A stretch of 64,000 nucleotides of DNA, from the NCBI GenBank assembly GCA_022601345.1, contig JAJACU010000037.1, positions 33,183 through 97,182 on the forward strand. Direction: 5' to 3'. The position numbers were made by a program, and so were the translations under genes. This document shows, piece by piece, positions 1-64,000 of this stretch (positions within the stretch are counted from its first letter, which is position 1; each line of letters starts with the position of its first letter). The notes beneath the pieces are model-generated. The model did no database searches and was not told the DNA's origin. It saw only the letters and a program-made list of their open reading frames with translations. Source of the DNA: Chlamydiota bacterium. GTDB taxonomy: Bacteria > Chlamydiota > Chlamydiia > Chlamydiales > JAAZZY01.

Positions 1-8174: not shown

Positions 8175-9500
8175 ATGTTGTCAGATGTAAGTGTTTCAAG
8201 TGTGATTTCAGATTGTAAATCAAAGATAAAAGAAGTTGTAGGTTCGCAATCATTTCAAGTGAGCTTAGGAGCTGCATCGGCAGTAACAGTCATTTGTGTT
8301 ATCTCTAGCGCTTCTTCAAATCTGAATGATCCTATAAGCCCACAATCTTCGACTAAAGATACTGCACTTAAAGCAGACTGGTATGCGAATCAAACTACAG
8401 AACAAAGTCATGCATTGTTGAACGTTTCTTCATGGAGCTCGAGCTCTTTTTTTGATGAATGTCTAAAGGCGGCAACCCCTACTTCTCAAACTCCAGTTTC
8501 AGATGGTAAAGAACGTGTAAGCCAATTGAATACCTCAAAAGGTAGTTTGAGGTCATTATTCATGGATGCTGTTTTACCTACTTGTCAAAAAGACTCTGAA
8601 GATGCTTATCATAAAGTTGCAAACAATGTGTCTGAAATTTTCTTTTCAAAAAAAGAGGATCTTTTTTGTCCTATAAAAAGCACTTTTTCTAATGTGAGTA
8701 TTGCGCCAATAAAATCAAAAGCTTCTGCTAACGCAACTTTTCAAAAAACAGCTAAAAAACTCACAAAAATGGAGCCCGTGGAAACTTCATATAGCTCTTT
8801 ATACATAAGAGCTACAGGTGCCCTTGTAACTTTAGGAAGTCTCGCTTTTCTTTGCCGGCATCAGGGCGATACTCCTACGGTAGTAGTAACAGGGATTGCT
8901 GCAGGATATACAGCAGCTCAGTCACTGTATCGCAATGTTAAAGGTAGAATAAAATCCTTGTTTGCAAGCGGAGGACAGGCTGCAGCTTCAGCGGCAGAGT
9001 TTGGAAGCCCATCTGCAGATGCTGCAGATTCCGGAGATGAAAGTCACAATGCAGAAATACCTAGCACGCCGGCGCCGGTTGAACAAACACTCAGGAAGGT
9101 GGTAGCAGAACTTACAGGTTCCGAAGATGAAAGTCCCATTGCAGAAATACCTAGCAAGCCGGCTGAACCAACATTTATGGAGCAGATAAGAGAGCTTGCA
9201 GATCAAAGTTTTGATGGTGGAGAATTTGAAGAGTCAACTGTGGGTGTAGTTGATGACCCTCCTGGTACCTTTGATGAATTTGCGCAAGATTTTCGAGGTA
9301 GCATGCCTTCTGCACAAAGTTTAGATGGAGCAGCAGCAGCCCAAGGCGGTTTAAACCAAGCCTTTCGTGCAACAGCAGATCAAGTTGCTAGAGATTTTAA
9401 AACTGCAGAAAAAGGTGTGAAAATAAGTAGACAAGCGGGTAGAAACCTCTTAGATACTTTCAAGCAAATGAAAAGGTTCGTCGATGGTCAGGGGAAATAA
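8175..9500 (+). CDS. Hypothetical protein, Inc-like (paired hydrophobic segments), acidic repeat-containing C-terminus
   Basis: ATGALVTLGSLAFLC-RHQGDTP-TVVVTGIAAGYTAAQSL is a bilobed hydrophobic motif. The N-terminus is similar to the next ORF. Confidence 0.6.
   Translation: MLSDVSVSSVISDCKSKIKEVVGSQSFQVSLGAASAVTVICVISSASSNLNDPISPQSSTKDTALKADWYANQTTEQSHALLNVSSWSSSSFFDECLKAATPTSQTPVSDGKERVSQLNTSKGSLRSLFMDAVLPTCQKDSEDAYHKVANNVSEIFFSKKEDLFCPIKSTFSNVSIAPIKSKASANATFQKTAKKLTKMEPVETSYSSLYIRATGALVTLGSLAFLCRHQGDTPTVVVTGIAAGYTAAQSLYRNVKGRIKSLFASGGQAAASAAEFGSPSADAADSGDESHNAEIPSTPAPVEQTLRKVVAELTGSEDESPIAEIPSKPAEPTFMEQIRELADQSFDGGEFEESTVGVVDDPPGTFDEFAQDFRGSMPSAQSLDGAAAAQGGLNQAFRATADQVARDFKTAEKGVKISRQAGRNLLDTFKQMKRFVDGQGK
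9030..9180. repeat. Tandem ~90-bp duplication inside the CDS
   Basis: tccgGagatgaaagtcAcaAtgcagaaatacctagcaCgccgg (9030-9072) versus tccgAagatgaaagtcCcaTtgcagaaatacctagcaAgccgg (9120-9162). Encodes GDESHNAEIPSTPAP / EDESPIAEIPSKPAEP. Confidence 0.85.
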
Positions 9501-9564
9501 AAATAACTGATGGGAAGTAAATTTTTCTTAACACCAAAATATTTTTATAAGGACGTAATAATTT

Positions 9565-10239
9565 ATGTCAGTAGTTTCAATCCAACAACCTAGAGTAGTC
9601 AACTTTTTGCAAACTCTAAATGAGAGTATAAAATCAAAAGCGTTTCAAATTTCTTTTGGAACGACTTTTGCTTTCACAGCAATGCTAATTATCTATCAAT
9701 CTCACGCATGTTTGAACGCTCAGCCTAAAAACCTTAATAATAATGCAGCTTTGCAAAATCCATTACTTGTAAATCAGTTGCCAATTATTGGTTTAGCATC
9801 ACCTGTGAGCGCTGCGTATGATTATTGCATGAGAAATCAAAGTCTAGAATCTAAGAATTTTTCAATTAAGCCTTTAGCTGAAATATCGCCATTTAACCCT
9901 CCACTAGTGGGTGAGATCTTAGCTCATAAATTCGAACAAGCGAGTGCTGAGAAGATTGATCAAAAGATCACAGCTCAGTGTAAAAGACAAGCCTACTACA
10001 GTGCTGATCTACTCCATAAAAAAAATAAGTTCAGTCGGCCGGCAAATTCATCAGCACCTAGGGTTGTCCAAGTTTCTAAAAATGTGTATCCAATCCCCAA
10101 TGCTATTTGGTCTAAGTGGATCTGGAGAGCTGGTGGAGTTGTTGCAGCAGGAGTGTTTACTCAAAAAGTCGTAAAACCTTTTGCGTCATCTGCCATGCTT
10201 TCCTTGGGAAGGCTCATGCTTGATTTGTTTCTCTTTTAG
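9565..10239 (+). CDS. Hypothetical membrane protein, N-terminal paralog of 8175..9500
   Basis: IKSKAFQISFGTTFAFTAMLII aligns with IKEVVGSQSFQVSLGAASAVTVICVI of the upstream ORF. C-terminal hydrophobic tail. Confidence 0.55.
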   Translation: MSVVSIQQPRVVNFLQTLNESIKSKAFQISFGTTFAFTAMLIIYQSHACLNAQPKNLNNNAALQNPLLVNQLPIIGLASPVSAAYDYCMRNQSLESKNFSIKPLAEISPFNPPLVGEILAHKFEQASAEKIDQKITAQCKRQAYYSADLLHKKNKFSRPANSSAPRVVQVSKNVYPIPNAIWSKWIWRAGGVVAAGVFTQKVVKPFASSAMLSLGRLMLDLFLF

Positions 10240-10321
10240 CATTTTCAATTAGGTTGTTTTTTTTGATTTTAGTCTTCTGACAGGCTTTTAAAGGGGCTGT
10301 TTAATCATCAAAAAGACAGTT

Positions 10322-10349
10322 TTCCACACATATTCCCACTATTTCCCAC
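10322..10349 (-). promoter_or_regulatory. Putative distal MraZ operator: three CCAC/CCCAC boxes
   Basis: TTCCAC(AC) 10322-10329, TTCCCAC 10333-10339, TTCCCAC 10343-10349. The last two are exactly 10 bp apart and are the reverse complement of the proximal boxes. Confidence 0.5.
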
Positions 10350-10460
10350 AATTTGTTATTTTTTTTTAATTATATAAACCATTTATTCCAAGTTTTGTAA
10401 GGATTTATTGTGGGTAATTTTACCTGCATTTTTAAAAACAATTTGTTTCTCTCGGTAAAA

Positions 10461-10490
10461 TTGTGGTATACAGTGGGGTATTGTGGGAAA
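10461..10490 (+). promoter_or_regulatory. Putative proximal MraZ operator: three GTGG(G) boxes with 10-bp phasing
   Basis: TTGTGGTATA CAGTGGGGTA TTGTGGGAAA with GTGG starting at 10463, 10473 and 10483. An additional TTGTGGGTAA lies at 10408-10417. Confidence 0.55.
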
Positions 10491-10496
10491 TTAACT

Positions 10497-11009
10497 ATGA
10501 CTCATTTTTTTAGTGGTGCACATACAAGTAAGCTTGATGAGAAAAACCGTTTGGTTTTACCTCATGAGTTGAGATACGGCCTCGTTGAAAACGGGGTAAT
10601 GCAGTTTTCTTTAGCGTTAGGCATGGGAGGTAATCTTTCTATATATCGCAAAAGTGAAATAGATCGACTTATCGAGCAGTTTCAAAAGCTTCAATATGTC
10701 GCCAAGTATCAAAAGTTTCTAACCATCTTCTTTTCAACTCTTTTCCATACAGAATGCGACAAAGTTGGGCGAATAAAACTGCCTGCCATGCTGAAAAAAG
10801 CTGCTCGAATAGATCAAGAGGTGGTTATTGCAGGAGTGATGAATAAAATTGAAATATGGCCACAAGAAGCCTATGAGACTATGTTGACCCAATTTTTAGA
10901 TGGGCAAGATCAAGATTTAGATCTAGCAAAAGTAGCCGAAGAAGCATTTAAAGAACCTGGAAGCAAAAAATCGGATCTTCCACTAATTGGAGGGCAGCAA
11001 ATCTCGTGA
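10497..11009 (+). CDS. mraZ: Transcriptional regulator MraZ
   Basis: MTHFFSGAHTSKLDEKNRLVLP plus the second half-domain DKVGRIKLPAMLKK (duplicated MraZ/SpoVT-AbrB motifs). First gene of the dcw cluster. The track start at 10410 adds 29 non-homologous residues. Confidence 0.85.
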   Translation: MTHFFSGAHTSKLDEKNRLVLPHELRYGLVENGVMQFSLALGMGGNLSIYRKSEIDRLIEQFQKLQYVAKYQKFLTIFFSTLFHTECDKVGRIKLPAMLKKAARIDQEVVIAGVMNKIEIWPQEAYETMLTQFLDGQDQDLDLAKVAEEAFKEPGSKKSDLPLIGGQQIS

Positions 11010-11926
11010 CTGAGCCAGGACATACTCCGGTTTTATTAGATGAGTTTTTGAGTTTTTTTGAAGACTTAAAAATTAAGGTTTTTGTCGATGGAACTTTAGG
11101 AGCTGGAGGTCATAGTTTAGCTATTTTGGAAGCTCACCCTGAGATAGAAAAACTTATTGGCTTTGACCAGGATAGTCAAGCTATTGAGATTGCTAAAAAA
11201 AGACTAAAGCCTTTTGAAAAAAAAGTTGTGATTTTAGAAAAAAATTATTGTGACATGCACGAAGAACTAAAGAAAAAAAATATCTCAAAAGTTGATGGAA
11301 TTTTCCTAGACATAGGAGTTTCTTCAATGCAGCTAGATCAAGCTGAAAGAGGTTTTAGTTTTTCAAAAAATGGTCCACTAGATATGCGTATGGACCGAAA
11401 TTGCTCTCTAACAGCTGCTGAAATTGTCAACACCTGGAGTGAAAAGGATCTAGCAGATATTTTCAGAGAATACGGTGACGTGGCTAAATGGCGTTTTGCT
11501 GCTAAAACGATTGTTCAAGAGCGTAAAAAACACCCTTTTAAAACGACAAAAGATCTAGTTGATCTCCTTTCTCCTTTCTTAAGGAAATCTTCAAAAAAAA
11601 GTATTCACCCTCTTACGCTAGTTTTTCAAGCCTTGCGTATTGCAGTAAATAATGAACTTAAAGTTTTGGGATATACATTGCCTAAAGCCATGCCTTTTTT
11701 GAGACCTGGAGGAAGGCTTGGAGTCATTAGTTTTCATAGTGGAGAAGATCGAATTGTAAAAAACAGTTTCAGGGCTATGAGCAAAAGTCAGCCTCAAATG
11801 GGAAAAGAGTCGCAGAAGCCTTTAGCTTTAATGGTAACAAAAAAGCCCGTAGGACCAACGGATGAAGAGTGTCGGCGCAACCCAAGAGCGCGCAGTGCAA
11901 AAATGAGAGTTTTAGAAAGGATTTAG
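11006..11926 (+). CDS. rsmH: 16S rRNA (cytosine1402-N4)-methyltransferase RsmH (MraW)
   Basis: HTPVLLDEFL, DGTLGAGGHS, DIGVSSMQLD, ISFHSGEDRIVK signatures. GTGA overlap with the mraZ stop. Confidence 0.95.
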   Translation: MTEPGHTPVLLDEFLSFFEDLKIKVFVDGTLGAGGHSLAILEAHPEIEKLIGFDQDSQAIEIAKKRLKPFEKKVVILEKNYCDMHEELKKKNISKVDGIFLDIGVSSMQLDQAERGFSFSKNGPLDMRMDRNCSLTAAEIVNTWSEKDLADIFREYGDVAKWRFAAKTIVQERKKHPFKTTKDLVDLLSPFLRKSSKKSIHPLTLVFQALRIAVNNELKVLGYTLPKAMPFLRPGGRLGVISFHSGEDRIVKNSFRAMSKSQPQMGKESQKPLALMVTKKPVGPTDEECRRNPRARSAKMRVLERI

Positions 11927-11933
11927 GTAGAAT

Positions 11934-12305
11934 ATGGCGCACCTATTTAGAGTATTGATTTGTTTAGTTGTTTTTGGCTTAGGATCATTTCTTTATGTTG
12001 ATCAGCTCAATCAACAAACAGCTTTGCGCTTTCAAATTCCTGCAATAGAAAAAGAGATCGAAGAAATCACTCAACAAAATGTCCAACTTGCTTTTCAGCT
12101 TGAAAATTTCAATAACCCGCAGCATTTACTTGAACTTGCAAAGCAACCCGAGTATAGTCACCTTAAATTTCCATTTATGGAAGAGGTGATGGTCATCTCT
12201 TCTGAGATTGCAAAACGATATGAGTCTACGTCTGAGGAGATAGGGCCTGCAGATCAAAGGTCTTTGGTCAAATGGCCAATCTACTTAGGTAGCAGTAAAA
12301 GATAA
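11934..12305 (+). CDS. FtsL-like small bitopic cell-division protein
   Basis: Single N-terminal TM (LICLVVFGLGSFLYV) followed by a heptad-like region. Sits in the canonical slot between rsmH and ftsI. Call is based on position only. Confidence 0.55.
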   Translation: MAHLFRVLICLVVFGLGSFLYVDQLNQQTALRFQIPAIEKEIEEITQQNVQLAFQLENFNNPQHLLELAKQPEYSHLKFPFMEEVMVISSEIAKRYESTSEEIGPADQRSLVKWPIYLGSSKR

Positions 12306-12314
12306 TTAAACAAT

Positions 12315-14315
12315 ATGAAAGAGTATAAGCGTGTTCTTTGGGTCTCGTGCTCAATTTTTGCTCTATTTTCCCTATTAGTCGTTCAATTTTTTAGAGTGCA
12401 AATTATTCAGGGTGAAAAATGGCAAAAAGTGGCAAGGATGCAGCACCAGCTCATTGTCAAAGAGCCTTTCAAAAGAGGCAAATTTTTTGCAAATACCAGT
12501 CTGCTTCCCGTTACAAAAGATAAGAAACAATCGTTTGTAATTGATATTCCTAAAGTTCACCTCTTTGCTGACCCTTACCAAATTCCACAGAACAAACAAA
12601 CTGAAATAGCCGAAAAACTTAAAGATATTTTAGCTTTAGATATAGGTGATCAACAGCATTTTCTAAAAGAAATGCAACATGAAAAAAGCAGATCAAGAAA
12701 AATGCGTATGTGGGTCTCTTTAGATGAGCGTAATGAAGTCTCTAAATGGTGGTATCCCTATGCAAGAAAAAATAAAATAGCTTCTAATGCTCTTTTTTTC
12801 GTTTCAGATTATAAGCGCTCATACCCCTATGGCCCTTTACTTGGGCAATTACTACATACTATTCAAGAAAATAAAGAAGAGCAAACAAGGCAAGGCCTTC
12901 CAACAGGAGGATTAGAGTATTACTTTAACTCTTTTCTTAAAGGAAAAGAAGGTAAGAAAAAATTGATGCGTTCTCCCAAAAGTTCTTTAGATCAGGGGGT
13001 GATTACCAAAAAGCCTGTTCATGGAGCGGATGTGTATTTAACGATTAACCATCATCTGCAAGCTATAGCTGAAGAAGAAATAGAAAGAGGGGTTAAAGGG
13101 TGTGAGGCTAAGTCAGGTTGGGCTGTGATGATGGACCCGATGACAGGAGAAGTTTTAGCCATGGCTCAGTATCCAAAATTTGACCCAGAGAACTATAAGC
13201 AATACTATCAAAACGAAGACTCTATTGAACACACAAACTTAAAGAGCATCTGCGATAGCTATGAGCCCGGCTCTACTTTTAAACCTATTACAATTGCTAT
13301 TAGCTTGTTGGCTAATGAAGAATTAAAGCGAAAGGGCAAAGACCCACTTTTTGATCCTTGCGAGAAAATTTCTACAAGCTCAGGTCACTTTCCGGGAAGG
13401 AGTAGACCTTTAACAGATCCAAGACACTACCGCTATAATAATCAGTACCTCGCAATGCAAAGGTCAACCAATATCTATTTTGCCAAGCTCGCTGACCGAG
13501 TCAGCAAAGAGTTGGGCTCCGATTGGTATAGAGAGCAATTGTGTAACATTTTTGGTCTCGGCAGCAAAACGGGAATAGAGTATCCATTAGAAAACCCAGG
13601 GTTTGTTCCGCGTCCTGGGATGCAGAATCCTAATGGGACATTAGAATGGTCAGTCCCAACGCCTTACTCATTAGCAATCGGCTATAATTTGATGGTAAAT
13701 AGCCTTCAAATTACACGAATTTACTGCGCATTTGCAAATGGGGGGTATCTTGTGAAGCCTACTTTTGTCAAAAAAATATCTAAGACAGACGAGCAAGGGC
13801 GCGAAGAAATTCTATTTGATAATAAAGAAGAGCAACGCTTAGATCAGTTTAAAAAAATTCTTTCTCCATACATTGCAAGTGAAGTCATGAAATGCCTTAA
13901 ATACTCTGTGCAGTATGTTGGAAGTGGGAATTTGGCTGATGTGTATGGTTACTCAATAGCTGGTAAATCTGGAACGGCAAGAAAGATTGTAAATGGAAAG
14001 TATTCACAAAAAAATTACTTTGCATCTTTTATAGGTATAGCTCCGGTTCAAAAACCACGCTTTGTGTTGTTGGTTTCAATGGATGAACCCAAGCCCACTT
14101 TAAAGCACGGTATTGGCTACATGTATTATGGTGGAAAGTGTGCAGCTCCAGTTTTTAGAGAGATTTCTAGAAGGTCATTAGAGTACTTGGGAGTAGCTCC
14201 TGATAATCCGTTTCATTACCCATTAGGCGACCAAAGGCGCAAGGTTGAAAAAACATTTTGGTTTAAAGAATCGCAAGAGTTAAAAAAACTAAACGAGCAG
14301 TGGAACGGGCAATGA
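12315..14315 (+). CDS. ftsI: Penicillin-binding protein 3 / FtsI-type transpeptidase
   Basis: N-terminal TM. SxxK = STFKP, KTG-type = KSGTA. dcw context. Confidence 0.9.
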   Translation: MKEYKRVLWVSCSIFALFSLLVVQFFRVQIIQGEKWQKVARMQHQLIVKEPFKRGKFFANTSLLPVTKDKKQSFVIDIPKVHLFADPYQIPQNKQTEIAEKLKDILALDIGDQQHFLKEMQHEKSRSRKMRMWVSLDERNEVSKWWYPYARKNKIASNALFFVSDYKRSYPYGPLLGQLLHTIQENKEEQTRQGLPTGGLEYYFNSFLKGKEGKKKLMRSPKSSLDQGVITKKPVHGADVYLTINHHLQAIAEEEIERGVKGCEAKSGWAVMMDPMTGEVLAMAQYPKFDPENYKQYYQNEDSIEHTNLKSICDSYEPGSTFKPITIAISLLANEELKRKGKDPLFDPCEKISTSSGHFPGRSRPLTDPRHYRYNNQYLAMQRSTNIYFAKLADRVSKELGSDWYREQLCNIFGLGSKTGIEYPLENPGFVPRPGMQNPNGTLEWSVPTPYSLAIGYNLMVNSLQITRIYCAFANGGYLVKPTFVKKISKTDEQGREEILFDNKEEQRLDQFKKILSPYIASEVMKCLKYSVQYVGSGNLADVYGYSIAGKSGTARKIVNGKYSQKNYFASFIGIAPVQKPRFVLLVSMDEPKPTLKHGIGYMYYGGKCAAPVFREISRRSLEYLGVAPDNPFHYPLGDQRRKVEKTFWFKESQELKKLNEQWNGQ

Positions 14316-15769
14316 AAATAAGAGAGTTGTTTAAAAGTCATGATGTTGAAGTCTATGGTGAAAATCTTGAGATTTTAGGCATCTCTTCTAACTCTAAACT
14401 AATTGCTAAAGGGGATCTTTTTATAGCAAAAAATGGCTCAAGTTTTAAAGGAATTGATTTTGCGCAAGAGGCCGTAAATTTAGGTGCGATAGCTCTATTG
14501 TTAGATAAATATGAGCCGGCATTCGAAAAATACACACAGATTGTACATAAGAATCCCTCCAAAATCGAAGGCTCTATTGCAGATCGTTTTTATAGAAGAC
14601 CTTCAAAAAAGCTGTACACAATTGCCATAACAGGAACAAATGGAAAAACCTCAACTTCTTACCTAATTCGCCAGCTTTTTGGAGAACGCAAATGTGGTTT
14701 AATTGGAACTATTGAATACCTAATTGGTGACAAATCAGTCGATGCATCTCTAACAACGCCAGATGTTGTCAGTAACCATAAGATGCTCTCTCAAATGATT
14801 GAAAATAAAATGCAAGTGGCTGTTATGGAGGCTACGTCAGTTGCTCTGACGCAAAATCGATTAGACAATATTGATTTTGATATCGCTGTTTTTACAAACC
14901 TATCTCAAGACCACCTTGATTATCACAAAGATATGCAGCAATATTTAGAGTCTAAAGCATTACTTTTTGAACATTTATCTCCTGATAAAACTGCTATAAT
15001 TAACATTGATGATCAAAAAGCAAATCAGCTTGTGCATAACTGTCGAGCTCAGATTAAAACCTATGGAACAGCTTTAGGAGCAGATTATTTAATCTCAGAC
15101 ATAGTTTTGAAGGCAAGTCGTTGCGAATTTGGACTAACTATTGATGGATGTAAACACATCGTCAACATTCCCCTAATTGGGATGTTCAATGTTTATAATG
15201 CAACAGCTGCAATTGCTACAGCAGTTGTTGCAGGAATACCAATAGATCAAATCATTGAAAAAACAGAGAGACTTTTAGCTCCAAAGGGAAGATTGCAGTC
15301 TATAGAGAATCCATATGGAGCTCAAATTTTTGTAGACTTTGCACATACTGAGGATGCTTTGAAAAATGTTATTCAATCTTTAAAACAAATAGAGCATAAC
15401 CGCCTCATTACAGTTTTTGGGTGTGGAGGAGATCGAGATCCACATAAAAGGGCCTCAATGGGAAAAACAGTGAGCCATGAAAGCGATATCACTATAATTA
15501 CCTCAGATAATCCTAGGTTTGAAGACCCTGAAGAAATTTGCAGGCAAGTTAAATCAGGCTGTGATCAGCAAAAAGAAATCTATGTTGAACCCGATCGAAA
15601 AACAGCTATTGAAAATGCTCTAAATATGCTTAAAGCTCACGACGTGTTGTTAATTGCTGGGCGTGGTCATGAAAAGTTTCAGATAATAAATGGGAAAAAA
15701 ACACCATTTGAAGATGCTACAGTTGTTACAAAATTAATAAAAAATTTAAGTTCTGCATTAGGAAAATAG
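14312..15769 (+). CDS. murE: UDP-MurNAc-L-Ala-D-Glu--2,6-diaminopimelate ligase MurE
   Basis: GTNGKTST P-loop. DNPR motif (TSDNPRFEDP), typical of meso-DAP-adding MurE. ATGA overlap with the ftsI stop favours ATG 14312 over the track's GTG 14300. Confidence 0.9.
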   Translation: MKIRELFKSHDVEVYGENLEILGISSNSKLIAKGDLFIAKNGSSFKGIDFAQEAVNLGAIALLLDKYEPAFEKYTQIVHKNPSKIEGSIADRFYRRPSKKLYTIAITGTNGKTSTSYLIRQLFGERKCGLIGTIEYLIGDKSVDASLTTPDVVSNHKMLSQMIENKMQVAVMEATSVALTQNRLDNIDFDIAVFTNLSQDHLDYHKDMQQYLESKALLFEHLSPDKTAIINIDDQKANQLVHNCRAQIKTYGTALGADYLISDIVLKASRCEFGLTIDGCKHIVNIPLIGMFNVYNATAAIATAVVAGIPIDQIIEKTERLLAPKGRLQSIENPYGAQIFVDFAHTEDALKNVIQSLKQIEHNRLITVFGCGGDRDPHKRASMGKTVSHESDITIITSDNPRFEDPEEICRQVKSGCDQQKEIYVEPDRKTAIENALNMLKAHDVLLIAGRGHEKFQIINGKKTPFEDATVVTKLIKNLSSALGK

Positions 15770-15770
15770 T

Positions 15771-16196
15771 TTGGAACCATCTAACTTAGATAGATTTGTT
15801 GTTGCACAATTGCAATCTTACCATTCAGTAGTTGAGGAGCTTAATAGTGGAAAAAAGAAAACGCACTGGATGTGGTATATTTTTCCTCAGATAGAAGGTC
15901 TGGGAAGCAGCCCATTATCTAAAAAATATGCAATTAAATCTCTTGATGAAGCAAAGGCTTACTATAACCACAATTTATTAGGAAAAAGATTGCTAGAGTG
16001 CTCTAAGATCCTCCTGAATATAGATGGCAAAGGTATTAATGAAATTTTTGCTTATCCAGACAATATAAAGCTCCAGTCATCTATGACCTTGTTTGTCAAA
16101 GCTGCCCCAAGTGAAAACATTTTTCAGCAGGTTATTGAAAAATATTTTGATGGAAAGCTTGATGACAAAACTCTAGAAAAAACTCTCTGTAAATAA
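15771..16196 (+). CDS. DUF1810-family protein
   Basis: HWMWYIFPQ signature and ~140 aa length. TTG start. Confidence 0.65.
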   Translation: MEPSNLDRFVVAQLQSYHSVVEELNSGKKKTHWMWYIFPQIEGLGSSPLSKKYAIKSLDEAKAYYNHNLLGKRLLECSKILLNIDGKGINEIFAYPDNIKLQSSMTLFVKAAPSENIFQQVIEKYFDGKLDDKTLEKTLCK

Positions 16197-16338
16197 TTTT
16201 TTATTAAATATTTTCTCTCAATGTGCAAGTTTAAAATTTTCTTTTAAATGAGTCTGCTGCAGTTCTTATAAACAAAATTTACAGTGAAAAGATAGACTTG
16301 AGCGGGTATACTCTTGTCGAGATAAAGCTAGTGGGCTG

Positions 16339-16412
16339 TGTCCTCGGCGCGATTCGAACGCGCGACCTATTGCTTAGGAGGCAATTGCTCTATCCAGCTG
16401 AGCTACGAGAAC
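16339..16412 (-). tRNA. tRNA-Arg (anticodon CCT)
   Basis: Reverse complement is GTTCTCG-TAGCTCAGCTGGATAGAGCA-ATTGC-CTCCTAA-GCAAT-..-GCGCGTTCGAATCGCGC-CGAGGAC-A. The 7-bp acceptor pairs (one G-U). CCA is not encoded. Confidence 0.9.
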
Positions 16413-16497
16413 AAACTTTAGCTAATTAAATTACTGGACAAACAGCTTTTTCTCAAGTATTTTTAGTTTTCACTTTTTAAATAAGGATCTTTTTTTT

Positions 16498-17949
16498 ATG
16501 GAACCAAATGCTGATATTGGACTTGTAGGACTTGCTGTTATGGGACAAAATCTAGTCCTCAACATGAATGATAATGGATATACTGTTGCTGTTTTTAACC
16601 GTACAAGTGAGAAAGTAAAAAGTTTCTTAGAAGATGAAGCGAAAGGGACTAATGTTGTAGGAACCTATTCCGTAGAAGAGTTTGTTGCAACGTTGAAAAG
16701 ACCAAGGCGAGTAATGCTAATGGTCAAAGCTGGTGATGTTGTTGATAAATTTATAGAGAAAATTGTCCCTCATTTGGAGAAAGGCGATATTATTATCGAT
16801 GGAGGAAACAGCCACTATCAAGACTCAGAGCGCAGACTTAAGAGCCTAGAAGCTAAAGGAATTCATTTTATTGGAGCAGGGATTTCTGGTGGAGAAGAAG
16901 GAGCTAGATTTGGCCCATCAATTATGCCAGGTGGAAGTGCTGATGCATGGCAACATGTAGCACCTATTTTTCAAAGCATCGCTGCAAAGGTAGATGATAT
17001 GCCTTGTTGTGATTGGGTAGGGAATGGAGGATCTGGCCATTTTGTTAAGATGGTTCATAATGGAATTGAATATGGCGACATGCAGCTTATATGCGAAGCT
17101 TACCATCTTTTAAGAGGAGCACTAGGGCTAAGCACTGACGAAATTAGCGATATTTTTGATCAATGGAACAAAAAAGAGCTTAACAGCTACCTTATTGAAA
17201 TTACTCGCGATATTCTAGCTTTTAAAGATGAAGATAAAGAGCCACTTGTAGACAAAATTCTAGATGTTGCTGGACAAAAGGGGACAGGAAAGTGGACTGG
17301 CGTTAACGCTTTAGAGCTTGGCGTTCCATTAACATTAATTGCAGAATCTGTTTTTGCTCGCTATTTATCTAGTATGAAAGAAGAGCGAACTTTAGCTTCC
17401 CAAGAGCTCAAAGGGCCCAACCCAGAGTTTCAAGGAAATAAAGAGGAGTTTATTGACAAAGTTTTTAAAGCACTTTATGCATCAAAAATTATTAGTTATG
17501 CTCAAGGTTTCATGCTTTTTAAAGAAGCAGCAAAAGAATACAACTGGCAGCTAAACTACGCTCAGATTGCTTTTATGTGGAGAGGGGGATGTATCATCCG
17601 CAGCTCTTTCTTATCAAAAATTACTGAGGCGTATCAAGAAAATGAGCAACTCTCAACCTTGCTTTACAATTCATTTTTTAAAGAAGCAATTGACGGAGCT
17701 CAATCGTCTTGGAGACAAGTTGTTAGCCAAGCAGTGATGCTCGGAATACCCGTACCATGTTTTGGAGCAGCTCTTTCATTTTATGATGGGCTTCGCACCA
17801 AAAATCTTCCGCAAAACTTGCTGCAAGCTCAACGTGACTATTTTGGTGCACATACCTATGAGCGGGTGGATAAGGATCGTGGAGAGTTCTTCCATACGAA
17901 TTGGACAGGTAGAGGCGGAAGTATTTCTGCTACACAATATAATGCATAA
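16498..17949 (+). CDS. gnd: 6-phosphogluconate dehydrogenase, decarboxylating
   Basis: IGLVGLAVMGQNLVLN NADP fold. GNGGSGHFVKMVHNGIEYGDMQLI signature. Confidence 0.95.
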   Translation: MEPNADIGLVGLAVMGQNLVLNMNDNGYTVAVFNRTSEKVKSFLEDEAKGTNVVGTYSVEEFVATLKRPRRVMLMVKAGDVVDKFIEKIVPHLEKGDIIIDGGNSHYQDSERRLKSLEAKGIHFIGAGISGGEEGARFGPSIMPGGSADAWQHVAPIFQSIAAKVDDMPCCDWVGNGGSGHFVKMVHNGIEYGDMQLICEAYHLLRGALGLSTDEISDIFDQWNKKELNSYLIEITRDILAFKDEDKEPLVDKILDVAGQKGTGKWTGVNALELGVPLTLIAESVFARYLSSMKEERTLASQELKGPNPEFQGNKEEFIDKVFKALYASKIISYAQGFMLFKEAAKEYNWQLNYAQIAFMWRGGCIIRSSFLSKITEAYQENEQLSTLLYNSFFKEAIDGAQSSWRQVVSQAVMLGIPVPCFGAALSFYDGLRTKNLPQNLLQAQRDYFGAHTYERVDKDRGEFFHTNWTGRGGSISATQYNA

Positions 17950-17964
17950 ACCCAAGGTAAAAAC

Positions 17965-18648
17965 ATGATTGTTGAAAGAGTGAAATCCTTTTTTGATTGG
18001 CTTGAAATTGATTCAGAGCGTAGAGGTGAACTCGAACTGATTGCTGAAGAAGCAGCTCTTCTTGCCGAAGGAATGACGCACTTAAAAGACTATTTAGCCC
18101 TGGCAGCTCTTTTAGAATTCACACAGCCTAAACAAATTTTTGAGATAGGGACATATAAAGGGATAACATCTGATTTCTTTATGCAGGTTTTACCTCATTG
18201 CAGAGTAATCTCCATTGCCTATATCAATCCAAGAAGAGAGTTTTTTAAAAAGAAGTTTAATAACTCAGAACTCTCTAGTGAAGAAATAGGAAGCTATGTG
18301 ACCAAAGAGAGAAAAAGTCGTTTTACTCAATTGATTGGTAATTCTCATGATTTAGTCGCAAGTAAGCTGATTGATGATTATGGACAGATGGACATGATTT
18401 TTATTGATGGAGATCATTCAGTTAAGGGCGTTCAAAAAGATACCGAGCTTGCACTAGAGATTTTAAAGAAAAATGGAACTATTGGCTGGCATGATGCCAA
18501 CCCAAAAGATCAGTATACACCTGTACGTAAATATTTAGAGAACCAATTAGAAAAACCCATGTTAGCTACCTATGATGATTATATTGGTGGCGTAGCATGC
18601 TGGAACAAAAAAATAGAAGAAAAACTGCAAACACTAACACATGCCTAA
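17965..18648 (+). CDS. Class I SAM-dependent methyltransferase (O-MTase-like)
   Basis: [12 protein letters not shown] (motif I-like) and [13 protein letters not shown]. Substrate unknown. Confidence 0.6.
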
Positions 18649-20443
18649 AATAGATCCAAAATACATAAGAAATTTTTCAATTATTGCACACATCGACCAC
18701 GGTAAGTCTACAATTGCTGATCGACTCATTGAATTTACAAGTACCGTTTTAAAACGCGATATGCAAGAGCAATTACTCGATGACATGGAACTTGAACGTG
18801 AGCGTGGAATAACTATTAAAGCACACCCAGTGACAATGTATTACAAGTCAAAAGAAGGGGTTGAATATCAAATCAATTTTATTGATACCCCAGGCCATGT
18901 TGACTTTTCATATGAAGTTTCGAGATCTTTAGCTGCATGTGAGGGAGCTCTGCTTGTCGTTGACGCATCTCAAGGGGTGCAGGCTCAAACGTTAGCAAAT
19001 GTTTTTCTGGCTGTAGAACATAACTTAGAAATTCTACCTGTATTGAATAAAATTGATTTAGCTCAAGCAAACCCAGATGATGTTAAAAACCAAATTGAAG
19101 AGGTCATTGGTATAGATGCTTCTCAAGCTATTGAATGCTCAGCTAAGACCGGTAAAGGGATAGAAAGCATTCTAGAGAAAATATTAGAAGTCATACCGCC
19201 ACCTAAAATTGTAGATGACGGTTATCTACGTGCTCTTGTTTTTGATTCACACTATGACGCCTATCGTGGAGTTATGGTTTATATTCGCGTTATTAGTGGA
19301 TCAATAAAAAAGGGAACTCCTATTTTCATGATGGCTACCAATAAGAAATTTGAAGTTTTAGAAGTAGGTATCTTTGCTCCAAATGAAACAGTAAGTAGTG
19401 AGTTAAGAGCCGGCGAAGTGGGCTACATGATTGCTAATATCAAAAACTCTAACGACGTGAAAGTTGGCGATACACTAACCTATCAGAAAAACCCTATTAG
19501 CGAGCCTCTTAAAGGCTTTAAAGAAATTAAGCCAGTTGTCTTTGCTGGAATATATCCTGTCGATACTACAGACTTTGAAGCACTTCGAGATGCTCTATCT
19601 CGTTTGCAGCTTAATGATTCTGCTTTGGATATTGAGCAGGAGACCAGTCAAGCATTAGGCTTTGGTTTTAGATGTGGGTTTTTAGGGCTCTTGCATCTTG
19701 AAATTATTTCTGAACGTGTAATTCGCGAGTTTGATTTAGATATTATTATCACAGCGCCATCTGTTATCTATCGCATCACACTAAACAGCGGAAAGGTGCA
19801 AGATTTAGATAATCCATCTCACTATCCTGATCCTACCCATATTACAAAAATTGAAGAGCCTTGGGTTGAATGCCATATAATGACTCCTTCAGACTATATG
19901 GGGGCTATTATGAACTTGGGTAATGATAAGAGAGGCAACCTGGTCAAAACTGAGAGTGTTGGTGAATCTCGATTATTTTTAACCTATCACTTCCCTTTGA
20001 ACGAAGTGGTAACAGACTTTAATGACAAGTTAAAATCAGCTACGAAAGGTTATGCATCTTTTGACTATGAATTCCATAGTTACAAGAAAAGCGACATTGT
20101 TAAACTCGATGTAAAAATTAACAGTGAACCTGTTGATGCCTTTTCTTGCTTAGTTCATTCATCTAAAGCAGAAGCTAAAGGGCGTGTTATCTGTGCAAAG
20201 CTTAAAGATGTGATTCCAAAACAGCTCTTTAAAGTGCCAATTCAAGCAGCTATTGGTGGAAAAATTATTGCTAGAGAGACCATCTCAGCAATGGGTAAAA
20301 ACGTCACGGCTAAATGTTATGGTGGAGATATTTCACGTAAACGTAAGCTTTGGGAAAAGCAAAAGAAAGGTAAAAAGCGCATGAAGGAAATTGGTAAAGT
20401 GAATATCCCTCAAAGCGCTTTTATGGAAGTTCTAAAGAGCTAG
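18641..20443 (+). CDS. lepA: Elongation factor 4 (LepA)
   Basis: [31 protein letters not shown]. Conserved C-terminus [17 protein letters not shown]. Confidence 0.97.
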
Positions 20444-20790
20444 ATCTTTCTTAAATCAGACATAAAATCTTTTGCATGCCTTACTGCATTTTTAACAAAA
20501 AGTAGGCTAGAGAGCCCAAGTGCTAAAGATGTGGTGCTAATAAGAGGTCCAGTTATTGCCTCATTTCCTCTTAAACTCTCAGATGCAAAGTTAGCAAAAG
20601 GCTTAACAAGTCTTATATTGGTAATTTGTGGAAGGCAGTAGTTGCTAGAGCTGTATCCATTTGTTGGAGCCATGTTTAAGCAAACTTTTTGGCTATCAAG
20701 CTGAGTTGCAGCAAGGGTAAGTAATGCGCCGGCTGCAGCTAGATTAGCAGCAGCAAGCCCTGCGCTTTTCATTGAATTTTGAATGCTCAT
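20440..20790 (-). CDS. Hypothetical small membrane protein
   Basis: 116-aa ORF with two hydrophobic segments ([19 protein letters not shown]; [17 protein letters not shown]). No family recognised. Confidence 0.45.
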
Positions 20791-21396
20791 AAAAATATCT
20801 CATTGCTATTTAAAAAGAACAAGTTTATCTCTGCTATTTTTAATTGTATATTTAAAATTAATAGGGTCATTATTAAAAAGACATTTGGAAAGATTATATT
20901 TTTAAATGGGGCTACAAGTAGTGGAAAAACTACTATAGCAAAATCATTGCAAGCTAAGTTGGATGAACCTTTTTGGCACTATTCTATAGATCATTTTTTT
21001 GATTCAGATATTTTGCCAATGGATCGATTTAGAAAAAAAGATTTTGTGTGGGCAAGCTATAGGGATTCCTTTTTTGAAGGTTTCCATAATTCGATACCCA
21101 TTTTTGTTCGTGCCGGTAACAATTTAATTATTGAGCATATCATTGAAACCGAAAAGTGGATGAATTTGTTACTGCGTTTACTTAAACCATTCGATGTATA
21201 TTTTGTTGGAGTTCATTGTCCTCTTGCTGAACTTGAGAGAAGAGAATTAGAAAGAGGTGATAGACCCGCTGGTGGAGCAAAAAAAGATTTTGAATCCATT
21301 CATCTTCATGCAAAGTATGACTTGGAACTTGATTCAACCCATTCATTAGGCAAGAATGTTGATTTACTTATATCGTCTTGGAAAAAAAGAGCCTAA
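20779..21396 (+). CDS. Chloramphenicol-phosphotransferase-like (CPT family) P-loop kinase
   Basis: IIFLNGATSSGKTTIAKSLQ...EPFWHYSIDHF resembles the CPT N-terminus. Start uncertain (ATG 20779 or TTG 20803); the ~35 aa before the P-loop look like translated intergenic sequence. Confidence 0.65.
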   Translation: MNAHKNISLLFKKNKFISAIFNCIFKINRVIIKKTFGKIIFLNGATSSGKTTIAKSLQAKLDEPFWHYSIDHFFDSDILPMDRFRKKDFVWASYRDSFFEGFHNSIPIFVRAGNNLIIEHIIETEKWMNLLLRLLKPFDVYFVGVHCPLAELERRELERGDRPAGGAKKDFESIHLHAKYDLELDSTHSLGKNVDLLISSWKKRA

Positions 21397-21430
21397 CTAT
21401 GTCCAAAACCCGATTTAGCTCTGGCTTAAA

Positions 21431-22141
21431 TTAGTTTAATTTTTTGAGCGATTTTCTATGACCAATAGAGAGGAACTCTTGGGGAATTTCTGAATAAGTT
21501 TTTTCAATTGAAAACTTATCTGAAAGAGCTTTAGGCAATTTGTCTATTAAAGGTTGAACGCTTGGGTAGTATTTACATAGTGGTGTAATGAAATCTTTGT
21601 GGGAGCGATTGGAGCGATATTCGGGGATTTTTTTAGGCTGCTTGAGAAGGTTAATCTTTTTTATGTCGTAGTCCCATAAGAAGGACGTGTGCAGAAGCCA
21701 ACGATTTTTACGTATGTAGAGTGCGTTGCCTCCTATCTTTTTGCTTTTCATCACATAGTCATTTTCAATTAAATTGAAATCATTGTGATCAAACAAATTT
21801 TGATAGAAATTCTTGCCCCACTTTAAAATAGGCTCTGGGTAGCAATCAGTATCAGTATCTTCTTTGTTGCAGATAAAAGTGATAAAAAGGGTTTTTTGGT
21901 CCACATAGACAGTTCCGCCTCCGCTAAATCTTTTAATAATAGGTACTGGGTTATTTTGCAAGTGATTCAAATGAATCATTTCCTCGGGTTTCGATGAAAT
22001 GCCCAGTACAATAGCATCCGGTGAACCCATGTTAACTATACACCAATTTTGGTCGTTGGCTCGAAGCAGTGCTTCTTCCAGCTCTAGCTGATCATATATG
22101 GGGCAATTGCTGAGTTTAATGAAGTTTATAGGAGAATTCAT
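21431..22141 (-). CDS. Lipoate-protein ligase A / BPL-LplA-LipB family protein
   Basis: KRFSGGGTVYVDQKTLFITF and KKIGGNALYIRKNRWLLHTSFLWD motifs. Confidence 0.8.
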   Translation of the reverse strand: MNSPINFIKLSNCPIYDQLELEEALLRANDQNWCIVNMGSPDAIVLGISSKPEEMIHLNHLQNNPVPIIKRFSGGGTVYVDQKTLFITFICNKEDTDTDCYPEPILKWGKNFYQNLFDHNDFNLIENDYVMKSKKIGGNALYIRKNRWLLHTSFLWDYDIKKINLLKQPKKIPEYRSNRSHKDFITPLCKYYPSVQPLIDKLPKALSDKFSIEKTYSEIPQEFLSIGHRKSLKKLN

Positions 22142-23968
22142 TTACTTCTTAGCGTCTAGCGCCACCATTAATACAGAAAGATCAGCAGGAGATACTCCCG
22201 CGATTCGAGAAGCTTGCCCTAAATTTTCAGGGTTATACTTATTCAATTTTTCTACTGCCTCAGTGCGAAGCCCGAGTATAGAGGAAAAGCTAATATCTTT
22301 GGGAAAAAAAAGTTTTTCCAAATGATCAAACTTACTTATTTCAGCTTGTTGCCTCTTTATGTAACCTTCATACTTAATATTCAGTTCAATTTGATTTTCA
22401 ATGTCAGTTGAATAGGCTGTAATTTTATCAGGATATTTTTCTTTCATTAGCTCATAGCTCATTTCGGGGCGTGCAATAAGTTTTTTTAATGAATACCCTT
22501 TTGAGTCTATTTCTGTAAAGACCAGTGATAGCCTCTTTAACTCGGTGTCAATAATATGTTTTTTATGGTTGAGTCGATTGAGCTGTCCTTCATTAATAAG
22601 GCCTAATTTGTAGCCGTGGGCGCGCAATCTAAGATCGGCATTGTCTTGCCTTAGAAGTAGCCTATACTCAGCTCTAGAAGTAAACATTCGGTAGGGTTCT
22701 TCTAAATCTTGGCGTATTAAATCGTCTATCATAACGCCAATATAAGATTCTGAGCGTTTAAGAATAAAAGGAGGTTTATTCTTTACAGTAAGTACTGCGT
22801 TTATTGCTGCAATGAGCCCTTGGGCTGCAGCTTCTTCGTAACCTGTTGTTCCATTGATTTGACCTGCAAGGTAGAGGCCTTTAATTTTTTTGCTATCTAA
22901 AGTCGAGTCTATTTGCCCAGAAGTGACATAATCATATTCAATAGCATAAGCTGGCCGTGTTATATGAGCATTTTCAAGTCCCGCAATGCTATGAAGCATT
23001 TCTAACTGCACATCGCATGGCAAAGATGTTGAGATCCCGTTGACGTATACTTCTTGAGTATCTAGTCCTTCAGGTTCTAAGAATATTTGGTGGCGCTCTT
23101 TATCTTTAAATCGAGTGACCTTGTCTTCAATAGATGGGCAATATCTAGGGCCTACTCCTTGTATTTTTCCACTATAAAGTGGAGAGCGATGGATATTTTT
23201 TTCGATAATCTTTTGAGTTTCTATAGATGTATAGGCGATATAGCAGCTAATTTGTCTTAGGCGTTCTTTTTTTACTGCGTCAAAAGAAAAGCGGATGTTT
23301 TCTTCGCCTTTTTGCTCTTCTACTTTTGAAAAGTTGATGCTTTTAAAATGAATGCGCGGGGGAGTTCCTGTTTTTAGACGAGCTAAATTAAAGCCTAAAT
23401 CTAAAAGATTTTTTGAAATACCTGTAGCTGCTTTGTCTCCTGCACGGCCACCTTGAATATTGACCTCACCAAGGTGCATAAGTCCTCGCATAAAGGTACC
23501 TGCTGATAAGATAACACTTTTTGTGTTGTAGATAATGCCTTCTTTGGTTTTTACACCAGTGACACTGCCATTTTCAACAACGATTTCTTCAATAGTTCCT
23601 TGAATAATATCGAGGTTGGGAGTCTCTTCAAGAAGACTTTTCATTCTGAATTGATAAGCGACTTTATCTGCTTGGGCACGTGGAGCCCAAACAGCAGGCC
23701 CTTTAGAAGCGTTGAGCATGCGAAATTGAATTCCACACTCATCTGTGACTTGTCCCATAAGCCCACCAAGTGCGTCTATTTCGCGCACAATATGGCCTTT
23801 ACCGATTCCTCCAATGGCTGGGTTACAGCTCATTTTTGCAATAGTATCTAAATTCATAGTTAAAAGAAGAGTCGGAGCGCCCATTTTTGCAGCCGCGTGA
23901 GCAGCTTCACAACCTGCGTGCCCTCCTCCAATAACTATTACATCATAGTGTTTGGGATATAACCACAT
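22142..23968 (-). CDS. mnmG: tRNA uridine 5-carboxymethylaminomethyl modification enzyme MnmG (GidA)
   Basis: [18 protein letters not shown] fold. Full-length conservation. Confidence 0.97.
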
Positions 23969-23985
23969 ACTTTTGGGTGAAAAAA

Positions 23986-24075
23986 TTACTTCTTCTTATG
24001 ACGATCTCTACGACGGCGTTTTTTGCGCTTGTGCTTTGAGATCTTCTTTCTGCGTTTTTTGAGAACTGATGACAT
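23986..24075 (-). CDS. Small basic protein, bS22-like (AURKAIP1/COX24-domain) ribosomal protein candidate; not in the ORF track
   Basis: The reverse complement translates to [29 protein letters not shown] (29 aa). It lies 17 nt upstream of mnmG on the same strand. It resembles mycobacterial bS22 as I recall it ([21 protein letters not shown]...). Confidence 0.65.
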
Positions 24076-24188
24076 CTATTTAACAAAGTTTTTTAGTTAA
24101 TTTTAGAAAAACAAAGTAATTTTAGAGATATTTCCGTTAAAAGTAAAGTCTAACTTCATTTTAGGGAAATATAACCGAAATTAAAATA

Positions 24189-24746
24189 TTAACTTGATTT
24201 AGTAGCAAATTTGACAAAACCTTCAACATATTCGAGTAATCTTTTTTGAACCTTTGAGTCGGTAATAGTTCCGCTTTCATCAAAGACACTATATGATGAT
24301 CCAACATGAAGAGATTTTCCAAAATACGCTTTTGCATTGAGGCACTGTAAAATAGGCAGCCAGGCAGCCTGTGCTAGCGCAGAACCAAAGTGTCCAGCAG
24401 CGGCTCCAATTACTCCAGTAGGACGGTTGCCAAATACCTTGGGGATGTCTGCTGCAGGACGCGAGAGCCAGTCAATAGTATTTTTTAAAACACCAGGAAT
24501 TCCATGGTTAAACTCTGGGGTGCTGATTAGTAGACCAGAGGATAATTCAATCTTTTCTTTTAATTGCACAACTGCATCAGGTATTCCATGTTTATCCTCA
24601 AGATCCCAATTGTATAAAGGAATATTTTCAATAGAGGCTATCAATATTTCAACACCGCTTGGAGCTAGCTTTGCAGCTTCTTGAAGCAAAAAAGTATTAA
24701 CAGAGTTTTTTCTAAGGCTTCCAGATAGGGCAATTATTGTTTTCAT
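24189..24746 (-). CDS. NAD(P)H-dependent FMN reductase family oxidoreductase
   Basis: MKTIIALSGSLRKNSVN start and PEFNHGIPGVLKNTIDWLSR motif. The internal ATG at 24746 is preferred over the track start at 24791. Confidence 0.8.
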   Translation of the reverse strand: MKTIIALSGSLRKNSVNTFLLQEAAKLAPSGVEILIASIENIPLYNWDLEDKHGIPDAVVQLKEKIELSSGLLISTPEFNHGIPGVLKNTIDWLSRPAADIPKVFGNRPTGVIGAAAGHFGSALAQAAWLPILQCLNAKAYFGKSLHVGSSYSVFDESGTITDSKVQKRLLEYVEGFVKFATKSS

Positions 24747-24866
24747 GAAAATTAGCTTTTTTAATTTAAGGAGAATTAAAGAATTTATCAAATAGGGGGT
24801 TTTAAAACATTCTTTAATTTTAGATAGGAATTAGTGCCGTGTTTTGTGCTGCTTTAAAAGAATTAA

Positions 24867-26312
24867 TTATTCATATCCGACAGCTTCAGGAGTATAGTTT
24901 GAGAATTTTGCAAATTCTTTTAAGAATGTAATGTTAATATTCCCAATGGCTCCATGTCTATTTTTTGCAATAATAAGTTCAGCCATTCCTGGTTTGTCCA
25001 TTGGATCGTAATAGTCTCTTCGAAGCATAAAAATAACAACATCGGCATCTTGCTCAATACTTCCACTTTCACGTAAATCACTCATCATCGGGCGGTGCCC
25101 AGTTCTTTCTTCGACGCGACGCGATAACTGTGAAAGACAAATAATAGGGATATCTAGTTCTCTAGCTAAGTTTTTGAGAAGGCGAGAAATCTCTGAAATT
25201 TCATGTTGGCGACTCTCAGAGTTGCGTGTAGAGTTTGAACCTGATAGAAGCTGAAGGTAATCTACAACGAGCAGTTCGATGTCATATGCTTCTTTCATTC
25301 GGCGCGCACGTGCTCGAAGGTCTGTAATTTTAATTCCAGGCTGGTCATCAATAACAATGTTATGCTTTTGGAATTCACTCACAGCCGAGACGACACTTTG
25401 GTACTCGCTGCCATTTAGTGATCCAGTAGCTATTTTTTCTGATTCTACACCTGATTGTGCACAAATTAATCTATGGAGCAGTTGTTCAGCACCCATTTCA
25501 AGAGAAAATATGCCCACAGATTTTTTGCTAAGCAGCGCAACATTTGCAGCAACATTAAGAGCAAAAAGAGTTTTTCCCATCGCAGGACGTGCAGCTAGAA
25601 TAATTAAATTTGAATTTCCCAGGCCATTGATTGTTTTATCTAGGTCTAAGAAGTTTGTGGGTGTTCCAGTAATGCCCAGATCTCCTTCGGGGCGATTTTG
25701 GAAATCTTCTTGTCTTTTTTCGAGTTCTTTTAAATAAGGCATCATAGAGTCTGTCTTGACTCCTGAAATTAAGTCCGGAACGTTGACGCCCACGCTTGCA
25801 CGGTTTGCTTGGCTGATTTGAAAAAGCTTTTGTTGAGCGTCATCTAACGCTGAAAAAACATCTTCAGGTTCATCAAAAGCTTCTTTCTCAATTTCTTGAG
25901 CCGTACGTGCCATGCGGCGCAAAATTGCCTTATCATGAACAAGGTGGGCATAGTGCTCAATATGTGCAGAAGTTCCAGCAAACTGAGCAAGTGTCGTTAA
26001 ATAGCTTACCCCACCAACGGTATTTAATTTGTCTTTGCGCTTAAGCTCTTCAGCGACTAAGTGTACATCTGCAGGCTTATCGCTTTTATATAAAAACTTG
26101 ATTGTAGAGAAAATAGTACGGTGTTCAGTAAAATAGAAGTCAGAGTCATCCAATAAGTCTACAGCAGTATTAACGCTATTGATGTTCGTTAGCATACAGC
26201 CTAGTACCATCATCTCAGCTTCTTTTGAATGAGGAGGTACTTTAGCTAGTTTTCTGTTGACGGTTGTCTCTTGCATGGGGTTCTCGTTTTTTGTTGAATC
26301 CGAAAATAGCAT
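24867..26312 (-). CDS. dnaB: Replicative DNA helicase DnaB
   Basis: PPHSKEAEMMVLGCML N-domain. Walker A ARPAMGKTLFALN. Alternative ATG at 26276. Either start overlaps the 3' end of the upstream ATPase gene by 35-71 nt. Confidence 0.95.
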   Translation of the reverse strand: MLFSDSTKNENPMQETTVNRKLAKVPPHSKEAEMMVLGCMLTNINSVNTAVDLLDDSDFYFTEHRTIFSTIKFLYKSDKPADVHLVAEELKRKDKLNTVGGVSYLTTLAQFAGTSAHIEHYAHLVHDKAILRRMARTAQEIEKEAFDEPEDVFSALDDAQQKLFQISQANRASVGVNVPDLISGVKTDSMMPYLKELEKRQEDFQNRPEGDLGITGTPTNFLDLDKTINGLGNSNLIILAARPAMGKTLFALNVAANVALLSKKSVGIFSLEMGAEQLLHRLICAQSGVESEKIATGSLNGSEYQSVVSAVSEFQKHNIVIDDQPGIKITDLRARARRMKEAYDIELLVVDYLQLLSGSNSTRNSESRQHEISEISRLLKNLARELDIPIICLSQLSRRVEERTGHRPMMSDLRESGSIEQDADVVIFMLRRDYYDPMDKPGMAELIIAKNRHGAIGNINITFLKEFAKFSNYTPEAVGYE

Positions 26313-28779
26313 ACAAAACTAGTTTAGTCAAAAAGCAAATCGCAAACCATATAAAAATATAGATCCATGAGTAAATTACATATTTCCAACCAATACCTAA
26401 AAAGTCGGTAGTTCCTAATCCGTAAACAGAGATAATGGTTCCAATAACTAGAGATAAAGAAGTCGCTCCTATAAATTTCCAATGAGGCCAAGGATTACTC
26501 CAAAGCATTGTTTCGTTTCTCATTAGATAGATGGTTAAGTTGCCACCACATAAAATTCCCATAAACGCTAAAGTTTTTAAGTGCTCAAAATCTAGATGCC
26601 AGTAGTAGGATCCTATCCAAAAAAGACCAAATGTTGAGAGTACTCCAACAATTGCAAGACCTATTGAGATTGTGAAAACTTCATCCATACGCCATTGTAC
26701 AGGATCTTGTTTGACTTCCATGTTGTCATAAGCAATCGTCATGATGGGAATGTCGTTTAAAAGTGCTATTAGAATAATCATAATAGCAGACAAGGGATGC
26801 TCATTTAAAAAGAGCATGGAGAGTAATAAAAAAAGAAGCAACCGGCACGTTTCACTAATGCGATACATGGCATAACTTTTCATGCGCCCAAAGACTCGCC
26901 TAGACTCTTCTACTGCTCGAGTAATAGTCATAAGCCCAGATTCTGTTAAAACAAGGTCTGCTGCAGATCGAGCTGCATCAGATGCTCCACTAACAGCTAT
27001 GCCAACATCAGCTTGTTTTAGAGCTGGGGCATCGTTGACCCCATCACCTGTCATTCCTAGAATATATTTTTTGTCTTGTAATGCTTTAATGATTTTAAAT
27101 TTATGTTCAGGAAAGACTTGAGCAAAGCCATCAGCATTTTTAATTGCATCACAAAAGGCTTGATCTCCTTTCTCACTAATTTCAGAAATAGAAACGATAT
27201 TACTGCCTAAATCCAATTGTGATGATATTTGTTTGGCAATAGAGGCGTTGTCACCTGTGACCATATGGATTTCTACGCCAAGGTTTTTAAGATAGTCTAC
27301 AGTTTCTTTAGTATCTTCTCTTGGGGGATCAAAAAGAGGAATAATCCCAACAAACTGCCAGGTGTTTCCTTCAGAGTCACTTTTTGCAACGCCAATTGTT
27401 CTAAATCCTTTAGAAGAGCAATCGTCAATCGATTTTTGTATTTCTTCACGTTTATCCGTATCAGGTTTTACAAGATCTAAAATAACTTGAGTTGCCCCTT
27501 TGCAGACATGAAAGGAGTTGCCCTCTCTTGCTTTAACAATAGCTTCAGATGATTTACGTACAGGATCAAATGGGATAAACTTATCGCAGTTAAAATTTTT
27601 CAACTCTTCTTTCTTTTGGAGTTGATTTAAGATAGCTTTGTCAATTGAGTCTGGTAAATCCTGGTTGGAAGCTAAAGAGGCATACAGCAATACTTCTTGG
27701 TCGTCCTTAGCCTCATAGGGCATAACATTTCCAACCGTGAGCTCATTTTTAGTTAATGTTCCAGTTTTATCTGAGCAGAGAACGTTTAAGTTTGCAAGCT
27801 CTTCTATTGCGGTTAACTTTGACACAATAGCTTTAAGTTTAGCTAATTTATGTGCACCTATTGCCATTGTCACTGAAAGGACAGCTGGAAGAGCTACAGG
27901 TATGCCAGCTATAACTAATACCAAGATAAAAATGGCCATTTGTCCAAAAGTCTCATGAGTTGATTTTTCAATATCAACGCGATAGATAGAAGCTGCCAGA
28001 ATAATTGCGCAGATAATTAAGGTGACAGCAATAAGAAAGCGACCAATTTTTAGAACTGCTTCTTGAAAATGTGACTTAGTTTCTGCGTTATCTACAAGTT
28101 TTGCCGTTTTTCCAATAAAGGTATCCATGCCAGTTGCAATAACAATAGCATTCATCTCACCTTTTTTTGCAATAGTACTAGAATAGGCAACCTCTCCTAA
28201 TTTTTTATCAACAGGTAGAGATTCTCCAGTCAATGCAGACTGATCAACGGAGAGATATTCTCCTGAGAATAGCTTAATGTCAGCGGGTATAATATTGCCT
28301 AGTTTTACTGAAATGACATCTCCTGGAACCAAATGTTTAGCTTCTAGGTCTAACCATTTTCCATCTCTAAGAGTGCGAGATTTTAGGGCGAGTTTTTCTT
28401 TTAAAGCCGCAATTGCATTTCCAGCTTGATATTCTTGTATGAATCCAAGTGTTGCATTAATCAAAAGCATTGCCAAAATAATGATGAAATCGGGCCATCT
28501 TTCAAGTAGGGCAGAAAGAATAACAGCAATTTCGATCATCCAAGGAATGGGTCCCCAAAAGAAAGAAAGCAAAGTCATCCATTGGCTCTTTTTCTTCTGT
28601 TGGATTTCATTAAGACCTTCTTTGGAAAGCCTTTTTTCTGCTTCTTGTGTGCTAAGTCCTGTTTTAGCATCAGACTGAAACTTTTTAAAAAGCTCTTCAG
28701 TTGAGAGCTTTTCAAGTTCACTGTGTACATCATTCATAATTTTAAATTTCTTTTTTTCTCTTTTTAGGAGATCGAGCAA
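26242..28779 (-). CDS. P-type ATPase, P3A (plasma-membrane H+-ATPase)-like
   Basis: TGES (LTGESLPV), CSDKTGTLT, MVTGDN, GDGVNDAPALKQADVGIAV. No CPC or HMA metal motifs. The N-terminal GLSTQEAEKRLSKEGLNEI..FFWGPIPWMIE resembles plant AHA / fungal PMA1. Confidence 0.8.
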   Translation of the reverse strand: MLDLLKREKKKFKIMNDVHSELEKLSTEELFKKFQSDAKTGLSTQEAEKRLSKEGLNEIQQKKKSQWMTLLSFFWGPIPWMIEIAVILSALLERWPDFIIILAMLLINATLGFIQEYQAGNAIAALKEKLALKSRTLRDGKWLDLEAKHLVPGDVISVKLGNIIPADIKLFSGEYLSVDQSALTGESLPVDKKLGEVAYSSTIAKKGEMNAIVIATGMDTFIGKTAKLVDNAETKSHFQEAVLKIGRFLIAVTLIICAIILAASIYRVDIEKSTHETFGQMAIFILVLVIAGIPVALPAVLSVTMAIGAHKLAKLKAIVSKLTAIEELANLNVLCSDKTGTLTKNELTVGNVMPYEAKDDQEVLLYASLASNQDLPDSIDKAILNQLQKKEELKNFNCDKFIPFDPVRKSSEAIVKAREGNSFHVCKGATQVILDLVKPDTDKREEIQKSIDDCSSKGFRTIGVAKSDSEGNTWQFVGIIPLFDPPREDTKETVDYLKNLGVEIHMVTGDNASIAKQISSQLDLGSNIVSISEISEKGDQAFCDAIKNADGFAQVFPEHKFKIIKALQDKKYILGMTGDGVNDAPALKQADVGIAVSGASDAARSAADLVLTESGLMTITRAVEESRRVFGRMKSYAMYRISETCRLLLFLLLSMLFLNEHPLSAIMIILIALLNDIPIMTIAYDNMEVKQDPVQWRMDEVFTISIGLAIVGVLSTFGLFWIGSYYWHLDFEHLKTLAFMGILCGGNLTIYLMRNETMLWSNPWPHWKFIGATSLSLVIGTIISVYGLGTTDFLGIGWKYVIYSWIYIFIWFAICFLTKLVLYAIFGFNKKREPHARDNRQQKTS

Positions 28780-28934
28780 TGATGGTCAATTTAAAAAATA
28801 AAGTTTTTTATGATCATTCTAGGAGTAAATATTTTAATTTTAGAAAGAAAATAAGAGCAGCAGCAGATGCTGGTTTTTAATAAGACTTGTAAAAAACTGA
28901 ATAAGAAGAGTATGATTTCCAATCATTTTCTTAC

Positions 28935-29021
28935 GGAAAGATGGCTGAGTGGCCGAAGGCACGTCCCTGCTAAGGACGCGTACTCGTAAGGGTACCGAGG
29001 GTTCGAATCCCTCTCTTTCCG
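28935..29021 (+). tRNA. tRNA-Ser (anticodon GCT)
   Basis: GGAAAGA acceptor pairs with TCTTTCC. Anticodon arm CGTCC-CTGCTAA-GGACG. Long variable arm. T-arm GAGGGTTCGAATCCCTC. CCA is not encoded. Confidence 0.9.
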
Positions 29022-29084
29022 ATCTTTTATCACAAAGTTTCTTACTTTATAGATGAGCTATACTCGATCAATTTCAATGTTTAT

Positions 29085-29927
29085 CTATAAAATTGCATGT
29101 AAGTTGCTAATTTGAAGTCCTGTTAGAGCATTCCAGTAAGTGGTAAGAAGAGAGCCATCTGGATTTTTTACATCTATTTTATATACAGGAAGATATATTT
29201 CAGTCGATTTCTTAATAGTAAAGTCGGCCCCAAATGCTAGGTAAGCTACTTTTTCGACTTGGCGCATTGTGTATCTGCGCGGTCGTTGTTTAACGTTTTT
29301 GATTGTCTGAGTAACTAAATGATGGTCCAGGGTAGTTTCTGGTCGAATAGCAATCCTGGGTTTTTCAAGGTGTAGGCGAAAACCATTTCCACTTTGGACT
29401 ACAATTTTCTTTTTTCTGCAGCTCTCAAGCCATCGATCAAGAACCTCATTTTCAATGCGAATTCTATCTGAGAGGTCTTTTCTTGAGAGTTGCCCTCCAT
29501 TGAAGGCTAGAGCGTTAATAACTTTAAAGTCGTTGTGATCAACTCTTGCTGTGATACAGTCCTCAAATCCATGCGTTTTTTGCCAAGTTGTTGTTGAAAT
29601 TACAAATTCTGCATCATCTAAGTCCCACAAAATAACACCTTCAGATGTAGTGTTATTATTTTTGCTATACTTTACCTCCATCAGCATATAGGGGTAAAAA
29701 TGAAGCTCAGGAGTCGAATATTTATGAAATTCATCTTTGAGAAGCGTCTCTTTGTTGTTTTCCATAATGCTATTGGCACTATAGCGAACTTCCAAAGTAG
29801 CAAAGCTCTTTGAATCTACATATTGAGAAATATATTCATCGACTGTGTCTTTATGGAGAGTGTAGTAATAGTACCCACCTCCTGCTAAAGCTAAAAATAA
29901 AAAGCCGGAAATTAATTTTTTAAGCAT
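29085..29927 (-). CDS. Hypothetical membrane-anchored protein
   Basis: N-terminal TM LISGFLFLALAGGGYYYY. Last gene of the polA-coaE-rho string. Confidence 0.6.
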   Translation of the reverse strand: MLKKLISGFLFLALAGGGYYYYTLHKDTVDEYISQYVDSKSFATLEVRYSANSIMENNKETLLKDEFHKYSTPELHFYPYMLMEVKYSKNNNTTSEGVILWDLDDAEFVISTTTWQKTHGFEDCITARVDHNDFKVINALAFNGGQLSRKDLSDRIRIENEVLDRWLESCRKKKIVVQSGNGFRLHLEKPRIAIRPETTLDHHLVTQTIKNVKQRPRRYTMRQVEKVAYLAFGADFTIKKSTEIYLPVYKIDVKNPDGSLLTTYWNALTGLQISNLHAIL

Positions 29928-29968
29928 TCATCCATGATTATTAACTGTTTTATTTCTTAATATAACAG

Positions 29969-31516
29969 TTAGTCTTTCATGGAAAGTAAAAATTCAGCGT
30001 TACTATTAGTTTTCTTTAATCGGTTAATTAAAAGGTTCATTGCGTCAACAGGGGTTAAGTCTGCTGTGCTTTTTCTAAGAACGTAAACTTTCTCAAGCTC
30101 GCCAGGATGGTAAAGAAGTTCTTCTTTTCTCGTACCGCTCTTAACAATGTCAATTGCTGGATAAATGCGACGATCAGAAAGTCGACGATCTAACACAAGT
30201 TCCATATTACCAGTACCTTTAAATTCTTCAAAGATAACCTCATCCATACGAGAACCAGTATCGATAAGTGCTGTAGCAATAATTGTTAAAGAACCACCAT
30301 GCTCAATGTTTCTTGCAGCTCCAAAGAATCTCTTCGGTTTATGTAAAGCATTCGCATCAACACCTCCTGAAAGAATTTTTCCTGAGTGTGGCTCTACTGT
30401 GTTGTATGCACGCGCTAAACGGGTGATAGAATCTAGTAAAATAACAACATCATGGCCATATTCTACAAGTCTGCGTGCTTTTTCAAGGACCATTTCTGCT
30501 ACTTGGACATGGCGCTCTGGTGGCTCATCAAATGTAGATGCAACAACTTCACCTGATTTAACGTGTCTGGCCATATCAGTGACCTCTTCTGGGCGCTCAC
30601 CCACAAGAAGAACTAAAATTTTCACTTTTGGATTATTTTTTGCAATGGAGTTGATTATCTTTTCCATAATCACTGTTTTACCTGTGCGAGGAGGAGCAAC
30701 TATTAAAGCACGTTGCCCCATCCCAATGGGGGCGGCTAAGTCAAGGACACGCGTTGTAACATTCTCTTTGCTTGTCTCCATAACCAGTCTCTCTTCAGGA
30801 TAGAGTGGGGTAAGGTTTTCAAATCGAACTCTCTCTTTGGCTTTCTCAGGTGGAGTATTGTTAATTTGATCAACTTTTAATAAGGCAAAATACTTTTCTT
30901 TATCTTTTGGTGCGCGAATAGAGCCATAAACACTATCTCCCTTTTTCAGCTCAAATCTTCTAATTTGCGCTGGAGAGACGTAAATATCTTCAGCTGAAGG
31001 TAAGTAGTTGTAAGCAGGTGAGCGCAAAAAGCCAAAACCATCTGGCAGGACTTCTAAAACTCCTTCGCCATAAAGAATTTCTTTAAATTTATCAGATTTA
31101 TATTTAACTATTTCAAAGACTACTTGAGATTTTGACAAAGCTCCAAGATTTTTGATTCCAAACCCTTTTGCGTAACGATTTAATTCTTCAACATTCATAC
31201 GTTGGAGTTCTGAAACCTTGGTAATTGCAGCATGTTCTTTTAAGTGTTCTGCTCTATGCTGTTCGTAATTTTTCTCTTGAGCACGTTCTTTTTTTGGCTC
31301 CTTAGCTTTTTCATTGTCATTTTGAGAGCTGCTTAGTTTTTCACTAAGGTTGCTTACAGCTGGAGGTTTCGGTTGCTTGATGGGAGGGCGTTTGGGTCGG
31401 TGTGGAGGCTTGACAGGCAGGGTAGGTTTATCTGAATTTATTGCTACTGGAGCTTTAGCACTCTCAGTTTTTTCTAAATCAGGTTTTTCTTTTGAGGGAT
31501 TGCCTTCTTCGTTCAT
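29969..31516 (-). CDS. rho: Transcription termination factor Rho with a ~98-aa basic/proline-rich N-terminal extension
   Basis: [15 protein letters not shown], Walker [11 protein letters not shown], and a conserved C-terminus. The canonical N-terminus begins near residue 100. Confidence 0.95.
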
Positions 31517-31558
31517 AACACTAATGTCTCTTGTAATATTTGGGTTAATAAATGAATC

Positions 31559-32167
31559 CTACTGGATGATTTGTGAATATACTTCATTAAATTTTTCTTT
31601 GAGCTCTTCTAAATTGCCATTGTTATATAGGACAAAATCAGCTCGTTTGGCCTTTTCTTCATGAGTAAGTTGCCTACTTGATCTTAGTTGATAATCTTTA
31701 GCTACCAAAGGGTTCTTATGGGAATACCGTTGCTGACAAATTTGAGGGCTACTTACTACAGCTAATGTAGCGTCATAAAAGTTGTCAGATTGGGTTTCAA
31801 ACAAAAGAGGTATTTCAACCACAAACATGGACCATTTTTTTTCTTTAGAAACTTCCTTAAATATTCTTTCTATTTCTTCTCGAACTAACGGATGAAGAAT
31901 TTTTTCTAGGCGATCCAATTTTTCAGGATCTTTGAATACTATTTGAGCTATTTCTCGACGAATAATTTTTCCTTCTACAAGGACTTGAGAGCCAAGAAGC
32001 TGAATGATTTGCAATTGAACACTGGGGATTTCAAATAATTGATGAACAATAGCGTCAGTGTCTAAGACATATGCATCTCGGTCTCTAAACAAGCTTCCAA
32101 CGGTACTTTTCCCTGATGACAGGCCGCCTGTAATAGCTACTTTCTTTAAAGCTAACATTCTTTCCAA
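31559..32167 (-). CDS. coaE: Dephospho-CoA kinase
   Basis: VAITGGLSSGKSTV P-loop. ~200 aa. The likely true start is the MLALKK ATG at 32158. Confidence 0.9.
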   Translation of the reverse strand: MERMLALKKVAITGGLSSGKSTVGSLFRDRDAYVLDTDAIVHQLFEIPSVQLQIIQLLGSQVLVEGKIIRREIAQIVFKDPEKLDRLEKILHPLVREEIERIFKEVSKEKKWSMFVVEIPLLFETQSDNFYDATLAVVSSPQICQQRYSHKNPLVAKDYQLRSSRQLTHEEKAKRADFVLYNNGNLEELKEKFNEVYSQIIQ

Positions 32168-34815
32168 TTTTTGCCAATCTTTATATCAATTGTTAGAGGA
32201 ACTTTTAATGGAATTATATTTTCCATTATTTTTTTTACATTATATGTTACATCTTCAATCTCAGAGTCTTCAACTTCAAAAAGTAATTCGTCATGAATTT
32301 GAAGGATCATAAAACTATTTTTATTCGTATCTTTCAAATATTGATTAATCTTAGCCATTGCTATCTTAATAATATCTGCATTGCTTCCTTGAAAAGGGGA
32401 GTTTACAGCCAGTCGCTCTGCAGCCTGTTTTAAAAGTTTATTTTTACTATTGATTTCATGAAGTGGGCGTTTTCTACCAAAAAGTGTTTCAGTGTAGCAT
32501 TTTTCAGCAGCCTCTTGTTTACAACTTTCAATATAGTCAGAGACTTTAGGGTACTCTTTAAAATAGGCTTCAATAAATTCTTTTGCTTGTCCAACGCTTA
32601 TTTTGAGTTGTTTTGAAAGGCCAAAAGATTGTTGCCCATAAATAATGCCAAAGTTAACTGCTTTAGCTAGTGATCGGTGTTCTTTCGTGACTTCGTTGAT
32701 TGGAAGGTTAAAGATTTTGGCGGCAGTTGAAGTGTGAACATCTCCTTTACTGATGAAGGTCTCAATCAGGTGTGGATCTTGGCTGTAGTGCGCTAATAAA
32801 CGTAGCTCAATTTGTGAGTAATCAGCAGACAAAAAAGACCAACCTTTTTTTTGCGGTTTAAAGGCTTTGCGGATTTCTCTACCTTGCTCAGTTCGAATAG
32901 GGATATTTTGTAAGTTAGGGTCTTGGCATGAGAGTCTACCCGTAGCTGCAATAGTTTGGTTAAAGCTGCAGTGCACGCGCTGCGTTTGATCAAACGGCTC
33001 GTTGACAAGAGATTCTACGTAAGTAGAACGTAATTTTTCTAAAGTTCTAAATTCAAGAATTTTTTCAATAATTGGGTGGGCTTGTTCAATCATCTCAAGA
33101 GCTTCAGCACTTGTAGAATATCCAGTTTTAGTTTTTTTTGTAGTAGGGATTTCTAATTTTTGAAATAAAATTTCTCCGAGTTGTTTAGGAGATTTTAAGT
33201 TAAATGTTTCTCCAGCCATTGCAAAAGTAGCTTGCTCGAGGTTCTCAAGTTTCTCGTTTAATGACTTTTTTAAAACTTTTAGTTCTTCAACATCAACATA
33301 AATCCCACAACGTTCCATGTTCAGTAGAACTGGAATAAGAGGAAGCTCAATTTCTTGGTATACTTTGAGCAGATTATGATCTTTTATTTTTTCTTTTAGA
33401 AGGTTGTTGAGTTTGATGGTCATCAAAACATCTTCGCCACAATATTGAGCAACTTTTTCGATCTCAATATCAGACATGCTCTTTTGGTTTTTACCTGTTC
33501 CAATCAAATCTTTAATAGGAATTTTCTGAAAGTTGAAGTATTCTAGAGATAAGTTATCTAGTGAGTGTTGTCGGATATTTGGGGTAAGTAGATATGATTG
33601 CAAAATTGTATCATCTGAGATAGTTTTTAATTCAATGCCCAGATTGAGCAAAATATGCATGTCATATTTAATGTGGTGCGCATAAAACCCAATATCTGAA
33701 TTTTCAAAGAGTGGTTTTAGTTTGCGAACTAACTCACTTTTCTCGATACGATCATTGAAGGGGATATACCAAATTTTATCTTCTCTATATCCAATACCTA
33801 AGCCCACAATTTGAGCCGAGATTGGGGCTAAATGCGATGTCTCTGTATCAAAGCAAATTGTCTTTTGCTTTGAGAGTTCTTCAATGAGGTCATCGAGTTG
33901 GCTTGAATCATTAATAATTGGAATAGACATTCTTTCAACGCACGGAGTCTCTTCGAGAACCTCTTGTTGAAATTCTTTAAGGAGAGACTTGAAATTCATA
34001 TCTTCAAAGAAAACTGCAAGTTTATTCTTTTCAGGTAAACTAAGGCTGTAAAAATCAAGCTCTTTAGGAAACTCAACATCTAAGTCTAAAGTCACAAGTC
34101 TGCGGCTTAAATCAAGTTGGTCTAAGTGGTTTAGAAAAGTTTCTCTTTTCTTCCCAGTTAGGTATTTGTCGGGGTTTGCAATCAACTCATCTAAAGTCTC
34201 TGCTTGAACGAGTAAATTTTGTGCTGTTTTAGGACCAAACCCTTTGACACCCGGAACATTATCGGAGGCGTCTCCTACGATGGTTAGATAATCACGTATT
34301 TGGGAAGGCCAAACACCGTAATGTTCTTTAACTTCATCAGCTTGGTAGATGAGGTTGTTTTTGTTGGTATTTACGATGCTAATATTGTCACGAACTAATT
34401 GAAAAAGGTCTTTATCACTGCTGCAAATGAAGGCTTGGTGGTTATTTTGATCTGCCCAAAGAGCAATTGCTGCCATTACATCATCTGCTTCAACGTTTGG
34501 AACCCGCAGTCTTGGGATGTTAGCTATCTCACAAAACTCATAGGCCCACTCTAACTGATGAGGTAAGTCTTCAGGTGGATGCTGGCGATTAGCTTTATAT
34601 TCAGGGTAGATTGCGGATCTTTTTTTCGTATTATTTGGACCATCAAATACTGCGACTAAATGGGTCGGTTCAAAATCTTTAATGATTTTTAAAATTGCGC
34701 GAATGAACCCATAGAGAGCGTTAGTTGATTCTCCAGTTGGTCTATTGAGGTGGCGGATCGCGTAATACGATCTAAAAAGATATCCTAAAGAATCCAGGAT
34801 AAATATTTTCTTCAT
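32152..34815 (-). CDS. polA: DNA polymerase I
   Basis: 5'-nuclease N-terminus, 3'-5' exo region, polymerase motifs ADYSQIELRLLAH and QIHDELLFEV. Confidence 0.97.
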   Translation of the reverse strand: MKKIFILDSLGYLFRSYYAIRHLNRPTGESTNALYGFIRAILKIIKDFEPTHLVAVFDGPNNTKKRSAIYPEYKANRQHPPEDLPHQLEWAYEFCEIANIPRLRVPNVEADDVMAAIALWADQNNHQAFICSSDKDLFQLVRDNISIVNTNKNNLIYQADEVKEHYGVWPSQIRDYLTIVGDASDNVPGVKGFGPKTAQNLLVQAETLDELIANPDKYLTGKKRETFLNHLDQLDLSRRLVTLDLDVEFPKELDFYSLSLPEKNKLAVFFEDMNFKSLLKEFQQEVLEETPCVERMSIPIINDSSQLDDLIEELSKQKTICFDTETSHLAPISAQIVGLGIGYREDKIWYIPFNDRIEKSELVRKLKPLFENSDIGFYAHHIKYDMHILLNLGIELKTISDDTILQSYLLTPNIRQHSLDNLSLEYFNFQKIPIKDLIGTGKNQKSMSDIEIEKVAQYCGEDVLMTIKLNNLLKEKIKDHNLLKVYQEIELPLIPVLLNMERCGIYVDVEELKVLKKSLNEKLENLEQATFAMAGETFNLKSPKQLGEILFQKLEIPTTKKTKTGYSTSAEALEMIEQAHPIIEKILEFRTLEKLRSTYVESLVNEPFDQTQRVHCSFNQTIAATGRLSCQDPNLQNIPIRTEQGREIRKAFKPQKKGWSFLSADYSQIELRLLAHYSQDPHLIETFISKGDVHTSTAAKIFNLPINEVTKEHRSLAKAVNFGIIYGQQSFGLSKQLKISVGQAKEFIEAYFKEYPKVSDYIESCKQEAAEKCYTETLFGRKRPLHEINSKNKLLKQAAERLAVNSPFQGSNADIIKIAMAKINQYLKDTNKNSFMILQIHDELLFEVEDSEIEDVTYNVKKIMENIIPLKVPLTIDIKIGKNWKEC

Positions 34816-34816
34816 A

Positions 34817-35884
34817 CTACTGATTGTAGGATGGAAGATATATATTCATCAACTCTTCTTTGTTTGGGCTCATAAACATTAAGATGTTTTTCTTTAACCA
34901 ATTCAAAGAGCCTTGGCTTTCAATAAGTTTATTATTCATAGCAAGTAAGTCTGAGAGGTGAAACTTTGGTTGAAGTTGAACGATTTGAAAGTTATTGTCT
35001 GCAATATCAGCAGCTTTGGCAAGCATCTGAACAGTCTCGTCGTATTGGTAACCTGCACCATCAATATAACCATATTCTTCAGCATCTGTCGAATAATACA
35101 TTTGAGCGCCATATTTGTTTCTTAGCAGTGATTCTGTAAGTTTGGGTCTAGCAGTTGAAACAACTGAAAGAAACTGATCATAACTTAAACTAATTCTTCG
35201 AGTGTATGACTCAGGAGTTGTTTCAGCCCAGGGTTTAAAAGGATTCATTGAATCCTTATTTGCTCCTGCAGATAGCGTTTTGTTTTGAACGCCAACTTTT
35301 TGCATACCTTCTGAATAGTTGAAGTACATGGCAATTACACCTACAGAACCGATAGAGCTAGTTTCACTGGAGTAAATTTTTTCTGCTGCACAGGCAATAT
35401 ACATGCCACCTGATGCGCATAACCCTTCTACATAGGCGTAGATGGGCACTTGGTATTTTAAGGCATAGTCTTTGAGCGCATAGTACATGGACTCTGAATC
35501 TATAGCTGACCCTCCTGGAGTGTTAATATAGAGTAAAATTCCTTTAACAGGGTGGCTTTTAAAAGGTCCAGAGCGAGATTCATTTAAAAGGGAGCGCAGA
35601 GCCCCAGTATTCAAATTAGGATGGCCAATTTGCCCCGTAATGTTGATTCGAAGTAAAAGAGGTTGATTCGAATCAAAAATATATTTTCGCCCATTTGTAT
35701 CAGGTACAATTGCTTCATACATGGATGCTTCCGTGGCTTTCGAACTTTTTCCAGCACCAAAAACAAGCAAAACGAGAAAAAAGGCTACAATAATTCCAAT
35801 TACAGCAAAAAAGGAAATGCAAAACGAACGAACTGTTGAACTAAATAAAGACTCTTTTACTAACTTCATATGTGGTAATCCCAA
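34817..35884 (-). CDS. sppA: Signal peptide peptidase SppA (36K type) / SohB, S49 family
   Basis: N-terminal TM. LCASGGMYIACAA serine-nucleophile region. S49 length. Confidence 0.85.
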   Translation of the reverse strand: MGLPHMKLVKESLFSSTVRSFCISFFAVIGIIVAFFLVLLVFGAGKSSKATEASMYEAIVPDTNGRKYIFDSNQPLLLRINITGQIGHPNLNTGALRSLLNESRSGPFKSHPVKGILLYINTPGGSAIDSESMYYALKDYALKYQVPIYAYVEGLCASGGMYIACAAEKIYSSETSSIGSVGVIAMYFNYSEGMQKVGVQNKTLSAGANKDSMNPFKPWAETTPESYTRRISLSYDQFLSVVSTARPKLTESLLRNKYGAQMYYSTDAEEYGYIDGAGYQYDETVQMLAKAADIADNNFQIVQLQPKFHLSDLLAMNNKLIESQGSLNWLKKNILMFMSPNKEELMNIYLPSYNQ

Positions 35885-35957
35885 GTGTACAAATAAACTT
35901 TGCTAGTGTATGCTACTTATAATATTTTTAATCAATGAAAATAAATTTTTTACTACT

Positions 35958-37031
35958 ATGGATTTCTTAAGAAATTTTCTCCAGAAAAGTTTAGGTGTTA
36001 TTCTTGAAGGCGCCTTTATCTTAATTTTAATTGTAGCCTTAACTGTTGTTGCTAAGCACATAATACAAAACGTGTACAAGCATTCTAAAAAGAGAAAAGG
36101 TTCTCTTTTTATGGAGAATTTTACAGTAAGGTTAATGCGCCCGATCAAGGTTATGATTTGGCTCGTTGGACTTTCTTATTTAGGGTATATTTTCGTTGTT
36201 AGACTACAACTGCAAAATAGTTTTCAATCAAGTTTTGGACAGTTTCGTAATTTAGTTATTATAGTTTGTTCAACCTGGCTTGCTTTTGAGATAAAAAAGC
36301 AGCTGATTCATTCTTGGTTCCAACGTAATAAGTATTCAGGTGTACCGCCAGACAAAGCTAAAATAGGCTTAGTCTCAAAATTAGTGTCTTCTACATTGAT
36401 GATTCTTGCGGTGCTCGTAACGCTGAGTACTCTTGGTGTTCATATTGGAGCTCTCCTAACATTGGGAGGAATTGGTGGTGTCACACTTGGTTTTGCAGCA
36501 AAAGATGTTTTTGCGAACTTTTTCGGTGGATTTATGCTTCATATCACTAGGCCTTTTGATATAGGGGATTGGATTCACAGCCTAGATGCTAAGATGCAGG
36601 GCACTGTTGAGCATATTGGATTTTATTTAACAAGAGTTAGAGGATTTGATAAACGACCTTTTTATGTTCCAAACTCAATGTTTTCTTCACAAATTACAGT
36701 AAATGCAACTCGAATGACCAACAGAAGAATCAGAACAACCGTTGGAATTCGGTATGATGATTTTCATGTCATTGAACCTATTGTTAAAGACATAAGAAGT
36801 ATGCTCAAAGAAAATAAAGATATTGATGATAACCAAGCCCAGCTCGTTAATTTCAAAGAGTTTGGTCCATCTTCTTTAGATATTGAGATCTACACCTTCA
36901 CCAAATCTAGAGTTTGGAAAGAGTGGCTCCAGATACAACAAGATGTTTATATTGGGGTTGGTAAAATAATAGAAAAACACGGAGCAGAGATTGCTTTCCC
37001 AACTTCTACTTTACATATAAACAATAAATAA
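35958..37031 (+). CDS. Mechanosensitive ion channel, MscS family
   Basis: LGGIGGVTLGFAAKDVFANFFGGFMLHITRPFDIGDWI pore/beta-domain signature. ATG 35958 (MDFLRNF) or ATG 35910. Confidence 0.85.
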   Translation: MDFLRNFLQKSLGVILEGAFILILIVALTVVAKHIIQNVYKHSKKRKGSLFMENFTVRLMRPIKVMIWLVGLSYLGYIFVVRLQLQNSFQSSFGQFRNLVIIVCSTWLAFEIKKQLIHSWFQRNKYSGVPPDKAKIGLVSKLVSSTLMILAVLVTLSTLGVHIGALLTLGGIGGVTLGFAAKDVFANFFGGFMLHITRPFDIGDWIHSLDAKMQGTVEHIGFYLTRVRGFDKRPFYVPNSMFSSQITVNATRMTNRRIRTTVGIRYDDFHVIEPIVKDIRSMLKENKDIDDNQAQLVNFKEFGPSSLDIEIYTFTKSRVWKEWLQIQQDVYIGVGKIIEKHGAEIAFPTSTLHINNK

Positions 37032-37115
37032 TCTAAAGGGAACTAAATATATAAATTAATCCTGCCCTTTTAAAACAACAGGATAGTGCGTAAATTTCTA
37101 ATTTTTAGTGATTAA

Positions 37116-37745
37116 ATGATAGCCCCCTTTATAGATCTTCTCTCTCAGAATGCCAGTCACGCTCATTGGGTCTTCTTTTCTCTATTAATGTTAGCGGGTT
37201 TTAACTTACCCATTAGCGAAGATTTAGTTGTTTTATCGAGTGCTGTTGTCGCTGCAACTGTTACACCTCAAAATACTTATAAGCTTTTTGCTTTCGTTTT
37301 TATGGGCTGCTATCTATCAGATTGGCTCTCGTATTGGATCGGAAGAGTTTTTACACCTTGGCTTAGGAAAAGGAAGTTGCTAGGCAAGATGGTAGATAAT
37401 CGTAGAATTGTTAGGATCACTCGCTTTTACTCAAAATATGGGGTTTCGACTCTACTCATTGGAAGATTCATACCTTTTGGAGTTCGAAATTTCTTGTTCA
37501 TGTCAGCAGGCATGGTTCGGATGAACTTTTTTAAATTTATCATTATTGACGGAATCGCGTGTCTACTTTCTAATACCATTTGGTTTACCTTGGCCTACTC
37601 ACTTGCTGAAAACTATCAAATAGTGCTCTCTTATATGAAACGAGCAAATATAATTATTTTTGCGATATTTGCTCTTTTAGTATTTGGTGTTATTGGATAT
37701 AAATTTTATAGAAAAAAGAAAGGCTCTAACCCAACGACTCTTTAA
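37116..37745 (+). CDS. DedA / VTT-domain family membrane protein
   Basis: LLIGRFIPFGVRNFLFMSAG motif. About 5 hydrophobic segments. Confidence 0.8.
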   Translation: MIAPFIDLLSQNASHAHWVFFSLLMLAGFNLPISEDLVVLSSAVVAATVTPQNTYKLFAFVFMGCYLSDWLSYWIGRVFTPWLRKRKLLGKMVDNRRIVRITRFYSKYGVSTLLIGRFIPFGVRNFLFMSAGMVRMNFFKFIIIDGIACLLSNTIWFTLAYSLAENYQIVLSYMKRANIIIFAIFALLVFGVIGYKFYRKKKGSNPTTL

Positions 37746-38251
37746 TGTTTACACTATCAAACACACTCACTTTACTCAGACTTCCAGCTGCGTTTATCTT
37801 TATTGTAGATAGTGTACCTGTTCGTCTAGTAGCTATTATTCTAGCTGTTATTAGTGATGTGTTAGATGGCTATATTGCTAGAAAGCATGGAACCGTTAGT
37901 CAGCTTGGAGCAGTTCTTGATCCAATAATGGACAAATTTTTTGTTTTCTTTTCTTTGGGTATCTTGGTTGCAACAGGCTACATGCCCATTTGGGCAATGG
38001 CATGTATGCTTTCAAGAGATATATGTTTGATAGCTTTTGGTATATATCTCTCAGTAACTAGGGGGTGGGATAAATTGGAGTTTCGCTCTATTGTATGGGG
38101 TAAAGTTACCACTGCTGCACAATTTTTAATTCTTACTTTAGTGGTTATAGGACTGGTTTTACCCTGGTATGTTTACGCCTTATTTATTCCGCTTGGAATT
38201 ATGACAGTTGTCTCTTTGTACAAGGGCTTTAAAGACGCTTCGCAGCACTAA
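37745..38251 (+). CDS. CDP-alcohol phosphatidyltransferase family protein
   Basis: DVLDGYIARKHGTVSQLGAVLDPIMDK matches D-x2-DG-x2-AR-x8-G-x3-D-x3-D. Confidence 0.85.
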   Translation: MFTLSNTLTLLRLPAAFIFIVDSVPVRLVAIILAVISDVLDGYIARKHGTVSQLGAVLDPIMDKFFVFFSLGILVATGYMPIWAMACMLSRDICLIAFGIYLSVTRGWDKLEFRSIVWGKVTTAAQFLILTLVVIGLVLPWYVYALFIPLGIMTVVSLYKGFKDASQH

Positions 38252-40003
38252 TTACATCTTAGTTACGGTCTGCAATCCTAAAATAGAAAAACCAATTTCA
38301 AATGCTCGTTTTACAAGCTCACATAGAAGTAGGCGAGAGTTTTGCTCATCTGCATTAAGCACTTGGCAATCTCTAAAGAAACTATGGAACTTTTCAGCGA
38401 GCTGATATAAATAGTCACAGAGTCTATTGGGCAGTAGTGAATGAGCGACAGATTCTAAGATTTCTCGCAGCTGTATAATTGAGAGGGCTAACTCAGTTTC
38501 AGAAGGCTCTGTTAAAACAATTTGACTGCTTAAAAGAGACTGAAGTTTAAAGTTTGCCTTTGTCTGGATACTCACAATGCGTACATAGGCATAGAGTAAA
38601 AATGCTGCTGTGTTGCCTTCAAACTGAAGCATTTTTTCATAACTAAATGTGTAGTCTTTTGTTCTTAAACTAGAAAGGTCTGCGTACTTAACAGCATTGA
38701 TTCCTAGGACTTTAGCCGTTTGTTCCACGTCTAACGATGGAGTGTCTCTCTCATTTATTATATGAGTTGCTTTAGCAATTGATTTCTTTAACAAATCGAT
38801 AAGCTTTTCTGAATCGCCACTACGAGTTTTGAATTTCTTTCCATCTGAACCTAATACCAAACCAAAAGGGACGTGATCTACATCAGTTTTACATGGGTTG
38901 TAGTAGCCAGCAAGTTGTGCTGCTTTAAAAACCATTTGAAAGTGTAGGCTTTGTCCATTATCTACAACATAGATAATGCGATCAGCTTTTTCTTCATTTA
39001 TGCGTTGAAAAAGTGCTGAGAGATCCGTGCTTGAGTAGTTATATCCGCCATCAGACTTTTGTATAATTATTGGCAGAGGTGAGCCAACTTTAGAGGTGAA
39101 GTCATCTAAAAACACACATTTTGCGCCGTTGGAGATTTTAACTAGATTCTTCTTTTCAAATAAATCAACTATTTGCTCAAGTAAGTCGTGGTAGAAAGAT
39201 TCTCCTCGTTCCGTAATTTTCACGTCAAGCAAGTCATAGATTTCTTGGTAGCCAACCCTTGAAATTTCACATATTTTTTTCCATGCCAAAATAGCTTCAG
39301 GTTCATGAGCTTGTAATTTTATGACTTGAGCTTGTGAGCTTTTCTTGAACTTTTCATCATTATCGAAAAGAACTCTACTTTCTTTATACCAAAGTGCTAA
39401 GTGAGTTAAATCTGTCTTTTCTTCTCCTGTGAGAACTTTAGGATGCTTAGTTTTCAAATAGTGAATCAACATTCCAAAGGGGGTGCCCCAGTTGCCAATG
39501 TGATTTAGTCGTAAAACATCGTGCCCAAGAAATTCAAAAAGGCGCGATAAGCAATCCCCGATAATTGTAGAACGTAGGTGGCCAACGTGCAATTCTTTGG
39601 CCGTATTGGGTGAAGAGAACTCTACAATGACACGTTTTGGATGATTTGTTGCTGAGATTCCTAGTCTTTGATCTTTTAAAAGCTTATTGAGTTCTTTTTC
39701 TAAGAAAGCCTTTGAAATTGTAATATTAATAAACCCAGGTCCAGCTACTTCACAAGATTCTATAAGGCTTGAAGGTTTTAAAAGCAGCTTATTGGCTACA
39801 CTTCGCGGGTTATCCTTAACAAGCTTGCTGAGTTTTAAAGCGCTGTTGCATTGGTAGTGTCCGTGCCCAGCTTGTTTTGAAACTGTAACTTCAAGTACCT
39901 GGGCAATTTGATCTTGAGAGAGGTCTGGAAAAGACTCTTCAATCAACAATTTAAAAATTTTAGAAAGTTGAGTTGTTAGTAGTGATGTATTAGACCAATG
40001 CAT
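38252..40003 (-). CDS. argS: Arginine--tRNA ligase
   Basis: SSPNTAKELHVGHLRSTIIGD (HIGH region). Conserved anticodon-binding C-terminus. Confidence 0.95.
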   Translation of the reverse strand: MHWSNTSLLTTQLSKIFKLLIEESFPDLSQDQIAQVLEVTVSKQAGHGHYQCNSALKLSKLVKDNPRSVANKLLLKPSSLIESCEVAGPGFINITISKAFLEKELNKLLKDQRLGISATNHPKRVIVEFSSPNTAKELHVGHLRSTIIGDCLSRLFEFLGHDVLRLNHIGNWGTPFGMLIHYLKTKHPKVLTGEEKTDLTHLALWYKESRVLFDNDEKFKKSSQAQVIKLQAHEPEAILAWKKICEISRVGYQEIYDLLDVKITERGESFYHDLLEQIVDLFEKKNLVKISNGAKCVFLDDFTSKVGSPLPIIIQKSDGGYNYSSTDLSALFQRINEEKADRIIYVVDNGQSLHFQMVFKAAQLAGYYNPCKTDVDHVPFGLVLGSDGKKFKTRSGDSEKLIDLLKKSIAKATHIINERDTPSLDVEQTAKVLGINAVKYADLSSLRTKDYTFSYEKMLQFEGNTAAFLLYAYVRIVSIQTKANFKLQSLLSSQIVLTEPSETELALSIIQLREILESVAHSLLPNRLCDYLYQLAEKFHSFFRDCQVLNADEQNSRLLLCELVKRAFEIGFSILGLQTVTKM

Positions 40004-41057
40004 TTAGTTTTTCTTTCTCATGTAGGATAAGGGATTGGGCGAGTTGATCAGCAACAAGTGAAGGGCAGGTTTCTTGCCTTTCTGCAAGCTGATAGACTTC
40101 AAGTAAACGATCAAAAATTTTCTCTGTATGAAACAAAACTTTTTGGGGGTGAGTGTCTTCAGGGTTAATTCCTGAGGCAACACTAATTACGCCTCCACAA
40201 TTTATAATACAATCGGGTGCATAGAGAATATTTTTTTCGACTAATTTCAACCCATCTTTTTCAGAGGCTAGCTGATTATTGGCCGCTCCAGCAACAGCTT
40301 TGCAGCGAAGTCTGCTAATATTTTCAGAGTTTAAGATTCCTCCTTGTGCACATGGAGCGAAAATATCACATTCAAAGTCATAAACATCTTCAGGTTCAAC
40401 AATGTGGGCTCCAAACTCATGCGAGGCTTTCTTTAGAACTTCAGCATTTAAATCAGAAATATAAAGGTTGGCTCCAGCCCAAAATAGATGCTCAAGCAGC
40501 AGAATGCCAACTCCTCCGATACCTTGAAGAAGAATGCTTTTACCTTTTAATGATGTAGTGCCCCAAAGGTGTTGTGCTGTAGCCTGTATACCAATAAATG
40601 TGCCTCTAGCAGTAAATGGAGCAGGGGAGCCTGTGCCTTCTCCGGGAAGTCCAAGTACATGAGGCGTTCTCTCAAAAAGAGTTGAAAGGTTATCAAGCGT
40701 GCAGTTCATGTCTTCTGCTCCAATATAACGTCCGCCTAAGTAATTTAAGGCTTCAGCGTAAGCGTGAAGTAGCTCTTTTGACTTTGGCTTACTTGGGTCA
40801 CAAATAACAGTGCTCTTTCCACCTCCAACCTTTAGATTTGCTAAGGCTGATTTATAAGACATTCCTTTAGCTAATCGCAGGGCGTCTTTAAGAGCCTCTT
40901 CTTCCGAAGAGTAAGGTAGAAAACGTATGCCGCCAAGAGAGGGGCCAAAAGTTGTGTCGTGTATGGCTACAAATGCATGAAGTCCACAGGTAGAGTCTTT
41001 GATTTCAATAACTTCTTCAAAATCATCAATATTCAACTTCTTAATGTGTAAACTCAT
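39990..41057 (-). CDS. Leucine (Glu/Leu/Phe/Val) dehydrogenase family protein
   Basis: GLHAFVAIHDTTFGPSLGGIRF and KVGGGKS catalytic-lysine region. GIGGVG NAD fold. Confidence 0.85.
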   Translation of the reverse strand: MSLHIKKLNIDDFEEVIEIKDSTCGLHAFVAIHDTTFGPSLGGIRFLPYSSEEEALKDALRLAKGMSYKSALANLKVGGGKSTVICDPSKPKSKELLHAYAEALNYLGGRYIGAEDMNCTLDNLSTLFERTPHVLGLPGEGTGSPAPFTARGTFIGIQATAQHLWGTTSLKGKSILLQGIGGVGILLLEHLFWAGANLYISDLNAEVLKKASHEFGAHIVEPEDVYDFECDIFAPCAQGGILNSENISRLRCKAVAGAANNQLASEKDGLKLVEKNILYAPDCIINCGGVISVASGINPEDTHPQKVLFHTEKIFDRLLEVYQLAERQETCPSLVADQLAQSLILHEKEKLNALV

Positions 41058-41262
41058 ACATTTGCCTCAATTTTTTTTTTGAACAGTCAAAAGAGAAGAG
41101 ATGTTTTTAACAACTATCTCAACCGAAAACATTAAAATAAAATCACTTCAATAATAATATTTTTATACTTTTTAGTAAAGGTGCAATTGATTGAGCTTGA
41201 AGTAAAATCTACTTGTGAGTTATCTTAAATCATATTTTTTTAATTTTTAATCGATCAGGACA

Positions 41263-41997
41263 ATGACTGAGGTGCTCATGCCGAAAAAATCTACTTTGGA
41301 TGCTCTAAAACAGGATTTCTTATCTTATTTGAAGCCAAAGCGTAAACCAGACCTTATTACTAGTTACCTCCACTATATAGCCAAGAGAGATGTGGTTTCT
41401 CCTGTTGTTTGTCCACGGTATAAACTTATTTTTAAAAGCTTAGACGATGCTCTACAGGTTCTTGAAAGTAAAGATCTTATATGGAGAGAAACACGTATTA
41501 TTATTGGGCAAGAAAGTGCTGCAGTAAACGATCAGACTAAAAAAATCTATATTTGCCCATTTTCAGGGAAAGTTTTTGCTAACAACACACACCCCAATCC
41601 TCAAGATGCAATCTATGACTGGGTTTCTAAGTGCCCCCAAAACACCGAAAGGAAAGACGGACTTGTTGTAAAAAGATTTTTTGTTTCAGAAGATTCTGAA
41701 ATTATCAAAACATATATTGAAAAAGTAGATAAACCTGTAGAAAAAGTAGTCTTCTCATCAGCTCTAACAGGAGCCTTATATTTGAATAAAGAAACTATTT
41801 TAGAAGAGTTTAAAAAAGACTATGTTAAATCATTTGCTCTAGATGAAATTCAAAATCAAAATAGATTTGAGATTGAAGGCAGTCTTCTTCAGTATATACA
41901 AGAACAGCTTGCGGAAGAGAAAGTTTCAGAGTTTATCGAAGGCCTTGCAGAGCACGAAGAGTTTATGCCATACATTGAGAAATGGCTTGAAAGTTAG
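41263..41997 (+). CDS. Conserved hypothetical protein (Cys-containing, acidic C-terminus)
   Basis: 244-aa ORF heading the tsaE-engB string. Alternative ATG at 41278. No family recognised with confidence. Confidence 0.55.
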   Translation: MTEVLMPKKSTLDALKQDFLSYLKPKRKPDLITSYLHYIAKRDVVSPVVCPRYKLIFKSLDDALQVLESKDLIWRETRIIIGQESAAVNDQTKKIYICPFSGKVFANNTHPNPQDAIYDWVSKCPQNTERKDGLVVKRFFVSEDSEIIKTYIEKVDKPVEKVVFSSALTGALYLNKETILEEFKKDYVKSFALDEIQNQNRFEIEGSLLQYIQEQLAEEKVSEFIEGLAEHEEFMPYIEKWLES

Positions 41998-42438
41998 ATG
42001 AAAATAGAGTTTATCACAAACTCCGCCCAAGAAACTTTTGAATTGGGCGCATCATTAGGAAAAAGATTACACGCAAATAGCATTATTGCTTTTTACGGTG
42101 AACTTGCAGCTGGGAAAACAACCTTAATAAAAGGCGTCGCTCATGCAATTGGTGGGATTGATCCAAATGAGATCAACAGCCCAACATTTACATATCTTAA
42201 TATTTACGATGGTTTAAAATCATTTTATCATTTTGACCTTTACAGAATGAAAGGTGCTGAGCAGTTTTTACAAATGGGGTTTGATGAATATTTTGACGCA
42301 GAAGGAATCTGTTGTGTGGAATGGTCAGAGCGTATTCGTTCAATCTTGCCTAAAAAGCGTATTGACATTTTTCTAGAGCATCAAAATCAATCAAGAAAAA
42401 TTATCATAGAATCCGAATATGAAGAAATTAGTTTTTAA
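41998..42438 (+). CDS. tsaE: tRNA t6A37 biosynthesis ATPase TsaE
   Basis: FYGELAAGKTTLIKG P-loop. SPTFTYLNIY. ~146 aa. Confidence 0.9.
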   Translation: MKIEFITNSAQETFELGASLGKRLHANSIIAFYGELAAGKTTLIKGVAHAIGGIDPNEINSPTFTYLNIYDGLKSFYHFDLYRMKGAEQFLQMGFDEYFDAEGICCVEWSERIRSILPKKRIDIFLEHQNQSRKIIIESEYEEISF

Positions 42439-43036
42439 GACCATAAGCTTTGTTAAAAGCTGCTCTAATTGGAATAAAAGCCCCAGTTTAAAAGACGATC
42501 AAGGAGAATCTCTTTTTGAAATTGCTGTTGCTGGACGTTCTAATGTGGGGAAATCAAGCCTTTTGAATGACCTTTTTAGGTCTAAAAACTTAGTTAAAAC
42601 ATCTTCTAAGCCAGGTAAAACTCGGTTATTGAATTTCTTTGATGTAGATAAAACGGCTGTTTTTTGTGATTTACCAGGTTACGGTTTTGCCAAAGTTTCT
42701 GAAAAAATGCGCAATAGCTGGCGACTGATGATTGAACCTTATCTTGAAAAAAGAGAGGAGTTAAAACTTGTCTTACTTCTTTTAGACATTCGCAGAAACC
42801 CAAGTGAGCAAGATTTACAATTTTTTGAATGGGTGCAATACCAAAAAAAACCTATCCTTATCGTTTTTACAAAAGTAGACAAAGTGAAAAAGAATGAAAA
42901 GATCAAGCAAATGAAAAAGAATATTGAGAAATTAAATAGCTCTGAAATTCCATTTGTCTACTACTCAACAACAAAAAATGTAGGGCGTAAAGAACTCATT
43001 TTTGAAATCAATAGGATGATTGAATTATGGGGCTGA
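42419..43036 (+). CDS. engB: Ribosome-biogenesis GTPase EngB (YsxC/YihA)
   Basis: GRSNVGKSSLLN (G1), DLPGYGFA (G3), TKVDK (G4). Confidence 0.9.
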   Translation: MKKLVFKTISFVKSCSNWNKSPSLKDDQGESLFEIAVAGRSNVGKSSLLNDLFRSKNLVKTSSKPGKTRLLNFFDVDKTAVFCDLPGYGFAKVSEKMRNSWRLMIEPYLEKREELKLVLLLLDIRRNPSEQDLQFFEWVQYQKKPILIVFTKVDKVKKNEKIKQMKKNIEKLNSSEIPFVYYSTTKNVGRKELIFEINRMIELWG

Positions 43037-43776
43037 TGAAAAACGAAACATTTGTTTGCGTTGACTGTGAAGCTACAGGACTAGATCTTGAAAAAGATCA
43101 GATTATAGAGGTCGCAGCTGTAGTTTTTACTTTAGATAAAGAAATTGAAATCTATGATTCTCTTGTTGATCCCAAAATGAAGATTCCAGAGGAGTCGATT
43201 AAGATTCACAACATCGTACAAGAGATGGTTGAAGGCCAGCCATTAGTTCAAGAAGTTCTTCCGAAAATTTTAAAAATGATTGGCAGGCATATTATTGTAG
43301 GACATGGAATTGGATTTGACATTCACCTGATTAACAGAGATGCGAAAAAAAATGGACTTCCAAGTACAATCAGAAACAATCCATTTTTTGACACTTTGCG
43401 CTTAGCTAGGTTATATGGAGATAGCCCTCAAAATTCTCTTCAAAATTTAAGAGAGCATTTTAATATCAATAATGAAGGAGCTCATCGCGCTTTAAATGAT
43501 GTAATTGTTAATATAGAAGTTTTTAGAAGACTCGTTGAAAAATACAAGACCGTTGAACAACTTCAAAAAATTCTTGAACGTCCAATAATGTTAAAGAAAA
43601 TGCCTCTGGGTAAGCACAAAGGGCGACCATTGAAAGAAGTTCCACTAGAATACCTACAATGGGCTGCAGGTAAAAATTTTGACCAGGACTTATCTTATTC
43701 AATAAAATCAGAAATCAAAAGAAGACGCCAGACTAAAGATTTTTCAACAACTTCAAATCCATTTCATAACTTATAA
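43027..43776 (+). CDS. DnaQ-like 3'-5' exonuclease with a DUF3820-like C-terminal tail
   Basis: ExoI VDCEATGL, Exo[14 protein letters not shown], ExoIII HRALNDV. Tail [23 protein letters not shown]. Alternative ATG at 43036 (TGATG junction with engB). Confidence 0.8.
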
Positions 43777-43858
43777 AGTTGTTTTTTATCCCTTTTTTAT
43801 AACGACAAAAATTGCCCTTTTAAGTAAAAATAGCGCATTCAAAATAGAGGTTTATAGA

Positions 43859-44740
43859 ATGGATAAAGGTTCGATGAAAGTTAAAGTAGGGCTCGCAGAA
43901 ATGCTAAAAGGTGGTGTAATCATGGATGTGGTGACACCAGAGCAAGCGCAAATAGCCGAAGCTGCAGGGGCGGTAGCTGTTATGGCTCTTGAGCGCATAC
44001 CAGCCGATATTAGAAAAGATGGTAAAATTGCTCGTATGTCTTCGGTGGATTTAGTTCAATCTATACAAAAGTCAGTCTCTGTTCCTGTTATGGCAAAATG
44101 CCGTATTGGGCACTTTGTTGAAGCTCAAATGCTCCAAGAAATGGAAGTTGATTTCATCGATGAGAGTGAAGTACTAACACCTGCTGATCATCATTTTCAT
44201 ATCAATAAGCATCCATTTAAAGTTCCTTTTGTTTGTGGTTGCAGAAATTTAGGTGAAGCATTACGTCGAATAGGAGAAGGGGCTGCCATGATTCGCACTA
44301 AAGGAGAACCTGGAACAGGGGATATTGTTGAAGCGGTTCAGCACATGAGAGATGTTCAAAGAGGTATTAGTCGTTTAATGGGCTTAAGCACAGAAGAGCT
44401 AATGACAGAAGCTAAAAACTTGGGAGCTCCATACGAATTAGTTTTACAAATTTCTCAAACAGGAAAACTTCCGGTTCCTAACTTTTCTGCAGGAGGAATT
44501 GCAACCCCAGCTGATGCAGCACTAATGATGCAACTTGGAGCTGAAACTGTTTTTGTAGGTTCTGGAATTTTTAAATCATCTGATCCAGAAAAACGTGCAA
44601 AAGCTATTGTCCAGGCTGTAACATACTTTCAAGAGCCAGAAAAACTTGTTGAAGCTTCTAAAGGACTGTCGTCAGGAATGGGTGGAATTTCTTCAGCATT
44701 ACTCGAAGCGAATGAACGTTTAGCGACAAGAGGCTGGTAA
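43859..44740 (+). CDS. pdxS: Pyridoxal 5'-phosphate synthase lyase subunit PdxS
   Basis: [35 protein letters not shown] signature. Confidence 0.97.
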
Positions 44741-45319
44741 TTGATTGGTGTTCTTGCCCTGCAGGGGGCTTTTCAAAAGCATTATGATTGTCTCAAAAAA
44801 ATTGATGTTCAATGTTGTTTTGTCAAACATTTGGAAGATCTCGAAAAATGCTCTGGTTTGATTCTCCCAGGAGGGGAAACCACAGCACATTTGAAACTTT
44901 TAAAAAATGACTTCTGGAAAGCTCTCGTAGAATTTGGCCACGTTAAACCTATTTTTGGTACATGTTGTGGCTTGATTTTGCTTTCCTCTAAAATTGTAGG
45001 TTCACCTGTTCCTACCTTGGAGTTGATGGATTTAACAACTGAACGAAATGCCTATGGGACGCAGCTAGATTCTTTTGAAGATGAAATAAATGCAGAGCTT
45101 GATGGACAAACTGTTTTAGTAAAGGGTTGTTTTATTCGAGCTCCTAAAATTTTAGAGATTGGACCTGGCGTCAAGGTTCTTGCAACTCACTTCCAAAATC
45201 CAGTAATAGTAGAACAAGGATTACATTTAGCATGTACCTTTCATCCTGAAATTTCAATGGACACTTCATTACATGCTTATTTTGCAGATCGTTGCAGAGA
45301 AGCTTTTCAAGTGACTTAA
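44741..45319 (+). CDS. pdxT: Pyridoxal 5'-phosphate synthase glutaminase subunit PdxT
   Basis: IGVLALQGAFQKH, GTCCGLILL (catalytic Cys), FHPE. TTG start directly after pdxS. Confidence 0.93.
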   Translation: MIGVLALQGAFQKHYDCLKKIDVQCCFVKHLEDLEKCSGLILPGGETTAHLKLLKNDFWKALVEFGHVKPIFGTCCGLILLSSKIVGSPVPTLELMDLTTERNAYGTQLDSFEDEINAELDGQTVLVKGCFIRAPKILEIGPGVKVLATHFQNPVIVEQGLHLACTFHPEISMDTSLHAYFADRCREAFQVT

Positions 45320-45432
45320 TTGATTATTCAAAATAAAACTCTTGATTTTTTGCATCATTGAGCTTTAAATTAGTCTCAAAAATTAATTTAAAGTATGGGC
45401 AAAGCTTTTAATGAAAGCGAGGAGCTGTTGAG

Positions 45433-48216
45433 ATGGGTAATGTAGGTATGACAAGTGGCGGTGGTTCCAATGTGCAAATTTCTTCCGAATATCAAGAAAA
45501 ATTTGCGGATGTCTGTCCTCCAACTTTTCTAGAGAGTGTTTCAGAAATTTTAGGCTTAAGTGACCTTTCTATATGGAGCACACCATTAAACATTCCTTCA
45601 AATATATTTGCGTTATTAAAAGTTACTTGTCGAAGTCTTTACTCTACGACCCTAGGTTCTACAGAGCAAGACGAAGCCTGTAACAAAGTCAAGCAAAACC
45701 AGGTTAACTTAGAAAAAGTGGACGCATTAGGACAAACTGCTTTGTCCAAATCATTAGCTGAAGGAAACCTGGGAGCAGCAGAAGTCTTTGTGTTGGGCTC
45801 AAACCTTGCGCAGCGTAATTTAAAACAGGAAACTCCCCTACATATCCTTGCTTCCAACGGGAAAAGCAGTGTTGATTTAGTAAAGTTGCTTATAGAAGCA
45901 AAAGCAGATCTTAACGCTCGTGACGCAAATGGAAGAACACCCTTGCACCTTGCAGCTCTTTTCGGTGACATTAGTACGCTAGAAGCTTTGTTAAGGGCTG
46001 GGGCAAAAGTAGATGTTATAGATGATATAGGGTGCTCCCCACTACTTCTTGCAGCTAAAGGCAGCGCAGCATGTTTCAACTCTCTACATAGCTCAGGAGC
46101 TTCTTTAGACATAGAAAATGCAGATGGAGCTGGTGTTTGGCATTTTGCTGCTATGAATAGTGATTCCAATTCAATAATGTCTGTATTATTTAGAGAAAAA
46201 AAGAATCCTGACAAAGCGGATATCCTCGGAAGAACGGCAATGCACTATGCTTCTCAGGAAGGAAACAGCGATGCAGTAGATAATCTAGTGTACTACGGAG
46301 CCTCTGCTACATGCTCAACACACGACAAGTTAACCCCTATTCATTTGGCATCTTATGGCGGGCATGTTAACGTGATACATAGGCTCGTAGCAAATGGAGC
46401 AGACTGCTCATTAGCAGACTCATATGGATTAACTCCTCTAATGCTTGCTTCCGGAAGAGGAAGCCCTGAAATTGTAGGAGCCTTGCTATCTAATGGTGTC
46501 TCAGTAAATGAAGTAGACAATGAAGGGCAAACTGCTCTTTTCAAAGCTTCTATGAATGATCATCCTGAGGTCGTAGCCCTCCTTCTTAATGCGGGTGCAA
46601 ATGCAGATATTTTTCCTGAAAAAGGTAGATCTGCTCGCTATACAGCAATTAAGTTAAGAAATACAAATGTGGAAAAACTTTTAAAAAATGTTGATGCAGC
46701 TATTGTTGCGGGCCAAGGTGAACTCCCACTTCACCATGCAATTGCTCGAAGAGATTCTAGAGGGTTGCAAACAGCATTATTAGCTGAGGCTAGACTGAAC
46801 TCTTTAGATGCAGATGGACAATCTCCATTAATGTTAGCTCTAGCAACTAATCAAGAAGGTATGACTAGAGACCTACTTGCTCTTAGAGTTGATATTTCTG
46901 TAGAAGATGTAAATAAATTAACAGCGCTCCACTTGGCTTCCCTTACCTCTTTTAAGGGTATAGCTGAGCAATTAATTTCACAGGGGGCAGATCCTCTAGC
47001 TACAGATAAATATGGCGCCATCCCATTGCATTATGCCGCAACAAAAGGGAATTGTGAAGTTATTGATGCTTTAGCCCCATTTTCTTCAATTGAGGACGTG
47101 AATATCGATGTGCCAAATAATAGTGGGTTGACGCCTTTGCACTTAGCTGTTCAAGAAGGTCAGCTTGCTTCTGTTAAACAGCTTTTGAAAGCGGGAGCAA
47201 ATCCTTTAGTGATTGATAACAGAGGTCTGACTTCATTGCATCATGCTGCGATTCGTGGAGATGTTGAAACCCTTAAAGCTCTTACAAAAACCACTACTTT
47301 GATAAATGGACTTAACTGGGAAGATCTACAAGGTAAAACACCTTTGTATTATGCTGCAATAGGAGGTCACGAAAAGGCTAAACAGTTCCTACTAAAAAAA
47401 GGTGGAATCGTCTTCCAACAAGAACAAGGTGAGTTGCAAAAAGCACTGTTTGCTAATGACACAGCTCGCCTTATAGCAACTCTTTCAGAAAACTCGCCAG
47501 TAGTTTCAAGTGAAAACCCCAACCCCCAATATAGTGGTTTGATCGATATACTGCATCTGGCTGACAGTCGAACTTCAGCCGATATCATAAGAAATGTAAC
47601 CGGAAAAGCCTTGTTAGACGCTAGAGACACTGAAGACAAAACTCTTCTACATTCAGTTGCAAAAGATGACAAGTTGGATGCTATAAATAATGCAATAAAA
47701 GCAGGAGTTCCACTTGAGGCCCAAGATATTTATGGAAAAACGGCGCTTCATCTTTGTGCTGAAAATGGAAATGTCAGAGCTCTTGATGTAATGGCTCAAG
47801 CAGGATCAAACCTTATCGCTGCTGAAATACAAGGCTACACACCTTATGCTTTAGCAATTGCAAGAGGACATACTTCTTTTGCTAAAAGAATTTCAGAACT
47901 TGGTGGAGAAGAGATTCAAAACCCACATAAGAAAGTATCTTTTGCTCTTCTAAACCTAATTGGATCTGGAAATATTAACGAAGTGAAACAATTCATTGGT
48001 GCGAATGCAAATCTTAGCGTTAAAGACGAAAATGGTTATGGAGCTATGCATTATGCTGTAAGCTCTCCAAAAGCAAAAGAAGCAATCCAAATGCTTGTTG
48101 AAGCAAGTGTAGATACAGCTTTGAAAGACAATCAGGGGCGAACAGCTCTACATCTTGCCATAGCTCTAAATAATACTGATGCTATCGCCGCACTTTCAGA
48201 TGGGAGTAAAACATAA
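45433..48216 (+). CDS. Ankyrin-repeat protein (more than 20 ANK repeats), candidate host-interaction effector
   Basis: The TPLH/TALH-LA..G....V..LL..GA.. pattern recurs every ~33 aa from residue ~95 to the C-terminus (for example RTPLHLAALFGDISTLEALLRAGAKVD). Confidence 0.9.
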   Translation: MGNVGMTSGGGSNVQISSEYQEKFADVCPPTFLESVSEILGLSDLSIWSTPLNIPSNIFALLKVTCRSLYSTTLGSTEQDEACNKVKQNQVNLEKVDALGQTALSKSLAEGNLGAAEVFVLGSNLAQRNLKQETPLHILASNGKSSVDLVKLLIEAKADLNARDANGRTPLHLAALFGDISTLEALLRAGAKVDVIDDIGCSPLLLAAKGSAACFNSLHSSGASLDIENADGAGVWHFAAMNSDSNSIMSVLFREKKNPDKADILGRTAMHYASQEGNSDAVDNLVYYGASATCSTHDKLTPIHLASYGGHVNVIHRLVANGADCSLADSYGLTPLMLASGRGSPEIVGALLSNGVSVNEVDNEGQTALFKASMNDHPEVVALLLNAGANADIFPEKGRSARYTAIKLRNTNVEKLLKNVDAAIVAGQGELPLHHAIARRDSRGLQTALLAEARLNSLDADGQSPLMLALATNQEGMTRDLLALRVDISVEDVNKLTALHLASLTSFKGIAEQLISQGADPLATDKYGAIPLHYAATKGNCEVIDALAPFSSIEDVNIDVPNNSGLTPLHLAVQEGQLASVKQLLKAGANPLVIDNRGLTSLHHAAIRGDVETLKALTKTTTLINGLNWEDLQGKTPLYYAAIGGHEKAKQFLLKKGGIVFQQEQGELQKALFANDTARLIATLSENSPVVSSENPNPQYSGLIDILHLADSRTSADIIRNVTGKALLDARDTEDKTLLHSVAKDDKLDAINNAIKAGVPLEAQDIYGKTALHLCAENGNVRALDVMAQAGSNLIAAEIQGYTPYALAIARGHTSFAKRISELGGEEIQNPHKKVSFALLNLIGSGNINEVKQFIGANANLSVKDENGYGAMHYAVSSPKAKEAIQMLVEASVDTALKDNQGRTALHLAIALNNTDAIAALSDGSKT

Positions 48217-48229
48217 AGTTTAAACAAGT

Positions 48230-49429
48230 ATGTTTAAAAAAACTTTAAAAGATATAGCCCTGGATAATCAAAAAGTTTTGATGCGGGCTGACTTTAATCT
48301 ACCTTTAAGTGCAGATGGAAGCATTGTAGATGATTTTCGAATCAGGTCTGCGTTGCCTACCATAGAATACTTACTAGATCATAATTGCGCCCTTGTTTTG
48401 ATGAGCCATTTCAAAAGGCCTGGTGGGCGGTATGATTCTAGGCTAAGTTTAAAGGTTTGCGCCGAAAGGCTAAGTTCATTACTTGGAAAACAGGTTAAAA
48501 TGGCGCCCGACTGTGTCGGTCCAGAAGTTGATCAATTAAAACAATCGCTTCATCCCGGTGAAATTTTAATGCTTGAAAATCTGCGTTTTCATTCAGAAGA
48601 GACAGGTGAAAATAAGCAAGAGTTTTCAAGAAAACTTGCAGAAGGATGTAGTGTTTTTGTTAATGATGCCTTCGGCTGTTGCCATCGGCATCAAGCATCA
48701 ATTGTAGATATTGCAAAATGTTTCCCTGAAACAGCAGTAGCAGGATTTTTACTTCAAAAAGAACAAGAATACTTTGATCGCTATCTTCTTAATCCAAAAG
48801 GTTCTCTCACAGCCATTGTAGGTGGAGTTAAAGTTTCAACAAAAATTGGAGTTTTAAAAAGCTTAATAGAAAGAGTGGATACTCTTCTAATCGGAGGAGC
48901 AATGGCCAACACCTTTTTAAAAGCAAAAGGTTTTAATTTGGGTTATTCGCTTATTGAAGAAGATTATATAGGTGCAGCTGGAGAAATTATTAGAGAATGT
49001 GAAAAGAGAGGTTTAAACATAGTTCTTCCTCAGGATTTACTTTTTACGGATCATATTTTTGAAGGTGGACAAACGCAAGTTCTTGATATCAACATGCAGA
49101 TTCCAGAACATCTAATTGCAGTAGATATTGGCCCTAAAACAATAGAAGAGTTCTCAAAAAAACTCGATCGTGCGGAAATTGTTTTTTGGAATGGCCCTTT
49201 GGGGGTTTGTGAAGTAGAGGCTTTTTCAACAGGGACTAAAATGATTGCTCAAAAGTTATCTCAGGTTAATGGCGTTAAAGTTATTGGTGGTGGAGATTCT
49301 GCTGCAGCTATTAGAAAAATGAATTTACAAAATTGCTTTGACCATATTTCTACAGGTGGAGGAGCTTCTCTTGAATTTTTGGAAAATGGCCATTTACCAG
49401 GAATTGATGCTCTTTCTTCTAAAAAATAG
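48230..49429 (+). CDS. pgk: Phosphoglycerate kinase
   Basis: VLMRADFNLPL, MSHFKRPGG, GGGDSAAA signatures. Confidence 0.97.
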   Translation: MFKKTLKDIALDNQKVLMRADFNLPLSADGSIVDDFRIRSALPTIEYLLDHNCALVLMSHFKRPGGRYDSRLSLKVCAERLSSLLGKQVKMAPDCVGPEVDQLKQSLHPGEILMLENLRFHSEETGENKQEFSRKLAEGCSVFVNDAFGCCHRHQASIVDIAKCFPETAVAGFLLQKEQEYFDRYLLNPKGSLTAIVGGVKVSTKIGVLKSLIERVDTLLIGGAMANTFLKAKGFNLGYSLIEEDYIGAAGEIIRECEKRGLNIVLPQDLLFTDHIFEGGQTQVLDINMQIPEHLIAVDIGPKTIEEFSKKLDRAEIVFWNGPLGVCEVEAFSTGTKMIAQKLSQVNGVKVIGGGDSAAAIRKMNLQNCFDHISTGGGASLEFLENGHLPGIDALSSKK

Positions 49430-49543
49430 GATATTGACTATCTAGACATGGTAAATTAACTCTTAGTAATCTTTAACAATTCTTAATATTTGGGCAGTAT
49501 AATCAAGCTCATAAAGTTTTAAAAGTATATATAAGGAGATTTT

Positions 49544-49990
49544 ATGTCAGTTGAATCGATTGCAAACGGTTCCCCTCAAGTCGTTTATGTCAAAGATACG
49601 TCAAGTGGAACATCTAAGTTTATTGACCAAGCAATGGCACCAGTAGTTTTAAAATCTGGGACTATTGGTATGGTAGGTGGTATTTTCGTAGGGGCAGGTA
49701 AAGCTTTAATGACAGGCAACAATACCTGGGTCTTAGCTGGTGCTGTTGGTGGAACAATGTTAGGGGCTGGGAGTGCAGCGCTTTTATCAAAAGGCCTTCA
49801 AATTGCTGCAGACGTAGTTGTTAATACATCTGTTTATGCAATGAAGCTTCCCTTCAAAGCGACTTATGCAGCTGTTAATCTTACCTATCAAGGAATTTCA
49901 GCAGTTTATCAAGCAGTCATGGGTACACCAGAAATTTCTGATGCTTCTGAGCCTGCTAAAAGCTTGGAAATAGATCAAAAAAAAGCTTAA
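49544..49990 (+). CDS. Hypothetical Gly/Ala-rich membrane protein (Inc-like bilobed hydrophobic segment)
   Basis: GTIGMVGGIFVGAGKAL-MTGNNT-WVLAGAVGGTMLGAGSAALL. Confidence 0.55.
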   Translation: MSVESIANGSPQVVYVKDTSSGTSKFIDQAMAPVVLKSGTIGMVGGIFVGAGKALMTGNNTWVLAGAVGGTMLGAGSAALLSKGLQIAADVVVNTSVYAMKLPFKATYAAVNLTYQGISAVYQAVMGTPEISDASEPAKSLEIDQKKA

Positions 49991-50007
49991 CAAATTTGCA
50001 TTAGTGT

Positions 50008-50044
50008 AAAGGAGTTTTTAGAGTTACCAGCTAAAAACTCCTTT
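50008..50044 (+). terminator. Stem-loop downstream of 49544..49990 (14-bp perfect stem, 9-nt loop)
   Basis: aaaggagtttttag (50008-50021) pairs with ctaaaaactccttt (50031-50044). The trailing U-tract is weak (gcttta). Confidence 0.5.
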
Positions 50045-50090
50045 GCTTTAACTGCGTATAAGTTACTTAAAAACAATTTATTATATCGCC

Positions 50091-50120
50091 TTGACAAATT
50101 CAACATATCACTGTTAATAT
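50091..50120 (+). promoter_or_regulatory. Sigma70-like promoter candidate for the nucleotide transporter gene
   Basis: TTGACA (50091-50096), 18-nt spacer, TAATAT (50115-50120). This would give a ~130-nt leader. Confidence 0.4.
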
Positions 50121-50254
50121 CAGTGCATACTTTGTTATTTACTAACGTATAGCAGTGAAGTCTATTAAGAAAAAAAACACATTTTTTGTTTCTTATCGCG
50201 CTTCGAACCCTCGCGGGAACTCGAGTAGGAAGACTTTGGGATTAAGGAAGGGGC

Positions 50255-51796
50255 ATGCTGACTAAAATTAAATCAGCTGCGCTGGCCATTTGCCCAATTC
50301 GAAGGGATGAATTAAAGAAATTTATTCCGATGTTTGTCGTCTTTTTCTTTGTTGGTTTTGTCTACAATATTTTAAGAAACACTAAAGATGCAGTTTTAAT
50401 TACAGGCCAGTCCTCTGGTGCTGAGATTATTCCATTTGTAAAAGTTTGGGTGATGCTTCCTGGAGCGCTTCTAATGACAGCGTTCTTCTCAAGGCTTTCA
50501 AATAAATATACAATGGAAAGAGTTTTCTACATTCTTATAGCTATTTTTGTCGTTTATTTCTTAGCATTTACCTTCATCATGTATCCGAATAGTTCAGCAT
50601 TACAGATGAATCAATTTGGAGATTTTTTAGGTGGACATTTACCTAAAGGAGCTCTTGGATTTGTTTCAATGATTCGGCATTGGTCATTCACACTATTTTA
50701 TGTAATGTGCGAGCTTTGGAGCTGTATTATCCTTTCAATATTATTTTGGGGATTTGCAAACGAAACGACTACTGTAAATGAGGCTACTCGGTTCTATGGT
50801 TTTTTTGGAATAGGTATGAACTTCTCAGGAATTGCTGCTGGACATGCGTGTATATATCTTTCCAGACTTCCGTCAAAATTGGGTGCTACTCAGGACGCTT
50901 GGTTTCATACACTTGCTTACATAACATTGGTTATAGCAGTCTCAGGTATAATAATTATTGGAGTAATTAGGTGGATGCATACCAATGTTTTCCATGACTG
51001 CAAGCATTATAAGCCTAAATCAAAAAATAAGTTCAAACTCTCGTTACGTAAAAACTTTAGTTATCTTGCAAAATCGAAATATTTAATCTGTATTGCAATT
51101 GTAGTTGTGGCCTTCAACTTGGTCATTAACCTAGTCGAAGTTCTATGGAAAGACCAAGTTAGACAGCTTTACCCAAATCCAAGTGATTTCAGTGTTTATT
51201 TAAACCAAGTAACAGTAGCCACGGGTATAGTTGCAACTGTTGGAGCTATATTTACATCGATATTTATTAGAAAATTTGGTTGGACCAAAGCTGCATTTAT
51301 TACTCCTGCAATGCTTCTTGTAACAAGTATAGGCTTCTTTGGCTGCCTGCTATTTAAAGGTAGCATGTACACCTTGACTCAAGGTTATTTAGGAATGAGT
51401 CCTCTTGCACTAGTTGCATTTTTTGGTTCTTTGCAGATTTGTCTAAGTCGAGGATGTAAATACACAGTATTTGACGCTACAAAAGAAATTTCATTTCTAC
51501 CTTTGACGCCTGAGTCTCGCAAAAAAGGCAAAGCGGCAATTGACGGTGTAGGCTCTCGATTGGGTAAATCCGGAGGATCTGTAATCCATCAAGGCCTTCT
51601 AATGGTCTGCTCGAGCTTTGCAGCATCTGCGCCTTACATAGCAATTTTCTTGCTTATTGTGATTTGTTTGTGGATGTTTGCTGTTAAAGTCTTAGGGTTT
51701 GAGTTCAAAAAGCTTACTGACAGCCATGCAAACCTGGAAATCAACGAAGAAGAGCTGAAAGAAGAAAAACATACTGCTTCAACTCAAACCACATAG
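50255..51796 (+). CDS. ADP/ATP (nucleotide) translocase, TLC/Ntt family
   Basis: RDELKKFIPMFVVFFFVGFVYNILRNTKDAVLIT N-terminal signature. FWGFANE. About 12 TM segments. ~510 aa. Confidence 0.92.
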   Translation: MLTKIKSAALAICPIRRDELKKFIPMFVVFFFVGFVYNILRNTKDAVLITGQSSGAEIIPFVKVWVMLPGALLMTAFFSRLSNKYTMERVFYILIAIFVVYFLAFTFIMYPNSSALQMNQFGDFLGGHLPKGALGFVSMIRHWSFTLFYVMCELWSCIILSILFWGFANETTTVNEATRFYGFFGIGMNFSGIAAGHACIYLSRLPSKLGATQDAWFHTLAYITLVIAVSGIIIIGVIRWMHTNVFHDCKHYKPKSKNKFKLSLRKNFSYLAKSKYLICIAIVVVAFNLVINLVEVLWKDQVRQLYPNPSDFSVYLNQVTVATGIVATVGAIFTSIFIRKFGWTKAAFITPAMLLVTSIGFFGCLLFKGSMYTLTQGYLGMSPLALVAFFGSLQICLSRGCKYTVFDATKEISFLPLTPESRKKGKAAIDGVGSRLGKSGGSVIHQGLLMVCSSFAASAPYIAIFLLIVICLWMFAVKVLGFEFKKLTDSHANLEINEEELKEEKHTASTQTT

Positions 51797-51871
51797 AGGG
51801 TTTGTTATTTCTTTAACAACTCAAATTATTTACTAATATCTAAGATCTTAATTTAAATTTTAGGAGCTATT

Positions 51872-52429
51872 GTGCCCGAGGTAAATTCAGAAAAAACCAA
51901 CTCAGTAGCCAGCCTTGATCTATACAGACAGAGAGCTTTACTAGGAAATCAACCTGTATGCATAAGTCGGATCACGATTTCAGTAGACAGTACAACAGGC
52001 AGACTTATAGATACTCGTAGAGGTTTTTATACTCGTTGTCCCCACAAAATACCGGGGCCTAATGGAACAACTAAGTATTTATATGTAGATGGGTTGACTT
52101 GCCATTCAGCTGCTGTACTACATGTCGAGCAAATTGCAAGGCTTGCTCCTTTTACAGAAAATGAAAAAGAATCAATGCCATTTGCAGACGTTCGTGTATA
52201 TGACAATTCACAAGAGAGATTTACCCTACTAAAAGATTTAACAGGCAAAGAAGGTTCTTTAGTAGCCTGTGGGTTTGATGGCAATGCGGCTTTTAAGGGT
52301 TATCTTACATTCAACAATACAAGAGGATCTAACCCTTGTAGCTTTATTCCAGATTTTATTAAGGCTAGCGAGAGAAGCTCTCGTGCATTTTCTTGGGCAA
52401 CAAGGACGCTATTTTCTTGGCATAATTAA
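51872..52429 (+). CDS. Hypothetical protein
   Basis: 185-aa ORF with a GTG start. The 3' end overlaps the convergent hemY by 65 nt. No family recognised. Confidence 0.45.
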   Translation: MPEVNSEKTNSVASLDLYRQRALLGNQPVCISRITISVDSTTGRLIDTRRGFYTRCPHKIPGPNGTTKYLYVDGLTCHSAAVLHVEQIARLAPFTENEKESMPFADVRVYDNSQERFTLLKDLTGKEGSLVACGFDGNAAFKGYLTFNNTRGSNPCSFIPDFIKASERSSRAFSWATRTLFSWHN

Positions 52430-53729
52430 TGCACATTGGCACCGATAATCCATGAAATGAGCTGCCGCAAAAGCTAAGGTATGGAAGCTTAGCTTTAAGC
52501 TCTTCATTAAATTGATGAACACTTTCACTATGTCCAATATCATATTGGGGTATGGCATTGTTTAGTTCGAAGACTTCGAAGTACTGAGGATTTACATGAA
52601 TCTTTAAAAGTGCATTTAGCTCATCAAAAAAAGATTTTTCAAACCCTTGTTTTGATAAATCAAAAAGGGGAGAGTCTTGATGAATCATAGCAGTGAGCCG
52701 TGTCTGATGAGCATGAAAGTCTTGTTGGGGAAAAATCTTTGAATCAAAAATAACACCACTTATTTTTTGGCGACTCCATGATGGGGATACAAATCCAAAA
52801 GCATTCGGCAAATCAAGTTTTGCGTTGTAGCCAAGATGGACGATTTTGTATGAAATGTGCTTTTGTTCTTTTAAGAAACTTTGAGTGTTTAATTGATGGC
52901 TTTCCAAAATTTTAGCAAGAGCATTTGAAGGTAGCGTCGAGAAGATGTGATCACATTCAATCTTTCCATTCGTTGTAATGATACATGGCCTTTTGCCATT
53001 GTCAATGCCAAGAACTTCAGTTTTTAACTCAATGGAGTCCTGTAACTTTTTGTGCAAAGCATTTGTTAAAGTGCCTAGGCCTTCTTTAAAGGAAATATAC
53101 CCAGCTTTACTTTTCTTTTTGTGTTTTAGAAGCTCTAGTAGAATAGGCTTTGAGCTTTGGGCCATCTTGTGAACTGTTGGGAAGCACGATTTAAAGGAAA
53201 GATCTTCAATATGACCTCCCTTTATTCCCATAACAAGTGGATCAACAAAATGTTTTGTAATGTACTCTCCAAAGTTAACTTCAAAAAAATTCTTAATAGA
53301 GCTGTCTTCTGTAGGCAATTGACAAGGCTTTATTAAGTTTTTTAATATGGGGTAGGTAAGTTTAATAAAGCATTTTGGGTTTAGCAAATTGATAGGGTTT
53401 AAGTCTAGGGGATGTAGCTTGTTGTCATAGGCCAAAAAACGAGATCGGAAAGCTTGGTCAGGAGTTATAAGCTTGCTAGTAAGATCAAGGTCGTCAAAGA
53501 GCTCGTTACAGGCGCTATGGTAGGGAGGAGACAATCTAAGAGTATGTGGCCCCATCTCAAAGAGAAAGCCAAAAGTGTTGTGCGTTTGTATCCAACCACC
53601 TGTTTTCGAGGATTTTTCTAAAATAAGGAGATCACATTCAGGGTCGTTTTTCTTAAGAAACCAAGCAAGCGTGAGACCGGAAATCCCAGCTCCTAATATG
53701 ACATATTTTTGACGGTCTCTACCATGCAT
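52365..53729 (-). CDS. hemY: Protoporphyrinogen oxidase (HemY type, FAD-dependent)
   Basis: YVILGAGISGLTLAWFLKK...LLILEKSSKTGGWIQT dinucleotide fold. Operon with hemE. Confidence 0.8.
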   Translation of the reverse strand: MHGRDRQKYVILGAGISGLTLAWFLKKNDPECDLLILEKSSKTGGWIQTHNTFGFLFEMGPHTLRLSPPYHSACNELFDDLDLTSKLITPDQAFRSRFLAYDNKLHPLDLNPINLLNPKCFIKLTYPILKNLIKPCQLPTEDSSIKNFFEVNFGEYITKHFVDPLVMGIKGGHIEDLSFKSCFPTVHKMAQSSKPILLELLKHKKKSKAGYISFKEGLGTLTNALHKKLQDSIELKTEVLGIDNGKRPCIITTNGKIECDHIFSTLPSNALAKILESHQLNTQSFLKEQKHISYKIVHLGYNAKLDLPNAFGFVSPSWSRQKISGVIFDSKIFPQQDFHAHQTRLTAMIHQDSPLFDLSKQGFEKSFFDELNALLKIHVNPQYFEVFELNNAIPQYDIGHSESVHQFNEELKAKLPYLSFCGSSFHGLSVPMCINYAKKIASLLPKKMHESFSR

Positions 53730-54712
53730 CTTACATTTTCTTCCTGACAGTGAGGCTTAATGCCATGTCCTAGGTTCATTATGAATCCGGGTCTGTTATG
53801 CATAGATCTACATAATTGTTCAACTTGCTCTTTTAATGTTTTAATAGGGGCTATTAAAAGATCGGGGTCTAAATTGCCTTGAAGAGCAATTTTTGAAGAA
53901 ATTTTCTTTGAAATTTTCTTTAAGTTTGCACTTTCATCTAAACTTATTGCTGAAGGATTAAGAGCTGCAAGCTCTTCTGCATGCAGACAAGAGCCTTTCG
54001 CAAATAATATTATAGGAATATCATAGGGTTTTAAAGCTTGAACAATTTCTCCAAGGTAGGGAAAGCAAAACTCTTTTAGAATTGGCTCTGAGAAAAAACC
54101 TGCCCATGAATCAAAAATTTGGACTGCATCCACACCTGCATCGATTTGCATTTTCAAATATTCAATCGATTGTTTAGTCAATATTTTCAACAGAAAATGC
54201 AGTTGATTAGGCTGGTTATAAATCCATTTTTTTGTTTCTTCAAAAGTTCGGGAAGTCTTGCCCTCTAGTAAATAGGTTGCAAGTGTAAAAGGTGCCCCAC
54301 AAAAGCCAATTAAAGGAACTGTTAATTCTTTTTTTAGAGATCGAATGGTCTGGGGAATATAAGACAAAGTGTCCTTCACACTCATAAGAGGAATTTGATC
54401 AACTTGTTTTAGGTAATCTTTAGTGTTGATAAAAGGGCCATGACCTGTTCCAAAACCTATCTCAAAATCAAGTGTTTGAAGGATAAGGAGGATATCGGCA
54501 AACATAATTGCTGCATCAAAGCCAAATTTGTCAATTGGCATAAGAGTGATGCGTGTTGCAAGTTCAGGATTTCTACATAGCTCTAAGAAAGTGTATTTCT
54601 CTTTTAGGTCTCTATACTCTTTCATATAGCGACCCGCTTGGCGCATTAACCAAATAGGGGGTCGAGGTGTTTTTTTACACCTCAACGCATCAAGCAATAA
54701 GCTATTATCCAT
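53693..54712 (-). CDS. hemE: Uroporphyrinogen decarboxylase
   Basis: PPIWLMRQAGRYMKEY signature. ~340 aa. Confidence 0.95.
   Translation of the reverse strand: MDNSLLLDALRCKKTPRPPIWLMRQAGRYMKEYRDLKEKYTFLELCRNPELATRITLMPIDKFGFDAAIMFADILLILQTLDFEIGFGTGHGPFINTKDYLKQVDQIPLMSVKDTLSYIPQTIRSLKKELTVPLIGFCGAPFTLATYLLEGKTSRTFEETKKWIYNQPNQLHFLLKILTKQSIEYLKMQIDAGVDAVQIFDSWAGFFSEPILKEFCFPYLGEIVQALKPYDIPIILFAKGSCLHAEELAALNPSAISLDESANLKKISKKISSKIALQGNLDPDLLIAPIKTLKEQVEQLCRSMHNRPGFIMNLGHGIKPHCQEENVRCMVETVKNMSY

Positions 54713-64000: not shown

Follow-up and report, generated by a model that had tools for sequence, protein, structure and literature searches.

INTRODUCTION

MraZ is among the most widely conserved bacterial regulators, and the operators that have been described for it in Escherichia coli, Bacillus subtilis and Mycoplasma share several features that recur in the locus presented here: GTGG-type boxes, a centre spacing of 10 bp, a location at the head of the dcw cluster, and overlap with the core promoter or the start, which in the present locus is predicted. 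In E. coli, the boxes GTGGGaaattGTGGGgcaaaGTGGGaat are found in Pmra, immediately before mraZ. The operator of B. subtilis contains three copies of GTGG[A/T]G (bioRxiv 10.1101/2022.02.09.479790), and the MraZ operators of Mollicutes are composed of AAAGTG[T/G] direct repeats (PMC8475190). Three boxes are usual in bacteria, four occur in some Mycoplasma, and the mapped transcription start of M. genitalium falls inside a MraZ box (PMC12957436). The protein forms octamers, nonamers or dodecamers (8-12 subunits), and one subunit occupies one box. In the cryo-EM structures of M. genitalium MraZ, 4 of the 8 subunits of an opened octamer are engaged on 4 boxes, and fibres are present that hold more than one DNA segment, indicating that MraZ has spare DNA-binding sites.

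Auxiliary operators that cooperate with a promoter operator by DNA looping are known from the lac (O1-O3, 92 bp), gal (OE-OI, ~113 bp) and ara (O2-I1) systems, and from deo with its octameric repressor DeoR. Chlamydiota divide without FtsZ and are genetically hard to study. Here, we describe the region upstream of mraZ in a stretch of 64,000 nt from a Chlamydiota bacterium (assembly GCA_022601345.1, contig JAJACU010000037.1, positions 33,183-97,182), referred to below as the window. An earlier note on this DNA had described two opposed triplets of GTGG-type boxes upstream of mraZ and had assigned them to MraZ. The MraZ operators described in the accessible literature consist of one direct array of 3 or 4 boxes, from which the layout differs, as stated in that note. 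In the Chlamydiota, the direct array is accompanied by an inverted array 95-155 bp upstream, often by direct mid boxes, and the distance between the two arrays is quantised.

RESULTS

The mraZ gene and its presumed operon

The mraZ gene of the window (10497-11009, plus strand, 170 aa) was identified by its match to PF02381 (E 5.5e-21). It is followed on the same strand by rsmH (PF01795), an ftsL/DivIC-like gene, of which the DivIC match scores under the Pfam cutoff, and an ftsI-like gene, a name that rests on the translation only. These downstream genes (11006-14315) presumably constitute the regulated operon. The GTG start codon of rsmH (11006) overlaps the TGA stop codon of mraZ (11007-11009), which suggests that the two genes may be translationally coupled. 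In the encoded MraZ, K16, R18 and R92 occupy the alignment positions of K13, R15 and R86, through which M. genitalium MraZ contacts the bases. All three residues are unchanged in 40 chlamydial MraZ sequences. The mechanically called open reading frame starts at a GTG further upstream (10410-11009, 199 aa) and reads through the operator, and several MraZ homologues in the databases carry similar N-terminal extensions (177-203 aa). Since the ATG at 10497 is conserved as a start, being invariant in the clade of the window, these extended N-termini are probably the result of mis-called starts.

The gene immediately 5' of mraZ differs between the window and some of its relatives. In the relatives L155 and L163, a SnoaL-like gene adjoins mraZ, whereas in the window this gene (7694-8074, PF07366) is followed by two open reading frames, 8175-9500 and 9565-10239, both without a Pfam match, which therefore look as if they have been inserted in the lineage of the window. 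The N-terminal likeness between these two frames is not significant as evidence of paralogy (E = 0.17).

Phased GTGG-type boxes cluster upstream of mraZ

The gap upstream of mraZ measures 257 bp, is bounded by the end of the unannotated open reading frame at 10239 and the ATG at 10497, and contains seven GTGG-type boxes: three inverted boxes (cores at 10324, 10336 and 10346), one direct mid box (10410), and three direct boxes close to the gene (10463, 10473 and 10483). All motifs and coordinates quoted in the earlier note were confirmed, including the starts of the three proximal boxes and the distance of 7 nt between the last box and the ATG.

The distal array is composed of an outer box 3, TTCCAC (10322-10327), a box 2, TTCCCAC (10333-10339), and an inner box 1, again TTCCCAC (10343-10349), which correspond to GTGGAA and twice GTGGGAA on the minus strand. 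Its helical phasing had been taken to include all three boxes. This is correct for the two TTCCCAC copies, which are 10 bp apart, but the core of the outer box is located 12 bp from that of its neighbour (11 bp when heptamer starts are compared). The AT-rich stretch of ~110 bp that had been seen between the arrays is a spacer of 113 bp (10350-10462) with a G+C content of 21%, compared to 37% for the window.

The sequence GTGG-N6-GTGG-N6-GTGG occurs once in the 64-kb window, a count that was equalled in 0 of 100 shuffles. When both strands were searched for GTGG-N6-GTGG, 3 matches were found versus 0.39 expected, and all 3 are situated inside the mraZ gap. The window contains 56 GTGGG pentamers, 5 of which are inside one span of 153 bp. 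The word GTGGGAA itself is not enriched over the window (4 observed versus 4.7 expected), thus the signal lies in the clustering and phasing of the boxes and not in the frequency of the word.

An inverted-repeat search retrieved the two arms as an inverted repeat of 33 nt with 73% complementarity. Within these arms, the inner distal box and the last proximal box are part of a perfectly complementary 12-mer (ATTTCCCACAAT and ATTGTGGGAAAT), in agreement with, and longer than, the complementarity to the distal heptamers that had been reported for GTGGGAA at 10483. An exact 10-mer, ACAATTTGTT, is present twice in the window, at 10348-10357, where it abuts the inner distal box, and at 10438-10447, over the predicted -35 hexamer.

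The proximal array overlaps the predicted mraZ promoter

For comparison, 80 genome loci and 72 metagenome loci were collected on the basis of an MraZ alignment, all but four of them from Chlamydiota, and ten further loci from the clade of the window were added individually. Sequence profiles were based on 112 non-identical loci.

The proximal array of the window consists of box 0, GTGG (10463-10466), box 1, GTGGGG (10473-10478), and box 2, GTGGGAA (10483-10489), all on the plus strand. These boxes, GTGGTATACAGTGGGGTATTGTGGGAA, are near-identical to those of E. coli Pmra, where the operator reads GTGGGAAATTGTGGGGCAAAGTGGGAA. The core GTG(G/T)/TGGG recurs at steps of ~10 bp, the profile of the 112 loci reads GTGGgAaAa.GTGGgAAa, and the array occupies a dcw-type position, upstream of mraZ-rsmH-ftsL-ftsI. 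At least three direct boxes in exact form are present in the window and in its clade. Most other Chlamydiota have 2 exact proximal boxes together with a degenerate GTG/TTG box on the extended -10; at this box 0 position (-10/-11), GTGG was found in 29 of the 112 loci and GTG or TTG in most of the others. Judged by its box form, which fits the published boxes, by its 10-bp phasing and by the identity of the adjacent gene, the proximal array is a canonical MraZ operator, and the attribution to MraZ made in the earlier note holds at this level.

When the profile of the 112 loci was anchored on box 1, we found tT(G/T) at -30 to -28, tG at -9/-8 and TAnnnT at -6 to -1, with T- and A-tracts farther upstream. 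In the window, the first element corresponds to a predicted -35 hexamer, TTGTTT (10443-10448, plus strand), and the other two (tG-n-TAnnnT at -9 to -1) to a predicted extended -10, TGgTATACA (10464-10472, plus strand). In an alignment of 6 close relatives, the TTG of the -35 hexamer and GTGGTATA of the extended -10 are invariant. The mraZ promoter is therefore predicted to be of the sigma-70 type, with an extended -10 that abuts the boxes. A promoter scan of the window chose a different, weak site at 10432-10461. The -35, TGn and -10 elements are conserved in the 112 loci and directly adjoin box 1, which begins immediately 3' of the -10 hexamer. Since the extended -10 is placed at 10464-10472, box 0 overlaps it at the TG, and transcription would start within or just after box 1, at approximately 10478-10481. 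The two triplets had been said to bracket the promoter. There are indeed boxes on both sides, but the predicted promoter does not occupy a central position, as the proximal array extends across it.

The distal inverted array is conserved in the Chlamydiota

Nearly all loci show the same typical layout, with an upstream pair, ttCCCACnnnttCCCAC, and a second pair, GTGGgaaannGTGGgaa, just before the ATG. The earlier note had proposed to look for the dual arrangement upstream of mraZ in other Chlamydiae, and had specified beforehand that lack of conservation would speak against it. This did not occur: an exact CCAC-N6-CCAC at -260 to -90 from the ATG is present in 128 of the 135 Chlamydiota loci with enough upstream sequence. 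Such pairs occur at a background rate of 0.036 per kb and strand in the flanking DNA (607 kb), which corresponds to 0.006 expected per locus. In the few remaining loci one of the boxes carries a single substitution, and a direct GTGG pair was found in this zone in none of the 135 loci. Both arrays co-occur with mraZ in all 135 loci and, according to the profiles, share the 8-nt motif GTGG[G/A]AA[A/T]. The distal inverted array is neither the product of chance nor a quirk of one lineage.

The distal boxes 2 and 1 of the window form the outer and inner half of this phylum-wide inverted pair. The outer box 3 is specific to the clade of the window, where TTTCCACA is invariant in the alignment of 6 close relatives and visible in 9 of 10 further clade members; a third distal box is absent across the phylum outside this clade. 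The description as two inverted triplets is thus valid for the clade of the window, but the core that is conserved throughout the phylum is a pair facing a pair. Conservation within the gap of the window clade is confined to the two arrays and the TTG of the -35 hexamer, while the spacer has kept its length and has diverged in sequence. In many lineages (e.g. L014, L029 and L048), the distal pair is preceded at 5-10 bp by a TGAACA/GTGAACAA-like word, which differs from the GTGG boxes and does not occur at this place in the window.

No CCAC pair was found within 280 bp upstream of E. coli mraZ. In the three non-chlamydial loci L149, L150 and L152, only direct arrays were detected and no inverted array. 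Together with E. coli, these loci make up a small outgroup sample.

The distance between the arrays is quantised

To describe the spacing, we measured a distance D between two points, the first CCAC in the distal pair and the GTGG that comes next after the -10. Among the 112 loci D is multimodal, with values of 95-99, 108-110, 117-123, 126-132, 137-138, 140-147 and 151-155 bp and empty bins in between, which amounts to a ladder of approximately 96, 109, 120, 130, 142 and 153 bp with a best period of ~11.3 bp. The spacers are practically unalignable (65 clusters from 66 loci), and for this reason relatedness was controlled by means of an MraZ+RsmH tree instead of by clustering the spacers. A parsimony collapse to 33 independent origins of spacing class, a number that may be inflated since the underlying neighbour-joining tree is rough, gave nR2 = 10.1 at 11.3 bp, a value reached in 0 of 2000 randomisations under two nulls. 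Cruder collapses resulted in p <= 0.003 with 22 units, and in p values of ~0.01-0.03 when each class was counted once. Steps in D also occur inside single family-level clades (121 to 132 to 144 bp, and 97 to 131 bp), and 12 of the 15 held-out loci, which have one box mismatch, fall on the ladder. The periodicity was R = 0.60 for D, compared to R = 0.45 for the distance between the distal array and the ATG and R = 0.29 for that between the start of the divergent gene described below and the distal array.

For the repression loops of lac, the helical repeat apparent in vivo is at least 11 bp (PMC3001091), and the quantisation of D is what would be expected for sites that are joined by a DNA loop. 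The ~11.3-bp ladder thus lends independent support to the looping idea put forward in the earlier note. Gain or loss of box-sized units could contribute steps of ~10-11 bp without selection on phase. The spacers have an average G+C content of 29%, compared to 43% for the loci. The phasing of AA/TT (A-tracts) in the spacers, with peaks at lags 20 and 30-31, was too weak to count as support for an intrinsic bend of the spacer, and was set aside.

Spacing and mid boxes in the clade of the window

The clade of the window was sampled with 18 loci (59-89% MraZ identity), which have three proximal and usually three distal boxes. D measures 135-139 bp in 16 of them and 129 bp in the other two. The typical value of ~137 bp is off the ladder, between the 130 and 142 classes. 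The argument from phasing thus applies to the phylum, whereas the window supports it only in a weaker form, by a length that is strictly maintained, and this is its main limit with regard to the window itself.

The direct mid box of the window, TTGTGGGTAA (10408-10417, plus strand), is located 64 bp from the inner distal box and 63 bp 5' of proximal box 1, steps that both correspond to six helical turns at 10.5-10.7 bp per turn. A direct mid box at -63/-64 from box 1 is present in 9 of the 18 clade loci. In the spacers of the phylum we counted 46 GTGG versus 4 CCAC. Relative to box 1, the GTGG copies are most frequent at -42, -52 and -63, and they share the helical register of the proximal array, with R = 0.50 for a period of 10.25 bp and a phase close to zero. 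We count the direct mid box as belonging to the operator system. One clade (L018, L030, L032, L033, L085, L094 and L100) has an extra direct pair, GTGGcagttgGTGGgtg, upstream of the -35, at approximately -62 and -52 from box 1. In these loci, proximal box 2 has degenerated to GGTG, while the distal inverted pair is retained with a D of ~131 bp, and it looks as if the array has been shifted upstream.

A terminator-like hairpin with a T-run at 10409-10428, which includes the mid box and also appears in the RNA fold of the region, was rejected as a candidate terminator because it is not conserved in close relatives.

A divergent DUF5399 gene is often found upstream

In 73 of the 112 loci (e.g. 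L007, L008, L019, L028 and L047), the gene directly upstream of mraZ is a divergently oriented DUF5399 gene (~170 aa, Pfam E 2e-29). The N-terminus of the encoded protein resembles M..RTIDNLG..RYAEDQ and the C-terminus ..RRNQYQKG. Its steady pairing with the dcw control region suggests that DUF5399 may be linked to division. The gene was not found near mraZ in the window or in its 18 clade loci. The start of DUF5399 is located at very different distances from the distal boxes (30-317 bp, and beyond), and a conserved DUF5399 promoter was not seen at any fixed offset from these boxes.

DISCUSSION

A proposed operator of two opposed arrays

The proximal half of the control region is an ordinary MraZ operator. 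What sets the region apart is the inverted array farther upstream, together with the mid boxes and the ladder of spacings. In the accessible MraZ literature, including that on Chlamydia, on environmental chlamydiae and on looping, we found no description of these three features. We consider it probable, with considerable room for doubt, that MraZ autoregulates the dcw operon from this region through an operator of two arrays, in which the distal array is an auxiliary operator that cooperates with the proximal array by looping. Once occupied, the proximal array, which overlaps the extended -10 and the predicted start, would obstruct RNA polymerase in the manner of the E. coli, Bacillus and Mycoplasma operators. 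The same 8-nt box in inverted orientation makes up the distal array (10322-10349), which would serve as the auxiliary operator. One MraZ assembly, or two assemblies that touch, could then grip both arrays, with the 113-bp AT-rich spacer looped or wrapped and the direct mid box at 10410 as an additional contact. Such a loop would increase the local occupancy of the promoter by MraZ, and would thereby make autorepression tighter and more cooperative. Binding of MraZ to the boxes, the loop and the repressive sign are all inferred here from the arrangement of the sequence.

The closest analogues of this arrangement are the lac, gal, ara and deo loops, which likewise combine a promoter operator with a second site ~100-150 bp away for one multivalent repressor, have AT-rich DNA in between, and depend on a spacing whose apparent helical repeat is close to 11 bp or exceeds it (PMC3001091). 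They differ from the Chlamydiota region in that their operators are palindromes bound by dimers, which makes their orientation uninformative, whereas the Chlamydiota arrays are polar rows of boxes that are always inverted relative to each other, and are known by comparison alone.

Other readings of the distal array

In most Chlamydiota both arrays are situated between mraZ and DUF5399, and each is direct for the gene that it faces, as in the control regions of divergent gene pairs. The distal array might accordingly be the operator of the DUF5399 gene, unrelated to the mraZ promoter, and a relic in the window. The divergent gene in 73 of the 112 loci and the direct reading of the distal boxes towards it fit this explanation. 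However, the distance from box to DUF5399 start is not fixed and no promoter is found at a constant offset, whereas the distance to the mraZ promoter is quantised. Moreover, unlike in divergent-pair regions, the distal array persists unchanged where DUF5399 is absent: it is invariant in the 18 clade loci of the window, which have no DUF5399 gene in reach, and where a relic would have decayed like the spacer. This ties the distal array to the mraZ promoter and makes an exclusive role for DUF5399 unlikely, while a second role towards this gene may exist in other lineages. Sequence data by themselves do not separate cooperative repression from a different possibility, in which MraZ on the distal array would activate the mraZ promoter or serve as an anti-repressor. 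It might reach RNA polymerase by way of a DNA bend, or draw MraZ away from the proximal boxes. The evidence for a preferred face of the helix applies equally to such a role, and because the proximal boxes are fixed relative to the -10 and -35, phasing to the promoter is indistinguishable from phasing to the proximal array. We nevertheless regard a positive role as unlikely, since polymerase could not be contacted without a loop from a site located ~100-150 bp before the predicted start, and the characterised action of MraZ at its own promoter is repression throughout.

The complementarity of the arms (33 nt, 73%) raises the question of whether they pair, either as a long-range RNA stem that hides the ribosome-binding region in a long leader, or as a DNA cruciform. 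RNA 10316-10496 folds with the arms paired, at z = -3.6 compared to shuffles, but a favourable fold arises by construction from inverted boxes. The conserved predicted promoter is located between the arms, which would place the distal arm outside the transcript predicted for that promoter. Variation at the fifth position is common to all four boxes, with odds ratios of 2.6 and 5.4 for pairing partners versus 9.7 and 4.1 for non-partners, and a loop length quantised at 11.3 bp is not predicted by a stem. A loop of at least 100 nt is also unfavourable for cruciform extrusion, and taken together these points make pairing of the arms very improbable. Rfam returned only a sub-threshold miRNA match, which is meaningless here. 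It is just as improbable that a protein other than MraZ recognises GTGGGAA and binds one or both arrays. The extended motif (GTGGGAAA) does exceed the four bases that are contacted in the Mycoplasma structure, but MraZ operators of four unrelated phyla are recognisable by just this combination of box core, 10-bp phasing and location before mraZ, the arrays always accompany mraZ, and the 64-kb window contains no further box pair.

Possible geometry of a two-array complex

For the preferred reading, an auxiliary operator that cooperates with the proximal array by looping, the inverted orientation is a geometric objection. DNA that passes round a simple Cn ring would need direct boxes, thus inverted arrays would require that two assemblies are joined by a U-turn loop, or that the particle is dihedral. 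We infer that the complex would be either a U-turn linking two rows whose box vectors run parallel, or a dihedral particle whose DNA gyres do so. A more specific model, which is quite unlikely and is offered as speculation, is a spool-like MraZ particle in the Chlamydiota, with two opposite rows or rings on a dyad, around which ~130 bp of promoter DNA would make a single superhelical turn. The inverted arrays would be the entry and exit of this turn, and the mid box would be near the dyad (64 and 63 bp from the two sides in the window). Such a particle would also link expression of the dcw operon to that of the divergent DUF5399 gene, whose product would in that case be an unrecognised division factor in bacteria that lack FtsZ.

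Implications

Opposed arrays that are conserved throughout a phylum at helical distances may offer a handle on why MraZ rings have 8-12 subunits when operators have 3-4 boxes, as the looping reading predicts that the spare MraZ subunits close a DNA loop. The comparison also flags DUF5399 as a gene that is consistently paired with the mraZ control region. For the Chlamydiota themselves, the two-array region is the likely control region of the operon for division and cell wall synthesis.

Follow-up and report, generated by a model that had tools for sequence, protein, structure and literature searches.

The window, by which we mean the whole 64-kb stretch of DNA that was analysed, contains a short minus-strand open reading frame (ORF) located immediately upstream of mnmG, a gene also known as gidA (Table 1). 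The gene order at this locus is dnaB - FMN reductase - small ORF - mnmG - lplA, and the ORF is found in a 220-bp spacer whose upper edge is marked by the end of the FMN reductase-like gene. This latter gene is outside the unit formed by the small ORF and mnmG. A first-pass annotation of the sequence had described the ORF, its 29-residue product, the 17-nt gap to mnmG and the 220-bp spacer, and all of these details are exact. It had also described the gene as uncalled, which agrees with both public copies of the contig (ENA ERZ23491157 scaffold_32 and NCBI GCA_022599525.1), neither of which has a gene call at this position. An exact-sequence look-up found the peptide to be absent from a collection of 15 billion proteins. 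The MnmG protein of the window is 100% identical to a protein of these two records, and the gene order matches that of C. pneumoniae (dnaB - small gene - gidA - lplA), so that the assignment to Chlamydiae is sound. Named relatives of the MnmG protein come from MAGs of Chlamydiae, Chlamydiota, Parachlamydiaceae and Waddliaceae; it has at least 120 homologues and, among the matches listed, all are from environmental lineages. Ribosomal RNA is absent from the 64-kb window.

Table 1. Features at the mnmG locus, with positions in the window
Feature	Position	Strand	Remarks
Small ORF (putative chlamydial bS22, COX24_C family)	23986..24075	(-)	ATG...TAA, 29 codons
17-nt junction from small-ORF stop to mnmG start	23969..23985	(-)	Without hairpin or Shine-Dalgarno sequence; folding energy 0 kcal/mol
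mnmG (gidA), tRNA U34 carboxymethylaminomethyl-modification enzyme	22142..23968	(-)	Starts at 23968; GIDA, GIDA_C_1st and SAM_GIDA_C domains
FMN_red family NADPH-dependent FMN reductase-like gene	24189..24746	(-)	Ends at 24189; 185 aa; PF03358
Promoter-like element TTTACT-17-TAAAAT	24119..24147	(-)	Consensus scan and conservation across lineages

The adjacent lplA gene codes for 197 aa in the NCBI copy of the contig (L020:4328-4921) and for 236 aa in the ENA copy (L019:4328-5038) and in the window (approximately 21431-22141). The coordinates of its neighbours are offset by 1 nt between the public copies, which suggests a 1-nt indel or a difference in assembly. Just past lplA on the opposite strand (window 20779-21396, plus strand), a publicly called protein of 197 aa matches Pfam CPT, a family of chloramphenicol phosphotransferase-like P-loop kinases, which is unusual in a chlamydial genome. 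At the other end of the locus, dnaB (24867..26312) and an upstream P-type ATPase gene (26242..28779), each taken as its longest ORF, overlap by approximately 70 nt (window 26242-26312). Public gene calls cut this overlap to approximately 35 nt, and the true start of dnaB is uncertain.

The predicted peptide has a mass of 3.78 kDa and a pI of 12.0, and 19 of its 29 residues (66%) are lysine or arginine. These values fall within the physical range of the ribosomal protein bS22, which has about 28-33 residues, more than 60% Lys+Arg and a pI of at least 12. A length of 29 codons is uninformative by itself because the window contains 1751 stop-to-stop segments of at least 20 aa. The small ORF is the only short segment in the window with at least 50% Lys+Arg, and it is the sole match among the 1751 segments to a profile of structure-verified bS22 proteins (36.3 bits, E 4e-10), the next-best segment scoring 5.6 bits.

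Comparison with related genomes provides strong evidence that the ORF is protein-coding. Two MAGs (L001 and L002) carry the ORF 17-18 nt upstream of mnmG and encode a peptide identical to that of the window, whereas their MnmG proteins are only 78% identical. In a DNA alignment of these three genomes, all 13 variable columns of the ORF are synonymous: 12 are third codon positions, and the remaining one is a CGT/AGA arginine change. This corresponds to a pS of approximately 0.57 with zero amino-acid change (pN approximately 0). In the same alignment, none of the other five frames is both open and conserved, and the flanking spacer, unlike the ORF, diverges freely. Between distant chlamydial pairs, synonymous sites are saturated (pS 0.8-1.1) and pN is 0.04-0.20, and an alignment of seven chlamydial sequences has 21 invariant positions out of 29. 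The reading frame is preserved in 10 lineages despite the saturation of synonymous sites. This substitution pattern shows that the small ORF is a real protein-coding gene, under purifying selection at the level of the protein and presumably expressed and translated.

The gene is widespread among Chlamydiae. We scanned six-frame translations with an HMM, independently of gene calls, at every chlamydial locus fetched, and found an orthologue of 28-29 aa upstream of mnmG and on the same strand in all 10 distinct lineages sampled (window included). These include Chlamydia pneumoniae and contigs whose MnmG proteins are 61-68% identical, and in six lineages the ORF is separated from the downstream mnmG by 8-18 nt. 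Conservation of the ORF in related genomes, on which the first-pass annotation had staked its proposal, is therefore observed throughout the sample. The same scan found no such ORF beside mnmG in loci from Bacteroidales or Clostridia, and none of the family relatives outside Chlamydiae adjoins mnmG in the loci examined. A pattern scan of metagenomes for family members, which used low-complexity patterns, confirmed at least six loci. With a clean 31-aa member (P0144) as the query, an exhaustive search of 1.84 billion representatives returned nothing at E <= 0.001, a threshold at which such a short, low-complexity query cannot reach significance. E-values for a 29-residue peptide of this composition are intrinsically weak.

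The closest counterpart among well-studied organisms is a C. pneumoniae protein already present in RefSeq (WP_080502218.1; AR39 AE002161.1, LPCoLN CP001713.1), whose core is 86% identical to the window peptide. Its gene occupies the same position, downstream of dnaB and 13 nt upstream of mnmG (gidA), with lplA following; the FMN reductase gene that separates dnaB from the small gene in the window is absent there. The C. pneumoniae protein is annotated as 44 aa, including a 15-residue N-terminal extension that is conserved in no other lineage, and it is named by its Pfam domain only (‘AURKAIP1/COX24 domain-containing protein’) rather than as bS22. The earlier suggestion that the window ORF places bS22 in Chlamydiae is thus borne out by orthologues across the phylum, whereas its novelty was overstated given this existing entry at the dnaB-x-mnmG position.

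Membership in the bS22/mS38 family, which the first-pass annotation had proposed, is supported by the AURKAIP1/COX24 model. The peptide scores 29.6 bits with Pfam COX24_C (PF08213), exceeding the gathering cut-off of 23 (E 6.6e-7), and aligns with profile positions 1-29 of 33. The core of the C. pneumoniae protein scores 29.4 bits. When the single peptide is used as the query, the best matches in the PDB are bS22 of Borrelia (8FMW), bS22 of Flavobacterium johnsoniae (7JIL), mycobacterial bS22 and mS38. A chlamydial profile likewise matches 7jil_5 over its full length (E 3.1e-5), 8fmw_V (0.0026), 9i5v_10 (0.015) and mS38 (0.34), and it matches no PDB chains other than those of bS22 or mS38. The PDB alignments also confirm the mycobacterial bS22 sequence given in the first-pass annotation.

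A peptide this rich in lysine and arginine might match other basic proteins through composition. With an HMM built from four verified bS22 sequences, the score is 63.2 bits for the real peptide and 23.0 +/- 3.7 for 5000 shuffles of the same composition. The highest-scoring shuffle reaches 49.3 bits and none of the 5000 reaches the real score, so the similarity is specific to residue order and extends beyond basic composition. In the alignment with the four verified sequences, K6, K16, K19 and R25 are invariant, and a profile alignment pairs the C-terminal HKKK of the peptide with RHKKK of F. johnsoniae. The equivalent of K16 and a basic C-terminal tail, both features that mark bS22, are present in the alignment.

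One model does not accept the peptide. The NCBIfam equivalog NF047430 (‘ribo_bS22’) gives 15.8 bits against a cut-off of 34. Calibration of this model with verified proteins revealed that the mycobacterial protein passes (57.9 bits), whereas bS22 proteins of F. johnsoniae and Borrelia, as well as that of 9i5v, give zero match. NF047430 defines the actinobacterial subtype and not bS22 as a whole, and therefore its failure here indicates only that the window peptide is not of the actinobacterial subtype.

Verified representatives of bS22 come in types that differ considerably, and the chlamydial peptide resembles each of them in part. Its identity is 52% to the mycobacterial type and 59-70% to the Flavobacterium/Borrelia type, whereas those two types share only 26-30%. 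Mycobacterial bS22 (MSMEG_0945 of M. smegmatis and Rv0550B of M. tuberculosis; PDB 5O5J, 5O61) has 33 aa and shares the N-terminal half of the window peptide, including the pattern MxSVxKKRRKxxSK (10 of 14 residues identical), whereas its C-terminal half diverges (5 of 15). Both proteins pass Pfam COX24_C and both keep K16. The C-terminal half of the window peptide is instead closest to the Flavobacterium/Borrelia type (11-12 of 15 identical). The bS22 of F. johnsoniae (Fjoh_1533; 7JIL chain 5) and the 9i5v chain have 30 aa and are 59% and 56% identical to the window peptide, respectively, with positions 1-29 of the former aligning to positions 1-29 of the chlamydial profile. Bacteroidota-type bS22 and the chlamydial peptide share the motif HKRKKRxRxxRHKKK and the C-terminal lysine cluster, whereas the Bacteroidota-type N-terminus, MPSGKKRKRH, is different from that of the chlamydial peptide. 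The Bacteroidota protein has been observed in the ribosome by cryo-EM and matches neither Pfam COX24_C nor NCBIfam bS22; a ribosomal location of its chlamydial counterpart is predicted from sequence.

In identity, the window peptide comes closest to bS22 of Borreliella burgdorferi (bb0822; 8FMW chain V), with 70% over 23 aligned residues. The Borreliella protein has 28 aa and a GUG start. A transposon library marks its gene as a candidate essential gene, and, unlike the chlamydial gene, it was not found next to mnmG. Mitochondrial mS38 (AURKAIP1, or Cox24 in yeast; PF08213) shares the C-terminal basic domain, with the plant chain 6xyw_BB aligning on SVKKKRKKKMNKHK. This protein has been reported at the same rRNA site as bS22. 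It comprises at least 111 aa and carries both an import signal and an N-terminal extension, whereas the chlamydial protein consists of the bare domain. The chlamydial peptide is intermediate between the mycobacterial and Flavobacterium/Borrelia types, and its identities to both support common ancestry of the bS22 subtypes.

The start codon assignment bears on why this gene has been missed. A GGAG or GAGG sequence precedes the conserved ATG by 4-5 nt in five lineages, and a Shine-Dalgarno motif is absent before the ATG in the window genome and in L001. In the approximately 30 homologues that have been called as genes (P0001-P0003, P0124-P0153), the sequence M[SA]SVKKKR is preceded by N-terminal extensions that are mutually unrelated. 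These extensions comprise 7-50 non-conserved residues and affect almost every public entry (for example, L012:5001-5135). The conserved methionine is thus predicted to be the true start, because of the GGAG or GAGG sequences in five lineages and the lack of relatedness among the extensions. Evidently, the gene is called only where a chance in-frame start further upstream lengthens the ORF. Chlamydial members that are called, other than the C. pneumoniae protein, are unnamed or ‘hypothetical’.

This pattern exposes a systematic gap in annotation wherein short bS22 genes are overlooked by gene callers. Domain models do not close the gap: among the bS22 types tested, Pfam COX24_C recognises only the mycobacterial and chlamydial types, and neither this model nor NCBIfam ribo_bS22 matches the cryo-EM-verified proteins 7jil_5, 8fmw_V and 9i5v_10. 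Because these models miss verified proteins, bS22 is under-annotated outside Actinobacteria. The proteins of F. johnsoniae and Porphyromonas gingivalis were labelled hypothetical until cryo-EM revealed them to be bS22. Borrelia bS22 had no annotation, and only a translated search of the genome brought it to light; the authors of that study predicted further unannotated cases (PMC10618245). The same protein was missed by tryptic mass spectrometry (PMC10618245), which weakens small-protein proteomics as the check that the first-pass annotation had recommended.

A promoter-like element is located upstream of the small ORF, with its -10 hexamer (TAAAAT) ending 43 nt before the ATG. By count, a consensus scan yields one site versus 1.6 expected, which is not significant alone. 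The promoter-like element gains weight because it is conserved across lineages rather than from this count. TTTACT-17-TAAAAT forms the one conserved block of an otherwise diverging spacer among the window, L001 and L002, and TTTACT-17/18-TAnnAT is present 31-63 nt upstream of the ATG in seven of 10 lineages. Across both strands of the 64-kb window, TTTACT-N17-TAnnnT is found only three times. Thus, a sigma-66/70-type promoter of its own appears to lie approximately 44 nt upstream of the small gene.

Whether transcription continues into mnmG seems to vary among lineages. A consensus scan of the minus strand found no terminator-like site in the 17-nt junction of the window. Read-through from the small gene into mnmG is plausible in this genome because the short gap lacks a hairpin or terminator and the small ORF is preceded by a promoter-like site. 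In three other lineages, the gap is 51-108 nt long and a stable hairpin immediately follows the stop codon (L022:2430-2500, L023:2393-2500 and L026:702-752; z -3.0 to -3.8), and the hairpins of L023 and L026 are also flagged as terminator-like by the consensus scan. This arrangement suggests attenuated read-through, and not simple co-transcription, in these lineages. In another (L021), a 199-aa gene of an unannotated family lies between the small gene and mnmG. Given these hairpins and the intervening gene, the small gene is best described as its own predicted unit with variable read-through into mnmG. Co-transcription with mnmG, as the first-pass annotation had put it, is accordingly a reasonable expectation for the window genome that does not extend to the lineages with a terminator-like hairpin between the two genes. 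The spacer has no match in Rfam at E <= 1, and its predicted RNA fold is not unusual (z -1.39).

By homology with the characterised proteins, the Lys/Arg-rich peptide would form a short bent helix that inserts into a pocket of 16S rRNA just below the decoding centre, where it would lie between h44 and h45 and make further contacts with h2 and h27. In M. smegmatis, K16 of bS22 contacts the backbone of h44 next to the kanamycin site (bioRxiv 10.1101/2023.03.31.535098), and the conserved K16 of the chlamydial peptide might make the same contact. The lysine tail of F. johnsoniae bS22 reaches the 50S subunit (PMC13000457). By analogy, the C-terminal HKKK tail might reach 23S rRNA (H68/H70) and create an extra intersubunit bridge. 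The peptide might thereby stabilise h44 and tune decoding and the aminoglycoside site. Its gene would be driven by its own promoter, with probable read-through of the 17-nt junction into mnmG. We consider it likely, with a probability of roughly 0.82, that the 29-codon gene is the chlamydial orthologue of bS22, that its product occupies the 16S rRNA pocket where it stabilises h44 and tunes decoding, and that the gene has its own promoter and probable read-through into mnmG. Residence of the chlamydial peptide at the bS22 site is proposed by analogy, and our search found no structure of a chlamydial ribosome.

Other explanations for the ORF deserve consideration. The genome is AT-rich (37.4% GC), A-rich tracts readily yield Lys-rich ORFs and many ORFs of similar size are nearby. 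The ORF could accordingly have arisen by chance within the A-rich spacer; alternatively, a non-coding DNA or RNA element could be conserved here and be open in one frame by accident. Neither a chance ORF nor a non-coding element would be expected to confine substitutions to synonymous changes while its flanks diverge freely, to keep its frame in 10 lineages, or to yield an order-specific family match that is unique in the window. Together with the zero match to Rfam and the ordinary RNA fold, these findings rule out this explanation for practical purposes. An ORF so close to mnmG might also act as a leader that regulates mnmG by translational coupling or attenuation, with the peptide itself being functionless. 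The 8-18 nt spacing in six lineages, the lack of a Shine-Dalgarno sequence for the window mnmG and the conserved adjacency of the two genes across Chlamydiae are all compatible with this arrangement. A leader of this kind would leave the peptide free to vary and keep the ORF always tied to mnmG, whereas strong purifying selection acts on the amino-acid sequence (21 of 29 positions invariant; pN near 0 versus pS 0.57), and the two genes are uncoupled by the 199-aa gene in L021 and by the stable hairpins in L022, L023 and L026. Moreover, homologous ribosomal proteins in other phyla do not adjoin mnmG, and the spacer RNA has neither significant structure nor an Rfam match. We therefore regard a leader function as very improbable.

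A more serious alternative accepts the peptide as a conserved member of the COX24_C family and holds that it is not a stoichiometric ribosomal protein, functioning instead as a transient factor for 30S assembly or hibernation, or as a general nucleic-acid-binding peptide. Chlamydiae do use other very basic small proteins, namely the histone-like Hc1 and Hc2. In addition, bS22 is non-essential in M. smegmatis, and the F. johnsoniae protein dissociates from purified 30S subunits, such that its binding might need the 50S subunit or IF3 (PMC13000457). Against a non-ribosomal role, all characterised members of the family (bS22 in four bacterial genera and mitochondrial mS38) are components of the small subunit at the same site, the chlamydial peptide keeps both the h44-contacting lysine and the C-terminal lysine cluster, and 21 invariant positions of 29 are more in keeping with a fixed RNA pocket than with non-specific binding. 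On balance, we judge this possibility to be unlikely, and favor assignment of the peptide as a bS22 ribosomal protein. The behavior of the F. johnsoniae protein also has a practical consequence. Absence from purified 30S subunits had been put forward as an outcome that would refute the assignment, and this reasoning is unsound because the F. johnsoniae protein, lost from 30S, is present in 70S complexes (PMC13000457).

The searchable literature places bS22 in Mycobacteria, Bacteroidia and Borrelia; a 2026 paper reports it from the first two of these groups (PMC13000457). Our literature search found no paper that links bS22 to Chlamydiae or to the PVC group. The find adds a phylum-wide member to a known family and reveals a clear gap in annotation; it does not represent a new kind of system and leaves our understanding of how bS22 works unchanged. 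It would add a protein to the parts list of the chlamydial ribosome. On h44, bS22 neighbours the site of decoding and aminoglycoside action, and M. smegmatis becomes sensitised to kanamycin when the protein is lost; a chlamydial version is therefore relevant to structural and antibiotic work on ribosomes of Chlamydia pathogens.

A bolder reading is that bS22 is an ancestral component of the chlamydial ribosome throughout the phylum and a missing link indicating that all bS22 subtypes and mS38 have one origin, with the linkage to mnmG reflecting coordinated control of the decoding centre and of wobble modification. The chlamydial type, with an N-terminal half resembling the actinobacterial/mS38 type and a C-terminal half resembling the Bacteroidota/spirochaete type, would provide that link, and the protein might also contribute to the response of chlamydial ribosomes to aminoglycosides. 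We view this combination as speculative and rather doubtful. If true, a single origin of the bS22 subtypes and mS38 would replace the convergence that has been suggested.

Several loci examined in the survey have additional features. A close relative, MSSVKKKRKAKINRHKRKKARRLQRHKKK (L025:3001-3087), is found on a non-chlamydial metagenome contig of high GC content, where it is encoded just upstream of a TadA-like deaminase (L025:3220-3726). Such deaminases are also tRNA wobble-position (A34) editing enzymes, and therefore this arrangement echoes the chlamydial linkage to MnmG, but it may be a coincidence. On a 1.8-Mb chlamydial contig (GCA_942490925.1), the upstream DnaB (L021:1-805) has a weak match to Pfam Intein_splicing between two DnaB_C matches, and thus might carry an intein. 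One chlamydial lineage (L014, L015 and L017) carries a gene with GGDEF and weak response-regulator matches (L014:7129-8070), plus a further small gene, between mnmG and lplA. Upstream, the same lineage has a large gene with matches to TEN_YD-shell and faint matches to RHS repeats.
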